From: a virus | DNA length: 64,000 nt | Strand: one strand, 5' to 3' | Virus record (IMG/VR): IMGVR_UViG_3300028610_001991 | Part shown: one piece after another, positions 1 to 64,000 of the stretch | How the letters are laid out: each line of letters starts with the position of its first letter | Numbering within the stretch: the stretch's first letter is position 1 | The notes under the pieces: model-generated | Seen by the model: the letters and a program-made list of their open reading frames with translations, nothing else | The model's database searches: none | What the model was told of the DNA's origin: nothing | Made by a program: the position numbers and the translations under genes

Positions 1-597
1 GAAGGGCCGGTTAATATTAATGTACCCAATAAGGAAGAGATAGTTAAGAAGTTATCCCCTCTAGATCAGGTAGCGATTGACTTGGAAGTTGATAATAAAC
101 TAATCAAAGCGTTTATTGATGTAGAGTCCGGTAGGTATCATAAATTCGATGGTCAGCTTGTGATTAATTACGAAGCTCATTATTTTAAAAAGTTTTCAGG
201 TATAGTTGTGCCTGATAGAAATATTATAAGAGGAGACGGACTTAATCAGGAAGATGAATGGCGTAATTTTATAGAGGCAAGGGGTAAGGAGGAGGAAGCT
301 GCTTACAAAAGTATATCGATGGGGAAAACTCAAATTATGGGTGCTAACCATAAGATTCTTGGATATAAATCTGCAAAACTTATGTTTGAGGCATTTGATA
401 AAACAGAAGATAATGCTATATACGGTTTTGGTTCATTTGTAAAAGCTCATAGGGGACTATTAAAGGCTTGTAGGACAAAAGATTATCATAAAATGGCTTA
501 CTATTACAACGGAAAGGCATACAAAAAATATAAAGATTCTAAAGGACGTACTTACGCAGATAAAATCCGAGAGGCCTATGAAGCGCTATGCGTATAG
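1..597 (+). CDS. N-acetylmuramidase (DUF3380-like) domain protein, 5'-truncated (endolysin or virion-associated lysin)
   Basis: Frame is open from base 1. Motifs DVES (catalytic Glu), SMGKTQIMGANH and YYYNG...Y..KI match the DUF3380 muramidase pattern. Confidence 0.8.
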   Translation, partial: EGPVNINVPNKEEIVKKLSPLDQVAIDLEVDNKLIKAFIDVESGRYHKFDGQLVINYEAHYFKKFSGIVVPDRNIIRGDGLNQEDEWRNFIEARGKEEEAAYKSISMGKTQIMGANHKILGYKSAKLMFEAFDKTEDNAIYGFGSFVKAHRGLLKACRTKDYHKMAYYYNGKAYKKYKDSKGRTYADKIREAYEALCV

Positions 598-1394
598 AAG
601 ATGCAACTATTATAATACCTTATTCAGGTGATTATACTTATTTAAAATTGTGTCTTAAAATAGGACTTGCCCGCCAGGAATTAAAACCAAAACATATCAT
701 AATTATATTTGATAACTGTAATTTAGACATAGAAGAGTATCCGGATAAGTATGCTGTTTCTGATATGGATGCTCAGGTGTTTAGTTATTCGGATCAGGAA
801 GGTGCAGGAAATAGAGCTGCAGTTAGAAACTGCGGTATACGAGCAGTTAAAACAGAATGGTTATTTCTTTTAGATGAGGATATAGTATTATTTCCATCTT
901 ATTTTACAGAGCTGCAAAGAGTAGCTAGTTCTATTCCACTTAATCATGTTATCCATGGATCATTAATTAATAGAAAAGTTGAAACTACTTTACCTCTTGA
1001 AGAAATAATAAAGATGACTGAAGATCCTGGTAAAGTTACGGATAAACATAGACAAGCAGCTTCTACGATTAGTCCTAATAGATGGATGTCTTTTTGTACA
1101 GGCAATTTATTAGTGTCTAAAAAGTTAATGGTAGATGCAGGGCTTTTTGATGAGAAAATAAAGGGATGGGGGGAGGAGGATACTGAGATGGGATTTCGTG
1201 TGTACAAGGCAGGAGGACAGTTTTTTAATATGCTTTGTTTAAGAGGGTTTCATCTTGCTCGATCCGGTATAAATCGTAGAAGTAGAAATAAAGGGTGGTC
1301 AAAGAATTTAGAGTATACTTTAGCGAAACATAAGGGCACAGAATATGTTAAACAGAGAAGTTCCAGTTTGAGTTTTGCAAGGAGGTATAGTTGA
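588..1394 (+). CDS. GT2-family glycosyltransferase
   Basis: IIIPY start, RNCG, LLDED (DxD-like), GN and FDEKIKGWGEEDTEMG motif. Confidence 0.85.
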   Translation: MRIEDATIIIPYSGDYTYLKLCLKIGLARQELKPKHIIIIFDNCNLDIEEYPDKYAVSDMDAQVFSYSDQEGAGNRAAVRNCGIRAVKTEWLFLLDEDIVLFPSYFTELQRVASSIPLNHVIHGSLINRKVETTLPLEEIIKMTEDPGKVTDKHRQAASTISPNRWMSFCTGNLLVSKKLMVDAGLFDEKIKGWGEEDTEMGFRVYKAGGQFFNMLCLRGFHLARSGINRRSRNKGWSKNLEYTLAKHKGTEYVKQRSSSLSFARRYS

Positions 1395-2008
1395 TTAATA
1401 TTATAATCGCGACGTACAAATCTGCAGAAGAAATAAATCCCTTAGTTCAAGAAATACAGAGAGAAACACATTCAGATTATAGATTAATTTTAACCTGCCA
1501 GAAGGACAGTGCGGCAGTTAATAGAAACTACGGGTTAGACAGGGCAGAGTCAGAAATAGTTATAATGATTGATGACGATACTTTCGGGTATAAGTGTGAC
1601 TGGGAAAAGAATCTTATTGAGCCTTTAAAGGACATTAATATTTTAGCTGTTTCTGCGAGATTGATGGGTAAGACATTTAGAGGCCAGGTAGATTACACTA
1701 AGCCTGGGCTGGTGACCTGTCAAAACTATGATATTAATAAACCAGTTGTAGAAGTTAAGTATATACCTACTACCTGTGTTGCTTTCAGAAAAACTGATTT
1801 GAGATTTCATGAAGGATTTAAGGGTAGTGGTTTTGAAGATACATATTTCTTCTGGCAGTTGCAAAAAAGAAATATTAATGGTAAATTGGTTATTTACAAT
1901 GAGGTTAAAATTAAACATAAGAATGAAAAAAAGAACCAGATAGAGTATTGGATAGAGAACACAAATCTTTGGAATAAATTAACTAATAAGGCTAAGTGGC
2001 ATGGCTGA
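1391..2008 (+). CDS. GT2-family glycosyltransferase
   Basis: SAAVNRNYG, IMIDDD, FHEGFKGSGFEDT. Confidence 0.8.
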   Translation: MINIIIATYKSAEEINPLVQEIQRETHSDYRLILTCQKDSAAVNRNYGLDRAESEIVIMIDDDTFGYKCDWEKNLIEPLKDINILAVSARLMGKTFRGQVDYTKPGLVTCQNYDINKPVVEVKYIPTTCVAFRKTDLRFHEGFKGSGFEDTYFFWQLQKRNINGKLVIYNEVKIKHKNEKKNQIEYWIENTNLWNKLTNKAKWHG

Positions 2009-2642
2009 GATAAGTATTGTAATACCTTCACTTAAACAAGAAGATGAGTTAAAAGATCAGGTTAAAAGTATACGTCAAACAGCTATTAATGATTGTCAAA
2101 TATTAACTATTTGTAAAAAGCAATCTGCAGCAAAGAATAGAAATGAATGTATTGAAAGGTCTATATTCGATTTAATTATAATGCTAGATGATGATATAGG
2201 TAATTTTTTTCCAGGGTGGGATGAATTGCTTATTCAGCCTTTTAGATCAAACCCTATTAAATATTCTATTGTTGCAGCTAGATTGATTGATAAAGAGGGT
2301 AATAGGTCTCCCCAACTAGGGGATTGTGATAGGTGGAATAAGTCCTTTGATTATGTACGTGCAGTGCACACATTGAAAACCGGTTTAAATGTTGTAGGTA
2401 GTTCTTGTATTTCTTTTTATAAAGATGATTTGAGATTTGATGAATTGTATCTAGGTGCTACATACGAGGACGCAGATTTTTGTATGCAGATGAATAAACA
2501 ATGTCCGGAGAAAGAGATTATAATAAATAATCAATGTAAGTTAATACATAATAATGAAGGTAAGGGTAGAAGTATAGGGTCTAATAATTACAGTATTCAT
2601 AATAAAAAATACTTTGCGAAAAAGTGGGGAATAGAGGTATGA
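2001..2642 (+). CDS. GT2-family glycosyltransferase (tandem paralog of 1391-2008)
   Basis: SAAKNRN, IMLDDD, FDELYLGATYEDAD; colinear similarity to the preceding gene. Confidence 0.8.
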   Translation: MAEISIVIPSLKQEDELKDQVKSIRQTAINDCQILTICKKQSAAKNRNECIERSIFDLIIMLDDDIGNFFPGWDELLIQPFRSNPIKYSIVAARLIDKEGNRSPQLGDCDRWNKSFDYVRAVHTLKTGLNVVGSSCISFYKDDLRFDELYLGATYEDADFCMQMNKQCPEKEIIINNQCKLIHNNEGKGRSIGSNNYSIHNKKYFAKKWGIEV

Positions 2643-3508
2643 TAAAGGATATAGGGTTGTATTGTTGTACTCCTGATCAGATAGTAGGCTGTAGGAAAGT
2701 ATCGTTAAATTTGTTAAGAGGGCTAGAGGAACTTGGAGTTACGGTACACCTTAATAAATCCAGGGAATCTACAGGCTGTATACAGGGTATTCTTCAGCTG
2801 AGGCAGCATAAACTACCTACGAATACTTTGGTAGGACCAGAGATAATGGTATTACCAAATGAGATGCCGCAGTTATGGAAAAGACATCAGTATTGGGTAC
2901 AACCTGCACAGTGGGTTTGTGATTATATGGATGAATTTAAAGAAATTCATGATAATAAAATAAAATTGAATGTATGGCCTGTAGGGGTAGATGTGGATAT
3001 GTTTAGTGATAGAGATCGAGGTCATTTTAAATATGACTGTTTTGTATATTATAAAGATGTTACTAAGCAAGTTACACATAAAGATCTTGTTACTATTTTA
3101 ACTGGTTTAAAGGAAAGAGGCTTAACTTCGCTTGTTCTTACTTATGGTAAATATAAAGAGAAACAATTTATAGAGTATTGTAAGCGATGTCGTTTTGGTA
3201 TATTTATAACAGGTACCGAGAGTCAAGGTATAGCTTATATGGAAGCTCTGGCATGTGGCATTCCTTTATTTATTTGGGAAATTGATTGTTTTTTGTACGG
3301 CAGCTACAAATTTTATGGAAAAAACGTTAGTGCTGCACCCTATTTTGATGAACGGTGTGGTATGAAGGCAAATAGATACGATTGGAATAAATTTGATTTA
3401 TTCCTTAGTAAATTGGCGGAGTATAGCCCGCGAGATTATATATTGGAGAACCATACTCCATGTATGGGGGCTAAAAAGTATATGGATATATTAGAAAGGA
3501 TAATATAA
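2639..3508 (+). CDS. GT-B (GT4-like) glycosyltransferase
   Basis: TESQGIAYMEALACGIP matches the E-x7-E motif; start moved to ATG 2639 after GAGG. Confidence 0.65.
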   Translation: MIKDIGLYCCTPDQIVGCRKVSLNLLRGLEELGVTVHLNKSRESTGCIQGILQLRQHKLPTNTLVGPEIMVLPNEMPQLWKRHQYWVQPAQWVCDYMDEFKEIHDNKIKLNVWPVGVDVDMFSDRDRGHFKYDCFVYYKDVTKQVTHKDLVTILTGLKERGLTSLVLTYGKYKEKQFIEYCKRCRFGIFITGTESQGIAYMEALACGIPLFIWEIDCFLYGSYKFYGKNVSAAPYFDERCGMKANRYDWNKFDLFLSKLAEYSPRDYILENHTPCMGAKKYMDILERII

Positions 3509-4323
3509 TGATTAACATTTTAATCTTTAGTAAGGATAGGGCTTGTCAGCTTGATTTATGTATCAGATCTATACTTGAAAAGTTACACTTAGGCTATAGA
3601 CTACATGTGCAGTATACTACTTCAGATGAGATGTTTGATAAAGGGTACGAGTTGCTAAAACAAAAATATGGGCATTTTATTAAGTTTGTTAAAGAGTCTA
3701 ATTTTAAAACAACACTGCTTGAAATGGTGTCGAAGTTCGAAAATGAATATTGTATGTTTTTGGTTGATGATGATGTATTTATCAATGATGTTAGTGAAGA
3801 TGAGTTTTGTAAGCTATTTAAACTTTATAAAGAGAATACTAAGGTAGCTACAGTATCGTTTAGAATGAATCCTTTCATAGATTACTGTTTTCCTGCTAAA
3901 AAGAAAATGATAATACCAGAATTTATGGAAGAAACTATGTATCTTTTGTGGGCATGGGTAGACTACGATTCGTTTACTTGTTGGGGATACCCCATGGCAA
4001 TAGACACACATGTATATAATGTAAAGAGTATAAGTGCTTTATTTAACCGACTTAACTATAGCGATGTAAATACCCTTGAGCTTAATATGACGTATAATAC
4101 ACCAAAAGAGAAACCGTATATGATTTCGTTTAAAGAAACTAAAGTATATAATATACAACATAACTTTGTACAGGAGGACAGTCGCCAAAAAAGTAAGTGT
4201 GCTGTACATACATTAAATGAAAAGTTTCTTAAGGGTGCGGTTATATCTACAGAGGATATTTACAGGCTTAAGCCTACGGCGGCGCATGGAAAACTTGAAT
4301 ATAAACTTATAGGAGGATGTTAG
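3508..4323 (+). CDS. GT-A fold glycosyltransferase-like protein
   Basis: IFSKDRACQL N-terminus, FLVDDD motif, cluster context. Confidence 0.65.
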   Translation: MINILIFSKDRACQLDLCIRSILEKLHLGYRLHVQYTTSDEMFDKGYELLKQKYGHFIKFVKESNFKTTLLEMVSKFENEYCMFLVDDDVFINDVSEDEFCKLFKLYKENTKVATVSFRMNPFIDYCFPAKKKMIIPEFMEETMYLLWAWVDYDSFTCWGYPMAIDTHVYNVKSISALFNRLNYSDVNTLELNMTYNTPKEKPYMISFKETKVYNIQHNFVQEDSRQKSKCAVHTLNEKFLKGAVISTEDIYRLKPTAAHGKLEYKLIGGC

Positions 4324-5078
4324 TGGAAAAATTTGTTATTGATATAGTTATGCTTGTTGGTAAAAAGGACTGTAATAAAGCTGTTAACTCGATAGCTTTT
4401 GTACTTAAACATCTTACAGATGTTATCATCGATAATTTCTATATTGTTACACCAGTTAAGGAGTTAAAAAATATTCTTACCTCTAGAGAGTTTATCTTTG
4501 TTGAGGATAGCAGTATACCTTTTAGTAAGGAAGGCATTAGTTTTCGTCCGGGATGGACATGGCAGCAATTAATTAAACTATTTAATACTTTTGTAAAAAA
4601 CAGATACTATTTATGTATTGATTCGGATTGTTTTTTTATAAAAGATATTAGTTTATTTCATGAGAGGGGCATACCTTATATTTTTAGAAATATGCATAAG
4701 TATAACCTACATGGACCTTATTTTGATTTTATAGAAAAGAAATGTGGATTGCCTGTTTCCCGGGATAAAACTTATGTATGTGATTTTATGCTGTTTGACA
4801 AGAAGATTATAGATTCTTTGATACTTGATCTTTTTGAGAACAGGGATAAAGCTATTGATACTATTATGAAGCATGATGCTTCTTGTACGTTTAGCGAGTA
4901 TGAAACTTACGGTCATTATGCTATACATAAGGGCCTTGTACTTGAAAAACAGATACAGGGAGGAATGAAGGGTAAGTATAATGAAGATGTTACAAATGAA
5001 GAATTTATTGATTTTATGAATGAGGTTAAACAAAACGATGATTTTACTTATTTTAGCTATCATACATGGGGATCGTAA
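4317..5078 (+). CDS. nucleotide-diphospho-sugar transferase-like protein (DUF6492-like)
   Basis: GWTWQQLIKL, YLCIDSD (DxD), FSEYETYG. Confidence 0.65.
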   Translation: MLVEKFVIDIVMLVGKKDCNKAVNSIAFVLKHLTDVIIDNFYIVTPVKELKNILTSREFIFVEDSSIPFSKEGISFRPGWTWQQLIKLFNTFVKNRYYLCIDSDCFFIKDISLFHERGIPYIFRNMHKYNLHGPYFDFIEKKCGLPVSRDKTYVCDFMLFDKKIIDSLILDLFENRDKAIDTIMKHDASCTFSEYETYGHYAIHKGLVLEKQIQGGMKGKYNEDVTNEEFIDFMNEVKQNDDFTYFSYHTWGS

Positions 5079-5608
5079 TTGTGAAATTATCTTATCGTGA
5101 GAGTGGTTATGCTACACATCAACCCTATATAATAGCTGTTTGTGATAAGATACATAACGGTAAAATAATAGAGTATGGTTGTGGTAATTTTAGTACGCCA
5201 TTATTACATGAGATATGTGAAAGAAATAGCAATCAACTTTTATCAGTGGACCATGATTCTGCATATATGGAACCTGTACTTAAATTAGAAACTGAGTGGC
5301 ACAGGTTTGTAAGGTTAGTTGATTATACTGAATTGTTATTTGATTTTGATTTTACTTGTAATCTTGCTTTTATAGACTCTGGGTTTTGGGGGTCTAGGCT
5401 GATGATCGTAAACGAGTATAAAAGACTTAACAGTTTTGATTATTTGATATTACATGATAGCGACTATATCCTTAATAAACTTCCGGCTTTATTTAAAGAG
5501 TATCCTCATAAACAATATGGTGTTTTAAAACCGCCAACAACTGTAGTAAGGCAGGTATCACAAAAGAGATTAAATATCAATATAGATTTAGGTATGGAGG
5601 TGTATTAG
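5066..5608 (+). CDS. class I SAM-dependent methyltransferase-like protein
   Basis: IIEYGCG motif I, SVDHD, FIDS, ILHDS. Confidence 0.65.
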   Translation: MGIVIVKLSYRESGYATHQPYIIAVCDKIHNGKIIEYGCGNFSTPLLHEICERNSNQLLSVDHDSAYMEPVLKLETEWHRFVRLVDYTELLFDFDFTCNLAFIDSGFWGSRLMIVNEYKRLNSFDYLILHDSDYILNKLPALFKEYPHKQYGVLKPPTTVVRQVSQKRLNINIDLGMEVY

Positions 5609-6108
5609 TGTCTCTTAATGAGCATATACTTAATAAGTATAAGAGAGAAGTGTTTATAGAGACAGGGTTACAGGACGGAGAATCAGTAGATTATGCTCTC
5701 AAATGTAATTTTAAAGATATATTCAGTATAGAGGTAGATAGGCATTATGTTAGTCTGGGTTTAAATAAGTATGTGAATAACCCAAATGTGCATATAATAC
5801 AGGGAGATAGTTCCGTAGAGTTAGAAAAGTTGCTTATATCCGTTACGGCTAGTCCTCTGATTTGGCTAGATGCGCACCCCTTTAGGGAGGACATGAGGTT
5901 AAATCAATGTCCCTTATTAGCTGAGATAGAAGCAGTGGGAAAGCATTACGATAGATTAAAGCCTGTATTGATGATAGATGATATGAGAGTTTTTAATGAA
6001 GAAGATAAAAACATTATAAAAGAGAAAGTGCTTGCTTTTGCTCCTGATCACGTAGTTTATTTAGATACAAGATGCGGAATTAGAGATATATTTTGTATAG
6101 AGGTGTGA
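5608..6108 (+). CDS. SAM-dependent methyltransferase-like protein
   Basis: FIETG, SIEVD, GDS, WLDAH, IDDMR pattern. Confidence 0.6.
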   Translation: MSLNEHILNKYKREVFIETGLQDGESVDYALKCNFKDIFSIEVDRHYVSLGLNKYVNNPNVHIIQGDSSVELEKLLISVTASPLIWLDAHPFREDMRLNQCPLLAEIEAVGKHYDRLKPVLMIDDMRVFNEEDKNIIKEKVLAFAPDHVVYLDTRCGIRDIFCIEV

Positions 6109-6109
6109 T

Positions 6110-7081
6110 ATGGATTTAAATTGGGAAAAGCCTGACTACGGGAATGGTGTTTCTTCAATAATTTATAAATCGGAATTTGTATATAAGAAGCAACCTGTAG
6201 GGATGCAAAAACGAGAGCTTGAATTTTTAAATATACTTTACCCTTATGGATATATACCGGATTATAAGATTATATCTGAGGAGATAATTGAATTCAATAG
6301 AATTTATGTAGATAAGGTTACAAATGAAGATGAATTTTTATCACATTATGATAAGTTTTTAAGTATACTCAAGAAGAAAAATATAAGACACGGAGATCTT
6401 ACTTCGGCTAATATACTACCTTATAAAAACAAGCCTTATATCTTGGATTGGAATGAGAGTAGGTATTACAGTGAAAATTTATCGGATAAAAGACCGGAGA
6501 AAGATGCTTTTTGGTTTTGGAGATCAATGGTATACTATATAGATATATCTATATATCCTCTGCCAGGTAACGGACGTGGGCCTGAGATGTGGTATATATT
6601 GAGGGATCATGTATTAAATCCAGAGTACAAGACAGTTATAGACCTTGGGTGTGGTAGAGGTGATTTTAGTATACGTTCATTGATGAATGGAAAACAAGTA
6701 AATATGGTAGATTTTGATGAGGGGCAATTAAATATAGGGAAAGAAAAAATAGAGAAGAGGGGCCTTACTAATGTTACATATTACATTGAAAATATACTTG
6801 ACTTTATTAAAAGAGATATTCAGTCGGATATACTGTTTTGTTTTTCTGTTCTTCCTTATCTTAGTAGAAGTGATATGCTTGAAGTAATACGCTACGCAAA
6901 AAAGTTTAGTAGATTTTCATTTTTTGAGATACAATATACAGGGGATGGTCCTGGATATATAAAAGGGGATTCTGAAATTATAGATATTTTTAAGCAATGC
7001 GGGTTTATACATGTAGAAAAGATAGGATTTACTACTGTGGAGTACAGAAAAAAAGATAGAATTATCTGGAGGTGTACATGA
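6110..7081 (+). CDS. kinase (phosphotransferase)-methyltransferase fusion
   Basis: N-half HGDLTSANIL and ILDW (kinase catalytic and Mg loops); C-half VIDLGCGRG and VDFD (SAM binding). Confidence 0.7.
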   Translation: MDLNWEKPDYGNGVSSIIYKSEFVYKKQPVGMQKRELEFLNILYPYGYIPDYKIISEEIIEFNRIYVDKVTNEDEFLSHYDKFLSILKKKNIRHGDLTSANILPYKNKPYILDWNESRYYSENLSDKRPEKDAFWFWRSMVYYIDISIYPLPGNGRGPEMWYILRDHVLNPEYKTVIDLGCGRGDFSIRSLMNGKQVNMVDFDEGQLNIGKEKIEKRGLTNVTYYIENILDFIKRDIQSDILFCFSVLPYLSRSDMLEVIRYAKKFSRFSFFEIQYTGDGPGYIKGDSEIIDIFKQCGFIHVEKIGFTTVEYRKKDRIIWRCT

Positions 7082-7896
7082 CATTGGTACTAATACATTT
7101 CGGGGAAAAGATACCCTATGCTGAACAGTGCGTTTCTGCTATTAAAAAAGTCTCTAATATAGTTATTCATTGGATAGCTGAGTACCCTATCGAGGGAGTA
7201 GAATCTTTTGATATAAATAAATACTCTATGGATGATTACTGTGCTTGGTTTAACGGCCATAATAATTTCTTAAGATGTTCCGGGGACCTCTGGAACTATT
7301 CCCTACAGAGGTTTTACATACTATACCTACATTGTTATGCACATAGCTTAGAATCAGTATTACACATTGAGAATGACCAAGTAGTTTATTATGATCCTTT
7401 GGGTATTGGGGGTATATTAAAGAAGAGCGATAAGTTATTAGCATTAGATCTCGGACCAAAATATGCGTCCGGAGCAATAATGTACTTTAGTAATATAGGT
7501 TTACTATATAATATGAATCAGGAAATTAATAAGTGTTTGATTAAAGGTGATGCATGGATAAAAAAGACGATGAACTTATGTGAGATAGAGGTATCTTCAG
7601 AAATGGTTATTTTAAAGTACTTATTGATGAATAATATTATTAAATCGCTACCTTTATTTCCAGAAGATTCAGATGAGTATGGTTATATATTTGATCCGGC
7701 AAGTTACGGACAATATTTTGGGGGTACCCCTGCAGGTCATTCTCCGGGTACATTATTTGAGCATCATTATATAGGTAAGAGGATTAAAGAGACAAATGAG
7801 AAATTAAGTATGATAAGGGGTAAGCCATACTTTAACGATACACCTATATTTAACCTGCACATACATACAAAAAAATTGCAAGATTTTATTCAATGA
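7072..7896 (+). CDS. putative glycosyltransferase
   Basis: HIENDQ, IFDPASYGQYFGG, FNLHIHTK; cluster context. Confidence 0.5.
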   Translation: MYMTLVLIHFGEKIPYAEQCVSAIKKVSNIVIHWIAEYPIEGVESFDINKYSMDDYCAWFNGHNNFLRCSGDLWNYSLQRFYILYLHCYAHSLESVLHIENDQVVYYDPLGIGGILKKSDKLLALDLGPKYASGAIMYFSNIGLLYNMNQEINKCLIKGDAWIKKTMNLCEIEVSSEMVILKYLLMNNIIKSLPLFPEDSDEYGYIFDPASYGQYFGGTPAGHSPGTLFEHHYIGKRIKETNEKLSMIRGKPYFNDTPIFNLHIHTKKLQDFIQ

Positions 7897-8534
7897 CATT
7901 TTCATTCCATGCTATGAAAAGAAGTGGGCATCATGCTGTTATCTATTGGGTAGCAAAACATTTACCTTATAATGTTATCCCTAATAGTTGTGGTGCTTAC
8001 TTCCCTGAGGAGTATTGTAATAAAGGCTTTAAATTTACTGTTGAATTTTGTGATTATGAAGATTATGAAGTACGCACTGAGATACATAAAAGATTTACAA
8101 GTATACTAGTAATGAGAGACCCATTTAATTTATTTGCTAGTCGAGAGAAATTAGCTGAACATAAAAAAATGGATGGATTATCTACAGGTGTACTCGACTT
8201 GTATGAGGGTCAGATAAAAGCCATGTCTGCTTTTTCATTCATTATATTTTTTAATTACTGGCTTGAAAAAGAAAATAGAAAGATAATAGGAAAGATGTTA
8301 GGTTGTGATAAAAACTGTGAGGAGCTATACACTGGGATATCGAAAGAGGGATGGGGTAGTAGTTTTGATTTATTAAAGTATCAGGGGGATCCTCTGAAGA
8401 TGGCTTTAACTAAAAGATGGAAATATTTAAGTAAAGGCAGGCTGGAGAGAATATTAAAAAGAAAGGTAATTTACCATTTTGCTGAAACTTATTTTAGTGA
8501 ATTATTAAACGATGTACTTGAGTATGTAGGGTAA
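7893..8534 (+). CDS. sulfotransferase-like protein
   Basis: KRSGHH resembles the 5'-PSB loop; MRDPFNLFASR resembles the 3'-PB motif. Confidence 0.6.
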   Translation: MTFSFHAMKRSGHHAVIYWVAKHLPYNVIPNSCGAYFPEEYCNKGFKFTVEFCDYEDYEVRTEIHKRFTSILVMRDPFNLFASREKLAEHKKMDGLSTGVLDLYEGQIKAMSAFSFIIFFNYWLEKENRKIIGKMLGCDKNCEELYTGISKEGWGSSFDLLKYQGDPLKMALTKRWKYLSKGRLERILKRKVIYHFAETYFSELLNDVLEYVG

Positions 8535-9286
8535 TGGATATAACAAGAGATTATATACATGGAGATAAATTTGAAATAATAGCTGATTTTATATGGTCTG
8601 ATAGCGTGAAGGACATAATAGATAATGATGGCATAATACTGTGTTATACACATTATTTAAATGAACTGTTTGACTATTTGAGAAATAAAAAGCATAAGTG
8701 TCTATTGATCAGTCACAACTCTGATGATAATATAAGTGAAGAATTGTACAGAAGAAAATCTGATTGTATAAAAGTGTGGTACGGTCAGAATAGGATTTTT
8801 AACTGTGATGTTACGCCGCTGCCTATAGGTATTGAGCGGCCTATATGGGGAAATTATGGAGATATGAGTTATGTGGCTAGTATTAAAAATTCAGAGAGAA
8901 AAGTTTTTAATAAGTATCTACTGGCGGTAAATATAAACAACAATCCCGGAGGCAGACAAGCGTGTATCGATTATTACAGATCTTTTAAAACTGTCACTTA
9001 CTTACCCGAGAAGATACCCTTTAAAGAATATGTGAAGTTATTATATACACATAAATATGTAATCAGTCCTCCGGGACATGGCTATGATTGCCACAGAACA
9101 TGGGAAGCAATGTACCTAGGTGTTATCCCTATAGTTTTTGATATGGATTATTTTTCTGATTTACCACTCATATCAGTACATGAATGGAAAGATATAACAG
9201 ATGAGGTGCCTGGTAGGTGTATTGATAAGCTTGATATAAATTATTGGATGCAAAGGATAAAGGATGGTTATTCAGGACTTGATTAA
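8534..9286 (+). CDS. exostosin (GT47)-like glycosyltransferase
   Basis: YVISPPGHGYDCHRTWEAMYLGVIP. Confidence 0.7.
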   Translation: MDITRDYIHGDKFEIIADFIWSDSVKDIIDNDGIILCYTHYLNELFDYLRNKKHKCLLISHNSDDNISEELYRRKSDCIKVWYGQNRIFNCDVTPLPIGIERPIWGNYGDMSYVASIKNSERKVFNKYLLAVNINNNPGGRQACIDYYRSFKTVTYLPEKIPFKEYVKLLYTHKYVISPPGHGYDCHRTWEAMYLGVIPIVFDMDYFSDLPLISVHEWKDITDEVPGRCIDKLDINYWMQRIKDGYSGLD

Positions 9287-9845
9287 TGAGGAAGGAACGA
9301 AGCTTCCTTGGTTTACGTATCCTGCGATAGAGTATTTGAGGCAATTAGATATGTCCGATAAGAAAGTATTTGAGTGGGGCTGTGGTAGTTCGTCTTTATT
9401 TTTTGCAAACAGGTGCTGCTCTATAATTAGTATTGAGCATAATATAAGTTGGTATGAGAAGATAATAAAAGGTAAACCAGATAATTTGACCGTATTACAT
9501 ATAGATAATACCCTTGATGATTATTATTTATGTATAAATAAACATGATAAGTTTGATATAATTGTGGTTGATTCAGAGAATAGAAAGAAGTGTTGCGAGC
9601 AGGCTATTAATAAGTTAAAATCAGGAGGTATAATCATCTTTGATAATTCCAATTGGTTTGTAGATGCTTGTAATTACCTTAGAGGGACAGGATTAATACA
9701 AGTTGATTTTCATGGTAATGGTCAGTCTAATGCATATGCTTGGACAACATCAGTATTTTTTACTAGGGATTTTGACTTTTTACCAAAAGATAATACGCAG
9801 CCTATGAAGCCTATAGGAGGAACACTTTTTAATGAATCTCAGTGA
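9264..9845 (+). CDS. class I SAM-dependent methyltransferase
   Basis: PWFTYPAIEYL, VFEWGCG, IIVVD, IIFDN. Confidence 0.75.
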   Translation: MVIQDLINEEGTKLPWFTYPAIEYLRQLDMSDKKVFEWGCGSSSLFFANRCCSIISIEHNISWYEKIIKGKPDNLTVLHIDNTLDDYYLCINKHDKFDIIVVDSENRKKCCEQAINKLKSGGIIIFDNSNWFVDACNYLRGTGLIQVDFHGNGQSNAYAWTTSVFFTRDFDFLPKDNTQPMKPIGGTLFNESQ

Positions 9846-10443
9846 TTTTGTATTTGATCTGTTTAACTATAACAGAGGAGTCTATGTAGAGGCTGGAGCA
9901 AATAATGGTATTTCACAAAGTAATACATATAGACTGGAGAGAGAAAGAAATTGGTCAGGAATGTTGATCGAGCCTTCTTTAATAAGCTTAAATAAATGTA
10001 TTGAAAGTAGAGGTAAGGGAAACATATTTGTTAATTGTTGCTTAGTGGCGGATAATTACGGGAAGAAATATATACATGGTGATTTTGACGGGCATTTGAT
10101 GGCAAGTGTGGATGGTAAACGACTGAAACGGGGACGGGATATAAAGGCATTAGCGCAAACATTAATGAGTGTAACAACTAAGTATAAGTTTTTTAGTGTG
10201 GATCTGTTAAGCTTGGATGTAGAGGATTACGAGGTACAGGTTTTAGAGGGGGCTGATTTTAATGTATTTAAACCAGAGTATATAATAATTGAGATTCATA
10301 TAAACCATTTAGGTACAGTTAAAGGACAGCTATTGAAAAACTATAAATTTATAGGTAATATAACTAATTATAATATAAAGGATAATCCTTTTTGGGATCA
10401 AGCTCATGATGATTATTTATTTAGAAGGAAGTTAGATGAATAA
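9832..10443 (+). CDS. FkbM-family methyltransferase
   Basis: YVEAGANNG, LIEP, LLSLDVEDYE. Confidence 0.85.
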   Translation: MNLSDFVFDLFNYNRGVYVEAGANNGISQSNTYRLERERNWSGMLIEPSLISLNKCIESRGKGNIFVNCCLVADNYGKKYIHGDFDGHLMASVDGKRLKRGRDIKALAQTLMSVTTKYKFFSVDLLSLDVEDYEVQVLEGADFNVFKPEYIIIEIHINHLGTVKGQLLKNYKFIGNITNYNIKDNPFWDQAHDDYLFRRKLDE

Positions 10444-11371
10444 AAACTCAAAAGTATATGTTGCAGGGCACACAGGCCTTGTTGGTTCTAATTTGATAAA
10501 GGCTTTATATAGCAGAGGCTATAATAATATTATTTATTATACGCATAGGGGTTTAGGGGGTTTAGACTTACTTAACCAAAAAGAAGTAACAAATATGTTT
10601 GATACGCAGCGACCAGAATATGTATTTTTATGTGCGGCTCGGGTAGGAGGTATTAAGGCTAATGATGACTTATGTGCTGATTTTATCTATGAGAATACCA
10701 GAATTCAAATAAATATAATAAAGGCCTGTCATGACTATAAAGTTAATAAATTGTTATTTCTTGGTAGTTCCTGTATTTACCCTAAAAGTGTAGACACACC
10801 TATAAAAGAGAGTTCTTTACTGGAAAGCGTACTTGAAGAGACTAATATAGGTTATGCTATTGCTAAAATCAACGGAATAAAGATGTGTCAGTTATTTAAT
10901 AAACAGTACGGCGATGTTTTTATTTCTATTATGCCTACGAATCTATACGGTAGAGGTGACACGTATGACCTACAGAAAGGTCATGTATTTTCAACCTTAA
11001 TTATGAATATCCATAAAGCTAAGGTGACAAACGCACCATGTATAGAACTATGGGGCTCAGGGAAACCTTTAAGGGAGTTTTTATTCGTAGAGGATTTTGC
11101 TGATGCTCTTATATTTTTAATGAATGACTACAGTAGTCCGGAAATAATAAATGTAGGCACAGGTAAAGACATTCCAGTTTATGATTTGACTAAATTGATG
11201 TGCGTGATAATTGGATATGAAGGGAAAATTGTTTTTGATTCTTCAAAGCCTGACGGCACGTATAGAAAGGTTATGGATGTATCAAAAATAAATAGTTTAG
11301 GCTGGGAGGCCAGCACTTCTCTAAGAGACGGAATAATTAAAACATACCAATATTATCAGGAGACTTTATGA
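10436..11371 (+). CDS. fcl: GDP-L-fucose synthase
   Basis: [46 protein letters not shown]. Confidence 0.95.
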
Positions 11372-12339
11372 AAGCATTTATTACAGGTATTACCGGCCAG
11401 GACGGATCCTACCTTGCTGAATTATTACTTGAAAAAGGGTATGAGGTACATGGACTTATTAGGAGAGCCGCTTCTTTTAATACAGGGAGAATAGATCATA
11501 TTTTCGATAAATTACATTTACATTTTGGTGATCTCACAGATGGTTTAAATATATTTCATTTGATACATAAGATAAAACCTCAAGAAATTTATAATATGGG
11601 TGCGCAATCTCATGTACGTGTATCTTTCGATACCCCTGTCTATACGATTAATACTATTGTTCAGGGGATTACTCATATATTAGAGTCAGTTAGACAAATT
11701 GATTCATCAATAAAAGTATATCAGGCTTCTAGCAGCGAAATGTATGGTGGAGTAGAAGAAGTACCGCAGTCAGAAACAACTCCTTTTTACCCACGTAGCC
11801 CTTACGGGTGTGCTAAAGTTTTTGCTTATCACCTCTCACGGAACTATAGAGAGTCATATAGTATGTTTGTATGTAACGGTATTTTATTTAATCACGAGTC
11901 GGAACGAAGGGGAGATACGTTTGTTACTAAAAAAATAACTAATTATATAAAGCTAATTCGTAAGTGTGATCACTGGTTTGATAATACGCCGGAATATATT
12001 ATAAAAAATATAGGTAAGTTAAAGTTAGGAAATCTTGATGCTAAACGAGACTGGGGGTATGCTCCTGATTATATGGAAGCTGCTTGGCTGATGTTACAGC
12101 AGCAGGAACCCGATGATTATGTAATAGCTACAGGAGAAACGCATACAGTAAGGGAGTTTTTAGAGATAGCATTCGCTCACGTAGAAAAGGATTATAAAGA
12201 CTTTGTTGAAATTGATCCTAAGTATTTTAGACCAACCGAAGTTGACACATTATTAGGAGACTATACTAAAGCTTGTAATAAGCTAGGATGGAAACCTAAG
12301 ACTACTTTTAACAAACTAGTAAGAAGGATGATAAAATGA
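11368..12339 (+). CDS. gmd: GDP-mannose 4,6-dehydratase
   Basis: [48 protein letters not shown]. Confidence 0.97.
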
Positions 12340-13145
12340 ACAAGACACTATTTTTTACAGGATTATCCGGGAGCGGTAAGACAACACTGGCTTTAGCATT
12401 AAAGGATAGGCTCGATGCTGTTTTACTGGATGGAGATATATTAAGAAAAGGACTCAATAAAGATTTGTGTTTTTCAAGAGAAGACAGGTGTGAAAATATA
12501 CGTAGAGTTATAGAGCTATGTAAACTTTTTAACGTTAACGGTAGGGACGTAATAGCCGCCTTTATTTGTCCGTATGAGGATTTAAGAAAAGCTGCCCAAA
12601 AAGGTATAGATAGCTGTTTTATTATTTACTGTGAGTGTAGTATTGAGGAGTGTGAGCGTCGTGATCCAAAAGGGCTGTATAAAAAAGCTCGTGCAAGAGA
12701 TATAAAGTATTTTACTGGAATAAGTAGTGTCTTTGAGAAACCAAAGTGCGCTAATATTATTGTTAATACAGAAAAATATACAGTAGACGAATGTGTTAGT
12801 CAAATTTTATTAAATGTAGATAATAATCAGCATCTTTGTTTTATCGGAAGATGGCATCCTCTACATGAAGGACATAAGCATATAATGAAAATAAAATACA
12901 AAGAGAAGGGGTTACCCCTACTTATCCTTGTACGTGATACTCATGAAGCAATGTCTGCTTATAAAAGAAAACATTTAATTGAAAAATGGTTTGCAGAAGA
13001 AAATATTCAAGGTAAAGTAGTTATTATACCGGATATTGAAGGTGTATACTACGGTAGGGGTGTTGGTTACAATATAGAACAAATAGAAGTCCCGAAGGGT
13101 ATTGCTGATATATCAGGTACAAAGATACGAGAGGGATTAGTATGA
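12336..13145 (+). CDS. cysC: adenylyl-sulfate (APS) kinase fused to a C-terminal HIGH-type nucleotidyltransferase domain
   Basis: [26 protein letters not shown]; C-terminal [10 protein letters not shown] and ISGTKIR. Confidence 0.9.
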
Positions 13146-13888
13146 TACCAAAACAAATATTTACATATTGGGAAGGTATGTCCTTCGATTATATCAAGTA
13201 CTGCTTTAAAACAATTGAAGAAAGATCTGAGTGTAAGTTATTTAAATTAAATCCAACAAATATAGATGAGTATATAGATGGCTCAGGATTAAGTAGAAGA
13301 TGGAAATGTTTAAAGATTATATCTCAAAAAGTTGATTGTTTGAGGGCAGCCCTTTTATACAATAACGGAGGTATGTGGTGCGATGCAGATACGGTATGGC
13401 TTCATAAAATACCTGAGGAATTATTTCAGAATGATCATGACATTTGTCTTTTAAAGTGGCCAAGCGGTATTATCCTGAACGGTTATTTTATAGCTAAGAA
13501 AAACAGTGTTTTTTTACAGAAGGTGATTGAGAGAATTAACACATACTTAAGTGACGGACGAACTAAATATCCAGAGAATGGGTTTGTTTTATTCGGAGAA
13601 ACTGTATTTAACGAAGTAGCTCAGCAATATCCGGATTTAGTTAATATATTACCAACCGATATTTTTCTTCCTGTTGAATTTCAATTTAATCCTAGGATAT
13701 GGGAAGTGAAGAAAAAGATAAATGAGTTTATTAAACCAGAAACATTATGTATTGGTCTTAGCCATTCAACCAATTTTATTTATTCTCGTAAGTCTGTGTA
13801 TCAGGCTGTGAGTATCTTAGCTAATCAGGACAATTTATTCGGAGATATTTTTAAACATTCTATAAACTTAGGCGAAGTAAATTCTTGA
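13142..13888 (+). CDS. GT32/capsular-polysaccharide-synthesis-type glycosyltransferase
   Basis: IFTYWEG, VDCLRAALLYNNGGMWCDAD (DxD). Confidence 0.8.
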   Translation: MIPKQIFTYWEGMSFDYIKYCFKTIEERSECKLFKLNPTNIDEYIDGSGLSRRWKCLKIISQKVDCLRAALLYNNGGMWCDADTVWLHKIPEELFQNDHDICLLKWPSGIILNGYFIAKKNSVFLQKVIERINTYLSDGRTKYPENGFVLFGETVFNEVAQQYPDLVNILPTDIFLPVEFQFNPRIWEVKKKINEFIKPETLCIGLSHSTNFIYSRKSVYQAVSILANQDNLFGDIFKHSINLGEVNS

Positions 13889-13913
13889 CATCTTAATATT
13901 TTGATGATATAAT
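13885..13913 (+). promoter_or_regulatory. consensus sigma70-type promoter
   Basis: TTGACA (13885-13890), 17-bp spacer, TATAAT (13908-13913). Confidence 0.85.
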
Positions 13914-13928
13914 CCCCCTCACATATTC

Positions 13929-13956
13929 TTACAGTAGCGGGACATTTTTACTGTAA
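13929..13956. repeat. inverted repeat (operator or hairpin)
   Basis: TTACAGTA-N12-TACTGTAA. Confidence 0.55.
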
Positions 13957-13958
13957 TC

Positions 13959-14007
13959 AAAAAAGTACTTAACTTTTTTTACAAAATGAGGATATATAGT
14001 AGTAGAG
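13959..14007 (+). promoter_or_regulatory. 49-bp repeated regulatory element, copy 1
   Basis: Identical to 25480-25528 except for 1 base; contains AAAAAAGT-N5-ACTTTTTT palindrome and TATAGT. Confidence 0.75.
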
Positions 14008-14034
14008 AGAAATAATAAAAACGGGAGGGAAGAA

Positions 14035-14706
14035 ATGCCAGTCAAGATAAAAATTCCAACTTTAAAGTCATTAAAACAGAATGCTAAAAGAACAGTTACT
14101 AAGTACTATGTTGAAGTTAATAAGCTGTTAAAGGAGTATGAGTCTAAAGATGCTCCTGCTTCAGCTAACCTGCAGTTTCATTTAGATAGGTTGATAAAAA
14201 GATACACAACGAAATCACTCGATACAATAGATAGTTACTTTAAACACAAAGGTACTGTCACTTGTCCTAAATGTAAGAAGAAGGTAGATACTGTTATTGT
14301 ATCAAATTTTAGTACACGGTGTCCTTTCTGTGTTAATCTTAATTGGTTAGACCTCGTATCTACAGTAGGGAAAACTCCGGAGGGGGCATCAAAAACAGTA
14401 GCTTTTTCTTGTCATATTAAAGACCCAAAACATAAAGAAAATAACATGGTTATTAAGGGCCCAAGACAATCACTATTGTACTGGATATTAAATAAAATAT
14501 CATTTGGAAAAATAAAAAAGAGGTATAGTCGGTTCGGTTATTTAAAAATATATGCTAACCCGGGTATATTAAAAAACGCTAAGGAATTTGATAAAAAGTA
14601 TTTAGTTGTAGTTGGCGCAACACCAAAAGAATTAATAGTAAAATATTTCGGGGACGTACAGATGACAGTAACAAAACAGGTAGAAGATATGAAAAAGTCT
14701 AGGTAA
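14035..14706 (+). CDS. hypothetical protein with two CxxC pairs (Zn ribbon)
   Basis: CPKC...CPFC; GGAGGG RBS. Confidence 0.7.
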   Translation: MPVKIKIPTLKSLKQNAKRTVTKYYVEVNKLLKEYESKDAPASANLQFHLDRLIKRYTTKSLDTIDSYFKHKGTVTCPKCKKKVDTVIVSNFSTRCPFCVNLNWLDLVSTVGKTPEGASKTVAFSCHIKDPKHKENNMVIKGPRQSLLYWILNKISFGKIKKRYSRFGYLKIYANPGILKNAKEFDKKYLVVVGATPKELIVKYFGDVQMTVTKQVEDMKKSR

Positions 14707-14711
14707 GAGTA

Positions 14712-17153
14712 ATGCCGGAGATTACTCTAACTGTTGATAATTTAATTCGTATCCCATTTCTTTTATCAGATCAATTAATTTCTATGATCAAAAAACGATT
14801 TACAAAAAGAAATCCTGTTTATGATCTGCAGCTTGCGATGGCGTATGGTAAGCCTACGAAAGTGACAGTCCCCAAAATAATTATATCGTGGTGTGAAAAC
14901 GAGAAATATTTAATGATACCCAGGGGGACAGGTAAGTATGTGCGGAACTTGTTAGAAGAACACGACTATACTGTCCATATAAATGATCAAAGGGTATACA
15001 CTACTAAATTCATAAAGTTTTATCCTAAGCCAGGGTGGGATCTGAGATCTCATCAGAAAGAAGCGAGAGATGTTTTAAATAGCCATGAGCAAGGAGTCCT
15101 GGAGAGCCCGTGCGGCGGAGGAAAAACGTTATCCATGATAATGAATATAGCAGATAAGCGGCAGCCTAGTATTATTATAATGCATAAGAAAGATCTGATA
15201 AAACAGTGGATGAATGAAATTAACGATAAGTTTATTTTAGAGGAAGGCGCTATAGGTACTATTGCAGAGGGTATTTTTAACCCACAGGTTATAACGCTGG
15301 CCTTAGTTCAAACTATGATTAATTTAACCCAGCAACAGTGGGCGCGTATACAAACAATTTTTGGGATGGTTGTTGTCGAGGAATGTTATGTTGAAGGATC
15401 TCGTGTTACCATGAGGGACGGTACATCAAAGACTATTGAAAATGTACATAACGGGGACAGAGTATATCTAGGTGGAAAAGTAAGTAATTACTTTAGCAGA
15501 GAAGCAGAGGGTTATTACTATATACGAACAAGCATAGGGCCCTTAAATTGTACAGAGAATAATGTATGTAAGGTTGTACAAAGACAGAGAGATAAAAAAA
15601 ATAACCAATATTACGCTTTTGATCCAAAGACTGATATACGAGATAAATTAGCGAGGGACATTAAAAAAGGGGATTTATTTTATACACCTGTTTGGTACGA
15701 TTTTCACGGTATGCTTGGATGCCGTGGTAATTTTCCTGCACTCCTAGCAGCTATTTTAGCAGACGGTAGTATTTCTAAGTGTAGAATTAGGATTGAGGTT
15801 GTTAAAGAACGGAAAGTATTAGCGTTTAAAAAGTTATTTAAAAAATGGAAATTTCGTTTTAACCCAAAGAAAAAATCGTATATTTGGTGGATAAATAGTA
15901 AAGACGAAGATTATTATAGAATAAAAAAAGAGATACCCTTTGTTGGTAAAAAATCGGATAAGATATTTATTCCTGAATGCATTTATGAGGGTAACCTTGT
16001 TGTTAAGTATAAGTTTTTACAAATGCTTATACTTTGTGACGGTCACATATATCCTAACTGTGTAGATTACTACACTACATCTTATCGGTTTGTTTATGAT
16101 TTATTATTATTACTTAAACAGGTTGGTATTTACGCCACGGTTATAATGTGTAAAAAAAAGAAACAGTTTCACAATACTAGGTATAGTGTACGAATCGCAG
16201 GAAAATTAAATCTTGAGAAATTAAATAACATGCATAGAGCAGGGTATACTTTTAAAGAAAGGGATGTATGTAATCAAGGATATTCGATTGACTACGATTA
16301 CCATCATGTAAAAGTTCTTGATATAAAGTGGGTTAATAAAAAAGTTATGGTTTATGATTTTACTACTGAAACTCACCAGATAGTTGTTAACCATATGATT
16401 CATAAAAACTGTCACCATACACCGGCTGAAACATTTTTATATTGTGTAAATAAATTTCCTGCTAGGTTCAAGTATGGCGCGACAGCTACGCCCACCAGGA
16501 AAGATCATCTGGATTTTCTTTTGTTCGATTTTGTAGGTGACATCTTATATTGTATCCCTGATATAGAATTAGAGGCGCGAGGGATTACTATGAAAGCTCA
16601 AGTTCAAAGAGTTATAACAGAATATTTTTATGACTATACAGGCCCCCATTGTTGGGTTTTTATGGTTACAGAAATTACTAAGGATGAGGATAGAAACGAA
16701 ATAATTATTCAGACAGTAGCCGAAGATGTTAAGCAGGGAAACTTTGCGCTTGTGCTGTCTGATAGAATAAAACACTGTAAATACTTAGCTGAAAGACTAT
16801 CTGCATATAATGTTACAGTAAGATTATTAATCGGTGATAAAAGTACTGAGGAAAGGGAAACAATACGCCAGGAATGTTTACGCGGGGAAGTAGATGTACT
16901 CATAGGCACTACAGTAGCTGATGAAGGAATGGATATACCTAACTTAAATTCACTACATTTAACCTGTCCCTCAAATAATGAGGGTAAATTAAAACAAAGA
17001 TGTGGTAGGGTTAAGCGCAGTATAGCTAATAAAGATATGCCTACTATTTATGACTATGTAGATCATAACATAGATAAATGTTGTAAGATATGGTGGAATA
17101 GAGAAAAGTGGTATATGAAATGGGATTTTAAACTATTATATACGGAGGGTTAA
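14712..17153 (+). CDS. superfamily 2 DNA helicase (intein-containing)
   Basis: PCGGGKT Walker A, VVEE|CHH Walker B after splicing, TAT, GMDIP, QRCGRVKR. Confidence 0.9.
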   Translation: MPEITLTVDNLIRIPFLLSDQLISMIKKRFTKRNPVYDLQLAMAYGKPTKVTVPKIIISWCENEKYLMIPRGTGKYVRNLLEEHDYTVHINDQRVYTTKFIKFYPKPGWDLRSHQKEARDVLNSHEQGVLESPCGGGKTLSMIMNIADKRQPSIIIMHKKDLIKQWMNEINDKFILEEGAIGTIAEGIFNPQVITLALVQTMINLTQQQWARIQTIFGMVVVEECYVEGSRVTMRDGTSKTIENVHNGDRVYLGGKVSNYFSREAEGYYYIRTSIGPLNCTENNVCKVVQRQRDKKNNQYYAFDPKTDIRDKLARDIKKGDLFYTPVWYDFHGMLGCRGNFPALLAAILADGSISKCRIRIEVVKERKVLAFKKLFKKWKFRFNPKKKSYIWWINSKDEDYYRIKKEIPFVGKKSDKIFIPECIYEGNLVVKYKFLQMLILCDGHIYPNCVDYYTTSYRFVYDLLLLLKQVGIYATVIMCKKKKQFHNTRYSVRIAGKLNLEKLNNMHRAGYTFKERDVCNQGYSIDYDYHHVKVLDIKWVNKKVMVYDFTTETHQIVVNHMIHKNCHHTPAETFLYCVNKFPARFKYGATATPTRKDHLDFLLFDFVGDILYCIPDIELEARGITMKAQVQRVITEYFYDYTGPHCWVFMVTEITKDEDRNEIIIQTVAEDVKQGNFALVLSDRIKHCKYLAERLSAYNVTVRLLIGDKSTEERETIRQECLRGEVDVLIGTTVADEGMDIPNLNSLHLTCPSNNEGKLKQRCGRVKRSIANKDMPTIYDYVDHNIDKCCKIWWNREKWYMKWDFKLLYTEG
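15384..16409 (+). mobile_element. intein with LAGLIDADG-type endonuclease, in helicase Walker B (342 aa)
   Basis: Starts CYVEGSRV, ends VVNHMIHKN followed by Cys+1; LLAAILADG and LILCDG blocks. Confidence 0.9.
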
Positions 17154-17156
17154 TAC

Positions 17157-18212
17157 ATGGATACAGAAGAACTTAAAGATATGCAGATATACATACCGGA
17201 TGATAACAGTTCTAAACTAGAAGCTGTACTTTTCGGCTTGAGATTTGTAGATGGCCTTGATTCTTTAGATAGGGATATTTTTAACTTAATTATAGGTACC
17301 CATAAGCGAAATACTTACCAAGGGCTTGACATGGAACTACTAATGGCTTTTACGCGTAGGTCTGAGCGTAGAGTCCGTGAAAGAATAAGGAGATTAATTA
17401 ATTTTAAATTAATAATAAAAAAGAAAGAAGGAAATAGACATTTTTATAGATTTGATTTAAATCCAATAAGAAAATTGGCCTGTACTTCAAACTTATGGGG
17501 TGTATACAAGGACTCCTTTAGTAATACCTACACACCTCCGCCTATTACATTTAGTACTGAAACTGAAGAGGAGGTAGAAGCTGCAGAGAAAATGGGTAAG
17601 GATGCTCAGGCTGTTAGAATTAAGCGCACAAAGAATTTAAATGAGATAAAAAAAAGTAATGAGGTAGATAGGGAGCGGTGCATCACTGCTTTTTACAAAG
17701 AATTAAACGAGAATTGTTTGAGGAAGTTTCTTAGCTTATACTTTTTTTTGCAGTTTAAAGAGTACGGGGAAGCTTTATATAAATTTGTTTTAAAGATAAG
17801 GGATTTAAAGAATCCGCATTTAGTAGATATAAAACAGTTCGAAGATACGTTAAGTGCATTTATTAAAATTGTTGAAGACGGTTCTCTTTTTAAAGGTAAA
17901 GGGAGAAATGTTTTTTATAAACGTGGCGTGCTTATGAAATATTTTAAGAATATTCAGCGGCCTAAATTTGCCAGCTGTATTAAAGGTGTTAGTAATGAGT
18001 TAGCAGACAAGTTAGCTTCTATGGATGGATTTAAGGAAAGAGCGATAGCTATATTTAAAGCAGTTAAAAATATTAAGTATCCGTATAAAGATAAATTGTG
18101 GTATGTTATTGATACTAATGGTTCTCCTTATCTCCCTGCACCGTATAGAGAAGATCATTTATATGCCAGCTACCCTATCTACAACGAAGCAAAATATAAA
18201 GATAAAAAATGA
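17157..18212 (+). CDS. winged-HTH protein, possible replication initiator
   Basis: N-terminal HTH-like segment (SERRVRERIRRLINFKLI); lies upstream of the DnaC/DnaB genes. Confidence 0.5.
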   Translation: MDTEELKDMQIYIPDDNSSKLEAVLFGLRFVDGLDSLDRDIFNLIIGTHKRNTYQGLDMELLMAFTRRSERRVRERIRRLINFKLIIKKKEGNRHFYRFDLNPIRKLACTSNLWGVYKDSFSNTYTPPPITFSTETEEEVEAAEKMGKDAQAVRIKRTKNLNEIKKSNEVDRERCITAFYKELNENCLRKFLSLYFFLQFKEYGEALYKFVLKIRDLKNPHLVDIKQFEDTLSAFIKIVEDGSLFKGKGRNVFYKRGVLMKYFKNIQRPKFASCIKGVSNELADKLASMDGFKERAIAIFKAVKNIKYPYKDKLWYVIDTNGSPYLPAPYREDHLYASYPIYNEAKYKDKK

Positions 18213-18829
18213 GGAAAGTTATACTAGGTTTAGATCCCGGGTATGAGGGTGGTATGAGTGTGATAGATTATGCGGGGAATATAATTGAGAGTAGGCCAAT
18301 GCCCTTGATTAAAACATTTAAAGACTACAAGGAGAGAAAGAATAAAAAAACAGGGAAAATACACCTGATTAAGCGATATAATAAAGAAATAGATATATAC
18401 GCAATAGCATACATCGTTAGATTATGTTGTGATGGTTCTACTTCGGATGTCTGGTATAACTATGTTATAGCGTTTATAGAGCATGTTCATGCTATGCCAA
18501 AACAGGGCACTACGTCAATGTTTAATTTTGGTGAGGGATACGGGGAACTAAAAGGGTTCCTAAAAGTTTTACCTATTGAGTTTTATAAAGTCTCACCTAC
18601 TAAATGGAAGAATTATTTCTTTAAGACAGGCTATGATAAAAAGAGAAAACGTGCTATATACAGTATTTGTCTAGCTGATAAAAAGGCTGTTGCTATGTAT
18701 GCTAAATCTGTAACAGGATTCCACTTTAAAACTAGTGACACAAGTACTATTCTTAATGACGGTATGGCAGAGAGTTATTTACTAGCAGAATACGGAAGGA
18801 GAAATTTAGATGAATATACCTCTAAGTAA
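18209..18829 (+). CDS. RuvC-like Holliday junction resolvase
   Basis: ILGLDPG, FIEHV, SMFNFGEGYG, DGMAESYLLA. Confidence 0.85.
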   Translation: MRKVILGLDPGYEGGMSVIDYAGNIIESRPMPLIKTFKDYKERKNKKTGKIHLIKRYNKEIDIYAIAYIVRLCCDGSTSDVWYNYVIAFIEHVHAMPKQGTTSMFNFGEGYGELKGFLKVLPIEFYKVSPTKWKNYFFKTGYDKKRKRAIYSICLADKKAVAMYAKSVTGFHFKTSDTSTILNDGMAESYLLAEYGRRNLDEYTSK

Positions 18830-19538
18830 AAAGTTTAAGCCGTGTGGTAAGTGCAATAAAGGATATGTTTTTAGAGGGGAAATGGCTGTTTATTGTGATT
18901 GCCTTAGAGAATATGAAAAGAAAGATAGTATACGAAGGATGGCTGGTTATACTAACTTACCTTTGGATTATCTGGATTGTGAAATAAATAATTTTGAGGT
19001 ATTGAGTAACGCTGCAGTTAATTTTGACTCTTTTACTAAGGTAAAACAATTTGTAAGTAGACTGGACTACCATTTAGAGGAGGGGCATGGTTTAGTTTTA
19101 ATGGGGAATAATAATTGTGGTAAAACTCATATAGCAACAGCTATTCAGAAATTAACTTTTAGTAAATATACATCTCATTTTATACTAGCCGCTTCTTATA
19201 TAAATTTAATAACAAAATCGTGGGCAACAAAAGATATAGAGGATATAGACGATATTGATAATATTAGAACAGTTGAGTTATTAGTTTTAGATGACTTAGA
19301 TAAAGCTGTATTATCAGCAGCACCGTTCAAAAAAGAAGTTTTAGATGAATTACTAAGAACCAGAATAAGTAATAGAAGATCAACAATTATAACTACCAAT
19401 CTACCAACCGAAGATGCAATAAAGGGTTTTCTAGAGTATCATATGTTTTCTTTATTAAAAAGAAAGAGTTACTTTTTAACGTTTGAAGGTGAATATACAG
19501 ATACGATTGTAAATAATTTAGATAAGGATCTTACATGA
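18810..19538 (+). CDS. DnaC/IstB-like AAA+ helicase loader
   Basis: N-terminal CxxC/CxC, GNNNCGKT, LVLDDL, TIITTN. Confidence 0.85.
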   Translation: MNIPLSKKFKPCGKCNKGYVFRGEMAVYCDCLREYEKKDSIRRMAGYTNLPLDYLDCEINNFEVLSNAAVNFDSFTKVKQFVSRLDYHLEEGHGLVLMGNNNCGKTHIATAIQKLTFSKYTSHFILAASYINLITKSWATKDIEDIDDIDNIRTVELLVLDDLDKAVLSAAPFKKEVLDELLRTRISNRRSTIITTNLPTEDAIKGFLEYHMFSLLKRKSYFLTFEGEYTDTIVNNLDKDLT

Positions 19539-21103
19539 GTGAAATTCCAGCTATACCATTAACCCCGGAAAGACTGAATGAGAAGGTACTCCTGGGATCA
19601 TTATTAGTAAATGAAGATATAAGAAATGATTTTGCATTTGATATTTCTCCTGAGGATTTTATTGATCCTGATCATGCGTGTTTTGCTTATGCTATCAGTT
19701 ATGCTCATGGTAATAATATCACAGTGACAACTGATTCTATATTCGAATTATCTACTAAGTATAATAATAAAGTTGAAATAATGTATGACACTTTGTTACA
19801 TTTAGTTAAGATAGGAAATGAACAAAATATAAATGCTACCTCCTTTAAATATTATTTAGAAAGAGTGAGGTGTAGGACATTAGCGGTAGCAGTTAAATTG
19901 GAGTACGGTGATAAGTTTATAGTGTTATTAAAAAATCCGGATGCAAAATATTCTGATATTATTACATCTATTGAGAGTATGCGGGATAAGTTTATCACAT
20001 CTAAGATAGGAAACGACGAAGGTTATAAATCTTTAAAGATGTATGAGGCAGCATGGAGGGCTGAATTTGAAATAAGAAAAAAGGGACGGACTTTTTCTCC
20101 TTCAGGTTATCCTCATCTTGATTACTTTTTAACTGAGGGTTTTGCTATGGGTAAAGTATCTGTAGTCGCAGGACGGCCAGGTAGTGGTAAAAGCTCCTTC
20201 GTTTGTAATATAATGGATCGTATCTCTATTATGTCAACTACTGTAAGTATGAGTAATGTTATAGGAGGACCGCCGATAAGTCCCTTTATTCTTAGTAGGC
20301 CTATTCCTTGTGCTCTATGTGCTTTAGAAATGAATAGTATAGGTACTATAGATAGGTTATTGGCGATAAGAACAAGATTACCTTTAATAGATATTATAAG
20401 AAACCCTAGTTACCTGAATAAGGATGAGCTAAAGACAATTGATACTTTTGTGACTGATTTTGCTGATAATCGTTATTTGTATATAGATGATACTCCTCAG
20501 CAGAATATTGATATACTAGCTCAAAGAATAACTAGATTAAAGAAAAAGATAAATAGTGAAGAGCTGATTGTTTTTGTAGATCTATTCGGTAAATTAGAGG
20601 ATATGAATGAAAATATAGCGACTACTACTGCGGCAGCTTATGAGAGTACCTTAAGAAAGATTCAGATATTAGCTAGGGATCTGAATGTTCATTTTTGTTT
20701 AGTTGCTCAGATTGGTAGAAAAGCAGAGGCAGTGAGGGATAAAGCTAAGAAAAATAAAGTGATAAACAATCGACCTGCTATGCGTCACTTAAAGAACTCT
20801 GGTGCATTTGAGGAAGTAGCAGATCTTATTTTGTTATTATATAGACAAAAATATTATCAACCAGACTTAACTACAGATATTTGTGAGGTAAACATCGCTA
20901 AACAAAGGCAGGGAGTAGGGGGTAAGGTAGTTAACTTATTGTTTGACGGAATAACAACTACACTACATTCAACAAATGAGCGTTTAGTGGAGCAAGAGGC
21001 GCTTAATTTAAATATAGTAACAGAGAGGGATTTTAGTAATGAAGATAAGTATTTATACTATTCAGGATTTGATAGAGAGGAAAAAGAGAAGTTAAATGGC
21101 TAA
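19535..21103 (+). CDS. dnaB: replicative DNA helicase (DnaB family)
   Basis: AGRPGSGKS, LEM, VFVD, AQIGR, LKNSGAFEEVAD, IAKQRQG. Confidence 0.9.
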   Translation: MSEIPAIPLTPERLNEKVLLGSLLVNEDIRNDFAFDISPEDFIDPDHACFAYAISYAHGNNITVTTDSIFELSTKYNNKVEIMYDTLLHLVKIGNEQNINATSFKYYLERVRCRTLAVAVKLEYGDKFIVLLKNPDAKYSDIITSIESMRDKFITSKIGNDEGYKSLKMYEAAWRAEFEIRKKGRTFSPSGYPHLDYFLTEGFAMGKVSVVAGRPGSGKSSFVCNIMDRISIMSTTVSMSNVIGGPPISPFILSRPIPCALCALEMNSIGTIDRLLAIRTRLPLIDIIRNPSYLNKDELKTIDTFVTDFADNRYLYIDDTPQQNIDILAQRITRLKKKINSEELIVFVDLFGKLEDMNENIATTTAAAYESTLRKIQILARDLNVHFCLVAQIGRKAEAVRDKAKKNKVINNRPAMRHLKNSGAFEEVADLILLLYRQKYYQPDLTTDICEVNIAKQRQGVGGKVVNLLFDGITTTLHSTNERLVEQEALNLNIVTERDFSNEDKYLYYSGFDREEKEKLNG

Positions 21104-22067
21104 TGTTCCTTATAGTATTTTAATTAAGTATGTAGATATCGGTGCTGTTATAAATGCTTTAGAGATAGAAGTATCTAAGATTACCGGTAGATCTATTATA
21201 TGTCAGTGTATTATGCCGAAGCATAGAGATTCTACACCATCAATGCATATAGACAAAAAGACTGGTATTTACTATTGTTTTGGATGTAGGGAGAAGGGTA
21301 CTCTACTAAAAGCTATTACCATAGTAAACGGTATGGAATACCCTGAAAATAAACTATATCTGGAAAGTTTTTCTAACATACATAATATTTCGATGAGGGA
21401 TATTATTGACGATATAGATAGAGATAAAGAACCTGATGCTGAGCAATCCGATGTCTTAGTTAAAGGTTACAGGAGAAATTATTCTGCTGAGAGTATAAAT
21501 ACAAAGCCCGTCTACTACCCTATGGGTACTGATTCTTGGTCAGCAGAAGTTTATGAATGGTGCGAGAGGGCGTTAATTAAATATAACATTGTTAAACCAT
21601 ATTTTAATTTAGGGTACTGTAGGGTAGGTAAGTATAAAGATAGAATTATTATCCCTGTATGGTTTAAAGGTAAATTAGTAGATTTCCAAGCAAGAGCTGT
21701 TAATAAAGAGACAGAGCCTAAAGATTTGTTTATATATGGTATACCTGTGGGTGTATTTCTATTTAATTATGATAATATTAATTGGGATTATGCTGTATGT
21801 ATCGTAGAGGGGGCTGTTGATGTATTGCGTTTATGGCCTTACTCTACTAACTGTGTTGCTGCTTTAGGATCTTATCTGTGTGAACCTCAGGCAGAGTTAT
21901 TAAAGAGAAGTAAAAGTCTGATTACCTTACCTGATAATGATATGGGCGGTCTCAGCTTATTGAATTCTATTAAATCTCAGCTGAACGGTATGGAACTATG
22001 GCTTAGGTATTTTGATAAGAAAGACATACCAAATTTATTAAAAAAGGTGGTGAAGGTAAATGGATAA
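21096..22067 (+). CDS. DNA primase (CHC2 Zn finger + TOPRIM)
   Basis: CIMPKHRD...YYCFGC, IVEGAVD, PDND. Confidence 0.88.
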   Translation: MANVPYSILIKYVDIGAVINALEIEVSKITGRSIICQCIMPKHRDSTPSMHIDKKTGIYYCFGCREKGTLLKAITIVNGMEYPENKLYLESFSNIHNISMRDIIDDIDRDKEPDAEQSDVLVKGYRRNYSAESINTKPVYYPMGTDSWSAEVYEWCERALIKYNIVKPYFNLGYCRVGKYKDRIIIPVWFKGKLVDFQARAVNKETEPKDLFIYGIPVGVFLFNYDNINWDYAVCIVEGAVDVLRLWPYSTNCVAALGSYLCEPQAELLKRSKSLITLPDNDMGGLSLLNSIKSQLNGMELWLRYFDKKDIPNLLKKVVKVNG

Positions 22068-22437
22068 TCTAGTTTTAAACCCGTGGATATATAAAGCAAC
22101 ATATATATCAAACTACGATGGTGATACCATTCGATTTTTAAGAGATTGTGGCTGCAATGTTTTCCACACTGTTACTGTAAGGCTGTGGGGGATTGATACT
22201 CCCGAGTTAAGAAGTAAGGATATTATTGAAAAAGAAAAAGCGTATGAAGCTCGTGATGTAGTTAAAAAGATACTTACTGAAGCTAACTGTATCTATATTG
22301 AAACTATAAAGGGTAAAAAGGGTAAATACGGTAGATACATAGCGAACATATGGTACGCAGAGAAAAAGCTTGGTGAGTTATTTTGTTTAAATGAAGAGCT
22401 AGTTAATAGAGGCTTAGCTGTATACAGGGAGTACTGA
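22060..22437 (+). CDS. thermonuclease (SNase-like)
   Basis: YDGDTI, VRLWGIDTPE, GKYGRYIA, LVNRGLA. Confidence 0.9.
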   Translation: MDNLVLNPWIYKATYISNYDGDTIRFLRDCGCNVFHTVTVRLWGIDTPELRSKDIIEKEKAYEARDVVKKILTEANCIYIETIKGKKGKYGRYIANIWYAEKKLGELFCLNEELVNRGLAVYREY

Positions 22438-25400
22438 TGGAAGAAAAGACATTATGTTTTGGCTGTGATCGTTCAAAAAATAGATATTGTAAGATGGATG
22501 CTGTTACTCATTATGATAAACAGGACGGGGTAATGCTTATAGGCTCTTTCCCGGACGAGAGTGCAGCTATTAATAATACCCATTTTTACCAAGAATACCG
22601 TATGTTATTAGATAATATTTTACTAGAGGAAAAAGCGGGTATAGATCATTATAAGGTAATCTATACTTATGCCTGTAAGTGTAGGTTAAAAGGATATGAT
22701 AAAGGTCCGTCTCTTAGTCAGCTTAGGTTGTGTAGACAGCGTACATGGGAAGAAATAAAAAAGTATAAGCCTAAGTTGGTTATAGCTATGGGTAAAGAAG
22801 CAATGGCCCTTTTCAAGAATACTGATCAGGGAATTATGCTTATTAGAGGAACAGGTGAAACTTATAGTGATGATATTATAAGTGGTGTTACAGTATGCTA
22901 TACATCAGGATTAAATATTTTCGATGTAAAAAAATCTAGTGCCGGTAAGTCAGAGGACTGGAAAAGGGACGAAAGGAATTTAATGTATAGCGATTTTGAG
23001 TGGATAGGTAAAGTGTATAAGGAACCTATATACTTACACCCACAACAGGCTTTGAATTTTAAGACAAATTATGTTGTTTTAAAAAACGATGATACCTTAG
23101 AGAAATACAAAGAGGCATTAGATAAGATTGAGAATGATAATCGGGGGATAATATCCTATGACGTAGAGACTAGATCGCTAATCGATATAACAATTTTATG
23201 TTTATCTATAACATTAATACCAGGGGAGGCGTATGTATTTCCTTTGTTAAAAGAAAGGGTGGTTAACCAAGTTAAGGTTGACATGTATAATAAAAGCATA
23301 AAAATGGATAGCAATGGAAAAAAGCCATTAATAGATGATAAGGGTAAGGTACTAACTACTTTGAAAAAGAAGAACGGAGGTATAAGTGTACGTGGGTATA
23401 CCTATGCCGCATTACCGGATTATTTCGGAGAAGAGTACATAATTGAAAATAAGAAGGTAAGGAAATATGTATGTGATAGGTTAAAGAAAATACTAACCAA
23501 CCCTAATATAAAGAAAGTAACTCAGAATGGAATTTTTGACATTCATGCTGTAAGGCATACTTTCGGTATAGATGTTCAGGGGTGGTCTGACGATACAATG
23601 CTAATGTACAGTATGATCGATGAAGAAAGTATTAGGGGTTTAAAAGCTATGGCAGATATGTATATTCCGAGATTAAGAGGCTATGACCACACCCTATCAA
23701 GTTATATTAAAAAGAATAAGATAAAGGACCGTATAGAGTTACCTTATACCACTATGCAAGGTCCCTACAACGCTATGGATACTGACGCAACGCTTTCTTT
23801 ATACTGGCAGTTTAAGAGTATTATAATCGATAGAGACCCTAAAGATTGGGATTTTTATAAAAGATATGCTATGCGGTTACAGTTAATTATGTACGGTGTT
23901 GAAAAGAGAGGTGTTTATCTAGATTATAAATTTATTAAAAGTAAAAAAGAAGAACTTACACAGAAGATGAAAGATATGGCTATACCTATAATTGACTTTG
24001 TTTCTGGATCAGGCATTAAACGTTTTAAAGGCTTGACATATGATAACATTGATTTGGTAACAGGTAGGATGGATAAGCGTACAAAAGAATGCCCGGCTGG
24101 TTTTAAGGTAGAAGGTAACACAGATGTGAGTGATGTTTTAATAGCTGTAGGTGTTTGCTTAAAAGATAAAACTCCGAAAGGTACATATAAGCAGTCTGGA
24201 GATGCATTGAAGCAATTTTTAGATCATAAAGTTGCGGGTAAGTTTATTCAGGACGTTATAGGTTATAGAGAAATAAGTAAAAAGAATGCTTTCCTTATTG
24301 ATTATGCTAAGAAATTAAAAGGGAAGGATAGACTCTATGCTAGATTTACTGTTCATGGTGCTAAGACTGGACGTTTTTCGGTCAAGGAGCCGAACCTGCA
24401 GCAGATACCCAGGGACGGTGATGTTAAAAATGTAATAGTGGCCCCAAAAGGATATCATTTAGTTCAGGTAGATTTATCTCAAGCAGAGTTACGTATACTA
24501 GCACACTATGCCGATGAAATTTCAATGAAGCAGGTTTTTAAAGGGTTTACTGCTACATGTAGTGGAGCTAAGGATGGTTATGTTTTTATAAAAGATAAAA
24601 CAGCAGGAGACATGAATTTCTTTTTTGCTATTAAAAACCTTAGGGACGGGGAATATTATTGTTTTGACTCATTTAAAGATAGGCCTGATCTTATTCATGT
24701 CTTAGGGAGGATGTTACTAGAGAAAAGCGGCGATAAAGATTTTAAAATAGCGTCTGATAACGTAGAAAATAAACAGTGGATACACCCCCTAACCCCAGAT
24801 GAAGTTAATAAAGTGTTTTTACCCGGTGATAGTCTAGATACCGGTTCAGGCGATATACATATGTTTATAGCATCACAAATAAATAATAAGGTTATATGGA
24901 AAGTAATTAAAGAGGAAAGATATGATGCTAAGGCAACAAGTTTTGGGATACCTTACGGTACTACAGAAGTAGGATTAGCTTATAGACTCAATAAGTCTAT
25001 AGAAGAAGCGAAAATGTTAATAGCTCTTGTTTTTGGTAAATTTCCAAAAATAAAACAGTATATTGATGATACTATAACAGCGGCTCAACTAACAGCTAGG
25101 CATAACGGGGGTATAGGTATAGTTAAGACTGAGTTAGGTAGAAAAAGACATCTTTTAGATATAGTAGATAGAAATCCTAGGAGAAGAGCGCAGGCTAGAA
25201 GACAGGCGGTAAATTTTAGGATACAAGGTACCTGCCACGACTTAATGGTAAATCACACAATAAGGGTAGATGAGGAGCTAAAGAAACGTAAATCTGGCGC
25301 TTACATTGTTAATCAGGTACATGATAGTTTACTATTTTATTGTCCTAAAAAAGAAACAAAGGGTTTTATATCGTGGATAAAACCAATTATGGAGATACAG

Positions 25401-25481
25401 TATTTAAACTCAGATGTTGATTTTCCTGTTGATATAGAGGTGTATGAGAGGTGTTGGGGCGGAAAAAAAGTAAATATATAA
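22437..25481 (+). CDS. family A DNA polymerase with N-terminal degenerate family-4 UDG-like domain and 3'-5' exonuclease
   Basis: Exo motifs YDVET, QNGIFD, YNAMD; polymerase motifs DLSQAELR, RYDAKATSFGIPYG, QVHDS. Confidence 0.93.
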   Translation: MEEKTLCFGCDRSKNRYCKMDAVTHYDKQDGVMLIGSFPDESAAINNTHFYQEYRMLLDNILLEEKAGIDHYKVIYTYACKCRLKGYDKGPSLSQLRLCRQRTWEEIKKYKPKLVIAMGKEAMALFKNTDQGIMLIRGTGETYSDDIISGVTVCYTSGLNIFDVKKSSAGKSEDWKRDERNLMYSDFEWIGKVYKEPIYLHPQQALNFKTNYVVLKNDDTLEKYKEALDKIENDNRGIISYDVETRSLIDITILCLSITLIPGEAYVFPLLKERVVNQVKVDMYNKSIKMDSNGKKPLIDDKGKVLTTLKKKNGGISVRGYTYAALPDYFGEEYIIENKKVRKYVCDRLKKILTNPNIKKVTQNGIFDIHAVRHTFGIDVQGWSDDTMLMYSMIDEESIRGLKAMADMYIPRLRGYDHTLSSYIKKNKIKDRIELPYTTMQGPYNAMDTDATLSLYWQFKSIIIDRDPKDWDFYKRYAMRLQLIMYGVEKRGVYLDYKFIKSKKEELTQKMKDMAIPIIDFVSGSGIKRFKGLTYDNIDLVTGRMDKRTKECPAGFKVEGNTDVSDVLIAVGVCLKDKTPKGTYKQSGDALKQFLDHKVAGKFIQDVIGYREISKKNAFLIDYAKKLKGKDRLYARFTVHGAKTGRFSVKEPNLQQIPRDGDVKNVIVAPKGYHLVQVDLSQAELRILAHYADEISMKQVFKGFTATCSGAKDGYVFIKDKTAGDMNFFFAIKNLRDGEYYCFDSFKDRPDLIHVLGRMLLEKSGDKDFKIASDNVENKQWIHPLTPDEVNKVFLPGDSLDTGSGDIHMFIASQINNKVIWKVIKEERYDAKATSFGIPYGTTEVGLAYRLNKSIEEAKMLIALVFGKFPKIKQYIDDTITAAQLTARHNGGIGIVKTELGRKRHLLDIVDRNPRRRAQARRQAVNFRIQGTCHDLMVNHTIRVDEELKKRKSGAYIVNQVHDSLLFYCPKKETKGFISWIKPIMEIQYLNSDVDFPVDIEVYERCWGGKKVNI

Positions 25482-25528
25482 AAAAGTACTTAACTTTTTT
25501 TACAAAATGAGGATATATAGTAATAGAG
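25480..25528 (+). promoter_or_regulatory. 49-bp repeated regulatory element, copy 2
   Basis: 48/49 identical to 13959-14007; sits upstream of the SSB/RecA operon. Confidence 0.75.
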
Positions 25529-25879
25529 GTGGCAAAGATGAAAACAGAAGATTACTTTAAACCCATGTGTTTTTTAGAGAAACAGAATAGGGTGGCTTTA
25601 ACTCTAATCTCAACAAATAATTACACTAAGCAGGCACAAGATATTTTAAACAGAAAAGGCGTGGTTAAAATATTGGATCTATATAATAAAAACATTAGAG
25701 ATCAGATGCGGGTTGCTTTTTTAAAATACTATAGAAAAATAGACTATATTAGTAAATATAAAATACTTGATAAAGATACAATGCTTGTAGAAGTAGCAAC
25801 AACTTCTAAGGATAATAAAAAACAAACGCATCAGTATTATATAAGAGCTGTTAAAGTGTCAAAGGATTTTAAAATTTAA
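25529..25879 (+). CDS. hypothetical protein
   Basis: ORF directly after the repeated element. Confidence 0.55.
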   Translation: MAKMKTEDYFKPMCFLEKQNRVALTLISTNNYTKQAQDILNRKGVVKILDLYNKNIRDQMRVAFLKYYRKIDYISKYKILDKDTMLVEVATTSKDNKKQTHQYYIRAVKVSKDFKI

Positions 25880-25909
25880 AGATACTAATTTTATAAAAAA
25901 GGAGGAATA

Positions 25910-26500
25910 ATGGAAGAAAAAACAGTGAAAGAGATAATTGCAGAGGTTGATGAGTCTATAGAAGGTTATATTAAGTACCTCAAGGAAAAGCATGAAGAGT
26001 TTGAAACAAAGTTTAATGTGTTAAAGGAGATCAAAAGTCAAGTAGGAACTAATCAGATTAAGACAATTAATCCTGATCGCCTTATTTTAGTCTGTGCTGA
26101 TTATCCTAACATAGCGGACTGGTTTTTAACTGAGTACGGTATAGTTACAAAAAGATTAACAGAGATGGAAGAAGTTTATGTTAAATGGTATGGCCCCAGA
26201 GCTAACTACGCTGAAACAGAAATGCAGAAAAATAAAGAGCATATAACACAGGCTACCATAAAAACTAAAGTTTCAATACTGTATGCTACTGAGTACAAAG
26301 ATTGGCAGAATGAGTTATTAAAAATGAAGGTTGATAAAGAAATGTTAAAAGAGAGACTTAAAATAATTCATGATGCGCGATACTCTTTAAATACGCTGTC
26401 CATCCTGCGTCCTATATGGGATGTGGCTACCAGAGGTGATGCTCCCGTTGACGCTAATATGATAGACGCAGCAGACAATGAAATGAAAAACAATAAATAA
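25910..26500 (+). CDS. coiled-coil protein, possible UvsY-like recombination mediator
   Basis: Helical charged sequence, GGAGG RBS, position before SSB and RecA (function inferred). Confidence 0.45.
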   Translation: MEEKTVKEIIAEVDESIEGYIKYLKEKHEEFETKFNVLKEIKSQVGTNQIKTINPDRLILVCADYPNIADWFLTEYGIVTKRLTEMEEVYVKWYGPRANYAETEMQKNKEHITQATIKTKVSILYATEYKDWQNELLKMKVDKEMLKERLKIIHDARYSLNTLSILRPIWDVATRGDAPVDANMIDAADNEMKNNK

Positions 26501-26519
26501 AATAATTAGGAGGATTTTA

Positions 26520-28103
26520 ATGAAAACAGTAAATGGTTTTACTTATGAACAACTAAAACTTGCAGGATGGACTGACGAAGTAATAAAAGGACATCCTGTG
26601 TACAAAGCTTTTTTTGAACCTGAATCAGCTCCACAGGCATCTGATGCGACACCTCAGGTTGTAAAAGGGGATGACAGATCCACTTTGAGTAAAGGAATGC
26701 ATTCGTCGGATGATATGCAGGGAGATGCCTCTAATGTTCAATTTGGCGGTCCAAAGTTTGAATCTTGTGTAGTAGAGGCTAATAACCAGAAAACAATGAG
26801 ATTTAAAGGTCCTTACACCAGATCAAGAAAACATTGGATAGTGTGTGATGATGGAACAACTAGGCCTTTTAATTGTGGTTACGTTGAAGATGGAGGAAGA
26901 TGTATAGTAGAGGATGTTACGGATCCTCTGATTGGCGAAGATTCTTATGAGTTAAAGGCTGATCCTAATGTTCATGTATTACCCGGACAGAGACCGGCAA
27001 AGAAAAGACATTACAAATGGAAAGAATATAACCCTACCCTTTTAGCAGAATTACTAGGAGAGGGCGCAGCTAATGCAAATTCATGGTATTCCAGGGAAAT
27101 GTTTCTTTTTAATACAATTGATAGGGATTCTGTATGGTGTCAAAAAAATAAACATACAAAAATACTTTGTAAATCAGATAAAACAATAGGGATAGGCTCA
27201 ACTCTTTTTATTGAGATAAATAACCAAGCCAACGTGCATGGTAAGTATTTTACTTTTGATTATGTTATTGGTAAACAGGGTAGCGGTAGAAATACTAAGT
27301 ATTCTGCTACAGTTGCTCCGGGAGAGAATGCCAAGAATGCTTTAACACCAGAGGAAGCGGCATATGAAACATACGATTTATCTTCTTTTATAATACCTGC
27401 TGCTGAAAAATATATACTAGAGAATCTGGCGCAAAAGTTTAAACTGGTAATAGACTTTTGTAGAAAGATGAAGATTATTACCCAAAAACAAATAGAGGTA
27501 GAGAAAAGATTATACGCAGAAGGTTATCTTACAGATGACGGTTTAACAACGGCTAATTATACCCCACCGAGCCCTGCTCCCACGGATACACCTGTATCAC
27601 CTGCACCTGCACCTGCACCTGCAGCAGAAGTAGTAACAGAGACACCGCCTCAGCTTGTTAATACAGCTTCAGATGCTTCGCCTGTACTACCATATGCCCC
27701 GCCTGTACCACCAGAGGCTCCACCTGCACCACCAGCTGCTCCAGTTGCTTCATCTGCTCCAGTTGCTTCATCTGCTCCGCCTGCACCACCAGCTGCTCCG
27801 CCTGCACCACCAGATGCTCCGCCTGCACCATCAGAGACTCCACCTGTTGCTCCAGTTGCTTCAGCTGCTCCGCCTGTGCCTCCAGATGCTCCATCTGCAC
27901 CACCTGTACTGCCAGCCCCAGAAAAAACTGCTGCTGCACCGCCACCTCCTTCTGCTCATGTATCATCGGCTTTACCAGTAGCAGAAGAGCTTCCTATAGA
28001 TGTATCTGAACCGCCGGGAGTTCAATGTCCTTCATGTAGAACAGTTAGTGGATTAAATGAGACGGCGTGTAAGAACTGTGGAGGAAAACTAACACCATTT
28101 TAA
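26520..28103 (+). CDS. gp32-like single-stranded DNA-binding protein with Pro/Ala-rich tail and terminal Zn ribbon
   Basis: KHWIVC...C...C core, GSGRNTKY, long PAPP tail, CPSC...CKNC; replication/recombination context. Confidence 0.7.
   Translation: MKTVNGFTYEQLKLAGWTDEVIKGHPVYKAFFEPESAPQASDATPQVVKGDDRSTLSKGMHSSDDMQGDASNVQFGGPKFESCVVEANNQKTMRFKGPYTRSRKHWIVCDDGTTRPFNCGYVEDGGRCIVEDVTDPLIGEDSYELKADPNVHVLPGQRPAKKRHYKWKEYNPTLLAELLGEGAANANSWYSREMFLFNTIDRDSVWCQKNKHTKILCKSDKTIGIGSTLFIEINNQANVHGKYFTFDYVIGKQGSGRNTKYSATVAPGENAKNALTPEEAAYETYDLSSFIIPAAEKYILENLAQKFKLVIDFCRKMKIITQKQIEVEKRLYAEGYLTDDGLTTANYTPPSPAPTDTPVSPAPAPAPAAEVVTETPPQLVNTASDASPVLPYAPPVPPEAPPAPPAAPVASSAPVASSAPPAPPAAPPAPPDAPPAPSETPPVAPVASAAPPVPPDAPSAPPVLPAPEKTAAAPPPPSAHVSSALPVAEELPIDVSEPPGVQCPSCRTVSGLNETACKNCGGKLTPF
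27550..27990 (+). repeat. imperfect coding tandem repeats (Pro/Ala)
   Basis: Repeated CCTGCACC / GCTCCAGTTGCTTCATCT units encoding PAPP and APVASS. Confidence 0.85.
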
Positions 28104-28119
28104 TAAAGGGTAAAAAAAA

Positions 28120-29544
28120 ATGAGTAAGAAAGATAATTCAATTCCTTCCCTAATAGATTTTATGACAAAATCTATAGGGAAGAGCGAATATATATTTAAA
28201 CTAAGCGAGATAAAGGAGCGGGATTATGTAGGCTGTCTCGTTCCTTCTCCCCAGTTTGAGCATGTTCTTGAAAGTAGTAAGGGCTTAATTCCTTATGGGA
28301 GTATAGTGGAATTTATAGGATGGGAGTCTGTAGGGAAGACAACATGGGCATGGCAGATTTTAGCATCTGAGCTATTATATGATCTTAGGTCTATAGGACA
28401 TTATAACGATGTTGAAAGGTCTGGTCAGGGATATCAGATGGCTGAAGTTTTTAATGTAGATAACAATAGGTGTTGGATAAGTCAGCCTAATAGTGCAAAA
28501 GAAGCACTAAACAGCACTACAGCTTTTTTATTAAAGATGAAAAGTTTTAGGGAACAGCCGGGAGTTATAAATTTACCTGAAAAAGATAAACCGCATTGTG
28601 TTTGTATACTGGATTCAGTTGCAGCTTTAAACCCAACAGTTTTAATAGCAGGGGATGAAAAGGAAGAGAAGAAATCAAAACAGAAAGCTCTTTTAGCTAG
28701 TATGATGAGTGAGTACTGTAAAGGGATTACATCATTAGTAGTTAATGCAGGAGCTATACTAATCTTTATAAACCAGTGGAGACATGCTTTTGATTTTAAA
28801 AGATCGTGGAATGAGCCTTGTGGAGGTACAGCTCTGCGTTTTACTTATGACCTTAGATTTAGCATCATAAAATTATCTGTTGAAAAAGTAGGGGATGAAG
28901 AAGTTGGTTTAAAATGCCTTATAAAAAATATTAAACATAAATTTGGAACATCTAACAGAAAAGCAGAAGTTGTATTTGGGTGGGGTAACGGTCCTTATGA
29001 TTTAGGTATGGATTTGTTTTATGATTTACATATTATATCAGAAAAAAAAGGATTTAGATTTCAGCCTAAAGGTAATACGTGGTCAACTATATTTATAAAT
29101 GAAAAGGGTAGTGTAGCCTGTACCTCAGATTTAGAACCTGAGTTATTAAAGACACTAGCTGATACAAAAAATAAAATAAAAAGAAATGATACGCTGAAAG
29201 AGTTAAAGTTAACGGATATCAGATTTCAAGGCATAAGCGGATTGAAAAAAAAGTTACTTAAGGATAAAAAGTTACTTGATGAGTTAATAGATGCATGTGA
29301 GCTTAAAAGGTATAAAGCTTTATTTCATGACAGGTATAAGGCAATGAAAAAAAGACAAGAGGAGCTTAGTATAATAGAAGAAGAAGATATTACACATGAA
29401 GTTGATATTGAAAAAGATGAGAGTGGTGGTAAGATTAAGCAGATAGATGATGGAGGGTATACCTCTCCATTAGATGAAGCGCATAAACGTATGACGGAAG
29501 ATGTGGCGGCTTTAAAAGGGAAAGAAAATGGAACTCAAGTTTAA
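28120..29544 (+). CDS. recA: RecA/UvsX-like recombinase
   Basis: VEFIGWESVGKTT, ILDSVAAL, IFINQ, GGTALRF. Confidence 0.85.
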   Translation: MSKKDNSIPSLIDFMTKSIGKSEYIFKLSEIKERDYVGCLVPSPQFEHVLESSKGLIPYGSIVEFIGWESVGKTTWAWQILASELLYDLRSIGHYNDVERSGQGYQMAEVFNVDNNRCWISQPNSAKEALNSTTAFLLKMKSFREQPGVINLPEKDKPHCVCILDSVAALNPTVLIAGDEKEEKKSKQKALLASMMSEYCKGITSLVVNAGAILIFINQWRHAFDFKRSWNEPCGGTALRFTYDLRFSIIKLSVEKVGDEEVGLKCLIKNIKHKFGTSNRKAEVVFGWGNGPYDLGMDLFYDLHIISEKKGFRFQPKGNTWSTIFINEKGSVACTSDLEPELLKTLADTKNKIKRNDTLKELKLTDIRFQGISGLKKKLLKDKKLLDELIDACELKRYKALFHDRYKAMKKRQEELSIIEEEDITHEVDIEKDESGGKIKQIDDGGYTSPLDEAHKRMTEDVAALKGKENGTQV

Positions 29545-29800
29545 AAGTTTACCTATTACTGAAAAGCAGAAAGAGTTATTTACAAAGATTTATCAGCTTT
29601 TTTTTAAGTATTGTAGTAAGAAATATGGCAGAGATACTAAGCACATGAGTTATATAAGTGCTTTTTTAAAGATAATAGAGCTAGACGTACTGCTGCTTCT
29701 ATCTGCAGAAAAAGATCCTGATTATTTTATTGAATTAATGCAGCAGTTTGCAGCAAATATAGAAGATAAACTAATAAAATTAGAAAAGGGGTCCGCATGA
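29528..29800 (+). CDS. hypothetical protein
   Basis: Coupled ORF in operon. Confidence 0.6.
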   Translation: MELKFKSLPITEKQKELFTKIYQLFFKYCSKKYGRDTKHMSYISAFLKIIELDVLLLLSAEKDPDYFIELMQQFAANIEDKLIKLEKGSA

Positions 29801-30621
29801 AAGAAATAATTGTAGCTTTAGACTTAGACACACCTGTAGAGGCTATGGAATTAGTAAAGAAATTTCGTGAAGCAAAAGAGGATGTTTGGTTTAAGGTAGG
29901 TAGTGTATTGTTTACACATAAACATGGTCGACAGCTTATTAGTAGAATTAAAGGGGGTGGTTTTAAATTGATGCTTGATCTTAAGTATCACGATATTCCG
30001 AATACAGTTAACAAAGCTTGTAAAAACGCAGCAGAGATAGGCATAAGTGCAGATATGCTTACAGTACATTTGTCCGGCGGACTTGCAATGCTTGAGGCAG
30101 CAATGGAAGGAGTAAGGGCAGGTAAGCGTTATAGTACCAGTAGATTATGTAAGGTATTTGGTATCTCTATATTAACATCTATAGATCAGCGTATTTTAAA
30201 TGAAGAATTAAATATTGATATGGAACTCAGCACGCAGGTTGATACTTTGGTCGGACTAGGAGATAAGGCCGGTATTGACGGAATAGTATGCTCAGCTCAT
30301 GAAACTGAAGATGTGCGAAGAGAACACCCAAAATTGAAAATAATCAATCCGGGTATTAGGGTGAAAGATTGTGGGAATTGTAAATGGCCTGACGCAGGTA
30401 CATGTGATCATTGTGCAGGAGAAAACTTCGGACATACTACTGAAATAGGCGGGACGCATGGCTGGCATTGTGAAAATTGGAAACCTAAGGATGACCAGAA
30501 ACGTATCGCAACACCTAAAGTAGCATTTGATGCTGGCGCTAATTTTATTGTAATGGGTAGGCAGGTTTATCAGAACCCGGACCCTGTTAAATTTATTAAA
30601 GAAGTAAAGAGTAATCTGTAA
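29797..30621 (+). CDS. pyrF: orotidine-5'-phosphate decarboxylase with Cys-rich insertion
   Basis: IVALD, FKVG, DLKYHDIPNT (DxKxxD), PGIR...DQKR, VMGR. Confidence 0.93.
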   Translation: MKEIIVALDLDTPVEAMELVKKFREAKEDVWFKVGSVLFTHKHGRQLISRIKGGGFKLMLDLKYHDIPNTVNKACKNAAEIGISADMLTVHLSGGLAMLEAAMEGVRAGKRYSTSRLCKVFGISILTSIDQRILNEELNIDMELSTQVDTLVGLGDKAGIDGIVCSAHETEDVRREHPKLKIINPGIRVKDCGNCKWPDAGTCDHCAGENFGHTTEIGGTHGWHCENWKPKDDQKRIATPKVAFDAGANFIVMGRQVYQNPDPVKFIKEVKSNL

Positions 30622-30830
30622 TGTATAAAGTAAAAACTGATCTATCTTTATTTGAAAGATCAAAGAGGATACAGAGCGTTACTAGAGTTCTTTCTAGTAT
30701 AGTACAAAACGATATGGAGATATCAGGTAACGACCTTATTGAATTTAATAGGATTGTAGATTCTTTAATAAATGATATACAGCAATACAGAGAAGATGTA
30801 AATAAATATATAAAAGGAGGGAACTTATGA
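30621..30830 (+). CDS. hypothetical protein
   Basis: Coupled ORF between pyrF and pyrE. Confidence 0.55.
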   Translation: MYKVKTDLSLFERSKRIQSVTRVLSSIVQNDMEISGNDLIEFNRIVDSLINDIQQYREDVNKYIKGGNL

Positions 30831-31522
30831 AACAGCAGTCAGGGTATAAGTACAGCTACAGCACTACAACTATTATTGAGTGGTTAATGAAAAATAACAT
30901 TTTGTTATTTAATAAAGAGAATCCGTTTACATTAAAGTCCGGAAAAACTAGCAGCTACTTTTTTAATATGGGTAACATTAATAAGGGAGGGTCTCTTGCA
31001 ATAATGGGTTTAATGTTTCAACAAAAGATTACAGAGATTATTAATCGGCTTGATCAAGATATTGTTGTGTTTGGGTCTGCTTATAAGGGTATACCTATCT
31101 GTACAGTAGTTGCTCAAACTCTTGATACGATGAACATTAAAAGAAATGCTTATTTTTGTTTCGACAGAAAAGAAGAAAAGGACCATGGAGACGGGGGGAA
31201 GTTTGTAGGGAAGGACCCAAAAGGGATGTATGTAATTATTGTAGATGATGTTCTTACTTCCGGAAACTCTTTATTACAGGCTGCAGAGAAGCTTAAGAAA
31301 TGGGGCGGTACTGTTGTTGGTGCATGTGTTGGTATTGATCGTATGGAGCCAGGTGATGTAGATCCTGGCGGAAATCCAATGACTATGAGAGAGGTTATTT
31401 CAAGACAGATGGGTGTTACGATTGCTAGTGTAATTGATGTAGAAACTATAGCGAAAAGCCTTATTGAAGGTAACCAACATGAAGAAGAGTGTTTAGAAAT
31501 GCTTAAAGCTATAGGACGTTAA
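30827..31522 (+). CDS. pyrE: orotate phosphoribosyltransferase
   Basis: FTLKSGKTSSYFFN, AYKGIP, RKEEKDHG, IVDDVLTSG. Confidence 0.93.
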   Translation: MKQQSGYKYSYSTTTIIEWLMKNNILLFNKENPFTLKSGKTSSYFFNMGNINKGGSLAIMGLMFQQKITEIINRLDQDIVVFGSAYKGIPICTVVAQTLDTMNIKRNAYFCFDRKEEKDHGDGGKFVGKDPKGMYVIIVDDVLTSGNSLLQAAEKLKKWGGTVVGACVGIDRMEPGDVDPGGNPMTMREVISRQMGVTIASVIDVETIAKSLIEGNQHEEECLEMLKAIGR

Positions 31523-31525
31523 AGA

Positions 31526-31969
31526 ATGAAAATATATGTAGCTTCTTCCTGGAGAAATGAAAGGTACTCTGCAGTAGTTAAAAGATTAAGAGAGGAAGGC
31601 TTTGAAGCATATGACTTTAAAGAGACTGATGACTTTGGTTGGGGTGGTTTTAGTTGGGGAGATATTGATCCTAAATGGAAAAACTGGACATCAGTAGAAC
31701 TTATTAAAGGACTGCAGCATCCCTTAGCTGAACAAGGATTTAAAAGGGATAAAGAAGCATTAGATGAATGTGATATTTGTATATTAGTTATGCCTTGTGG
31801 TAGAAGTGCTCATCTTGAGTTAGGCTACGCTGTAGGAAAAAATAAGAAGACTATTGTACTTCTAGACAACGGTGAGCCAGAGTTAATGTATAAATTTGTT
31901 GATCTTGTGGCTGATTCTATTGAAGGTGTTATTTTGTGGTGTTATGCACTTAAAGGAGAAGGTAAATGA
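31526..31969 (+). CDS. nucleoside 2-deoxyribosyltransferase-like protein
   Basis: KIYVASS, DKEALD, GRSAHLELGYA. Confidence 0.75.
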   Translation: MKIYVASSWRNERYSAVVKRLREEGFEAYDFKETDDFGWGGFSWGDIDPKWKNWTSVELIKGLQHPLAEQGFKRDKEALDECDICILVMPCGRSAHLELGYAVGKNKKTIVLLDNGEPELMYKFVDLVADSIEGVILWCYALKGEGK

Positions 31970-32316
31970 AAGTTACTACAGTAGATATATGCCCTAGTTG
32001 TGGGTTTCCCTTAGTTTCAACAATGGCCTTTAGATATGCGGAGAAGTACTGCATGAATTGTGGTGGTAATTTTGGCATGACTGATGTACCTTACGTAGAT
32101 ATTACTTCAAAACTAAAACCTTTTATTACTAAGGCAAATAAGCAGTTTGATAAGATATGTAAACATCTTATAGGTGGAGGTATGAGGTTAAGAAGTTGTG
32201 AGAAGTGTAATGAAGGATCAGACCATTTACACCATGCAACTCCGGAAGAAAGTAAGAAATACAATAAGGCTTTAGATAGGCTGGTAGAGTTAAAAGGTTC
32301 GTACGGATGGAGATAA
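31966..32316 (+). CDS. Cys-rich hypothetical protein
   Basis: CPSC, CMNC, C...CEKC. Confidence 0.6.
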   Translation: MKVTTVDICPSCGFPLVSTMAFRYAEKYCMNCGGNFGMTDVPYVDITSKLKPFITKANKQFDKICKHLIGGGMRLRSCEKCNEGSDHLHHATPEESKKYNKALDRLVELKGSYGWR

Positions 32317-32319
32317 TAA

Positions 32320-32511
32320 ATGTTTGACTATTGGTTTTGTTCAGTCTGTGGTAAAAAACGACTTGATAAAGATATTAGTGTAGCTGTTCACGACTATTCT
32401 CCTAGTCATAAATTACCGAACGGAACATTAAAAAGAAATGTTAAATACTGTAATGATAATCTTGACTGTAAAGAAAAAGCAGAAGATATAGCGAAGTGGA
32501 AACTATGGTAA
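32320..32511 (+). CDS. small Cys-rich hypothetical protein
   Basis: CSVC...C...C. Confidence 0.55.
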   Translation: MFDYWFCSVCGKKRLDKDISVAVHDYSPSHKLPNGTLKRNVKYCNDNLDCKEKAEDIAKWKLW

Positions 32512-32783
32512 CTAAACGTCCTTTGATAACAGACGATAATATCGCTACTGCTATGCATGTCTTAAAGCTAACACTGGATACACAACTGAAAAGAAAAGGA
32601 AAACTATGCTGGTTATCTGCACATGAAATGTTAGGTGTTATTACAGAAGAGTACCACGAGTTAATCGATGCAGTAAAAAGTAACCTTGATTTTGATATAA
32701 AGCGAGAATTACTAGATGTTGCTGTAGCTGCTTTATTTGCACTTGCTTGTATAAACAATGGAGTATTAAATAGGGGTAAATAA
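32496..32783 (+). CDS. MazG-like nucleotide pyrophosphohydrolase
   Basis: EEYHEL...RELLDVA acidic helix pattern. Confidence 0.6.
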   Translation: METMVTKRPLITDDNIATAMHVLKLTLDTQLKRKGKLCWLSAHEMLGVITEEYHELIDAVKSNLDFDIKRELLDVAVAALFALACINNGVLNRGK

Positions 32784-34103
32784 ATGTCAAATGAAAAAGA
32801 TATGGTATCCTCACCAGTTACTAAAGAGGAGCAGGCTGATTTAGATAAGGTAGATGTATTGTTTGAGGGTGCAGGGGATGAGGTTGATAAGAGTTTCCCG
32901 AACCAGGAGCCAAAGCCCGTAAAGAAAGCAGAAGATCATTTTATAGTTACAGCGGACTGGCATGTTGGTCTTACTCGATACTCCAGAGATAATAAAAAAG
33001 GTGTACCTGAAAGACATAAAGAATTATTAGAAAGTATAGGTTACATATTTAAGTATGCTTATGATACTAAAGCTTCGTTTGTTGTCATTGCCGGTGATTT
33101 ATTTGATAATAATCATCCTTCACAGTTGTACTATGGTGATTTAATACCTATATTTAAGCAGATATCTGAATGGAAAATACCTGTGTTTATACTATCAGGT
33201 AACCATGATGCTATTAATACAATCCCACAGATGAATGCACTCAGAACCATTTTTAAATCTAAGTTTGATAATATAGAAGTCATAAATGAAATTGAGTTTC
33301 ATTCTGGAGTCTTACCTGGTTATGATTTCCTATTTATACCTCATGTTAATCGTTGTGAGTATTCAGTATTTAATCCGGAAGCTGAGAGAGGGTTAATATC
33401 TGAGAAACTTCAATATCTTAAACTAAACCCTAAGAGAAAGAATCTGGTGTTTGGGCATGCACTTGTGCCGGGAAGTATACAGGGTGCCGAGAGATTAGTT
33501 ATGCGAGGCGGAGAACAGACATTTGATTTGGAAATAAATGCCGAGGCATATTTTTTTGGACATATGCATACACCACAGGAAATGAAATGGAAAGGAAAAC
33601 CGTTATATTATCCCGGTAGTATACAGGCTATAGATATGGGTGAGCGTGAAGATGAAAAGGGTTTTATTGATGCTTCAATAACAAAGGATGGAATCAAGAT
33701 TAAAAGACTTAGTATACCTACTCGAAAATTAGTACAGATAAATATTGATAGTTATGATGATTACTTAGCTCAGTTTGAAACTGAAGGTGTTTCCTTGAGC
33801 AGTGCTTATGGTGATCTTAAAGATAAAATAGTAAAAGTTAAAATAAAAGTACCGACCACTCAGAAATCACAAATAAACGAGAGTAAGATAAAAAAGTTCT
33901 GTAAGAAAGCTTACTGGCTGGACATAGCTTATGATTTACAGAGGGAAACCGCCACTAGAAATGAAAATGTAACTATTGAAGCAGATCCTGATAAAGCATT
34001 AAGCGGCTGGTATGAGTCCAGAAAATATCCTAAAGAAGATTTTGCAGAAATATCAAAACGACATAATGAAATTATGGCTGAAGTAACAGCATTAAAGGAA
34101 TAA
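32784..34103 (+). CDS. SbcD/Mre11-like metallophosphoesterase nuclease
   Basis: ADWH, AGDLFD, GNHD, GH, FGHMH, YPGS. Confidence 0.92.
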   Translation: MSNEKDMVSSPVTKEEQADLDKVDVLFEGAGDEVDKSFPNQEPKPVKKAEDHFIVTADWHVGLTRYSRDNKKGVPERHKELLESIGYIFKYAYDTKASFVVIAGDLFDNNHPSQLYYGDLIPIFKQISEWKIPVFILSGNHDAINTIPQMNALRTIFKSKFDNIEVINEIEFHSGVLPGYDFLFIPHVNRCEYSVFNPEAERGLISEKLQYLKLNPKRKNLVFGHALVPGSIQGAERLVMRGGEQTFDLEINAEAYFFGHMHTPQEMKWKGKPLYYPGSIQAIDMGEREDEKGFIDASITKDGIKIKRLSIPTRKLVQINIDSYDDYLAQFETEGVSLSSAYGDLKDKIVKVKIKVPTTQKSQINESKIKKFCKKAYWLDIAYDLQRETATRNENVTIEADPDKALSGWYESRKYPKEDFAEISKRHNEIMAEVTALKE

Positions 34104-34106
34104 GGT

Positions 34107-34436
34107 ATGGGTTTCTTTAAGAAAATATATAAGACGGCTGAAACTTATTGGTTGAAAGAAAAGGTCGAGAATTTAGAGAAGCGGATTAAAAAGCTACAGG
34201 AAGATATACTTACGATAACCAAATTACAAACTATTCTGGCAGACACTTTTACAGCCCATGTAACTAAAACGAGTGTAGTGATGAAGAACTTAGCGGTATT
34301 TATAAATACTTTAAACATAAGACATAAGATAGATCATTTAAAGGCTAAGGATGTAACTGACAGTGTAATTAACTTAGATGAATCCATGAAACATTTAAAT
34401 TCTAAAGTTGATTTTTTTACCGAAAACAAGGAATGA
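34107..34436 (+). CDS. hypothetical coiled-coil protein
   Basis: ORF between sbcD- and sbcC-like genes. Confidence 0.55.
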   Translation: MGFFKKIYKTAETYWLKEKVENLEKRIKKLQEDILTITKLQTILADTFTAHVTKTSVVMKNLAVFINTLNIRHKIDHLKAKDVTDSVINLDESMKHLNSKVDFFTENKE

Positions 34437-34525
34437 GTAAATGAGTAAGGATAAACAGCCTGAATTAGCTATGTACAGGGCTGCTCTTCCAGGTATGAAT
34501 TAAAAGACTATATAAAGAGGTAATA

Positions 34526-36634
34526 ATGGGACAATCGTTTTTGCAAGAAATATATATTAAGAATATGCTGTCTGTTAGAGAAGCTAAGATAGATTTAAGC
34601 AGGTACGGTACTGTAGGTGTTATAGGCGAGATAGATGATGATGCTGAGTTTTCTAACGGTGCCGGTAAGAGTTCTCTGGTTGAATGTTTTTTATTAGCTT
34701 GGTACGGTAAGGGTAGAGTTGATATATTTAACGCTATTAAGGATGATGCTGAGGAGGGTGAGATTCATCTCAAATGGATAGGGGATGAAGGCGGTAAGCA
34801 GATGCCTCTAAAAGTAATAAGAAAAGCAAACAGAAAGACAAGGGAGCATGTCAGAGAGTTATACATAAATGATAGTAAAACACCTTTCGGAGGAGGTAAG
34901 ACAGGAACGGATAAATATATAGAAAATGTTTTAGGTTTAGATTTTGATACAGCTATAGCAACTAATTTTTTTATGCAGAGAAAGGATGATGCTTTTACAT
35001 CACTTAAACCAGGCAAGAGAAAAGATTATTTAAAGAAGATTATTAATACCGAGCTGTATGATCTTGCGTATGAGAAAGTTAAACTGACAGTATCGGACTT
35101 AGAAAAAAGATTAGCTGCAGCTAGATTAGAAACGGAAGCATACCAAAAAGAATTAGATGAACTTAGTACTATAAATTTCGAGGATAAAGTAAAAGAAGCT
35201 AAAGCTAATATACAGAAATGTGTAGATGTAATGAAAGAGTACACCATTAAACTTGAAGACAATAAGAATAAGGTTAAGGGTATAGAGGGTGCTGTATTGC
35301 AGCAGGAAGATATGAAAAAAACAGTAGGTGTACTTAGGGACAGGTTAACCAATATAGATAATAGTAAAAAGGAATCTGTGGAAAATAGTGTTAATTTAAG
35401 AAACCAAGCAGCTATTATTGAGAATGCTAAAGTAGAATTAACTAAGTTACCCGATTATAGTTTTGATGAAGAAAAATTCAATGGGTTAGCTATAGAAGGT
35501 ACCAAACTCAATAAAGATAAAGGTGTGTATGAAGGTAAAATAAAGATATACGAAGAAATAACTAAGGAAATGCAAGGGTTAGCTGAAAATTGTGCTTTAT
35601 GCCGACAAAAGATAACTCAAAAGCATACAGAGGCTATAATTAAAGAGCAGAAAGTTTTAATCGACGATAATAACATTAAGATCAAGGAGATTGAAAGTTC
35701 TTTAACTAAATTACGAGAAGAGTACACAAAGCTGAACGCTATTAAAATAAAAAAGGATATGGTTAATAATCAAAAATTAAAACTTGAAGGTATAGTTAAA
35801 AACGAAGACAATAATACAAGCATGCTTAACTTACTAAAGGAAACCATAAGTAAACTTGATGAAGAAAGAAAAGGGGTAGAGTTACAGTATAATTCCGGAT
35901 TAGAATCAATAAAGAACTCTCCTCAGATTGATGAAGCTTTTTTAAATAAAATGCAAAGGGAGTGTGAGGCCCTGGCTAAAGATATAGAAAAAACAAAAGA
36001 TATCCAGAATCAATACTATAGCTACGTAGGCTCCCTGGAGACAAAACAAGCCCGAATACCTGAACTTGATGATAAAATAAAAAAGATCGAGGATAGTACC
36101 AAAGATGATGCTTATAACGTGAGGGTGTATAAGATTTTAATGGAGGCTTATTCTAAAAACGGTATTCCTGCTTTGATAGTAGACAACATGTTTCCTATTA
36201 TTGAAGAAACTGCTAATTATATTTTATCTCAGTTTGATAATAAGCGTGTGATTGAGTTTAGTAGTTTAAAAGAGAAAGTAGGCGGAGGCTCATCGGAGAG
36301 TTTAGATATCTGGATACATAATTTAGTCAAAGATACTAAGAGGTTGTATGAAACGTATTCAGGAGGAGAATCAACCGGTATTAACCTATCCCTGCGAAAA
36401 GCATTAAGCGATCTTCTAGCTAAAAGGAAGTATAAAAGGTTACCGTTCTTAGTACTTGATGAGGTATTTGCGGCATTGGATCGTAGGCATAGGAACTTTG
36501 TCATTCAGATAATTAATTTATTAGAAAAAGATTTCAGTCAGATATTTATAATATCGCATACAGAGCTGCAATCAGCTTTCCCACAGATAATAAAGGCTGT
36601 AAAAAAGGACGAGGATACGGTGTATGTCCAGTGA
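34526..36634 (+). CDS. SbcC/Rad50-like ATPase
   Basis: NGAGKSS, Q-loop, coiled coil with CALC hook, YSGGE, LVLDE, ISH. Confidence 0.92.
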   Translation: MGQSFLQEIYIKNMLSVREAKIDLSRYGTVGVIGEIDDDAEFSNGAGKSSLVECFLLAWYGKGRVDIFNAIKDDAEEGEIHLKWIGDEGGKQMPLKVIRKANRKTREHVRELYINDSKTPFGGGKTGTDKYIENVLGLDFDTAIATNFFMQRKDDAFTSLKPGKRKDYLKKIINTELYDLAYEKVKLTVSDLEKRLAAARLETEAYQKELDELSTINFEDKVKEAKANIQKCVDVMKEYTIKLEDNKNKVKGIEGAVLQQEDMKKTVGVLRDRLTNIDNSKKESVENSVNLRNQAAIIENAKVELTKLPDYSFDEEKFNGLAIEGTKLNKDKGVYEGKIKIYEEITKEMQGLAENCALCRQKITQKHTEAIIKEQKVLIDDNNIKIKEIESSLTKLREEYTKLNAIKIKKDMVNNQKLKLEGIVKNEDNNTSMLNLLKETISKLDEERKGVELQYNSGLESIKNSPQIDEAFLNKMQRECEALAKDIEKTKDIQNQYYSYVGSLETKQARIPELDDKIKKIEDSTKDDAYNVRVYKILMEAYSKNGIPALIVDNMFPIIEETANYILSQFDNKRVIEFSSLKEKVGGGSSESLDIWIHNLVKDTKRLYETYSGGESTGINLSLRKALSDLLAKRKYKRLPFLVLDEVFAALDRRHRNFVIQIINLLEKDFSQIFIISHTELQSAFPQIIKAVKKDEDTVYVQ

Positions 36635-36824
36635 TGAGGAAGAAAAAGAGATTAAAAGATTAACAGAGGAAGCCCGGCGGTATATTATTATGAGATATGT
36701 GGTAGACAGGAAACAAATTCCTGATGTATTTACTTGTGATAGCTGTGGGGAAGCACACATCTGTAGTAATGCTTTTGATTTAGAAAATGTTAACGATCGG
36801 TGTATCGTAGAGGAGGGTAGGTGA
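36624..36824 (+). CDS. small Cys-rich hypothetical protein
   Basis: CDSC...C...C. Confidence 0.5.
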   Translation: MSSDEEEKEIKRLTEEARRYIIMRYVVDRKQIPDVFTCDSCGEAHICSNAFDLENVNDRCIVEEGR

Positions 36825-37288
36825 AAACACATAAACAAATAATTAAGCAAGCACGTGCTCTTAATGCAGAGGGTTCTATATGTGGGATACCCTTTGAAAA
36901 ATCGAGCGGCACTATATCCTCTTTGCCTACTAAAGGGCAGGTATGTCTTAATTGTAAGAAACAACAATCAGTATGTACCTGTGCTAAGGAGGGTAAAGGC
37001 GCTAAATTTAGTGAGGGTAAGTTAAGATACGATTTATTACCGGATAGAGAAATACAAGAAATTGTGCAGGTATTAACAGATGGCGCTAAACGTTACGCAC
37101 CTAATAACTGGAAACAAGTTTCTGATCCCATTAATGTATACTATGCTGCATTAGAACGACATATTAAAGCGTGGAGGTTAGGTATATTAAAAGATTCTGA
37201 TTCTGGTAGAACACATTTATCTCACGCAGGGTGCTGTTTACTATTTTTAATGTGGTTTAATAATGAAAATGAGCTTAGTACTAAATAG
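36821..37288 (+). CDS. dATP/dGTP diphosphohydrolase (DUF5664-like) with N-terminal Cys-rich extension
   Basis: GKLRYDLLP, GAKRYAPNNW, AALERH, SGRTHLSHA. Confidence 0.85.
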   Translation: MKTHKQIIKQARALNAEGSICGIPFEKSSGTISSLPTKGQVCLNCKKQQSVCTCAKEGKGAKFSEGKLRYDLLPDREIQEIVQVLTDGAKRYAPNNWKQVSDPINVYYAALERHIKAWRLGILKDSDSGRTHLSHAGCCLLFLMWFNNENELSTK

Positions 37289-37326
37289 TATGGCTTTAAT
37301 TAATTTGGATGATCTGGAGAAATAAT

Positions 37327-37464
37327 ATGCCAAAAATAACAGAAGTAAATATAATGTTTCCTACTGAGTAAGATGTACACAGAAAGAGACGCGTAGGGGT
37401 ATCTGTGAAATTTTCCTGTAGGGATAAGTGGGAGTTAGCAAAATACATATTAGAAAAGGAATAA
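37327..37464 (+). pseudogene. small ORF interrupted by an in-frame TAA (37369-37371)
   Basis: MPKITEVNIMFPTE*DVHRK...ILEKE*, abutting the thyX RBS. Confidence 0.4.
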
Positions 37465-37466
37465 TC

Positions 37467-39575
37467 ATGAAAGTAATTGAACCTAGTTATGAAATTATTA
37501 AGTATGATGGAGGCAGTGAGGAACAAGTCTTAAAGCACCTGGAGGCTTGTGGGAGAACTTGTTATAAATCAGATCATAAGATTAGACAAGGATCAGCAGA
37601 GACATTTGTTAAAGGGTTAATGAAAGCAGGCCATGAGGCAATGATAGAGCATGCTTCTATAGCTACGGGAATGAGTACTAAAAACTATGAGTTTTTGAGA
37701 GATTATAGGTTATTTAATGGTACAACAAAACATATGAGCGATCCTGATATTGGTAAAGATAATGTTTTATCATTTAAAAAGGATTGGTATGCAAAGACTG
37801 CTCTTAATTTTATGAACTTTTCTTATCACGATAATATAGGGTTTCTTGTTTCTGGTAATTTCAGAGCTTGGAGAAATCTACTTCATGGGTTTAAACTAGC
37901 GCCTGATTTATTATCTACTTTTGTAAGGTTTTTTCCTGTTATGTTTTCTGATTTTGATATTCCAAAAGGAAACTCAGGTAACAGAGAAGTAGTTGGTATT
38001 ATGTCTGGTCTGGATAAAATGCTCCCAGCAGTAAAGTTGCTGCATAAGTATGTCTCTGTTCGTTTTATATGTAATCGGGGTTTTTGTTATAGTGAAGATA
38101 CTAAAGTGTTAACCAATGAAGGGTGGAAGTTTTTTCCTGAGTTAAAAGGAAATGAGATGATTTTAACTAAAGACGATAACAATAATATTGTAGAAGAACC
38201 TATAAAAGAAATTGTTATAGAGGATTGGAATACAGACTTACTCAGTTTTAAAAATACCGAGATGGATTTGCGTGTTACGCCTAACCATAATATGTGGGTT
38301 CTTGATGCTGAGAGTGGTGGTTATAACTATGAAAAAGGAAAGTTTATTAAAGCCAAGGATATGACCAATTCTAAGTACAAGATAGATAGGGGCGGTAATT
38401 GGAAAGGACAGATAGTGGATAGAATAAATCTACCGGATGAGATTGAGTTTGTATCTTCTTTTAATAAAAAGAAATGTAAAGGATTTTCAGTCAGCCCAGA
38501 GCCTTTTTTGGAGTTATTAGGGTTATGGGTTACGGATGGTACAATATATCCACCGAAAAATGGGAGGGGAAGAAGGGTATCCATACGACAGACTAAGCCT
38601 ATAGCACATAGAAGAATAATAGAATTACTTGATAAATTGAATTTTAAATACTCAACACATAAAAATGATATTAGGATAAATTGTATTCCTTTATGGCGGT
38701 TTTTAATGGATGAGTTTATGCTACCTATTAGTGGGATAAAGTCTTATTTTTTAACCCTTCCGGTTTGGCTTAGAAATTTAGATAGTAACTTACTACAATG
38801 TTTTATTAAAGGAGTATTATTAGGAGATGGGTTTGAGGATAAAAGCAGAAAATTAGTATATTCTTCTTCTCTAACCTTTTGTGAAAACTTAGTCGAGTTA
38901 GCTTTAAAAACAGGTAGGTCTGCCTCCATAAGGGAATATCGCCCTAAAGGACATAAAAGATATTGGTCGGATGGAAGAATAAGCATATGCCAAGCAAGTT
39001 ATGTTGTTAATATAGGAAAAGAACCTTATGGGGTTTTAACTAAACATTCCGAAGTAGCTAAGATAGGAGAACCAGAAGCTTATCTTGGTCTGGTATGTTG
39101 TGTAGAATTAGAGAAACATCATAGATTATATGTTATGAGAAATGGAAAGGCTTGTTGGTCAGGAAATACACATGAATTGGTACGTATGAGGCCATGTAGT
39201 TTTGCACAAGAATCAACCAGATACGTAGATTATTCTGATGAAAGTGATCGTGGTAAAGGTGAGATGAAAGCAGTTAAACCAGAATGGTTTACTCAAGAAG
39301 ACCGGTTAGAGACGTGGATGATTGCTATGGAGCAGGCAGAAATTAAATATCAAGAATTACGTAAGCTAGGGGCTAGTCCTGGTGAAGCAAGAGGTGTTTT
39401 GCCAATCGATGTCAAGACAGAAATTGTCATTACTACTAACTTGGCTGAGTGGTATCATATATTTAAATTGAGAACAGCAAATGCCGCACACCAGTCTATG
39501 CGACAGTTAATGCGACCGGTATGTGAAGAGTTTAAAGATGATGAACCGGAAATCTTTGAAGATATAACCTGGTAA
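37467..39575 (+). CDS. thyX: FAD-dependent thymidylate synthase (intein-containing)
   Basis: GHEAMIEH, THELVRMR..SFAQESTRY after splicing, ARGVLP; start moved to ATG 37467 after AAAGGA. Confidence 0.9.
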   Translation: MKVIEPSYEIIKYDGGSEEQVLKHLEACGRTCYKSDHKIRQGSAETFVKGLMKAGHEAMIEHASIATGMSTKNYEFLRDYRLFNGTTKHMSDPDIGKDNVLSFKKDWYAKTALNFMNFSYHDNIGFLVSGNFRAWRNLLHGFKLAPDLLSTFVRFFPVMFSDFDIPKGNSGNREVVGIMSGLDKMLPAVKLLHKYVSVRFICNRGFCYSEDTKVLTNEGWKFFPELKGNEMILTKDDNNNIVEEPIKEIVIEDWNTDLLSFKNTEMDLRVTPNHNMWVLDAESGGYNYEKGKFIKAKDMTNSKYKIDRGGNWKGQIVDRINLPDEIEFVSSFNKKKCKGFSVSPEPFLELLGLWVTDGTIYPPKNGRGRRVSIRQTKPIAHRRIIELLDKLNFKYSTHKNDIRINCIPLWRFLMDEFMLPISGIKSYFLTLPVWLRNLDSNLLQCFIKGVLLGDGFEDKSRKLVYSSSLTFCENLVELALKTGRSASIREYRPKGHKRYWSDGRISICQASYVVNIGKEPYGVLTKHSEVAKIGEPEAYLGLVCCVELEKHHRLYVMRNGKACWSGNTHELVRMRPCSFAQESTRYVDYSDESDRGKGEMKAVKPEWFTQEDRLETWMIAMEQAEIKYQELRKLGASPGEARGVLPIDVKTEIVITTNLAEWYHIFKLRTANAAHQSMRQLMRPVCEEFKDDEPEIFEDITW
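38085..39167 (+). mobile_element. intein with LAGLIDADG-type endonuclease in ThyX (361 aa)
   Basis: Starts CYSEDTKVLT, ends RNGKACWSGN followed by Thr+1; LGLWVTDG and GVLLGDG blocks. Confidence 0.9.
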
Positions 39576-39726
39576 TGCAATATAGAAAAGTTGGTTCATT
39601 TTAAGTGCGGGTTTTGTGATAAGTGGTGGACAGTAGGAGACGCACCTTCGGATCCCGAGCGTAGAAGATTCTACTACCGCCCTTGGCGAGGTAAGAAACA
39701 AAGATCAAAAAAGAAGGGGATTAACA

Positions 39727-40002
39727 ATGGATAGAATTTTGGATTTAGTTATTAGGCTGATTGAATACCTTAAGGGCTTTTATCTGTATGACATTGGAAT
39801 GTTTAAGTATCTACTGACCCACTGGTGGAATTACGTTGCACTGTGTATCCCGGTGTTAGCTTACCTGTGCTTCTTCGTTATAAAGTGGGTAGTATTGTTT
39901 TTCCCTATTCTATTACCGTTTGGGAGAATAATATATGCTCTTCAGCGGAGTGTATCGAATGTAATTAGTAATAAAATAACTAATAAGTTCGATAAGAAAT
40001 AA
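39727..40002 (+). CDS. small membrane protein
   Basis: Long hydrophobic stretch. Confidence 0.55.
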   Translation: MDRILDLVIRLIEYLKGFYLYDIGMFKYLLTHWWNYVALCIPVLAYLCFFVIKWVVLFFPILLPFGRIIYALQRSVSNVISNKITNKFDKK

Positions 40003-40236
40003 ATGGTAATAACAAAAGACCGGGTAACACTGGTTGGACAGAAGTTTGACATCAAGGCTAAAAACGGGAAGTATGTAACCTGGGAAGTATTTGATGAGGA
40101 TCTTAACCCTGTTTTACCTTCTGTGTACCTCATGAATACTAAAGCTAAGCAGAAGGGGTGCATACAGTTGAACCCATTAAAGCTGTTAGAGGCAACTAAC
40201 AAGATGGATACAGTTATGCCACATATCGGAGATTGA
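40003..40236 (+). CDS. hypothetical protein
   Basis: Coupled ORF. Confidence 0.55.
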   Translation: MVITKDRVTLVGQKFDIKAKNGKYVTWEVFDEDLNPVLPSVYLMNTKAKQKGCIQLNPLKLLEATNKMDTVMPHIGD

Positions 40237-40472
40237 ACTTGAAAACAGAATACGAATATATTTATTTTGAACTTAAAGAAAAGAAACCTAAAACAACTAT
40301 TTGGTCCTGTCTAAACCGGAAGAGTGGAGATTTGTTAGGCGAGATAAAGTGGTACCCTGCCTGGAGACAGTATTGTTTTTTACCGTGTCAGGCTACGGTA
40401 TTTAGTCATGGTTGCTTAAAGGACATTAACAGCTTTATTGAGCAACTACATGAGGAGAGGAAACGTGCATAA
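40233..40472 (+). CDS. hypothetical phage protein
   Basis: LGEIKWYPAWRQYCF motif typical of small phage proteins. Confidence 0.6.
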   Translation: MNLKTEYEYIYFELKEKKPKTTIWSCLNRKSGDLLGEIKWYPAWRQYCFLPCQATVFSHGCLKDINSFIEQLHEERKRA

Positions 40473-40719
40473 ATTTTTAAAGTCTGTGGTAGCTGCTGCT
40501 ACAGTCACGGCTAGTAAGGAAGGACAGAGGAAAATTGAAATTAATGTAAAAGTACCAAAAGTAGTTAAGGCGTATGTTGATCTACTATTAAAAGCAAATG
40601 AGACATTAATGAAAATTAAAGCAGAGCTAGGTGTGGTAAATCCAGTTTATGAACTTATGCGTTTATTACAAAAAGAAAATGAGCAACTACAACAGAAGTT
40701 TTTAAAATTGGAGAAATAA
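40465..40719 (+). CDS. hypothetical protein
   Basis: GTG start after GAGGAGAGG. Confidence 0.55.
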   Translation: MHKFLKSVVAAATVTASKEGQRKIEINVKVPKVVKAYVDLLLKANETLMKIKAELGVVNPVYELMRLLQKENEQLQQKFLKLEK

Positions 40720-40727
40720 CAAAGGAG

Positions 40728-40997
40728 ATGGAGATGACAAATCAAGAATATATTGGAAATATATCTTACATATTAGCAGAGACAAATACCTATATGGATA
40801 CTAATATATTAATTGATCTGCTAAATACTAATGGTTTCGAGCAGCAGCGGGGCGGTCCTTATATTAAAGGAGGCCGTGGTATATTTAAACTATTATCAAG
40901 CACATATGCTCATTTTGAGGGAAATAGTTTTACACAGAACAATATAGCGACACGTTTCGTTGAAGTAGGGACGCGAGAGCCAGCTTGGGTTGAATAG
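40728..40997 (+). CDS. hypothetical protein
   Basis: AAGGAG RBS. Confidence 0.55.
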   Translation: MEMTNQEYIGNISYILAETNTYMDTNILIDLLNTNGFEQQRGGPYIKGGRGIFKLLSSTYAHFEGNSFTQNNIATRFVEVGTREPAWVE

Positions 40998-41006
40998 GGG
41001 AAAAGA

Positions 41007-41285
41007 TTGACAGAAAAAACATTAAAAGCATTAAAGATACTACAGGATAATCCAAACATAGCAGCAAGAAGATTTGCTAAATTAATGTGGCCGGATAGTA
41101 TTATGCATCGTAGAGTTTCAAATACAGGAAACGGCGCTACTACAGGTAAAGCAGGATGGTTATGTGGCGGTAGCTATTTAGCAAAACTTTGTAATAAAGA
41201 GCTTGTGTACAGATACCTTACTAGTAACGGGTATACTTGGACGTTTTCTCTTTCGCGTAAAGGAGTGGAGGTATTGAATGGGTAG
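41007..41285 (+). CDS. hypothetical protein (possible winged helix)
   Basis: Basic protein ending in the LSRKG wing-like pattern. Confidence 0.5.
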   Translation: MTEKTLKALKILQDNPNIAARRFAKLMWPDSIMHRRVSNTGNGATTGKAGWLCGGSYLAKLCNKELVYRYLTSNGYTWTFSLSRKGVEVLNG

Positions 41286-42018
41286 AATAATCAAAGTCCC
41301 AATACGTAGAGGAGAGCTTGCTTTCTCTTATAACGTAAGTGTAGACTCAACCGGTATGTTCACTACGACTATACCTAATGAAATAGCCAAACAAATACAA
41401 GATGCAGGTATCAGGCTTGATTGTAATAAGCTCAGTAATCCGGGGCACTTTACATCTGATACACTAAAAGGAGTACAGGCTAAGGTTAGGGCTATTGTAG
41501 ATGAGTTTTCAAGTAGAGAACTTATAGAAGAGAAAACGGTTCTTCAATATAAGATAAAAACCCGATGTACTTATTGTAAAAATCCTAAAGGAGGGTTTGT
41601 ACCGAATGGTTCTCCTGAGTGGGTGGGGTCAGATGATTTTAAGTGGTATAGCGGTACTGAAGATTTACACTCAAGTAACCGACAACCATTTGGATTGGAT
41701 TTATATGTTGCTCCTAGGATAAAAAGGGTATATAAGTATCTCAGCGGTAGAGAAGTAGTAGAATACGATCGAATAGAAGACCAAGATGTTGACCCTAAAA
41801 CTAATCTCTATTGGTTATTAGGTATACACACTATGACTACTGACCATTGGGACGAGTTAGATGAGATTGAATATACAGAACAAAGGGCGTTGTTTTTTGT
41901 TGATTTTATAAAATATATCTGTAGTATAAATGAGAAATTAATAGATTTAGTAAAACCAGAAAATCTGATTAAAGCACTTGATAACCCTACTAAAGCATTA
42001 CCTTTTGAGGAGAAATGA
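41278..42018 (+). CDS. hypothetical protein
   Basis: 246-aa coupled ORF. Confidence 0.65.
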   Translation: MGRIIKVPIRRGELAFSYNVSVDSTGMFTTTIPNEIAKQIQDAGIRLDCNKLSNPGHFTSDTLKGVQAKVRAIVDEFSSRELIEEKTVLQYKIKTRCTYCKNPKGGFVPNGSPEWVGSDDFKWYSGTEDLHSSNRQPFGLDLYVAPRIKRVYKYLSGREVVEYDRIEDQDVDPKTNLYWLLGIHTMTTDHWDELDEIEYTEQRALFFVDFIKYICSINEKLIDLVKPENLIKALDNPTKALPFEEK

Positions 42019-42780
42019 GTGAAATTAGAGGCAGTTAATTCTATGCATGTCATGACAGCACTGATGTGCTACTTTAGATATAAAAGAAATGCATTAGTAG
42101 CTAGTGAGGTAGATCTTTATTCTTATGGTAAAAGTGATATTGTAGCTGATACTGGTAAAGTCACTTATGATGTTGAAATTAAGACGACAATTAACGATCT
42201 TAAACGTGACTTTAAAAAGTATAAACATAGTATGTTAGACTATGCTGCAGGTAAGTCTAGCTACTGGGTGCCGAATTATTTTTATTTCTGCTTACCTGTT
42301 CTGTTAATAGATAAAGCAAAAGTAATTATAAACGAGCAGGGAAATAAATTCGGTATACTTTCTTATGATTATGAAAATTCTAGATTTTATATACCAGAGA
42401 AGTTTATTAAATCAGTACAGATAGGTAAAAAGATACATAATAGGTATGATACCGGAATTAGAAAGAAAATAGTAAAGAGGTTATCGTCTGAGTTATGTAT
42501 TATATATCAAGATAAGTATGATATACGGAAGGAGGAAAAAATGTTCCTAGGATTCAATGCAGATAAAATTACGCTGGATAACTTTGAAGGTGTATTTAAG
42601 TGTAGGAAGAAACCGATAGTTATACATGCTTTACAGATTAACTTTCCTGAAGGATTCATAGTGACCACCCCTTCAGGAAAAGTAAAAGGAGAACCGGGTG
42701 ACTATCTTATGTTTGGGCCTTCAGGAGAAAAGTATCCCTGTAAGAAGGATATATTTGAAAAAACATACACTAAGGTATAG
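42019..42780 (+). CDS. MmcB-like PD-(D/E)xK nuclease fused in frame to a PGDYG-like domain (internal start at 42541)
   Basis: SEV...DIV...VEIKTT..D...D, NYFYF; C-terminal RKKPIVIHA...PGDY...YPCKKDIFEKTY. Confidence 0.65.
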   Translation: MKLEAVNSMHVMTALMCYFRYKRNALVASEVDLYSYGKSDIVADTGKVTYDVEIKTTINDLKRDFKKYKHSMLDYAAGKSSYWVPNYFYFCLPVLLIDKAKVIINEQGNKFGILSYDYENSRFYIPEKFIKSVQIGKKIHNRYDTGIRKKIVKRLSSELCIIYQDKYDIRKEEKMFLGFNADKITLDNFEGVFKCRKKPIVIHALQINFPEGFIVTTPSGKVKGEPGDYLMFGPSGEKYPCKKDIFEKTYTKV

Positions 42781-42798
42781 GTTAGGGAGAGATAAATA

Positions 42799-43125
42799 AT
42801 GGATGATAATTTAAAGAAAGGTATTATACTTGCTTCTATTCAGAAAATGTTCGGTGATAATACTTTTAATATTTGTACAATAGATAACTGCTCGGCTTTA
42901 AGTAAGCCTAAAAGAAAGCCTGCACAGTATGTAGAACTTAATGCGCTTCATTGTGTTAACTGGAAGGATATGACTCCTACTGTATATGCTTTTATCGTAG
43001 AGGCTGTTGAGGATATATTTCAGATAAAAGTATTTAAGGAAAAACCGACAGAAAGAAGAAAACATACAATACAGATGAGGATATATAAAAAGCTAAAAGA
43101 GCTTAGAGTAAAAAGACATGTGTAG
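42799..43125 (+). CDS. hypothetical protein
   Basis: ORF with GGGAG RBS. Confidence 0.55.
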   Translation: MDDNLKKGIILASIQKMFGDNTFNICTIDNCSALSKPKRKPAQYVELNALHCVNWKDMTPTVYAFIVEAVEDIFQIKVFKEKPTERRKHTIQMRIYKKLKELRVKRHV

Positions 43126-43306
43126 TTATTGTAAGTGGGAAAAAGTTCGGGATAAGTGTAAGGTTATGCTTGACGATCCTGATTTCTCTTTTGCTTATAG
43201 CTCGCTTGAAGGTATACAAGAGTGGGTTGAGCTTAACGAGCATGTAACAGAGAGTCAAGAAGATGCTGTTGAAAATATAGCTAATAGTGTATACGGGAGG
43301 ATGTGA
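43118..43306 (+). CDS. hypothetical protein
   Basis: Coupled ORF. Confidence 0.55.
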   Translation: MCSYCKWEKVRDKCKVMLDDPDFSFAYSSLEGIQEWVELNEHVTESQEDAVENIANSVYGRM

Positions 43307-43605
43307 TGGTTGAAATAGACTATAGAATTGAAGTTATTAAGGAATCTACTACAGGCGATACTTACATATTAGTGACTGCTGGCTTAAAATATGATAGGTA
43401 TTATCTTAGTAAGTATGGAAAGTACAAAACATTAAATGACAATAAGCAGACTGATTATAGTGATTTAATTAAAGTATCCCCTGCTGTCCTGCAGAGTCTT
43501 GCTAATGCATTATGTGGTTTCGGTTATATTAAAGCTAGTGGCGCTACTCTTGCAGCAAAAGATGAGCATATAAATGATTTAAGAAGCATGTCTGACAGAC
43601 TATAG
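43303..43605 (+). CDS. hypothetical protein, possibly prematurely terminated
   Basis: Frame stays open after the TAG up to 43692. Confidence 0.55.
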   Translation: MMVEIDYRIEVIKESTTGDTYILVTAGLKYDRYYLSKYGKYKTLNDNKQTDYSDLIKVSPAVLQSLANALCGFGYIKASGATLAAKDEHINDLRSMSDRL

Positions 43606-43675
43606 GCAAATCGTGTAGGCTCTGATAGACTCATTGACTTTATAGATAAACTGATAGAAATAAAGGAGGAGGATA

Positions 43676-43828
43676 ATGAAAAAGCTAAATAGATGTTCAG
43701 GTTGTGGCCGCCAGCATAAAAAGAGTCATGAGAAACGAGTGCGAAAAAATAATAAGTACGCAGAGGGGTGTGTAACTTATGAGCAGCAAAGAAATAAAAT
43801 ACTAAAAGAGAGGGTAGGTAGTGGGTAA
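43676..43828 (+). CDS. small basic CxxC protein (50 aa, not in ORF track)
   Basis: AAGGAGGAGG RBS; MKKLNRCSGCGRQH. Confidence 0.5.
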   Translation: MKKLNRCSGCGRQHKKSHEKRVRKNNKYAEGCVTYEQQRNKILKERVGSG

Positions 43829-44546
43829 AAAGACATCATATGTCATCAACATTTCTAAAAATAATTACTATAACAAACCAAAAGAGAATTGTATTGAAAC
43901 CCCTTTGTCTTTAGCTGATTTTATATTTAATATGTTTGATGATACAGTTATGTTAAGAAATGAGTCCAGCTCTGATACTCTGCGCGTATGGGATATTGGC
44001 TGTGGTAAAGGTAATTTAAGCAGGCCATTTAAGAAAGCAGGGTATAGATGTACCGGTATAGATATAAATTACTGGTATAAGGAATTTTATCCGGGTAAGT
44101 TTATCCCCTGTGATTTTATTGCTCAGTCTACTGAACTTTTACAAAAGTTCAGTAGCAAGTACACGGATCATCTTATTCTTTGTAACCCACCTTTTAACTA
44201 CAGGGATGGTTCTACTCCGGAGGAAGTGTTAACTTACTGGAAGGGACAGGGTTTTGAAAAAGAACCCCTATACCCCCATGTATTTTTACATAAAATATTT
44301 GAAGTATTCGGGACTAGGGCTAAAGTTGTACTGTTTGTACCGATGGGATTTTTAAGGAATCAAAGGATACTAAAAAAAGGTAACTTTTCTGAACGATATC
44401 AGTGGTTAGTAGACACTGAAGAGCAAATAACCAGTATCCTTACTGTACCTATGAATATGTTTGAAGGTGTTCTTGTTCATAGCGATATTTTGTTTTGGAA
44501 TATACAAGGTATGCGGCCCCACTACATGTACGAGCAAGCAGAATGA
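43821..44546 (+). CDS. amino (N6-A/N4-C) DNA methyltransferase
   Basis: WDIGCGKG motif I and NPPF motif IV. Confidence 0.8.
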   Translation: MGKKTSYVINISKNNYYNKPKENCIETPLSLADFIFNMFDDTVMLRNESSSDTLRVWDIGCGKGNLSRPFKKAGYRCTGIDINYWYKEFYPGKFIPCDFIAQSTELLQKFSSKYTDHLILCNPPFNYRDGSTPEEVLTYWKGQGFEKEPLYPHVFLHKIFEVFGTRAKVVLFVPMGFLRNQRILKKGNFSERYQWLVDTEEQITSILTVPMNMFEGVLVHSDILFWNIQGMRPHYMYEQAE

Positions 44547-45469
44547 GAGTAGGTTTATATGCTCCTGACTCTACGATACCAAACCTTGCACTAATGAAAT
44601 TATCGGCGTACCATAAGCTGAAACATGATATGGTAAGTTGGTATTCTCCTACAGACACTTACGATAAAGTTTATATATCTAAAATATTTACTTTTACGAA
44701 ATTAGATTTTAATGAACAGCCTTTTATTAAAGGTGTAGAGTACGGGGGATCAGGATATAGTTTAAATACAGAACTACCTTTGGTTATAGATGATATTTCT
44801 CCCGATTACTCTATTTATCCAAAATTTAAACAGGCCTTAGGGTTTACTACACGAGGCTGCATACGAAAATGTTGGTTCTGTAGTGTATACGAGAAAGAGG
44901 GTATGATTAAACCATATAGAAGTATAGAGCAGATAGTGGGTGATAGAAAAGAAGTTCTACTCTTAGATAATAACATACTAGCGCATGAACATGGTATAAA
45001 ACAAATAGAAAGACTAACAGAGATGCAAGTAAAGGTTGATTTTAACCAAGGGTTGGATTTTAGGTTAATTGATAAGGCAGTTGCCAGGTTACTTGCTAAA
45101 ATAAATTGGTTAGTTCCATTGCGGATTGCATGTGATAGTATAGATTATATAGGTAAGGTAGTTGAAGTAATAAGTTTATTACGCTGGTATAATGTTACCC
45201 CGAGTAGGTATTGTGTTTATGTATTAGCAGTAGACTTTTTATCAACATGGAAACTGATATGCATCTTAAAAGGTTTATTTATTGATCCTTATGTTCAGAT
45301 ATATAAAGACAGAGATAACACAGAGCCTGAAAAAACAGTTAAAGAGTTAGGGATGTGGGTAAATCAAAAGCGTATGTTTCGCAGTATGTCCTTCTATAGT
45401 TTTCTTAAAGTACGAAACAGCTTAAAGTATTTTGAAAAACATATAGGTACAATAAAGGCATGGAGTTAA
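44543..45469 (+). CDS. radical SAM protein
   Basis: TRGCIRKCWFC (CxxxCxxC), PNLALMKLSA, LDNN, DFNQG; ATGA overlap with the MTase stop. Confidence 0.85.
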   Translation: MRVGLYAPDSTIPNLALMKLSAYHKLKHDMVSWYSPTDTYDKVYISKIFTFTKLDFNEQPFIKGVEYGGSGYSLNTELPLVIDDISPDYSIYPKFKQALGFTTRGCIRKCWFCSVYEKEGMIKPYRSIEQIVGDRKEVLLLDNNILAHEHGIKQIERLTEMQVKVDFNQGLDFRLIDKAVARLLAKINWLVPLRIACDSIDYIGKVVEVISLLRWYNVTPSRYCVYVLAVDFLSTWKLICILKGLFIDPYVQIYKDRDNTEPEKTVKELGMWVNQKRMFRSMSFYSFLKVRNSLKYFEKHIGTIKAWS

Positions 45470-45489
45470 TTAAGGGTAATATTTAAATA

Positions 45490-45795
45490 ATGCTATTAAA
45501 CGTAATGCAAATACCGGCACCGTATAATTTTGTAGTTCAGGTGAGATTTAAAGATCAGCCTATTTATGAATCTTATTTTGCAAAACTGGTATCTTTAACT
45601 GATAAAAAAATAGCTAATAGGGTTGAGCTTATTGAAGGTGTACATCTGGAATCTGAAAATATGAGAGCAGAAAAGTTTAAGCGAATGCCCTTTGAAGTAG
45701 GGTACGATAATGTAATAGGCTTTTTAGTAATTAGAGTTGATGGTGAGATACTTGCTAGTGCAGGCGATATGAAGAAAGCAATCAGGAGTGAATAA
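45490..45795 (+). CDS. hypothetical protein
   Basis: ORF. Confidence 0.5.
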   Translation: MLLNVMQIPAPYNFVVQVRFKDQPIYESYFAKLVSLTDKKIANRVELIEGVHLESENMRAEKFKRMPFEVGYDNVIGFLVIRVDGEILASAGDMKKAIRSE

Positions 45796-45888
45796 ACGAA
45801 TGATAATACTATTAGGTTAGTAATAAGGATGATTGTAGGTTTCTGTTTCTGGGTTCCAGCAACAATGATATTTTAAAGGACAAAATTA

Positions 45889-46059
45889 ATGAGTGATAAT
45901 AAAATAATGAATAAAAAAGAAATATATATAAAACTTATAGAAGATTATTGCAGGTTATTGCGTAAACCGGATAAAACATTTATAGAAAAAATGCAATTTG
46001 ATAATGCACGAATATTGTTTTTTGATTATTTTTTAAATTATAAAGGACAAAGTAGATGA
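45889..46059 (+). CDS. small hypothetical protein (56 aa, not in track)
   Basis: AAAGGACAAA leader; open frame overlapping the next start. Confidence 0.45.
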   Translation: MSDNKIMNKKEIYIKLIEDYCRLLRKPDKTFIEKMQFDNARILFFDYFLNYKGQSR

Positions 46060-46250
46060 AAAGACCATTCATTCTTAATGTACCAAACAATAGAAAAAAT
46101 ATATGTTATAGATATGGCTGTAATCATTGGTATTTATGTTTAAAATATGACCCTAAAAAAGAAGGAAAAAATGATGAAGATATGACAAAGTGTATTGGTT
46201 TTATTGGAATAGGTGAAGAAGAGTCATATAAAAAATACAATATAGATTAA
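46056..46250 (+). CDS. small Cys-containing hypothetical protein
   Basis: AAAGGACAAA leader. Confidence 0.5.
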   Translation: MKRPFILNVPNNRKNICYRYGCNHWYLCLKYDPKKEGKNDEDMTKCIGFIGIGEEESYKKYNID

Positions 46251-46262
46251 AGGACAAATCAA

Positions 46263-46448
46263 ATGGCAAGTGAATCATTTAAAGCTAATCATTTAGCAGA
46301 TTATTATATAAAACAAAATGATGAATTAAAAGAATTTATAAAAGCATGGGCTTTAAGTTGGCAATACCATAGTAATTTTGAAATAGAATTATTTAAAGAT
46401 CAAGCTATAATTTTATTAAAAAAATATGAGGACAAAATAAATGAATAA
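46263..46448 (+). CDS. small hypothetical protein
   Basis: AAAGGACAAA leader. Confidence 0.5.
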   Translation: MASESFKANHLADYYIKQNDELKEFIKAWALSWQYHSNFEIELFKDQAIILLKKYEDKINE

Positions 46449-46581
46449 TGGTTGTAAAAAGTGGTTATTTAAATTAAATGGATATAATGGGCCGTATGTG
46501 ATACATGGTGATGAATGGGATTATGTAGGAATAACACTTGAAATACTTATTAGAGCTATGTGGGCGATTAATCGGGAATGA
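46441..46581 (+). CDS. small hypothetical protein (46 aa, not in track)
   Basis: GAGGACAAAA leader. Confidence 0.35.
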   Translation: MNNGCKKWLFKLNGYNGPYVIHGDEWDYVGITLEILIRAMWAINRE

Positions 46582-46597
46582 GTGATAGGGGGGCAGT

Positions 46598-46975
46598 GTG
46601 AGAATATTTAAAACGATTTTATTTATAGGTTTTGAAATAAAACAATTGATTAATAAATTACTATATTTAGCAGGACTGAAGAAAAGAATAAAAATAATAG
46701 ATAAATGTATTTATACAGGGCATAGTGTTCCACGTAAATTTAGTGGACTAGTTAAAAATTGGCACTATAAATATAAATGGAGATGGAAAAAAATGGACAA
46801 TTTTTATTTGATAAAAAAACATATAGTATACATAACTGGAAGTGGCTCATGTAAGTTAATTCCCACTATAGAAATCTTTTATGCTCCTCATAGAATAATT
46901 ATAGCAATAGAATGGTTATGGGGAGGTATTGGGTGGTGGATTAATAGAAAAACAAAGGTAAATAAGGAGGGGTAG
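46598..46975 (+). CDS. hypothetical protein
   Basis: ORF. Confidence 0.5.
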   Translation: MRIFKTILFIGFEIKQLINKLLYLAGLKKRIKIIDKCIYTGHSVPRKFSGLVKNWHYKYKWRWKKMDNFYLIKKHIVYITGSGSCKLIPTIEIFYAPHRIIIAIEWLWGGIGWWINRKTKVNKEG

Positions 46976-47256
46976 TGGATACTACGGATATAAAATTAAT
47001 CGGAGATATACTGCAGGAAGTTAAAGAAAAAAACATAGCTGCTATTATTGTATGGGACGTTGCGTCTAATAAGTTTAAGGTTTTAAAAATGCCTGTCGAT
47101 AAAATACATAATTTAAGACAGAAGATGGGAATAGATAACTAACTTGGTTTGGTCAACCTCACGAAAAAATATGCACATGACCATTTATATATCAGTAACA
47201 TACTAAAAATGAGTATGCACTGAACGCATAATTAAAAGCATAAAAGGAAAAGGTTT

Positions 47257-49476
47257 ATGGAAGTTTTTTTTACAGGTGAAATTAGACACATCATTTTTAA
47301 CGCTCCGGACACAGGCTTTACTGTAGCTGTAGTAACTGTCACTAATGTTATATCAGGCGAAATTCAAACAAAAGAAGTTAAAGTGAGTGGGGAGCTGCCG
47401 AAAGTATCAGTTGGTGAAGTTCTTGAGATAAAAGGAGAATGGGTTGAAACAAAATACGGTCAACAGATAAAGATAGTATCTTATAATTATTCTCACCCTA
47501 CTACAGAACATGGTATTTTTAATTTCTTAAAGTCCGGACTAGTTGAAGGCATAGGCCCTACCTTAGCTGCAGAAATAATTGATAAATTCGGGACCGAGGC
47601 TCTAGATATCCTAGACAACGATATAACTAGATTATCTGAAATAGAAGGTATAGGGGTAAAAAGGATTACTACGATAAAAGAATCCTGGCTTAAACATAAA
47701 AAGATACGAGAGGTTATGATTCAGCTGCAGGCGTATGATATCTCTACCGGTTTTTGTATGAAAATCTATGATAAGTATGGAGTTGACTCACTGAATGTTA
47801 TACAGAGAAACCCGTATAGGTTAGCTTATGATATAGAAGGAATTGGTTTTATTAAAGCAGATAAAATTGGTTTAAGATTAGGTTTCCCTACTGATTCTCC
47901 GGAAAGAATTAAAGCAGCTTTACTATACACCTTAAATTTAAAAACAAGCGAAGAGGGTCATGTATGTTACCCTTACTCTCTACTGATTGTTGCTACTATG
48001 GAACTACTCAATGTAGAAGAAAAACTAGTATATAGTGCTTTTACCGACTTAGTAAAGGAAGAAAAAATCATTTATGAAAAAGTAGAGGATAGGATCGGTG
48101 AGCAGTGGTATATATATCCAATAAAGCTCTATCGTTATGAAAAGCAAGCAGCTGTCTTTTTAAAAAGTATTATGGATCAAACAAATAGTACATTCAGAAT
48201 AGAAGATATAAGAGACGAAGCTGATGTAGCTAATGAGGTGTATAATATAGCTGAAGGGTACGATATAAAACTTACGCAGAAACAAATGGATGCTGTAGTT
48301 AATTCTCTTACAGGAAAAGTTTCAATAATAACAGGTGGACCCGGAACAGGTAAAACAACAATTATTAAGATAATTATAAGATATTTAAATAAGAATTTTG
48401 GTGATGTATTAATTTCCATGGCAGCGCCTACAGGTAGAGCAGCTAAGCGAATGAAAGAAGTAACCGGCCATTCGGCTTCTACAATTCACAGACTGTTAGA
48501 GTTTAATCCTGGTGTTAAACGATTTATAAAAGATGAGGATAACCAACTTTTATGTAGGTACTTAATAATAGACGAGTCCTCAATGATAGATATTTCTCTG
48601 ATGTACTATTTATTGAAAGCAGTACCCGAAGATACAGTAATAATTTTTATAGGTGACATGTATCAATTACCATCTATAGGCCCTGGAAATGTGCTGAGAG
48701 ATATGATCGGCTCTGAAATAATACCTACTGTTACACTGGATGTTGTTTTTAGACAAGCAAAAAATAGTATGATATCTGTTAATGCTCATCTTATTAATGC
48801 AGGTAAAATGCCGCACTTAATACCTTTTAAAAACGGAAATGAATCCCCCTTTTATTTTATAGAAGAAGAAGATCCAGAGAAGATAAAAGATAAAATAGAA
48901 ACTCTTGTAAGTAAATACCTGCCTGAAAAGTATGGGTATGATCCTATGCGAGACATACAGGTATTAAGTCCCATGAATATTGATAAAATTCTTGGTACTA
49001 CTGTATTAAATCAAGAACTACAGCAATTATTGAATAAGTCACAAGTAGAAATAAAAAGAGGCTACCTTCTATTCAAAGAGGGTGACAAAGTAATGCAGAT
49101 TAAGAATAACTATGATAAAAATGTGTTTAACGGGGATATAGGTTACATCGATAGTATACGTGATAAAAAAGTCTATGTTAACTTTGATGATGGTATAGTT
49201 ATTTATGAAAATTTTGATTTAGATGAACTTCGCCTTTCTTATGCAGTTTCGATACATAAATTTCAGGGTAGTGAGTATCCTGTAATAGTATTACCTATCA
49301 CTAAACGACATTATAGACTATTACAGCGTAATTTAATATACACAGGTATTACCAGGGGTAAAGAGCTTGTAATTTTAGTAGGATCTTCGTATTGGCTGCA
49401 GATAGGTATAAATAATAATAAAATACAGAAAAGGCACACTTTTTTAAAAAAGAGAATTATTTCAGAATCTGCTTGA
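47257..49476 (+). CDS. recD2: RecD2 (RecD/TraA-family) SF1B helicase
   Basis: N-terminal OB and HhH (EGIG) repeats, GGPGTGKTT, IIDESSM, YAVSIHKFQGSEY, YTGITR. Confidence 0.93.
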   Translation: MEVFFTGEIRHIIFNAPDTGFTVAVVTVTNVISGEIQTKEVKVSGELPKVSVGEVLEIKGEWVETKYGQQIKIVSYNYSHPTTEHGIFNFLKSGLVEGIGPTLAAEIIDKFGTEALDILDNDITRLSEIEGIGVKRITTIKESWLKHKKIREVMIQLQAYDISTGFCMKIYDKYGVDSLNVIQRNPYRLAYDIEGIGFIKADKIGLRLGFPTDSPERIKAALLYTLNLKTSEEGHVCYPYSLLIVATMELLNVEEKLVYSAFTDLVKEEKIIYEKVEDRIGEQWYIYPIKLYRYEKQAAVFLKSIMDQTNSTFRIEDIRDEADVANEVYNIAEGYDIKLTQKQMDAVVNSLTGKVSIITGGPGTGKTTIIKIIIRYLNKNFGDVLISMAAPTGRAAKRMKEVTGHSASTIHRLLEFNPGVKRFIKDEDNQLLCRYLIIDESSMIDISLMYYLLKAVPEDTVIIFIGDMYQLPSIGPGNVLRDMIGSEIIPTVTLDVVFRQAKNSMISVNAHLINAGKMPHLIPFKNGNESPFYFIEEEDPEKIKDKIETLVSKYLPEKYGYDPMRDIQVLSPMNIDKILGTTVLNQELQQLLNKSQVEIKRGYLLFKEGDKVMQIKNNYDKNVFNGDIGYIDSIRDKKVYVNFDDGIVIYENFDLDELRLSYAVSIHKFQGSEYPVIVLPITKRHYRLLQRNLIYTGITRGKELVILVGSSYWLQIGINNNKIQKRHTFLKKRIISESA

Positions 49477-49501
49477 TTTTTTTCTGAAAATATGTTATTC
49501 T
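49473..49501 (+). promoter_or_regulatory. sigma70-type promoter with extended -10
   Basis: TTGATT-17bp-TATTCT preceded by TGn. Confidence 0.55.
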
Positions 49502-49526
49502 ACTCATATGAGTAAGGGAGTACTAT

Positions 49527-49721
49527 ATGAGTAATATTAGACTAAATGTAAATCTTGATAAAGAGCTGTATAAGAAACTTAAGCTAAAATTAATGCAAAG
49601 AGACGAAACCATTACAGACTGGATAATCAGACAGATTGATAGTTACGTAAATAATGGGATTAAAATAAATTCGGATATAAGTAGTCCTCCTGGAAATATC
49701 GATTTCGGGAAGGATGTCTAA
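49527..49721 (+). CDS. ribbon-helix-helix (CopG/ParG-like) DNA-binding protein
   Basis: IRLNVNLDKELYKKLK...TITDWI pattern. Confidence 0.7.
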   Translation: MSNIRLNVNLDKELYKKLKLKLMQRDETITDWIIRQIDSYVNNGIKINSDISSPPGNIDFGKDV

Positions 49722-49797
49722 CTATATCACTGGTGATTATATATTGGATAAATATGTATATGACCGTATAAACAAATTTAATCAGAGGAGGAAAGTT

Positions 49798-50910
49798 ATG
49801 GCTGAAAAAAAAACAGTGCCTAAGCTCACGATACCACTTATTTCGTGTGATTTTGGTTATGGTATTACGAAAATCTTTAACGGGGTTGATGATCCGCTGG
49901 GTATCAAATCACTAGTAGGGGATCCTATTGGTTTAATCAAGTTTCAAACAAAAATTAAAGAAAGTAAAAAAAAGGGAAAATATGATTTAGACTGGATATC
50001 CTGCAGATACCCTAAAACTGATAAACGCTATTTTATCGGGGAATTGGCCCGGAGGCAGTCTGCACATGTTTACTACATTACAGATCAAGATAAACTATCG
50101 TATGATAGTACGAAAGCTCTCATTGATACCGGTATTGCTTTAATGCTCCCTGAGACAGTAAAAAATAAACCTATACCTTTGGCTTTAAATGTAGTGACAG
50201 GATTACCAGTCAGCCAGTATGTTAAAGTACAGCAGGAAGGATTACGTAAATCACTTTTAGGTGAGCATAGTATAGAGTTTGACTGGGATCGTGATAATTC
50301 CTTTAAACATGGATATAAGTTTAAAATTAACGAGATATCTATTATACCTCAACCTGTTGGTACTTTCTATAATATTATCCTTGACAATAAAGGTGATTTT
50401 TTGCCTGAGTATGAAACACTGGCATCCGGGAATGTAGCTCTTATAGACGTAGGGTACGGCACGACAGACTTATGTGTACTAAAAGGTATTGAGTACATAG
50501 AAAAGAGCAGCAGAAGCTCTAATACGGCAATGAGTAGTGTATTTAGCTATATTAGCAGTAGACTAGCTGAACATTCCGGAATTGAAATACCTGTATGGAA
50601 GATAGAGCCTGTTATCTCCGGGGATAGTAAAGAAATGCTTATCAGGCTGGAAGGTAAGACATACAAATTAGATAATATCTACCAGCAAGCTATTGATGCT
50701 ATTTTTGAGGAACTAATGGCAGCAGCTAAAGGATTGTGGAGAACAGAACATCAGATCGACACTTATATTATAATGGGCGGTGGAGCAAAACCATTTGCAG
50801 AAAAATTCAAAACTACTTTCGGGACTAAAGGTAGTGTAATAATAGCTGATGATCCTGTATTCTCTAATGTTAAGGGTTATTATAAATACGGAAGGAGGTT
50901 GTTTAAATGA
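49798..50910 (+). CDS. ParM/StbA-like actin-fold ATPase
   Basis: CDFGYGITK, LIDVGYGTTD, IMGGGA, FSNVKGY; start moved to ATG 49798 after GAGGAGG. Confidence 0.88.
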   Translation: MAEKKTVPKLTIPLISCDFGYGITKIFNGVDDPLGIKSLVGDPIGLIKFQTKIKESKKKGKYDLDWISCRYPKTDKRYFIGELARRQSAHVYYITDQDKLSYDSTKALIDTGIALMLPETVKNKPIPLALNVVTGLPVSQYVKVQQEGLRKSLLGEHSIEFDWDRDNSFKHGYKFKINEISIIPQPVGTFYNIILDNKGDFLPEYETLASGNVALIDVGYGTTDLCVLKGIEYIEKSSRSSNTAMSSVFSYISSRLAEHSGIEIPVWKIEPVISGDSKEMLIRLEGKTYKLDNIYQQAIDAIFEELMAAAKGLWRTEHQIDTYIIMGGGAKPFAEKFKTTFGTKGSVIIADDPVFSNVKGYYKYGRRLFK

Positions 50911-51302
50911 ATGAAATAAAGATAAAAAAGGTTGAAGGCGGTTACTCTATAGAGGCTGTTACAGAATTAGAAGAAAAGGAGATAAAAGAAAATGAGTTAA
51001 ATAAAGAGTTTAAACTTCAGGAGTCTGTACATGCTACTATAGAGGATGCTTTTGCTAAACAATTGGAATTATTTGAAAAGCGAACCGAAAAAGGTAAAGG
51101 CACTGAATATGGAAAAATAACTATTCTGAGAACAGCAGATATACCTACCGATGTCTTAAAGAAAAAAGCTACAGCTGAGGCAACTGTTGAAGCAGCAGTA
51201 TTACCGGAAGAGGTAAAAACGGTTAAACATGAAGATGTGATACAGTTTGAAAAAGGTGCTGTTGAGAAAATAAAAGAAGCAGAGAAAGAGCAACTAAAAT
51301 GA
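50907..51302 (+). CDS. hypothetical charged protein (possible ParM adaptor)
   Basis: Coupled to the ParM-like gene. Confidence 0.5.
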   Translation: MNEIKIKKVEGGYSIEAVTELEEKEIKENELNKEFKLQESVHATIEDAFAKQLELFEKRTEKGKGTEYGKITILRTADIPTDVLKKKATAEATVEAAVLPEEVKTVKHEDVIQFEKGAVEKIKEAEKEQLK

Positions 51303-51583
51303 AGAAAAAACTAATAGCTATACTGGCTATTGCCGGAGCTGTTCTTACTGCTGTTCTCCTCATATTAAAGGAAGTTTTAAAAGGTAGGGTTACATATAAT
51401 CATCTTGAAGATCTTAAAACCGGTATACGTGATGAAAAGAAGAAAAATGTAGATATTATCCGAGATAGCACAAAAGCAGTAAAACTACAGGATAAGATTA
51501 TTAAGGAAAAAGCAAAACAGATCAAAGAGATGAATATGAATGAGCAGTTAGATTATGCTAAAAAGTTAGGGCTGGTTAAATGA
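51299..51583 (+). CDS. membrane-anchored coiled-coil protein (i-spanin-like?)
   Basis: N-terminal TM helix followed by a charged coil. Confidence 0.45.
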   Translation: MKKKLIAILAIAGAVLTAVLLILKEVLKGRVTYNHLEDLKTGIRDEKKKNVDIIRDSTKAVKLQDKIIKEKAKQIKEMNMNEQLDYAKKLGLVK

Positions 51584-51858
51584 GAAGATTCTTTAGAGAG
51601 TTATTTAAACCGGCATTAAAGTGTAAAAGAGTAGGGCATAAGATTACTGTAGAATATTTGAAAATAAGAAAAGAAGGTAGCTTCGGGTGCGCAGTTGAGG
51701 ATTTTAACGCTAAAAGAAAAATATGCGGAAGATGCGGTAAAGTTATTAAAAAACCTTATAACCTTACAGTGCTTGATTTCTATACTAGCTGTAGTATGCC
51801 TGACTACATGTGGGATGAAATGAGAGAGAATGGGTATTTAATTTTAAAATATTATTAA
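51580..51858 (+). CDS. small Zn-binding protein (DUF1660-like)
   Basis: CKRVGHK...CGRCG. Confidence 0.55.
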   Translation: MRRFFRELFKPALKCKRVGHKITVEYLKIRKEGSFGCAVEDFNAKRKICGRCGKVIKKPYNLTVLDFYTSCSMPDYMWDEMRENGYLILKYY

Positions 51859-51869
51859 AAGGATAAACT

Positions 51870-52070
51870 ATGGACACTAGAACAGGCAACTTAATTTCAA
51901 TAAAAGAGCTTGAAGCTCTTAAACAACAGGATCCGGATGAAGCGAAGTTTTTTAAAGAGATTGAAGCTACAAGAGAGCAAGCGAAAAATATGAGAGTTGG
52001 CCGTAATGATAGATGTCCTTGCAGCAGCGGAAAGAAATTCAAACATTGTTGTTTAGTAAGGGCTGGGTAA
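51870..52070 (+). CDS. SEC-C motif protein
   Basis: [19 protein letters not shown]. Confidence 0.85.
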
Positions 52071-52276
52071 TGTGTATATTTCATAAATGGGTGCTTGCTG
52101 AGATGACTGAAGGTATGAGGAAGAGGGGCTGTACAGGTAGAAGGGTTTGTATGAAGTGCGGTCGCTTGGAAATAAGGAAATCAAGCTTTTACTTTGGCGG
52201 TAATTGGTTACATAATAGGGATGTTGATCCTAAACAAATAAGAGTATTAATACCCCGGCCGGTAGAAAGCGATTAA
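52070..52276 (+). CDS. small Zn-binding protein (DUF1660-like)
   Basis: MCIFHKW...CMKCG; start moved to ATG 52070. Confidence 0.5.
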   Translation: MCIFHKWVLAEMTEGMRKRGCTGRRVCMKCGRLEIRKSSFYFGGNWLHNRDVDPKQIRVLIPRPVESD

Positions 52277-52296
52277 TAGGTATATCTGTTTATAAT

Positions 52297-52446
52297 ATGA
52301 AAAATCTACTATGTCTCTTACTCGGTCATATAATTACCAATATAGATTATATTAATTTTGAAGCCGACTGTGGTAGATGTGGTAAAAGGTTAGAGGTATC
52401 CTACGATATGTGTTACGGTGAAACTTATGTTGTAAGAGAGAAATAA
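52297..52446 (+). CDS. small Zn-binding protein (DUF1660-like, 49 aa, not in track)
   Basis: LLCLLLGH...CGRCG. Confidence 0.55.
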   Translation: MKNLLCLLLGHIITNIDYINFEADCGRCGKRLEVSYDMCYGETYVVREK

Positions 52447-53066
52447 TGGATAATATAATTTATGGTCCTGATTGTATACGCTGCGGACTACACCATACTA
52501 GAAAAAATGTAGTGTACGGTAAAGGTAATCTCAAAGCTAACATCTTAATGTTAGGGGAGGCACCGGGTGCCGTGGAAGATGAGCTAGGTTGGTGTTTTGC
52601 TGGTAAATCGGGAGGGTATCTTGATACAGAAGTACTTGAATACGCCAGTTTACGCTGGAATATTCCTGCAACGGCTAATGTATGGATTGATAATGTAGTT
52701 CGTTGCCGACCCATAAAATTTGAGCACGGTAAGGTTAGAAACAGACAACCAAATGGTATTGAATTACAAGCCTGCGGGGTATACACACGTAATTTAATTA
52801 GTGTAGTTAAGCCTTATTTAATTATATGTTTGGGTGCAGTACCTGCCAGGTATATCATACATTTATCAGGAGAAGATATTATATGGAGGAGAGGCGAGTT
52901 GTTTTTTTGGGAGGGTAGGGCTGTGCTGCCTTTACACCATCCTGCAAAATTCTGCTATGATTACGAGACAACCAGAAAAGAAACAAGACTCCATATAGAC
53001 AATAATAGAAAGTACATAACAATGGCTTTAAATAATATAAATATATCCCAGGAGATGATTAGATGA
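52446..53066 (+). CDS. family-4 uracil-DNA glycosylase
   Basis: CIRC, GEAPG, NVVRCRP, C, HHPA. Confidence 0.9.
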   Translation: MDNIIYGPDCIRCGLHHTRKNVVYGKGNLKANILMLGEAPGAVEDELGWCFAGKSGGYLDTEVLEYASLRWNIPATANVWIDNVVRCRPIKFEHGKVRNRQPNGIELQACGVYTRNLISVVKPYLIICLGAVPARYIIHLSGEDIIWRRGELFFWEGRAVLPLHHPAKFCYDYETTRKETRLHIDNNRKYITMALNNINISQEMIR

Positions 53067-53482
53067 AAAAGTTAATTATTGTAGTTTTATGTATGTGTAT
53101 GTTTTTACTTATAGCAGAAGAAAAACGAGTTATAAAGTTATTTGAAAATGGTGTGAGAGATTTTACGTATACTAACTCTTTTTGGCTTGTTTCTCCTTTT
53201 GTCTTTACTGAACTGTTAGCGGCTTATTCAGTACAGACAAACTACTTGCAAAAAAGTACAAGCCAGGATAAAATAATAAATGCTTTAATAACTCAAACTA
53301 ATTTGGATCTAAAATTAATTAGTTATACTGAAATGCAAAATAAGCAACTAAACACTGAACTTCAGAGTAAGAAACTCCAATTAGTGTTGTGGACAGGTGG
53401 AAGTTTAGTGGTAGGGATAGGATTAACTGCTTTAATATACAATATAGCAGGTAACCATATAAAATCTATTAATAAGGAGTAA
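53063..53482 (+). CDS. exported/membrane protein (signal peptide, coiled coil, C-terminal TM)
   Basis: MKK plus hydrophobic N-terminus; C-terminal GGSLVVGIGLTALI. Confidence 0.55.
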   Translation: MKKLIIVVLCMCMFLLIAEEKRVIKLFENGVRDFTYTNSFWLVSPFVFTELLAAYSVQTNYLQKSTSQDKIINALITQTNLDLKLISYTEMQNKQLNTELQSKKLQLVLWTGGSLVVGIGLTALIYNIAGNHIKSINKE

Positions 53483-53486
53483 GTTT

Positions 53487-54389
53487 ATGTCAGAAAATGA
53501 AGTAAAAAAAGAGGATGGATCGTCTATACCCATGGATGCAAGAATGGATATACCGGAAGACGCTCCAGGAAATTTAGAGCCGAATATACCTCAGCCTGAG
53601 CCTGAGTTCCTGCGGCCTGGTGTAAATAAGTCTGAAGGAGGTGTACCACACCCTGAGTTCCCGGCAAACGATGAAAATAAACCTGAAGAAAATATACCTC
53701 AGCCTGAGTTTACAAATGAATCAGTAGCAGCTGTACCCCCTCCCCCGCCGCCGCTAATTAATGCAGCAGAAGATAAATTTATACTGGATGAGCCTGTAGT
53801 AATAGACGACTCTGCAGTAACAAATGAATCTGTAGCAGAAGATGAACCTGCAGTAACAGGTGAACCTGTAATAACAGATGAGCCTGCAGTAACAGGTGAA
53901 CCTGTAATAACAGATGAGCCTGCAACAGGAGATGTACCGGCAGCAGGAGATGAGTTGCAAGAAGCTGATGCCCCTATCATGAGTAAAAAACAATTGCGCG
54001 GCCTTGTAAAAGAAGCAGGTATGAAAATCCCAGGATACAAAAAATTATCTGCAGAAAAATTACAGAAGGCAATTCATGAGTATGTTCCTCCGGTAGTAGT
54101 AACAGATGAGCCTACAGCAGATATTAAAGATGAAGTACCTGGCGAAGTACCTATTGAAGATACTGAAGAGGGAGCACCTAATGAAGAGCATAAAGGTAAC
54201 TCAGAAATAAGGCACCTTAAAAAAGTTGTAAGAGCAGAGTTAAGTAAAAATTACGCTGAGCGTATACTTACTGCGTTTGATACAGCACTTAAGGAAGAGA
54301 ATGATGGTTATCCGAAAAAGATATTACTTGGAGCTATAAAACATATTCTTAATCCTAAAATTGCTGCTAGTATTGCCCCTAAACTGTAA
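53487..54389 (+). CDS. acidic Pro-rich protein with a Rho-N/HeH-like helical motif
   Basis: Low-complexity acidic region; MSKKQLRGLVKEAGMKIPGYKKLSAEKL. Confidence 0.6.
   Translation: MSENEVKKEDGSSIPMDARMDIPEDAPGNLEPNIPQPEPEFLRPGVNKSEGGVPHPEFPANDENKPEENIPQPEFTNESVAAVPPPPPPLINAAEDKFILDEPVVIDDSAVTNESVAEDEPAVTGEPVITDEPAVTGEPVITDEPATGDVPAAGDELQEADAPIMSKKQLRGLVKEAGMKIPGYKKLSAEKLQKAIHEYVPPVVVTDEPTADIKDEVPGEVPIEDTEEGAPNEEHKGNSEIRHLKKVVRAELSKNYAERILTAFDTALKEENDGYPKKILLGAIKHILNPKIAASIAPKL
53841..53924 (+). repeat. 36-bp coding tandem repeat (about 2.3 copies)
   Basis: GATGA(A/G)CCTGCAGTAACAGGTGAACCTGTAATAACA. Confidence 0.9.
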
Positions 54390-54394
54390 AGATA

Positions 54395-54643
54395 ATGAAA
54401 AAATCAATTGAGGATGTTTTAAGAAAAGAACTAGGTAGTATTCATGACTCTGGTAAGTTAAGAGATATTGTAATTATTCTTAGTGGTTTATTACTACAGG
54501 ATATGAAAGCGGTATCTGAAAAATTTACAGAACTTAAGAGACAGTTACAAGAAAGCCCTAATAAAGAAGATGCATCTTTTATACGGTTTTTAACTGTACT
54601 ACTATCTCTTGCTATAGGTAATATGGCTAAAAGAAAAAAATGA
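54395..54643 (+). CDS. hypothetical protein
   Basis: ORF. Confidence 0.5.
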   Translation: MKKSIEDVLRKELGSIHDSGKLRDIVIILSGLLLQDMKAVSEKFTELKRQLQESPNKEDASFIRFLTVLLSLAIGNMAKRKK

Positions 54644-54933
54644 AAAATTATCTAGGCACTAAAGACGTATATAAGCTTTTACGCATTAGTAAATCAGCCA
54701 TTAATAACTACGTAAAAACGGGCGTATTTAAAGCAAAAAAGAAAGATCCTTTTGGAAAATCGATTAGGGTTTATACATGGGAAGATATACGGCAATTAGC
54801 TTTATTAAGGTACGGACCTATAGTTACTAAGGAATTTATAATCAAATGTCCTTACGGTACCTGTAAAAAGCCAATGAAGGTCTCGCTATTATACTTAGCA
54901 TATGAAGAATTAAAAAGTAAAAAGTATATTTAA
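54640..54933 (+). CDS. MerR/excisionase-type HTH protein
   Basis: YLGTKDVYKLLRISKSAINNY...RVYTWEDI. Confidence 0.7.
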   Translation: MKNYLGTKDVYKLLRISKSAINNYVKTGVFKAKKKDPFGKSIRVYTWEDIRQLALLRYGPIVTKEFIIKCPYGTCKKPMKVSLLYLAYEELKSKKYI

Positions 54934-55187
54934 TGGAGAGTAATATGGAAGATCTACAAAAACAGATTGAAGATTTAATTAATAGAAATTGTGCTGAAAA
55001 TGAGAGTAATACACCTGATTTTATTTTAGCTGAGTATCTACTCGATTGTTTAAGAACATGGAATAATACAACGAAAAAAAGAGATAAGTGGTACTCAGTT
55101 AATTTAGAGCCTGGTAATAGTAGTTTTGCTTGCTGTACCGACTCTGATAAAGCAGTTAAAAATGCCCATCATGAAGAGGTACACTAA
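54933..55187 (+). CDS. hypothetical phage protein
   Basis: ENESNTPDFILAEYL motif. Confidence 0.6.
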   Translation: MESNMEDLQKQIEDLINRNCAENESNTPDFILAEYLLDCLRTWNNTTKKRDKWYSVNLEPGNSSFACCTDSDKAVKNAHHEEVH

Positions 55188-55194
55188 AATATAC

Positions 55195-55735
55195 ACAAGG
55201 GCAACGATACTGACACCCTTGCAAGAAAACGGACAGTAGAGGAAAAACTTCTTCTGGTATCACGGCAGTCGAGAAGCCAAGTAAACAGAGAGGATAAAGG
55301 AGGTTAAACCCTCCTCCACGCGAGAGCCGCGTTAGGATCAACTGGTGGTTGCTGAGGGATTGCGCATAACCGATGTAATTGACTGCCACGTTTTATTATC
55401 TAGTAGAGCGGACGATATCCATCCTTACTAACGTAAGGAGACAGAGGCGAGTTCATAGAAATATGTTCCGGATTTTCTATGCTCTATAAAGATAGAGGCT
55501 TTTGTGGTTTAGCCTACTGTTCAATTAAACACTCCCTCTTCAGAAACGTGGGCTACGTTTTTGGCGGTTTTCAAGGTTTGTCTGTATCAAACCTTGGTTA
55601 TGGAAAAAGGGAGATTTGTAACTTCCTACTATGATGGCTGAGGGTGTCTTGCTGCCGGTGAGGAGTTCTGCAGAATTTCAAGACACGGATGGATCTACTG
55701 GGAAACCGGGGAGAATGCGGCCCGATGCCATGTCT
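55195..55735 (+). ncRNA. candidate large structured non-coding RNA (about 540 nt), family unassigned
   Basis: No credible ORF; at least 10 hand-identified helices, including long-range ones; GAAA tetraloop. Confidence 0.65.
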
Positions 55736-55749
55736 TTATTTATGTTATT

Positions 55750-55992
55750 ATGATTATAAATAAGAAACGTATCTTTTGGATCTTAATATGTGGTTTGTGG
55801 GTATTTAATATTTATATGCTCTTTTTTAGAAGAACACAGCCGCAAGAACACGTTATTAAGTTTACCAATATTGAGGATTTACGAAAAGAAGATCCTGAGG
55901 ATCCTCGCATAAAAGAATTTGAAGAAATAATTGAAGAATGGAGGCCAATAATTGAATTGAATATTAGAGCATGGATTAAATCAAATGAATGA
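55750..55992 (+). CDS. small single-pass membrane protein
   Basis: N-terminal TM helix. Confidence 0.5.
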   Translation: MIINKKRIFWILICGLWVFNIYMLFFRRTQPQEHVIKFTNIEDLRKEDPEDPRIKEFEEIIEEWRPIIELNIRAWIKSNE

Positions 55993-56012
55993 GGAAATTA
56001 TATGAGTCACAA

Positions 56013-56041
56013 TTGCTTTTACTTGATTTATGTTGTATACT
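56013..56041 (+). promoter_or_regulatory. sigma70-type promoter
   Basis: TTGCTT-17bp-TATACT. Confidence 0.65.
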
Positions 56042-56067
56042 TTATTATCTTATAAAAGGAGGAAACT

Positions 56068-56226
56068 ATGACTGATGAAGAAAAAAACGATGACGCTCTG
56101 GAAGAAACTGCAGACGATACTGTAGAGGAAGGAACTACAGACGATAAGTCTGCTGACTATGATGATGAGTCTGCTGATGATGAGTCTGCTGATGATGATG
56201 ATGAATCTACAGATGATGATGAGTAA
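56068..56226 (+). CDS. ultra-acidic 52-aa peptide (not in + strand track)
   Basis: AAAGGAGG RBS, upstream promoter; 29/52 residues are D/E. Confidence 0.75.
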   Translation: MTDEEKNDDALEETADDTVEEGTTDDKSADYDDESADDESADDDDESTDDDE

Positions 56227-56249
56227 ATAGAACAACGAGGAATAACATA

Positions 56250-56600
56250 ACATTTTTACCCAGTCGTTATAGACGTAGGTTCAAACCAAACTGGGTAAAT
56301 AAAAGCTGTGACTGAATAACTGATGTAGTGTGAGTAAGGTATATACCACCCTGAGGAAATGCAGGGTAAAAAGCTTACTTAGCTTGGTATGGTAGTTCTC
56401 TGTGGAAATTAAGGTATTCTCTTTTATAAATGGACCAATTTATAAAAGAGAAGTCGGCACGTATGGATATACTCTACTCTACCGTGTCCGTGGGGGTAAA
56501 GCCCTTCTCCATTTATTTCTGGGACGTACGCGACTTCCAGAAGGATGACTGAAAATTTAACTGCAGACTTAACTTGTAGGTAAAATGACAATCCTATCGG
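56250..56600 (+). ncRNA. candidate structured non-coding RNA (about 350 nt), family unassigned
   Basis: 10-bp, 8-bp, 15-bp and several 6-bp stems; no ORF in track. Confidence 0.55.
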
Positions 56601-56628
56601 CTTTTTATTCTAAAGGACAACACTAAAA

Positions 56629-56856
56629 ATGGAATTAATAACTTATAACAATAACAGACCTTTTATTAAAGACACAAATATATCTCTAGCAGAGATTGCT
56701 AAAAGCTTACAGGGAGAATTGTCGATCGATAACATTTTAAAATCGTTCCCTAGCTTAACCCTTAGTCAAGCAATTGTAGCTTTTCTCTTTTGGAAAAACA
56801 GTAAACATGAAAAACTGTTTACTGAAAATAGTGAAGCTGTAGCTAATATAGCTTAA
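56629..56856 (+). CDS. DUF433-like (antitoxin-type) DNA-binding protein
   Basis: RPFIKDTNIS...SIDNILKSFPSLT pattern. Confidence 0.65.
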   Translation: MELITYNNNRPFIKDTNISLAEIAKSLQGELSIDNILKSFPSLTLSQAIVAFLFWKNSKHEKLFTENSEAVANIA

Positions 56857-56883
56857 ATATATAATAAATAGGAGTAGAAAAAG

Positions 56884-57162
56884 ATGTCAGAAAACACAAA
56901 CATTTATGTCGGGAATATCCCTTATTCCGCAGACGAAGGATCGTTGAGGGAGCTATTCGTTAAACACGGAGAGGTAGAATCTGTGAAGGTAATAACTGAC
57001 AGAGATTCTGGTAAATCTAAAGGATTTGCCTTTATTAACATGATGGATGAAGAAGGAACTCAATCTGCAATTAGTAATCTACACGAATCTGATATGGACG
57101 GTAGAAAATTGGTTGTAAATATTGCCAGGCCCCGTAAACAGCAGGAAAATAGAAGCTATTAG
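56884..57162 (+). CDS. RRM (RNP-1) RNA-binding protein
   Basis: RNP2 IYVGNI, RNP1 KGFAFINM, LVVNIAR. Confidence 0.95.
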   Translation: MSENTNIYVGNIPYSADEGSLRELFVKHGEVESVKVITDRDSGKSKGFAFINMMDEEGTQSAISNLHESDMDGRKLVVNIARPRKQQENRSY

Positions 57163-57373
57163 AGGCGGCATTTATCTTTAGGTAAAGAGCTTAAACCCAG
57201 CTATAAGAAATTACTCACACACAAATTTATCAAGGATATATCAAGACAGTATTACCATGTTTGCAAACATAGGTATGTACCCGGGACTATCAGATACAGC
57301 ATCTGTAAGAGTAACTGTATATGATAGTTCCGGCTGTGTTGATATGTATCTCTACATTGAGCCTACTGAATAA
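57163..57373 (+). pseudogene. start-less, frameshifted paralog of 57694-57972
   Basis: RHLSLGKELKPSYKKLL...VYDSSGCVDMYLYIEP aligns to the intact copy, with a deletion/frameshift near 57300. Confidence 0.8.
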
Positions 57374-57497
57374 TTATACTGTGGGCTTCCCCTGGCCACT
57401 GACAATGGAAGCATCTGTACGGGCAGCCATGAAGTTTCCCCAGCCCGTGAATAACCGGATATCAGGGTGGCTTACTATATAATTATTTAGGACAGAA

Positions 57498-57704
57498 GTG
57501 AGGATTTATTTTATGAGTTGTGACCATCACATAGAAAAGAGAAATTTTATATGTATTAGGGATTCTGCTATTGTTTATAAATGTAGCTGTGGTATGTATG
57601 TTTTTAATTCTACTCCAGAGGGAGTAGTAGCTGAGGATAGTGACCGTATGACAGATACTTTGCGGAATGTGCTGCAGGCAGTAAAAGGTATGTTTGGTGG
57701 GTAG
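57498..57704 (+). CDS. small Cys/His-containing hypothetical protein
   Basis: CDHH...C...CSCG. Confidence 0.45.
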   Translation: MRIYFMSCDHHIEKRNFICIRDSAIVYKCSCGMYVFNSTPEGVVAEDSDRMTDTLRNVLQAVKGMFGG

Positions 57705-57972
57705 ACATTTATCTTTAAGTAAAGAACTGAAACCTGGCTATAAGAAACTTCTCAAGCATAAATTTGTTAAGAACATATCCAGACAATACTACAGTGTTTG
57801 TAAACATAGATATAAATCAGGCACTATTCGTTATAAAGCGGATACATTTTCCGGGATTCGGGTAACCGGTTATGATAGTTCCGGTTGTGTTGGTATGTAT
57901 ATCTACATTGAGCCTAAAGATAAAATTGAAGATGTAAAAAGATTTATAGAAAAAGAATGGAGGGTAGTATGA
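57694..57972 (+). CDS. hypothetical basic protein
   Basis: ORF; has a decayed paralog upstream, which supports coding status. Confidence 0.65.
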   Translation: MVGRHLSLSKELKPGYKKLLKHKFVKNISRQYYSVCKHRYKSGTIRYKADTFSGIRVTGYDSSGCVGMYIYIEPKDKIEDVKRFIEKEWRVV

Positions 57973-58136
57973 CTGACGAAGAAGAACAAGAAATTGCTTT
58001 TCAAAAAGAATTAGATGATAGTCCACTATCAGGTCCTCCTCAGAGTGTAAAGTGCGGTGGTAGTGGGTCCGGTTTAGCAATAGCAATAATGTTGGGAGGT
58101 ATGGCTTTAATTATATTAAAGCTGTTTTCCTGGTGA
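57969..58136 (+). CDS. small tail-anchored membrane protein (55 aa, not in track)
   Basis: Acidic N-terminus, C-terminal TM; overlaps the upstream stop. Confidence 0.5.
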   Translation: MTDEEEQEIAFQKELDDSPLSGPPQSVKCGGSGSGLAIAIMLGGMALIILKLFSW

Positions 58137-58164
58137 TATATTCTACCCAGAGACAGGAGTATAA

Positions 58165-58377
58165 ATGTTTAACCCAAACGGTAAACGCAAGATGTTTGAA
58201 TATATGGGAGAAAACTCAGCAGGATCGATAATAGAAGAAAGATGGATTGATGTTGAAATCCTGGACTGTGATGAGGATGAGAAAGTTTATGTAGTTCGAC
58301 ATGAGTATGGTTCAGTGGAGAAGATCGAAAAAAAGAATGGGGATGAGTATCAGTTCTATGATGAGAGGGAGGTGTAG
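58165..58377 (+). CDS. hypothetical protein
   Basis: AGGAG RBS. Confidence 0.55.
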   Translation: MFNPNGKRKMFEYMGENSAGSIIEERWIDVEILDCDEDEKVYVVRHEYGSVEKIEKKNGDEYQFYDEREV

Positions 58378-58640
58378 TGGATGATAAATCTATTTTAAAA
58401 AGGGTAATTGATCGGTACTGGATCCCAAAGGTAAATATGTGTGGTGAGTATAAAGGTGTTGTAGGATTCATAGCTATAAGAAGAACTCATAATCCTAAGA
58501 AGTGGAGTTGTTATATAGCAGGGGTACCAGGCAGCGATACTGATAATGATATTTGTTTGGTGGTAGAGCACGGTACTAAGCTGCAGCCTCGTGCTGCGGT
58601 AGCTATGTTTCCGTCTCTTGATATAGCTGATTATGAGTAA
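58377..58640 (+). CDS. hypothetical protein
   Basis: GGAGG RBS; coupled. Confidence 0.55.
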   Translation: MDDKSILKRVIDRYWIPKVNMCGEYKGVVGFIAIRRTHNPKKWSCYIAGVPGSDTDNDICLVVEHGTKLQPRAAVAMFPSLDIADYE

Positions 58641-58724
58641 GCCAGAATGGTGGAATAGACAGATACGCTTATCTCAAAAGCAGACGGGGGTAAACTCATG
58701 CCGGTTCGAGACCGGCTCCGGGCA
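58641..58724 (+). tRNA. degenerate tRNA-Leu(CAA), probable pseudogene
   Basis: TGGTGGAA D-arm, CT-CAA-AA loop, variable arm, perfect GCCGG-TTCGAGA-CCGGC T-arm; acceptor and anticodon stems mismatched; no CCA. Confidence 0.65.
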
Positions 58725-58802
58725 TATTATATTATTTCGTATTTTAACCTTCTCTTGTCAACAAGTAGTGGCTTGTGGGTAATATGATAGTCCCACCGGT
58801 TT

Positions 58803-59123
58803 TTATATAATTATATGTTTAATATTTCGGTTATTTACAAAATGAGCTTCGTTATAATAAGTAAATAGTTCTTTTGCGTATTTCTTCAATTGATATCTTT
58901 TATAGACATCTGTCAGTCTGCTATAAAGAAGTTTCACCTCGGAGTATGTCAATTCTTTGATGTGTCTTTTGTATATCTCTCCTGCAAGCACTTTTTCAAA
59001 TACCATATTTCTGAAATGATTGGATAATAGTTTTAAAATGAGGTTATTATTTATTTGCACGGTTTCTTCCTTTTGAAATAAAATCATCTCTATTAAATTG
59101 CTCAGGAAAATCTCTTTCAGCAT
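58803..59123 (-). CDS. hypothetical protein (start uncertain)
   Basis: Last ORF of the convergent minus-strand block. Confidence 0.4.
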   Translation of the reverse strand: MLKEIFLSNLIEMILFQKEETVQINNNLILKLLSNHFRNMVFEKVLAGEIYKRHIKELTYSEVKLLYSRLTDVYKRYQLKKYAKELFTYYNEAHFVNNRNIKHIII

Positions 59124-59838
59124 TATACTTTAATCGAAACTTTTCATAGGAATCTTTACTGTTAATATAATCGTACACATATGTTTTGTAAGAATCTCTT
59201 TTATATTTAAGTCTTTTTATATGAGTAAAGTCCTTTTTATTAAATAGATCAGGAAAATCTATTTCAGCATTATGCTTTAAACAAATCTTCTCAACCCTAT
59301 CAGAACTTTTACGATAATCAGTCGTGTATTTTTTATAACTACTTCTTTTATGTTTAAGTCTTTTTATATGAGTAAAATCGTCTTTATTAAATAAATCAGG
59401 AAAATCTCTTTTCGCAGCTCTTCTATACCCTATAGTCTCAAGCATTGTAGTTGAATTTTTATATGCTTGTTTATATTCTTCGTAAGTATCTTTAACATAT
59501 TTACGTAAATAGTTAAAATCATTTGTATTAAACTGATCAGGGAAATCTTTCTTAGCATTATCTTTTAGAGAACTTCGTTCACTATACTTAATACTCTTAT
59601 TATAATCTATAACGTATTTTATATAAAAATCCCTTTTATGTTGTCCTTTATTTGCCCACAATTTAAACTCGTTTGTAATTAATCTTTTTAGATATTTGAA
59701 AGAAAGTATATGATTCTTATTTAACATAGCTTCTGATTTATTCCGAGGTACAGTATAATTGACAAGATTATGTGAGTATTTAATTAAATTAGTTATATAT
59801 ACTAATGATTTCTTATCTTCTTTATTAAACTGTCGCAT
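59047..59838 (-). CDS. basic repeat protein (four AxxDFPxxFNxxDF repeats)
   Basis: Repeat period 47-49 aa. Confidence 0.7.
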   Translation of the reverse strand: MRQFNKEDKKSLVYITNLIKYSHNLVNYTVPRNKSEAMLNKNHILSFKYLKRLITNEFKLWANKGQHKRDFYIKYVIDYNKSIKYSERSSLKDNAKKDFPDQFNTNDFNYLRKYVKDTYEEYKQAYKNSTTMLETIGYRRAAKRDFPDLFNKDDFTHIKRLKHKRSSYKKYTTDYRKSSDRVEKICLKHNAEIDFPDLFNKKDFTHIKRLKYKRDSYKTYVYDYINSKDSYEKFRLKYNAERDFPEQFNRDDFISKGRNRANK

Positions 59839-61330
59839 GTCGCCTCTTTAATATATCCATTAATCTATTTAGTTCAGGGTACCTAGATTTAATAAAATTA
59901 CCATTTCTAATCATCATATTAATTTCTTTAATAATGGCTCTTGCTGTTTTCTCGTTTTTGATTTCTTTGATAACTTCAGTTAATTTTTGACGAGAATTGA
60001 TAGCTTCTTGTATATGGGGTAGTAATTCTTCATCCATTTGGTATGTACATCCGTCACCTAATTTATAAACTGCTATCTTTTGTCCTACTCCTAGTTTAAT
60101 TTGTGAAACTAAATTGGTGTTAGAAGCACTTGATATAAATCTTAATATTTTAGTAATTGCATGATGGGCACTTGCAAAATCTAATATAATAGCTTCTTCC
60201 TTACCTAACATAGCTCTCAAGGCACGACCTAGTCTTTGAAGAAATGTGGCAAAATTACTAACTGGTGTCAAAAATAGAATACCACCGACTGCTGGGGCAT
60301 TGTAGCCTTCTGATACTATATTAAGGTTTACTAAAACTCTGATCTCTCCTTTTTCTAATCTTCGTACAGCTTCTTCATTATGACTGTCCGAGTACTCAGA
60401 TAAGATAACTTCTGCTGGAATACCTGCTTCATTTAATCTATTAGTAATATACTTGGCGTATTTTGTATTACCTGCAAATGCTATAGCTGAGGATCCTTCT
60501 GGAAAATACTTATTAACATTATTTAAAATAGCCTGAACACGTTCTTCTATAAAAAGGGTTTTATCTCTATCTTTCTTTTTGTACTTTTTCTTCTCAATAT
60601 ACATCTCGTCTTCAAGTAGCGAGTCTGTGTTATCGTGACATTGGATAAATCTATAATTAGATACCCATCCCGCCTTTATAGCTTCTCCAAGTGTAACATT
60701 GATTAAAGCTTTATTATTAAACAAACTGGTAACAGATTTATTATCCGCTCTGTCAGCTGTTGCAGTCATTCCTAATTTAAAACTATCAAAATAAGATAAA
60801 ATGTTAAGCCATGTGTCCGCTACTGAATGGTGGGCCTCATCTGCAATTACTAATTCAAATTCGTCTTTCTTAAATCCGTGTTTATATCTATATAGGGTGG
60901 GTACCATAGCAATAGTGACAGATTCATTGAATCTATAGTATGTGCCACTTCTCATAACAGAACTCTCTATACCTAAGATAAAGAATAGTTCTTCCCAAAG
61001 TGAGTACATTATAGATTTACGATGTGTCAGTATAAGTGTTTTATGTGATTTATTTTGTTTTAATAACCATTGGATGACCATTGCGGCTATTCGTGTTTTA
61101 CCAAAGCCAGTGGCTCCTAAGATAAGAGCACCATGCCCTATTAGTCCTTTATGTTGTTTATTTCTTTTCTTATAATAAGTCTTATATTCTTTAGTAAACC
61201 CTGTTAGTGCCTTCTTTTGTTTAGTGTAAGGCGGTGGCACAACTCCTTGTTTTTTGTAATAATCTAAAGCTTGCTCTTTTAAAGCATCTTTTTGTCTTTG
61301 ATTTGCTTCTTTCCATGTTTTTTGTTTCAT
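59825..61330 (-). CDS. superfamily 2 helicase (RadD/YejH/Res-subunit-like)
   Basis: GATGFGKT, IADEAHH, TAT, SEGYNAP, QRLGRALR. Confidence 0.9.
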   Translation of the reverse strand: MKQKTWKEANQRQKDALKEQALDYYKKQGVVPPPYTKQKKALTGFTKEYKTYYKKRNKQHKGLIGHGALILGATGFGKTRIAAMVIQWLLKQNKSHKTLILTHRKSIMYSLWEELFFILGIESSVMRSGTYYRFNESVTIAMVPTLYRYKHGFKKDEFELVIADEAHHSVADTWLNILSYFDSFKLGMTATADRADNKSVTSLFNNKALINVTLGEAIKAGWVSNYRFIQCHDNTDSLLEDEMYIEKKKYKKKDRDKTLFIEERVQAILNNVNKYFPEGSSAIAFAGNTKYAKYITNRLNEAGIPAEVILSEYSDSHNEEAVRRLEKGEIRVLVNLNIVSEGYNAPAVGGILFLTPVSNFATFLQRLGRALRAMLGKEEAIILDFASAHHAITKILRFISSASNTNLVSQIKLGVGQKIAVYKLGDGCTYQMDEELLPHIQEAINSRQKLTEVIKEIKNEKTARAIIKEINMMIRNGNFIKSRYPELNRLMDILKRRHATV

Positions 61331-61343
61331 ACTATTTCTCCTT

Positions 61344-61562
61344 TTAGTTTATTTGTGCCTGCATCTTTTCAGCTGTGTTCTTAAATAACGTTATACCGTC
61401 TCCTCGTGGTACGTTGGTTACCCAATGACACTCAGCATAGTCCTGTGGCAGTGTAAAAGCTATTGCCATGGCCGGTCTTTCTTTCAGTTTAAAATGCTCA
61501 GTTATCACTTGTTCTAATTTTTTAGATAATAGAGTCAAATCTCCGGTATTAGATATACTCAT
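61344..61562 (-). CDS. hypothetical protein
   Basis: GAGGAG RBS on minus strand. Confidence 0.55.
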   Translation of the reverse strand: MSISNTGDLTLLSKKLEQVITEHFKLKERPAMAIAFTLPQDYAECHWVTNVPRGDGITLFKNTAEKMQAQIN

Positions 61563-61571
61563 CTTCTCTCC

Positions 61572-61748
61572 TCAGAACCCTACATAATTTTCTAAACAGA
61601 AATCAATCATTTGTCTCACTAGTTTTGCCTTAGACAAGCTATACTTCTTTGCAATTATACTCAGTTTTTTCTCCGTTGCACGAGAAATATAAATCGTCTG
61701 AATAAACTTATCTTTTTCTTTACTTAGTTTATGCGGTTTAAATTTCAT
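61572..61748 (-). CDS. ribbon-helix-helix protein (58 aa, not in track)
   Basis: MKFKPHK...IQTIYISRATEKKL...SKAKLVRQMID; overlaps the upstream stop. Confidence 0.65.
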   Translation of the reverse strand: MKFKPHKLSKEKDKFIQTIYISRATEKKLSIIAKKYSLSKAKLVRQMIDFCLENYVGF

Positions 61749-62668
61749 TCTCCAAACCCCTCGCTTATTTTGCTAAGTTTCTTTTTATCCTTCTCTTCTT
61801 TTTTAATTTGTTCATTAAATCTATCTTCATTCATTACAGATAATACTTCATCATCAATGAGCTGGTGTAGTATACTTGGATTAAGAGCGTCAACTTCCCA
61901 GGAGGTATTTCCGTATTTATTAACATAATCCTTAGCTCTGGGATCAGATAGTTTTGCAGGATTTGGTGGTGGGTTATATTGTTGGATCTGGTCCCAGGTT
62001 AAACCTATATGTTTTATTGTAAAAGCAGGATCTGACCATTTTACTATATCTTTTTTAAGTATGTAGGGGTCAAAATAGGTTAACCCAAAATCTTTTAATC
62101 TATCTCTAATATCTCTAACCATGTCAAGTCCGGAGGGATCGTGATCTCCAAGATAAAATATAATAGAAGGTTTACAGGCATTTTCAATACGTTTATAAGC
62201 ATCATACATAGCTGTGACAGAGCTATACCCTCTATTAACCATAAGATTAATATGATAGTATGAAGTTTTGCGCTGTAACACACCGCTGAGGGCATCTTTT
62301 TCCACCCACAATTCTATGTAGTAGTCTTGGTCTTTTTGTCTGTTAAGTCGGTATGTTTGAACTGTATCATTAAGTGCATCAGGAATATCATATACCCAAT
62401 AAGGAAGTTTTGGCACACGGATCCGATCCTCTATAGCTCCCCAATCAACTACACCGGCCATGCGCCCCTTCTTTAAAAGATTGCTCAACTTGGCGTATTC
62501 TTTTACATTGTTTGGGATAACATCTCTAGATACCAGTTGGTAATAAAGCTGCCGTAATGTGAGCTTGTATCCCTGTTCCTGGTAATCTTCTATAATCTCG
62601 TTAACAGTTTCAAGTTGAGCTTTATTAGCTTTATTAAGTCTTAGTTTTGTGTCGAATGTTTGTTTCAT
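61745..62668 (-). CDS. Topo VI-A/Spo11-like protein (winged helix + TOPRIM)
   Basis: TLRQLYYQL, WVEKDA, NRGY, GDHDPSG, WEVDAL. Confidence 0.75.
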   Translation of the reverse strand: MKQTFDTKLRLNKANKAQLETVNEIIEDYQEQGYKLTLRQLYYQLVSRDVIPNNVKEYAKLSNLLKKGRMAGVVDWGAIEDRIRVPKLPYWVYDIPDALNDTVQTYRLNRQKDQDYYIELWVEKDALSGVLQRKTSYYHINLMVNRGYSSVTAMYDAYKRIENACKPSIIFYLGDHDPSGLDMVRDIRDRLKDFGLTYFDPYILKKDIVKWSDPAFTIKHIGLTWDQIQQYNPPPNPAKLSDPRAKDYVNKYGNTSWEVDALNPSILHQLIDDEVLSVMNEDRFNEQIKKEEKDKKKLSKISEGFGE

Positions 62669-62825
62669 TAATCACCTCCCGGAAATATGGTAAACATTTG
62701 ATGCATGCAGCTACATAATGTTGGCATAAATGTTCTAGCCAGATGAAATAGTTATTTTGTGTTATTTTACCACATATATGACATTCTTGTTTATCGCATG
62801 TATTGTGTTCTACAAGTATATTCAT
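62634..62825 (-). CDS. small Cys-rich hypothetical protein (start uncertain)
   Basis: CHICG...CIKC. Confidence 0.45.
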   Translation of the reverse strand: MNILVEHNTCDKQECHICGKITQNNYFIWLEHLCQHYVAACIKCLPYFREVINETNIRHKTKT

Positions 62826-62828
62826 AAC

Positions 62829-63059
62829 TTATGCTCCTCTCTTGAGTGCCTCTTGTTCTTTGTTATCTTTATCGTTCAAAAACATTATAGAGCCGCTCAT
62901 CTCTATATCTATTGAATGATTGTATTTATTAAAGTGCTGAGCTGCTAAGCCAACTGCATTTCTACTATCAACATCAAAGTCACAGTACCTGCATTTAGCG
63001 TGGTAAAACTTAGATAACCATTTATGCCGTTTATATTTCATAGTCCCTTGTTTCACCAT
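62829..63059 (-). CDS. small Zn-finger-like protein
   Basis: CRYC...H...H. Confidence 0.5.
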   Translation of the reverse strand: MVKQGTMKYKRHKWLSKFYHAKCRYCDFDVDSRNAVGLAAQHFNKYNHSIDIEMSGSIMFLNDKDNKEQEALKRGA

Positions 63060-63490
63060 AATTCCCCTGTCATAGTATAATCCCTATACTCCTTGTCACA
63101 TTTATCAGAGCATAGGTACTCATGATCATAACAAATACCACCACAGTTAGGGCATTTACCGGTGAGTTCCCCTCTAGCCTCATCAGCCGGTACGTAAGCA
63201 GATATAATACATAAACAAAATTGAAGTACAGTAGGGTCTACAATACTACTGTCCCAGGGATCAGTAAGCCACCAGTGAGGATATTTGTTCTCGATCTCCC
63301 ACCTATCTATTGTATGGACAAGGCCGCGTACACGCTGCAGTTCTGGAAATACTTTTTTCATTTCTAGTGTAGCTTCAGCACATGTTCTTAGTACATGGTT
63401 AGGGTCTTCACTAATATTCTTTTCGATCCAATCCTGATATTCTTTTACACGGGCACTGTGCTGTAAAGCTTTGGTTATATTATCTATCAT
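63053..63490 (-). CDS. hypothetical protein with C-terminal Cys cluster
   Basis: HWWL, VDPT, CPNC...CSDKC. Confidence 0.55.
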   Translation of the reverse strand: MIDNITKALQHSARVKEYQDWIEKNISEDPNHVLRTCAEATLEMKKVFPELQRVRGLVHTIDRWEIENKYPHWWLTDPWDSSIVDPTVLQFCLCIISAYVPADEARGELTGKCPNCGGICYDHEYLCSDKCDKEYRDYTMTGELW

Positions 63491-63749
63491 TTATTACTTC
63501 CTCCAATTTAACCTGAATTGCATTCCGGTATTCATTTAATAAATCAAACTTTTCTCTTGTTTCCTCAAACCACGTATCCGGAGGATGTTCTATTTCATCT
63601 TTATCAAAATACTCTGAAAGTATCTCATTAAGGGATGAGTCCAGGGAATCAAAGATTCTCCTTTTGTTCTTTTTAGATATTCTCACTTTATATATCTCCA
63701 GGAATAAGCACATGTAGCGTATAGTACATATCTTCGTAAGTACGTACAT
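63480..63749 (-). CDS. hypothetical protein (start uncertain)
   Basis: ORF in operon. Confidence 0.45.
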   Translation of the reverse strand: MYVLTKICTIRYMCLFLEIYKVRISKKNKRRIFDSLDSSLNEILSEYFDKDEIEHPPDTWFEETREKFDLLNEYRNAIQVKLEEVINDR

Positions 63750-63975
63750 ATAAATCTCTTCTATCTAATAATCTAATACGATTACTTTCAGAGTATAATC
63801 TATGATGTAAATAAGCTTGTGCTATTTCTACTACTTTAACATAAGTTAAATTATCATCTGACACATAAAGTTCAGCTATAGACTGTGGAGTAATATTACT
63901 GTTTGAAAATACTACAGTGTGAAAGCTGAAATAATTAAAATAGTTAGATGGTGTTATATACCCTGTCATTACCAA
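63688..63975 (-). CDS. hypothetical protein
   Basis: ORF at window edge. Confidence 0.4.
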   Translation of the reverse strand: MVMTGYITPSNYFNYFSFHTVVFSNSNITPQSIAELYVSDDNLTYVKVVEIAQAYLHHRLYSESNRIRLLDRRDLYVRTYEDMYYTLHVLIPGDI

Positions 63976-64000
63976 ATACTCAAATGGTAAATTATTAGTA

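Follow-up and report, generated by a model that had tools for sequence, protein, structure and literature searches.

Large structured RNAs carried by phages, such as GOLLD and ROOL, are few and their function is not understood. Both are often located by tRNAs (PMC5737381), and they have recently been shown to form RNA-only cages (PMC12286853). As for bacteria, long G+C-rich intergenic regions are predictors of structured non-coding RNAs, as used in the GC-IGR/DIMPL approach of the Breaker laboratory (PMC8723152, PMC6429828). The locus analysed here is a gap between genes, located at positions 55188-55749 of a 64-kb stretch of DNA (the window, i.e. the whole stretch analysed) from a phage-like uncultured genome of about 187 kb (contigs of 187,021 and 187,060 bp) with a G+C content of 34%. 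The anomaly in the sequence is real, and the gap is a fair candidate for an RNA. It had originally been predicted to encode a novel large ornate non-coding RNA; the anomaly, the RNA candidacy and the lack of a known family stood up to analysis, while the global architecture did not. As a whole, the claim of a novel large ornate RNA is not demonstrated and a single large ornate fold is not established.

The plus strand carries nearly all genes up to about 58.7 kb. The features surrounding the gap are the following:

Further upstream of the gap: ThyX gene with a LAGLIDADG insert
Upstream of the gap: genes for a Dda/exonuclease V-like helicase, an actin-like ParM/Alp protein and UDG
54933-55187, plus strand: 84-aa gene, PHROG family 31227 (phrog_31227), with its stop codon (55185-55187) abutting the gap
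55188-55749, plus strand: candidate structured RNA region, ORF-free and G+C-enriched
55750-55992, plus strand: 80-aa ORF with a predicted N-terminal hydrophobic helix and without Shine-Dalgarno sequence
Between the 80-aa ORF and the DUF433 gene: very acidic 52-aa ORF
56629-56856: DUF433 protein gene, domain confirmed
56884-57162: canonical RRM protein gene, domain confirmed, 1.1 kb downstream of the gap

Tightly coupled small ORFs precede the gap, the 84-aa gene being the last of the run. The homologues of its product range from 56 to 145 aa and are aligned over most of its length. Concerning the 80-aa ORF, its status as a real gene is uncertain on sequence grounds: its sole match among 5.8 billion clustered proteins is itself, its start codon lies inside the loop of an 8-bp hairpin made entirely of A-U pairs (55736-55763), and one annotation starts it at a later ATG, giving a product of 58 aa. 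The lineage is thinly sampled, with the closest helicase relative showing 42% identity in IMG/VR and at most about 42% among GenBank phages. As a separate observation, a 715-aa ORF (37428-39575, plus strand) matches ThyX (Thy1) over two separate stretches, and a LAGLIDADG domain is located between them; this looks like an intein or a homing-endonuclease insertion in the thymidylate synthase gene.

The gap had been described as non-coding, and no ORF was found in 55188-55749 under code 11, under code 4 (TGA=Trp) or with TAG read as Q. The longest stop-to-stop frame lying mostly inside it is 78 aa in code 11, and neither of the two alternative readings provides a full-length frame across the region. 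Each of the three translated read-through frames contains eight stops, of at least two kinds. The ten longest of 30 listed stop-to-stop fragments had no significant match in PHROGs (best E 0.039), and two read-through frames of the gap had no match in Pfam. The predicted enrichment in G/C was also borne out, with a G+C content of 0.448 vs. 0.343 for the window, the highest among all gaps of at least 150 nt; coding parts of the same phage also attain 0.45-0.475. Two exceptions aside (a slightly longer stretch holding a 52-aa ORF, and one cut by the window end), this is the longest ORF-free stretch in the 64-kb window. The cumulative G-C skew does not turn at the gap. Since the gap sequence is identical in the ENA and Logan assemblies, which differ elsewhere by a repeat indel, it is not an assembly artefact; the sole difference between the ENA assembly and the window is a repeat indel in a gene 1.3 kb upstream. 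A 36-nt repeat indel distinguishes the assemblies at 53824-53888, in the gene for an acidic, repeat-rich protein of 300 aa (300 vs. 288 aa), and all 16 apparent mismatches between locus L006 and the window fall inside this repeat. The phage is present in ENA assembly ERZ27251120 and in run SRR5210996.

Known RNA families were searched with cmscan and Rfam 15, using the gathering score for the whole window and E ≤ 10 for regions of 1.2 kb and, with relaxed filters, 576 nt. At the gathering score, no match was found in the window, and at E ≤ 10 the gap region gave only eukaryotic families at chance level. None of the models for ROOL, GOLLD, OLE, group I and group II introns, RNase P, tmRNA, HEARO or ribozymes matched at E ≤ 10. 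ARAGORN found neither tRNA nor tmRNA in the 64-kb window, and the 3-kb stretch downstream of the gap had no Rfam match. The original prediction had recognised no tmRNA, RNase P or group I/II intron signature; Rfam 15 and ARAGORN agree, and the Rfam comparison that it called for (ROOL, GOLLD, OLE and introns) assigned no family to the gap. Individual candidates were rejected as follows: ROOL (RF03087), with no covariance-model match at the gathering score or at E ≤ 10; GOLLD (RF01998), with no cmscan match and no tRNA in the window; OLE (RF01071), with no cmscan match and small phage ORFs as neighbours vs. the expected oapA/ybzG neighbourhood; group I intron, with no cmscan match, an 84-aa protein that is complete with respect to its homologues and an 80-aa ORF without homologues; group II intron, with no cmscan match and no reverse transcriptase ORF in or beside the gap; and tmRNA or RNase P RNA, with none detected by ARAGORN and no Rfam match.

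The gap also stands out by its local stem-loops. Perfect Watson-Crick helices were counted and compared with 100 dinucleotide shuffles, those with a loop of at most 30 nt being considered as local. The counts were as follows:

Local helices of at least 6 bp: 8 observed, shuffle mean 2.9, observed count reached by 0/100 shuffles
Local helices of at least 7 bp: 4 observed, shuffle mean 0.77, reached by 0/100
Local helices of at least 8 bp: 3 observed, shuffle mean 0.15, reached by 0/100
Long-range helices of at least 6 bp: 30 observed, shuffle mean 25.2, reached by 16/100
Long-range helices of at least 7 bp: 9 observed, shuffle mean 6.1, reached by 14/100
Long-range helices of at least 8 bp: 3 observed, shuffle mean 1.55, reached by 20/100

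The density of perfect hairpins, seven per 560 nt in the gap vs. 2.06 ± 1.44 window-wide, is the maximum of all windows. The gap is thereby established as a dense string of about ten stem-loops and, as far as local stems are concerned, the description of a region packed with helices holds (three stems of at least 8 bp vs. 0.15 expected; 0/100 shuffles). All the motif coordinates quoted in the original prediction were correct. The local structures, all given for the plus strand, are the following:

55196-55221, plus strand: hairpin CAAGGG/CCCTTG, 6-bp stem with a 14-nt A-rich loop
55239-55254, plus strand: hairpin GAGGAA-AAAC-UUCUUC, 6 bp including one G-U, pair probability 0.87
55422-55439, plus strand: hairpin UCCUUAC-UAAC-GUAAGGA, 7 bp, probability 0.98 on both strands
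55454-55497, plus strand: two abutting hairpins, CAUAGAAA/UUUCUAUG (8 bp, 12-nt loop) and CUCUAU-AAAG-AUAGAG (6 bp)
55532-55613, plus strand: candidate three-way junction, CUCCCU/AGGGAG enclosing hairpins 55541-55563 and 55572-55596 (the latter a perfect 9 bp)
55644-55686, plus strand: hairpin GUGUCUUG/CAAGACAC, 8 bp, with an inner CUGC/GCAG, z -1.9
55698-55709, plus strand: hairpin CUGG-GAAA-CCGG, GNRA loop, one U-G pair, probability 0.69

At the level of segments, the plus-strand z-score is -3.2 for 55188-55263 and -2.6 for 55441-55506, and the 3' tail (55701-55749) shows no gain in stability over its shuffles (z +0.9). The sub-structure with the best support is the candidate three-way junction at 55532-55613, with a z-score of -3.8 on the plus and -5.4 on the minus strand, neither of which was reached by any of 200 shuffles. 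In searches of the window and of 100 of the collected loci, a covariance model of this putative junction detected no further copy, nor did it find a paralogue in the neighbouring non-coding stretches; likewise, none of the gap hairpins recurs elsewhere within the 64-kb window. Another observation concerns the hairpin loops at 55202-55215 (14 nt) and 55581-55587 (7 nt, in the perfect 9-bp hairpin), which are complementary (AUACUGA/UCUGUAU, six of seven pairs) and which the minimum free energy (MFE) structure pairs as a long-range helix; on a rough count, such a match is not unlikely by chance.

As a whole, the gap is more stable than dinucleotide shuffles, the control proposed with the original prediction: the MFE z-score is -2.5 on the plus strand, where one of 100 shuffles was as good, and -3.7 on the minus strand. 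The plus-strand sub-domains, the 3' tail apart, have z-scores ranging from -1.8 to -3.8, with -2.9 for 55401-55700 and only -1.8 for the 5' 213 nt. When composition is regressed out over the 64 kb, the windows at 55301-55700 rank 4, 5, 11 and 25 of 1274, while those covering 55101-55500 are ordinary with respect to the genomic background (z about -0.4 for the 5' half).

The G-U pair of the GAAA tetraloop hairpin had been taken as an argument for the plus strand. This argument is weak: G-U counts in high-probability helices are similar on both strands and, while the absolute MFE is lower on the plus strand, the z-scores are better on the minus strand (-3.7 and -4.6). The composition of the ten hairpin loops, with 38% A vs. 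23% U on the plus strand (hand count) and GAAA and UAAC among the loops, mildly favours the plus strand. All neighbouring genes are on this strand, and the upstream genes overlap or abut each other. No sigma-70-like site (at least 9/12) was found just upstream of the gap on the plus strand and no intrinsic terminator at its 3' end, so the gap would not be a discrete transcription unit. Since the upstream genes are coupled and no plus-strand terminator was found between them and the gap, plus-strand read-through transcription is the natural expectation.

As for the long-range pairings, two of them deserve a description:

55264-55387, plus strand: candidate 124-nt domain closed by GGCAGUC/GACUGCC, closing-helix probability 0.89 in the plus-strand ensemble, with hairpins AGGAGG/CCUCCU (55298-55315) and ACGCG/CGCGU (55318-55332) inside
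55417-55424 with 55687-55694, plus strand: proposed helix AUCCAUCC/GGAUGGAU, a perfect 8-bp complement

The z-score of the first domain is only -2.0, and long-range helices as a class are not above chance. The second helix is missing from both the MFE and the maximum expected accuracy (MEA) structures, and helices of this type are expected by chance. A further proposed pairing, TAGTAG (55401) with CTACTG (55695), was found at its positions and is imperfect, with five Watson-Crick pairs and one U-G wobble; its CTACTG arm and the CTGG-GAAA-CCGG hairpin share three bases (55698-55700), so both cannot form fully. When the architecture of the original prediction was enforced, it reached -159.9 kcal/mol vs. 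-173.6 for the free MFE and a shuffle mean of -156.4 ± 6.8. The local stems are common to the MFE structure, the MEA structure and this model, whereas the three differ in all of their long-range pairs. A single multi-domain "ornate" fold is not borne out by these data, the long-range helices occurring at shuffle frequency and not being favoured energetically.

By sequence comparison, the gap is an orphan in every collection searched. Its sole other copies are 100% identical, and no diverged homologue was found by sequence in IMG/VR, GTDB genomes, GenBank phages or PLSDB plasmids, nor via a neighbouring gene in JGI metagenomes. GenBank phages and PLSDB plasmids, searched by blastn in its distant mode, contained no match to the gap. 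Synteny was followed from several genes. For the 84-aa gene, nhmmer and blastn detected no gap-like non-coding sequence in 80 IMG/VR loci and two metagenome contigs; a 39-nt match in one locus (L020) was rejected as an A+T-rich intergenic hairpin beside an unrelated gene. No gap-like sequence was found at five helicase loci (best relative 42%) or at 40 JGI loci carrying RRM genes. Five IMG/VR phage contigs, compared by BLAST over their full records, contained no RNA-like sequence, and RRM genes elsewhere have no large gap alongside. Searches for the 300-aa and 80-aa neighbours found no relatives. Because these protein-coding neighbours, too, had no relatives where searched, the orphan status of the gap says little for or against a function.

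Patterns and translations were also used as probes. A DNA pattern based on the junction gave 37 chance matches in IMG/VR, with no extended similarity, and degenerate probes derived from read-through translations (three in IMG/VR, two in GTDB species genomes) provided no relative. An exhaustive HMMER search of one read-through frame against 1.8 billion protein representatives returned its own spurious 51-aa ORF and one ankyrin protein (E 1e-5). The latter corresponds to the read-through frame in 55188-55350 (…VNREDKGG*TLLHARAALG…), as one 25-residue stretch with an internal stop codon that aligns to several repeats. Since Pfam gave no Ank match in the gap frames even at E ≤ 10, this match was judged to be due to chance. 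Finally, members of the 90% clusters indicate that a strain of 99% identity is represented by a JGI contig of 37.7 kb.

Downstream of the gap, the neighbourhood appears to change between strains. An 88% relative was found both in the ENA sample of this phage and in one JGI sample, and its contigs begin at the RRM start codon in these two independent assemblies; the segments downstream of the RRM gene are rearranged compared with the window. This suggests that strains are separated by a mosaic or recombination boundary located shortly before the RRM gene (window from 56860 onward). Several side observations were made in this region. One of the contigs of the 88% relative, L091, rejoins the window at 99% identity over 57497-57622, and L090 and L091 both match 57706-57962 at 77%. 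The gap that follows the RRM gene (57163-57500, plus strand) contains the most stable 300-nt window of the 64 kb (57201-57500, composition-corrected z -4.6). Its first 210 nt or so are about 90% identical to the relative L090/L091, and its 10-bp outer stem, CCGGGACUAU/AUAGUUCCGG, is unchanged between the window and the 88% relative. In the apical part of the hairpin, the two differ by several substitutions and an indel of 5 nt, none of them giving compensatory pairs. Another ORF-free stretch (56227-56628, plus strand) follows the acidic 52-aa ORF; windows starting at 56301-56401 have a perfect-hairpin content second only to 55188-55749, and the stretch has no Rfam match.

Several explanations compete for these observations. 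The gap might be non-functional filler, either the remains of a gene after decay or a piece of foreign DNA acquired recently at a mosaic junction, with a G+C content that comes from its origin and hairpins without a role. The orphan status is in line with this, as are the mosaic neighbourhood, where the RRM gene is the exact starting point of the contigs of the 88% relative and the segments beyond it are shuffled, the G+C values reached by coding parts of the phage, and the ankyrin-repeat protein matching a read-through frame. Decay does not, however, explain a 20-fold excess of perfect local stems of at least 8 bp. The tested frames give no protein-family signal, and the ankyrin match involves a single protein out of 1.8 billion, over a short stretch interrupted by a stop codon in a region where all three read-through frames carry repeated stops of different kinds. 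Moreover, dead DNA is usually deleted quickly by phages. Leftover DNA is, in our view, a possible but doubtful origin. A cis-acting mRNA element, i.e. a hairpin string within a polycistronic transcript with no independent RNA, is a rather unlikely explanation. It could take the form of mRNA processing or stability signals (entry sites for RNase III or RNase E, or protection of the 3' end of the upstream message) or of a long leader controlling the downstream 80-aa gene. Such a role would fit a gap that begins where a tightly coupled operon ends with its stop codon and that has neither promoter nor terminator of its own; it would also fit the excess of local stems over chance, which the global fold does not share. 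The 80-aa ORF, without Shine-Dalgarno sequence and with its start codon in the A-U hairpin loop, would suit a controlled gene, but it has no homologue and may not be real. The RNase III sites of the T7 early mRNA are single hairpins of about 60 nt. The gap resembles them in having intergenic stem-loops within a same-strand polycistronic unit and no promoter or terminator of its own, and differs by its raised G+C and by some ten stems over 560 nt, far longer than known phage processing sites; it is rare for a phage genome to devote so long a stretch to processing.

Watson-Crick pairing is perfect in nearly all of the stems, and their scores on the minus strand are at least as good as those on the plus strand; both features would also suit a cluster of palindromes acting as DNA, whether as protein-binding sites, as a replication or recombination site, or as hairpins extruded from single-stranded DNA. 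The neighbourhood indeed includes genes for replication and partition (helicase, actin-like ParM, UDG, ThyX). Origins and promoter regions are, however, usually A+T-rich with direct repeats, whereas this gap is the most G+C-rich of all and its direct repeats are merely short two-copy matches. In addition, its loops of 4-14 nt differ among themselves, unlike those of operator palindromes, no gap hairpin recurs elsewhere in the window, and the skew does not turn there. We consider a role at the DNA level improbable. Still further down the scale stands the idea that the gap belongs to one of the known large RNA classes (group I or II intron, ROOL, GOLLD, OLE, RNase P or tmRNA) and has diverged too far to be detected, which appears very improbable. 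A length of about 550 nt and the phage setting do resemble ROOL and GOLLD, and the same phage carries mobile elements such as the LAGLIDADG insert in ThyX. Against this, Rfam 15 gave no match to any of these classes for the 576 nt even at E ≤ 10 with relaxed filters, and ARAGORN detected no tmRNA or tRNA in the window. Nor do the flanking ORFs represent two parts of a split gene; alignments of the 84-aa protein with its homologues cover most of its length.

The reading that we tentatively prefer, with a probability of about 0.4, is that of a functional plus-strand structured RNA element of no described family, probably processed from a polycistronic transcript. It is favoured because of the length of the gap, its raised G+C in an A+T-rich phage and its excess of local stems, and because phages seldom keep 560 nt of dead DNA. 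Counted against it are the absence of a homologue of any divergence in the searches, and hence of covariation and of signs of purifying selection, the nearly all perfect Watson-Crick stems, which fit DNA palindromes equally well, the ordinary 5' half, the better minus-strand z-scores, the disputed long-range pairs, and the RRM genes found elsewhere without a large adjacent gap.

According to this structured-RNA reading, the gap, a non-coding segment of a same-strand gene block, would most likely be transcribed on the plus strand by read-through from the operon that precedes it; its transcription, the strand and the processing are what we infer. The transcript would form a string of about ten independent stem-loops, including a compact three-way junction at 55532-55613, a tertiary "ornate" fold being conjectural. 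The RNA might then be freed by processing and act as a stable RNA, e.g. as a scaffold or decoy, and its partner could, speculatively, be the RRM protein encoded 1.1 kb downstream. A stronger version, which we hold to be unlikely, would make the gap the founding, single-lineage member of a new class of large phage RNAs, cut from an early or middle polycistronic transcript and serving as a scaffold or decoy, possibly bound by the RRM protein. If this were true, the small set that includes GOLLD and ROOL would gain a further, unrelated class, found in a 187-kb phage that encodes an RRM protein of its own, and an RNA-protein pair could become available for study. Hairpin density and G+C single out the gap, which is currently a well-defined candidate only; because it has no relatives, it is not yet distinguishable from a processing region or leftover DNA.

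Compared with the known systems, the gap differs from ROOL and GOLLD by having no covariance-model match, no tRNA genes in the 64-kb window, no family, no covariation and no support for a global multi-domain fold. It shares with them a size of several hundred nucleotides, a phage location, a long G+C-enriched ORF-free gap and many stem-loops. With regard to the GC-IGR/DIMPL approach, regions remain candidates until homologues covary, and the gap has no homologues; it is nevertheless an outlier of its window in both length and G+C, which is precisely the rule by which this method selects its regions.

Follow-up and report, generated by a model that had tools for sequence, protein, structure and literature searches.

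Two non-random hairpins and a shared intergenic box in a 402-nt gene-free spacer of a large uncultured phage

In the gene-free spacer at 56227-56628 of a large uncultured phage, two hairpins are non-random, while the remainder of the spacer shows no folding in excess of shuffled sequence, and its 3' end carries a box that recurs in two other intergenic gaps. With a rough probability of 0.42, we propose that the spacer lies in a gene-poor accessory region and is built of separate punctuation elements, not of one large RNA. A first-pass annotation had described much of the spacer as a single candidate structured RNA of about 350 nt. Its observations on the sequence are partly confirmed and its interpretation is overall partly supported; the available tests do not bear out the reading as a single structured RNA of 350 nt. 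Throughout, the window denotes the whole stretch of DNA that was analysed (64 kb), and the features discussed are collected in Table 1.

Table 1. Positions of the spacer, its neighbouring genes, the hairpins and the shared box in the window.
Feature	Position	Strand	Description
Repeat copy 1 (about 49 nt)	13958..14006	+	contains the box; upstream of the gene at 14035 (helicase operon)
Repeat copy 2 (about 49 nt)	25479..25527	+	contains the box; right after the DNA polymerase stop, upstream of the SSB/UvsX-like operon
Acidic peptide gene	56068..56226	+	52 aa, highly acidic, strong Shine-Dalgarno AAAGGAGG; upstream neighbour of the spacer
Gene-free spacer	56227..56628	.	402 nt, from the acidic-peptide gene to the DUF433 gene; from ORF lists and Pfam/PHROG scans
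Hairpin 1	56253..56301	.	10-bp Watson-Crick stem, 56255-56264 / 56290-56299, 25-nt interior
Small hairpin ACCCTG / CAGGGT	56348..56367	+	6 bp, 8-nt loop; arms at 56348 / 56362; pair probability 0.86
Hairpin 3	56417..56452	.	perfect 15-bp A/T-rich palindrome TTCTCTTTTATAAAT, 6-nt centre GGACCA; arms 56417-56431 / 56438-56452
Hairpin TTCTGG / CCAGAA	56517..56542	+	arms at 56517 / 56537, extendable to about 9 pairs; pair probability 0.90
Shared intergenic box	56561..56588	+	CTGCAG-ACTTAAC-TTGTAG, then GT-AAAATGA; 41 nt ahead of the DUF433 start codon
DUF433 protein gene	56629..56856	+	75 aa; PF04255, E = 3.6e-7; downstream neighbour of the spacer
RRM (RNA recognition motif) protein gene	56884..57162	+	92 aa; PF00076, E = 4e-20

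Genomic setting of the spacer

The window is a section of a large phage genome, and a 187-kb contig encodes proteins identical to the local ones. Within the window, a replication and recombination block encodes a DNA polymerase, SSB-like and UvsX-like proteins, SbcCD, an ExoV/Dda-like helicase, a ParM-like protein and UDG. A helicase gene occupies 59825-61330. Genes on the plus strand are closely packed until about 55.1 kb, and the spacer is the second-longest gap within the 58.8-kb block of plus-strand genes. Coding density drops sharply at 55188-58164: these 3 kb contain about half of the non-coding DNA of the block (gaps longer than 50 nt), including its two longest gaps, of 562 nt and 402 nt. 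On its upstream side the spacer borders a unit composed of a promoter-like site, a strong Shine-Dalgarno sequence and the gene for the 52-aa acidic peptide, for which a Pfam search returned no match. On its downstream side lies the DUF433-RRM gene pair, and identical DUF433 and RRM proteins are encoded on three contigs.

Signs of decay accompany this drop in coding density. A decayed, frameshifted duplicate of the 92-aa gene at 57694-57972 occupies 57169-57375 (79-89% identity to 57706-57916) and begins in frame right behind the TAG stop of the RRM gene. Over the 12 kb covered by the fold scan, z is most extreme at 57201-57425, with values of about -6 for the plus strand and -4.5 for the minus strand, and a 26-nt imperfect inverted repeat is formed by 57366-57391 and 57465-57490. 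Further downstream, a tRNA-like relic on the plus strand at 58641-58724 has a perfect T-arm (GCCGG-TTCGAGA-CCGGC) and a long variable region; it scores 19.3 bits with RF00005 (threshold 29, E = 0.89), is not called by ARAGORN, and overlaps a 49-aa ORF, probably a spurious one, just ahead of the point where the plus-strand and minus-strand gene blocks converge.

Coding potential and known RNA families

The spacer is non-coding. Six-frame translation with table 11 gave no ORF longer than 55 aa, and reading TAG as Q or TGA as W added none. Ten frame fragments compared with PHROGs and Pfam at E values up to 1 gave no signal of a protein remnant, and by eye no small ORF led by a Shine-Dalgarno sequence was visible in the spacer.

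A cmscan of the whole window against Rfam 15 at gathering thresholds returned no match, the models searched including ROOL, GOLLD, HEARO, riboswitches, ribozymes, group I and group II introns and tRNA. When the spacer was scanned with a relaxed limit of E = 10, the sole matches were noise from microRNA and plastid-UTR models, on Hairpins 1 and 3 and with 15-18 bits vs thresholds of 54-90. By this comparison, which the first-pass annotation had suggested, no known Rfam family explains the stretch. A tRNA or tRNA-like element within the spacer was considered and rejected, since ARAGORN found no tRNA or tmRNA in the whole window and RF00005 did not match the spacer at E values up to 10. The string GGT-TCAA-ACC, earlier called T-loop-like, is indeed present, but it can form a stem of at most 3 bp (pair probability 0.27) as compared with the 5-bp stem and 7-nt loop of a T-arm, and no tRNA model matches it.

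Two further candidates were set aside. An origin of the spacer as an internal copy or mobile element was rejected on the basis of blastn against the window and the fetched loci, which produced only chance matches of 12-26 nt. The motif GGGTAAA, occurring three times on the plus strand within 210 nt, was dismissed as a post hoc observation that lies within the multiple-testing expectation.

Two hairpins exceed chance

All strings quoted in the first-pass annotation were located at their positions by direct reading of the sequence, and the folding analysis separated two of the stems from the others. Hairpin 1, with its arms TTTACCCAGT at 56255 and ACTGGGTAAA at 56290, begins 29 nt past the stop codon of the acidic-peptide gene. 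Folded alone (56245-56305), it reaches -15.0 kcal/mol with a z of -3.77, a stability equalled by none of 200 shuffles, and its 10-bp stem has a pair probability of 0.95 in the Boltzmann ensemble. The stem had been described as closing two mini-hairpins; the stem itself stands, whereas the inner mini-hairpins do not form with appreciable probability (about 0.26).

Hairpin 3 is located 120 nt beyond Hairpin 1 and 177 nt ahead of the DUF433 start, and no other perfect hairpin of the window matches its 15-bp stem in length. Folded alone (56410-56460), it reaches -17.0 kcal/mol with a z of -6.09, again with none of 200 shuffles as stable, and the pair probability of the stem is 0.99. To place both stems against chance, perfect stems were counted in 1000 dinucleotide shuffles of 56250-56612. 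A 15-bp stem was reached in none of the 1000, confirming the perfect stem that had been reported for 56417-56452. Any stem of at least 10 bp was present in 1.9% of the shuffles, and a second stem of that length in none.

No U-tract adjoins either hairpin. Behind Hairpin 1 the sequence reads ACTGGGTAAATAAAAG and behind Hairpin 3 it reads GTCGGCACG, the tails on the other strand are A-rich or mixed, and a terminator scan lists neither hairpin. The earlier statement that the long stem is not a simple terminator, made because no U-tract lies behind it, therefore holds. With regard to rho-independent termination, both hairpins provide the stable stem-loop and neither provides the U-tract. Both long stems consist purely of Watson-Crick pairs, with no G-U pair or bulge, and are thus uninformative on the strand and on whether RNA or DNA is the acting form.

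Each 15-bp arm of Hairpin 3 contains the -10-like string TATAAAT. The best -35 candidate near the stem is TGGAAA, which matches at three of six positions with a 16-nt spacer, and a scan for sigma-70-like promoters (at least 9/12) found nothing adjoining the hairpin. Elsewhere in the window, the half-site of the stem has only weak matches with 2-3 mismatches.

The remainder of the spacer folds like shuffled sequence

Outside the two hairpins the spacer is without excess folding. Stems of at least 6 bp number seven, compared with 3.2 +/- 1.8 in the shuffles, and since 4.5% of the shuffles reach seven, we regard this excess as not beyond chance. The whole 401 nt fold with a z of -1.84 on the plus strand and -1.49 on the minus strand (-101.4 vs -87.8 kcal/mol). 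Separate segments gave z values of +0.36 for the middle (56300-56416), -0.42 on the plus strand for the 3' domain (56453-56560) and -0.78 for 56510-56628. In a sliding 150-nt fold scan of 50-62 kb, windows over the spacer were no outliers, and several coding windows were lower. The centroid structure retains local hairpins only.

The other stems of the first-pass annotation fared unevenly. The small hairpin ACCCTG/CAGGGT had been placed inside two enclosing stems. It is well predicted, although within chance given the z of its segment (56300-56416), and neither enclosing stem is supported: the long-range pairing of AAGCT at 56303 with AGCTT at 56381 has a pair probability of 0.00, a local AAGCT-UACUU-AGCTT hairpin being favoured (0.75), and the pairing of TGAGTAAG at 56331 with CTTACTTA at 56374, which includes one G-U pair, has a pair probability of 0.14. 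Similarly, of the two stems said to follow the palindrome, TTCTGG/CCAGAA is predicted with high probability, yet within chance as judged from the z of 56453-56560, and GGCACG at 56456 with CGTGTC at 56483 (one G-U pair) reaches only 0.23. A single structured RNA of about 350 nt is not what these results describe, as about two thirds of the length folds like shuffles, the stems that would join domains have probabilities of 0-0.23, and the z of the whole region is -1.84.

A box shared with two operon leaders

Comparison of the intergenic gaps of the window identified a core, ACTTAACTT-N6/7-AAAATGA, which occupies 56567-56588 in the spacer. Exactly three instances of the pattern ACTTAACTT-N(6-7)-AAAATGA are present in the 64 kb, all of them on the plus strand and between genes, as against none in 100 shuffles. 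Two of the occurrences lie in a longer repeat whose copies 1 and 2 are identical over at least 37 of about 49 nt; the third, at 56567-56588, is partial and a variant of the box of this repeat. From the end of the box to the next start codon the distances are 46, 28 and 41 nt across the three copies. Although the similarity was noticed after the fact, a chance origin of a shared 9-mer and 7-mer whose spacing differs by one base is very unlikely.

Since the box stands 28-46 nt ahead of a start codon at all three places, it is assigned to the leader or promoter of the DUF433-RRM pair, of which the box at 56561-56588 is probably a part. The segment 56561-56628 is therefore taken as the control region and leader of this pair and not as a piece of a large RNA. 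We consider the box a candidate phage-specific promoter or leader box; it shows no canonical -35/-10 spacing. It ties the DUF433-RRM pair to two replication/recombination operons, which hints at a common regulator.

At 56561-56588 the box can form a weak 6-bp hairpin with two G-U pairs, and a weak hairpin around ACTTAAC is possible in each of the three copies. Among the 37 CTTAAC sites in the window, the three box copies own the longest pairing flanks, with 6-8 pairs. Copies 1 and 2 favour another pairing register, with 8 bp and a 5-nt loop. As the preferred register differs among copies, the box hairpin was not counted as covariation, a proposal that this difference weakens. A possible fourth variant, itself weak, is TATGC-ACTGAAC-GCATA at 47214-47240, ahead of the ExoV-like gene, and is absent from its own MFE fold.

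A scan of GTDB genomes with the 23-nt box gave one exact match, in an intergenic position of the Prevotella sp. MAG JAUNSB010000063.1 (L010:3753-3775). This locus has no further DNA or protein similarity to the window. Strong Shine-Dalgarno sites are atypical of Bacteroidota, and because they are present in every gap of the window that was examined, the match is probably due to chance; it could otherwise hint at a regulatory sequence of host type.

What the spacer may be

We favour a spacer made of separate punctuation elements. Hairpins 1 and 3 are stand-alone stem-loops, which most likely attenuate read-through, protect the 3' end of a short acidic-peptide transcript, or do both; that they act on transcripts is what we infer. 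The last 70 nt or so (56561-56628) would comprise the control box, the leader and the Shine-Dalgarno sequence of the DUF433-RRM pair, and the 100-nt stretches between these elements, in which no structure or coding signal was detectable, may be filler or decayed DNA. Several observations support such an arrangement. The two hairpins beat chance while the remainder of the spacer does not; Hairpin 1 has the position expected of an element at the 3' end of the acidic-peptide gene; the box is confined to three sites in the window, each of them 28-46 nt ahead of a start codon and on the coding strand; the stem-loops of PeSL (promoter-early stem-loop) cassettes separate small gene units of T4-type phages in a comparable way; the neighbourhood is of low coding density and accessory character, with a decayed duplicate and a tRNA-like relic; and the gap ahead of the gene at 14035 contains an 8-9-bp hairpin without a U-tract, followed by the box, thus repeating the hairpin-then-box order of the spacer. 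The proposal is weakened by the lack of a U-tract at both hairpins, by a length of 400 nt that is large for mere punctuation, by pure Watson-Crick stems that would suit a role at the DNA level equally well, by the absence of any sigma-70-like promoter (at least 9/12) beside Hairpin 3, by hairpin sequences that, unlike those of PeSLs, are not repeated in the window, and by the post hoc recognition of the box similarity. If it is correct, the spacer represents routine phage gene punctuation of annotation value only, marking the end of the small acidic-peptide unit and the start of the DUF433-RRM unit.

The strand-neutral, purely Watson-Crick character of both stems would also agree with palindromes that act on DNA, either bound by a phage protein of two-fold symmetry, through which the DUF433-RRM pair would be controlled, or serving as recombination seams at which gene units are swapped. 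The HTH protein encoded at 54640-54933 and the DUF433 protein itself are candidate binders; DUF433 (PF04255) is a small antitoxin-type domain, and antitoxins generally autoregulate via palindromic operators. The TATAAAT in each arm of Hairpin 3 suits an operator over a promoter. However, operator half-sites are seldom as long as a perfect arm of 15 bp, no recurrence of the half-site was seen in the window, and the palindrome stands 177 nt ahead of the DUF433 start with no good -35 near it, so that we regard a DNA-level function as rather unlikely. A decaying, functionless stretch, left over from lost genes or tRNA genes and carrying hairpins that arose as recent accidents, for example by template switching, appears to us about equally improbable. 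The frameshifted duplicate at 57169-57375, the sub-threshold tRNA-like relic and the lack of a fold or coding signal over most of the spacer are what such decay would leave, but a 15-bp palindrome together with a 10-bp stem within 400 nt is far beyond chance and, under neutrality, would soon be eroded, and no protein or tRNA remnant was detected within the spacer itself.

It is the discrete non-coding RNA of the phage, with a length of roughly 300-350 nt and perhaps a scaffold, decoy or regulator working with the adjacent RRM protein, that would make the stretch of interest, and only if an RNA bound by this neighbouring protein proves real. A long gene-free gap next to an RRM protein gene, a content of stems of at least 6 bp somewhat above that of the shuffles (7 vs 3.2) and the lack of any known family to account for the stretch are in its favour. 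So is the reliance of several minor stems on G-U pairs that are valid on the plus strand only, together with the slightly better fold of that strand; yet G exceeds C over the whole plus-strand block, and G-U pairs on this strand are expected anyway. Against a discrete RNA stand the whole-region z of only -1.84, the resemblance of the middle and 3' thirds to shuffles, the probabilities of 0-0.23 for the stems joining its domains, a promoter and terminator scan that found no convincing promoter after the acidic-peptide gene and no terminator, and a 3' end that coincides with a box common to operon leaders. We consider it unlikely, and a shade more so than either a DNA-level role or decay. More speculative still, and highly improbable in our estimate, is a specific form of this idea, in which a hitherto unseen phage RNA of about 330 nt, transcribed from the acidic-peptide promoter or from its own, would use the two hairpins to dock the RRM protein, and possibly the DUF433 protein, in an RNP that manipulates host RNA metabolism or defence.

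Comparison with known systems

Among documented phage elements, the promoter-early stem-loop (PeSL) cassettes of T4-type phages offer a close layout. In these cassettes, stem-loops between small ORFan genes are documented terminators or attenuators (Arbiol et al. 2010, PMC2839356); overlap with a -10 box is possible, and the cassettes are found in plastic phage regions (PMC2839356). PeSLs have repeated motifs, strong promoters of the sigma-70 consensus type and stems that are frequently rich in G and C (PMC2839356). Like them, the hairpins described here are stem-loops in the gaps that separate small orphan genes, within a part of a large phage genome that is plastic and poor in genes, and the succession of promoter, small gene, stem-loop and next control box is the same. 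Unlike PeSLs, the hairpins are A/T-rich and unique within the 64-kb window, no consensus promoter adjoins them, and the element that does repeat is the separate box ACTTAACTT-N6/7-AAAATGA. Because there is neither a strong sigma-70 promoter beside the hairpins nor a repetition of them in the window, we do not claim that they belong to the PeSLs.

Intercistronic hairpins without U-tracts define and protect the 3' ends of phage mRNAs, and in lacking a U-tract between cistrons the two stem-loops resemble the processing hairpins of T7 early mRNA. The RNase III sites of T7 are about 20 bp or longer and irregular, with internal loops. The stems in the spacer, in contrast, have 10 and 15 perfect pairs, less than two helical turns, and no coaxial extension that would bring them to the size of an RNase III site (about 20 bp or more) was present in the MFE or centroid structure. 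With ROOL (RF03087) and GOLLD (RF01998), the spacer shares the character of a long non-coding phage gap near a tRNA-like sequence. It differs from both in that no model matched even at E = 10, in that no multi-domain fold exceeds chance, and in that the gap is only 400 nt long.

Searches for relatives and minor observations

The DNA had no blastn match among GenBank phages, and tblastn of the helicase, RRM and ExoV proteins against the same phages gave a best identity of 42%. The longest related contig (L009) has none of the local small genes. IMG/VR searched with three neighbouring proteins returned no match; scanned with four DNA patterns, it yielded only L007 and L008, which were rejected as relatives: both matches are to an unrelated hairpin whose arms coincide with the 10-bp arms by chance. 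For the DUF433 protein, a search among proteins of near length recovered only the protein itself, and among the matches listed in JGI metagenomes there were at least six generic homologues of 33-51% identity, the contig of the window not being among them. The RRM protein has a single close relative, P0003, encoded on a 973-bp contig in ENA and 88% identical, all remaining matches being at or below 60%. P0003 is the sole close relative of anything nearby, and its 973-bp contig may span part of the spacer.

Inside the DUF433 gene, the minus strand carries a terminator-like element at 56799-56824, a hairpin of 9 bp with TTTTTCC behind it. The best promoter-like site of the region, likewise on the minus strand (56890-56861, 10/12 match), is situated 40-60 nt upstream of this element. 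The promoter-like site and the terminator-like hairpin could be the signature of a short antisense transcript or could have arisen by chance.
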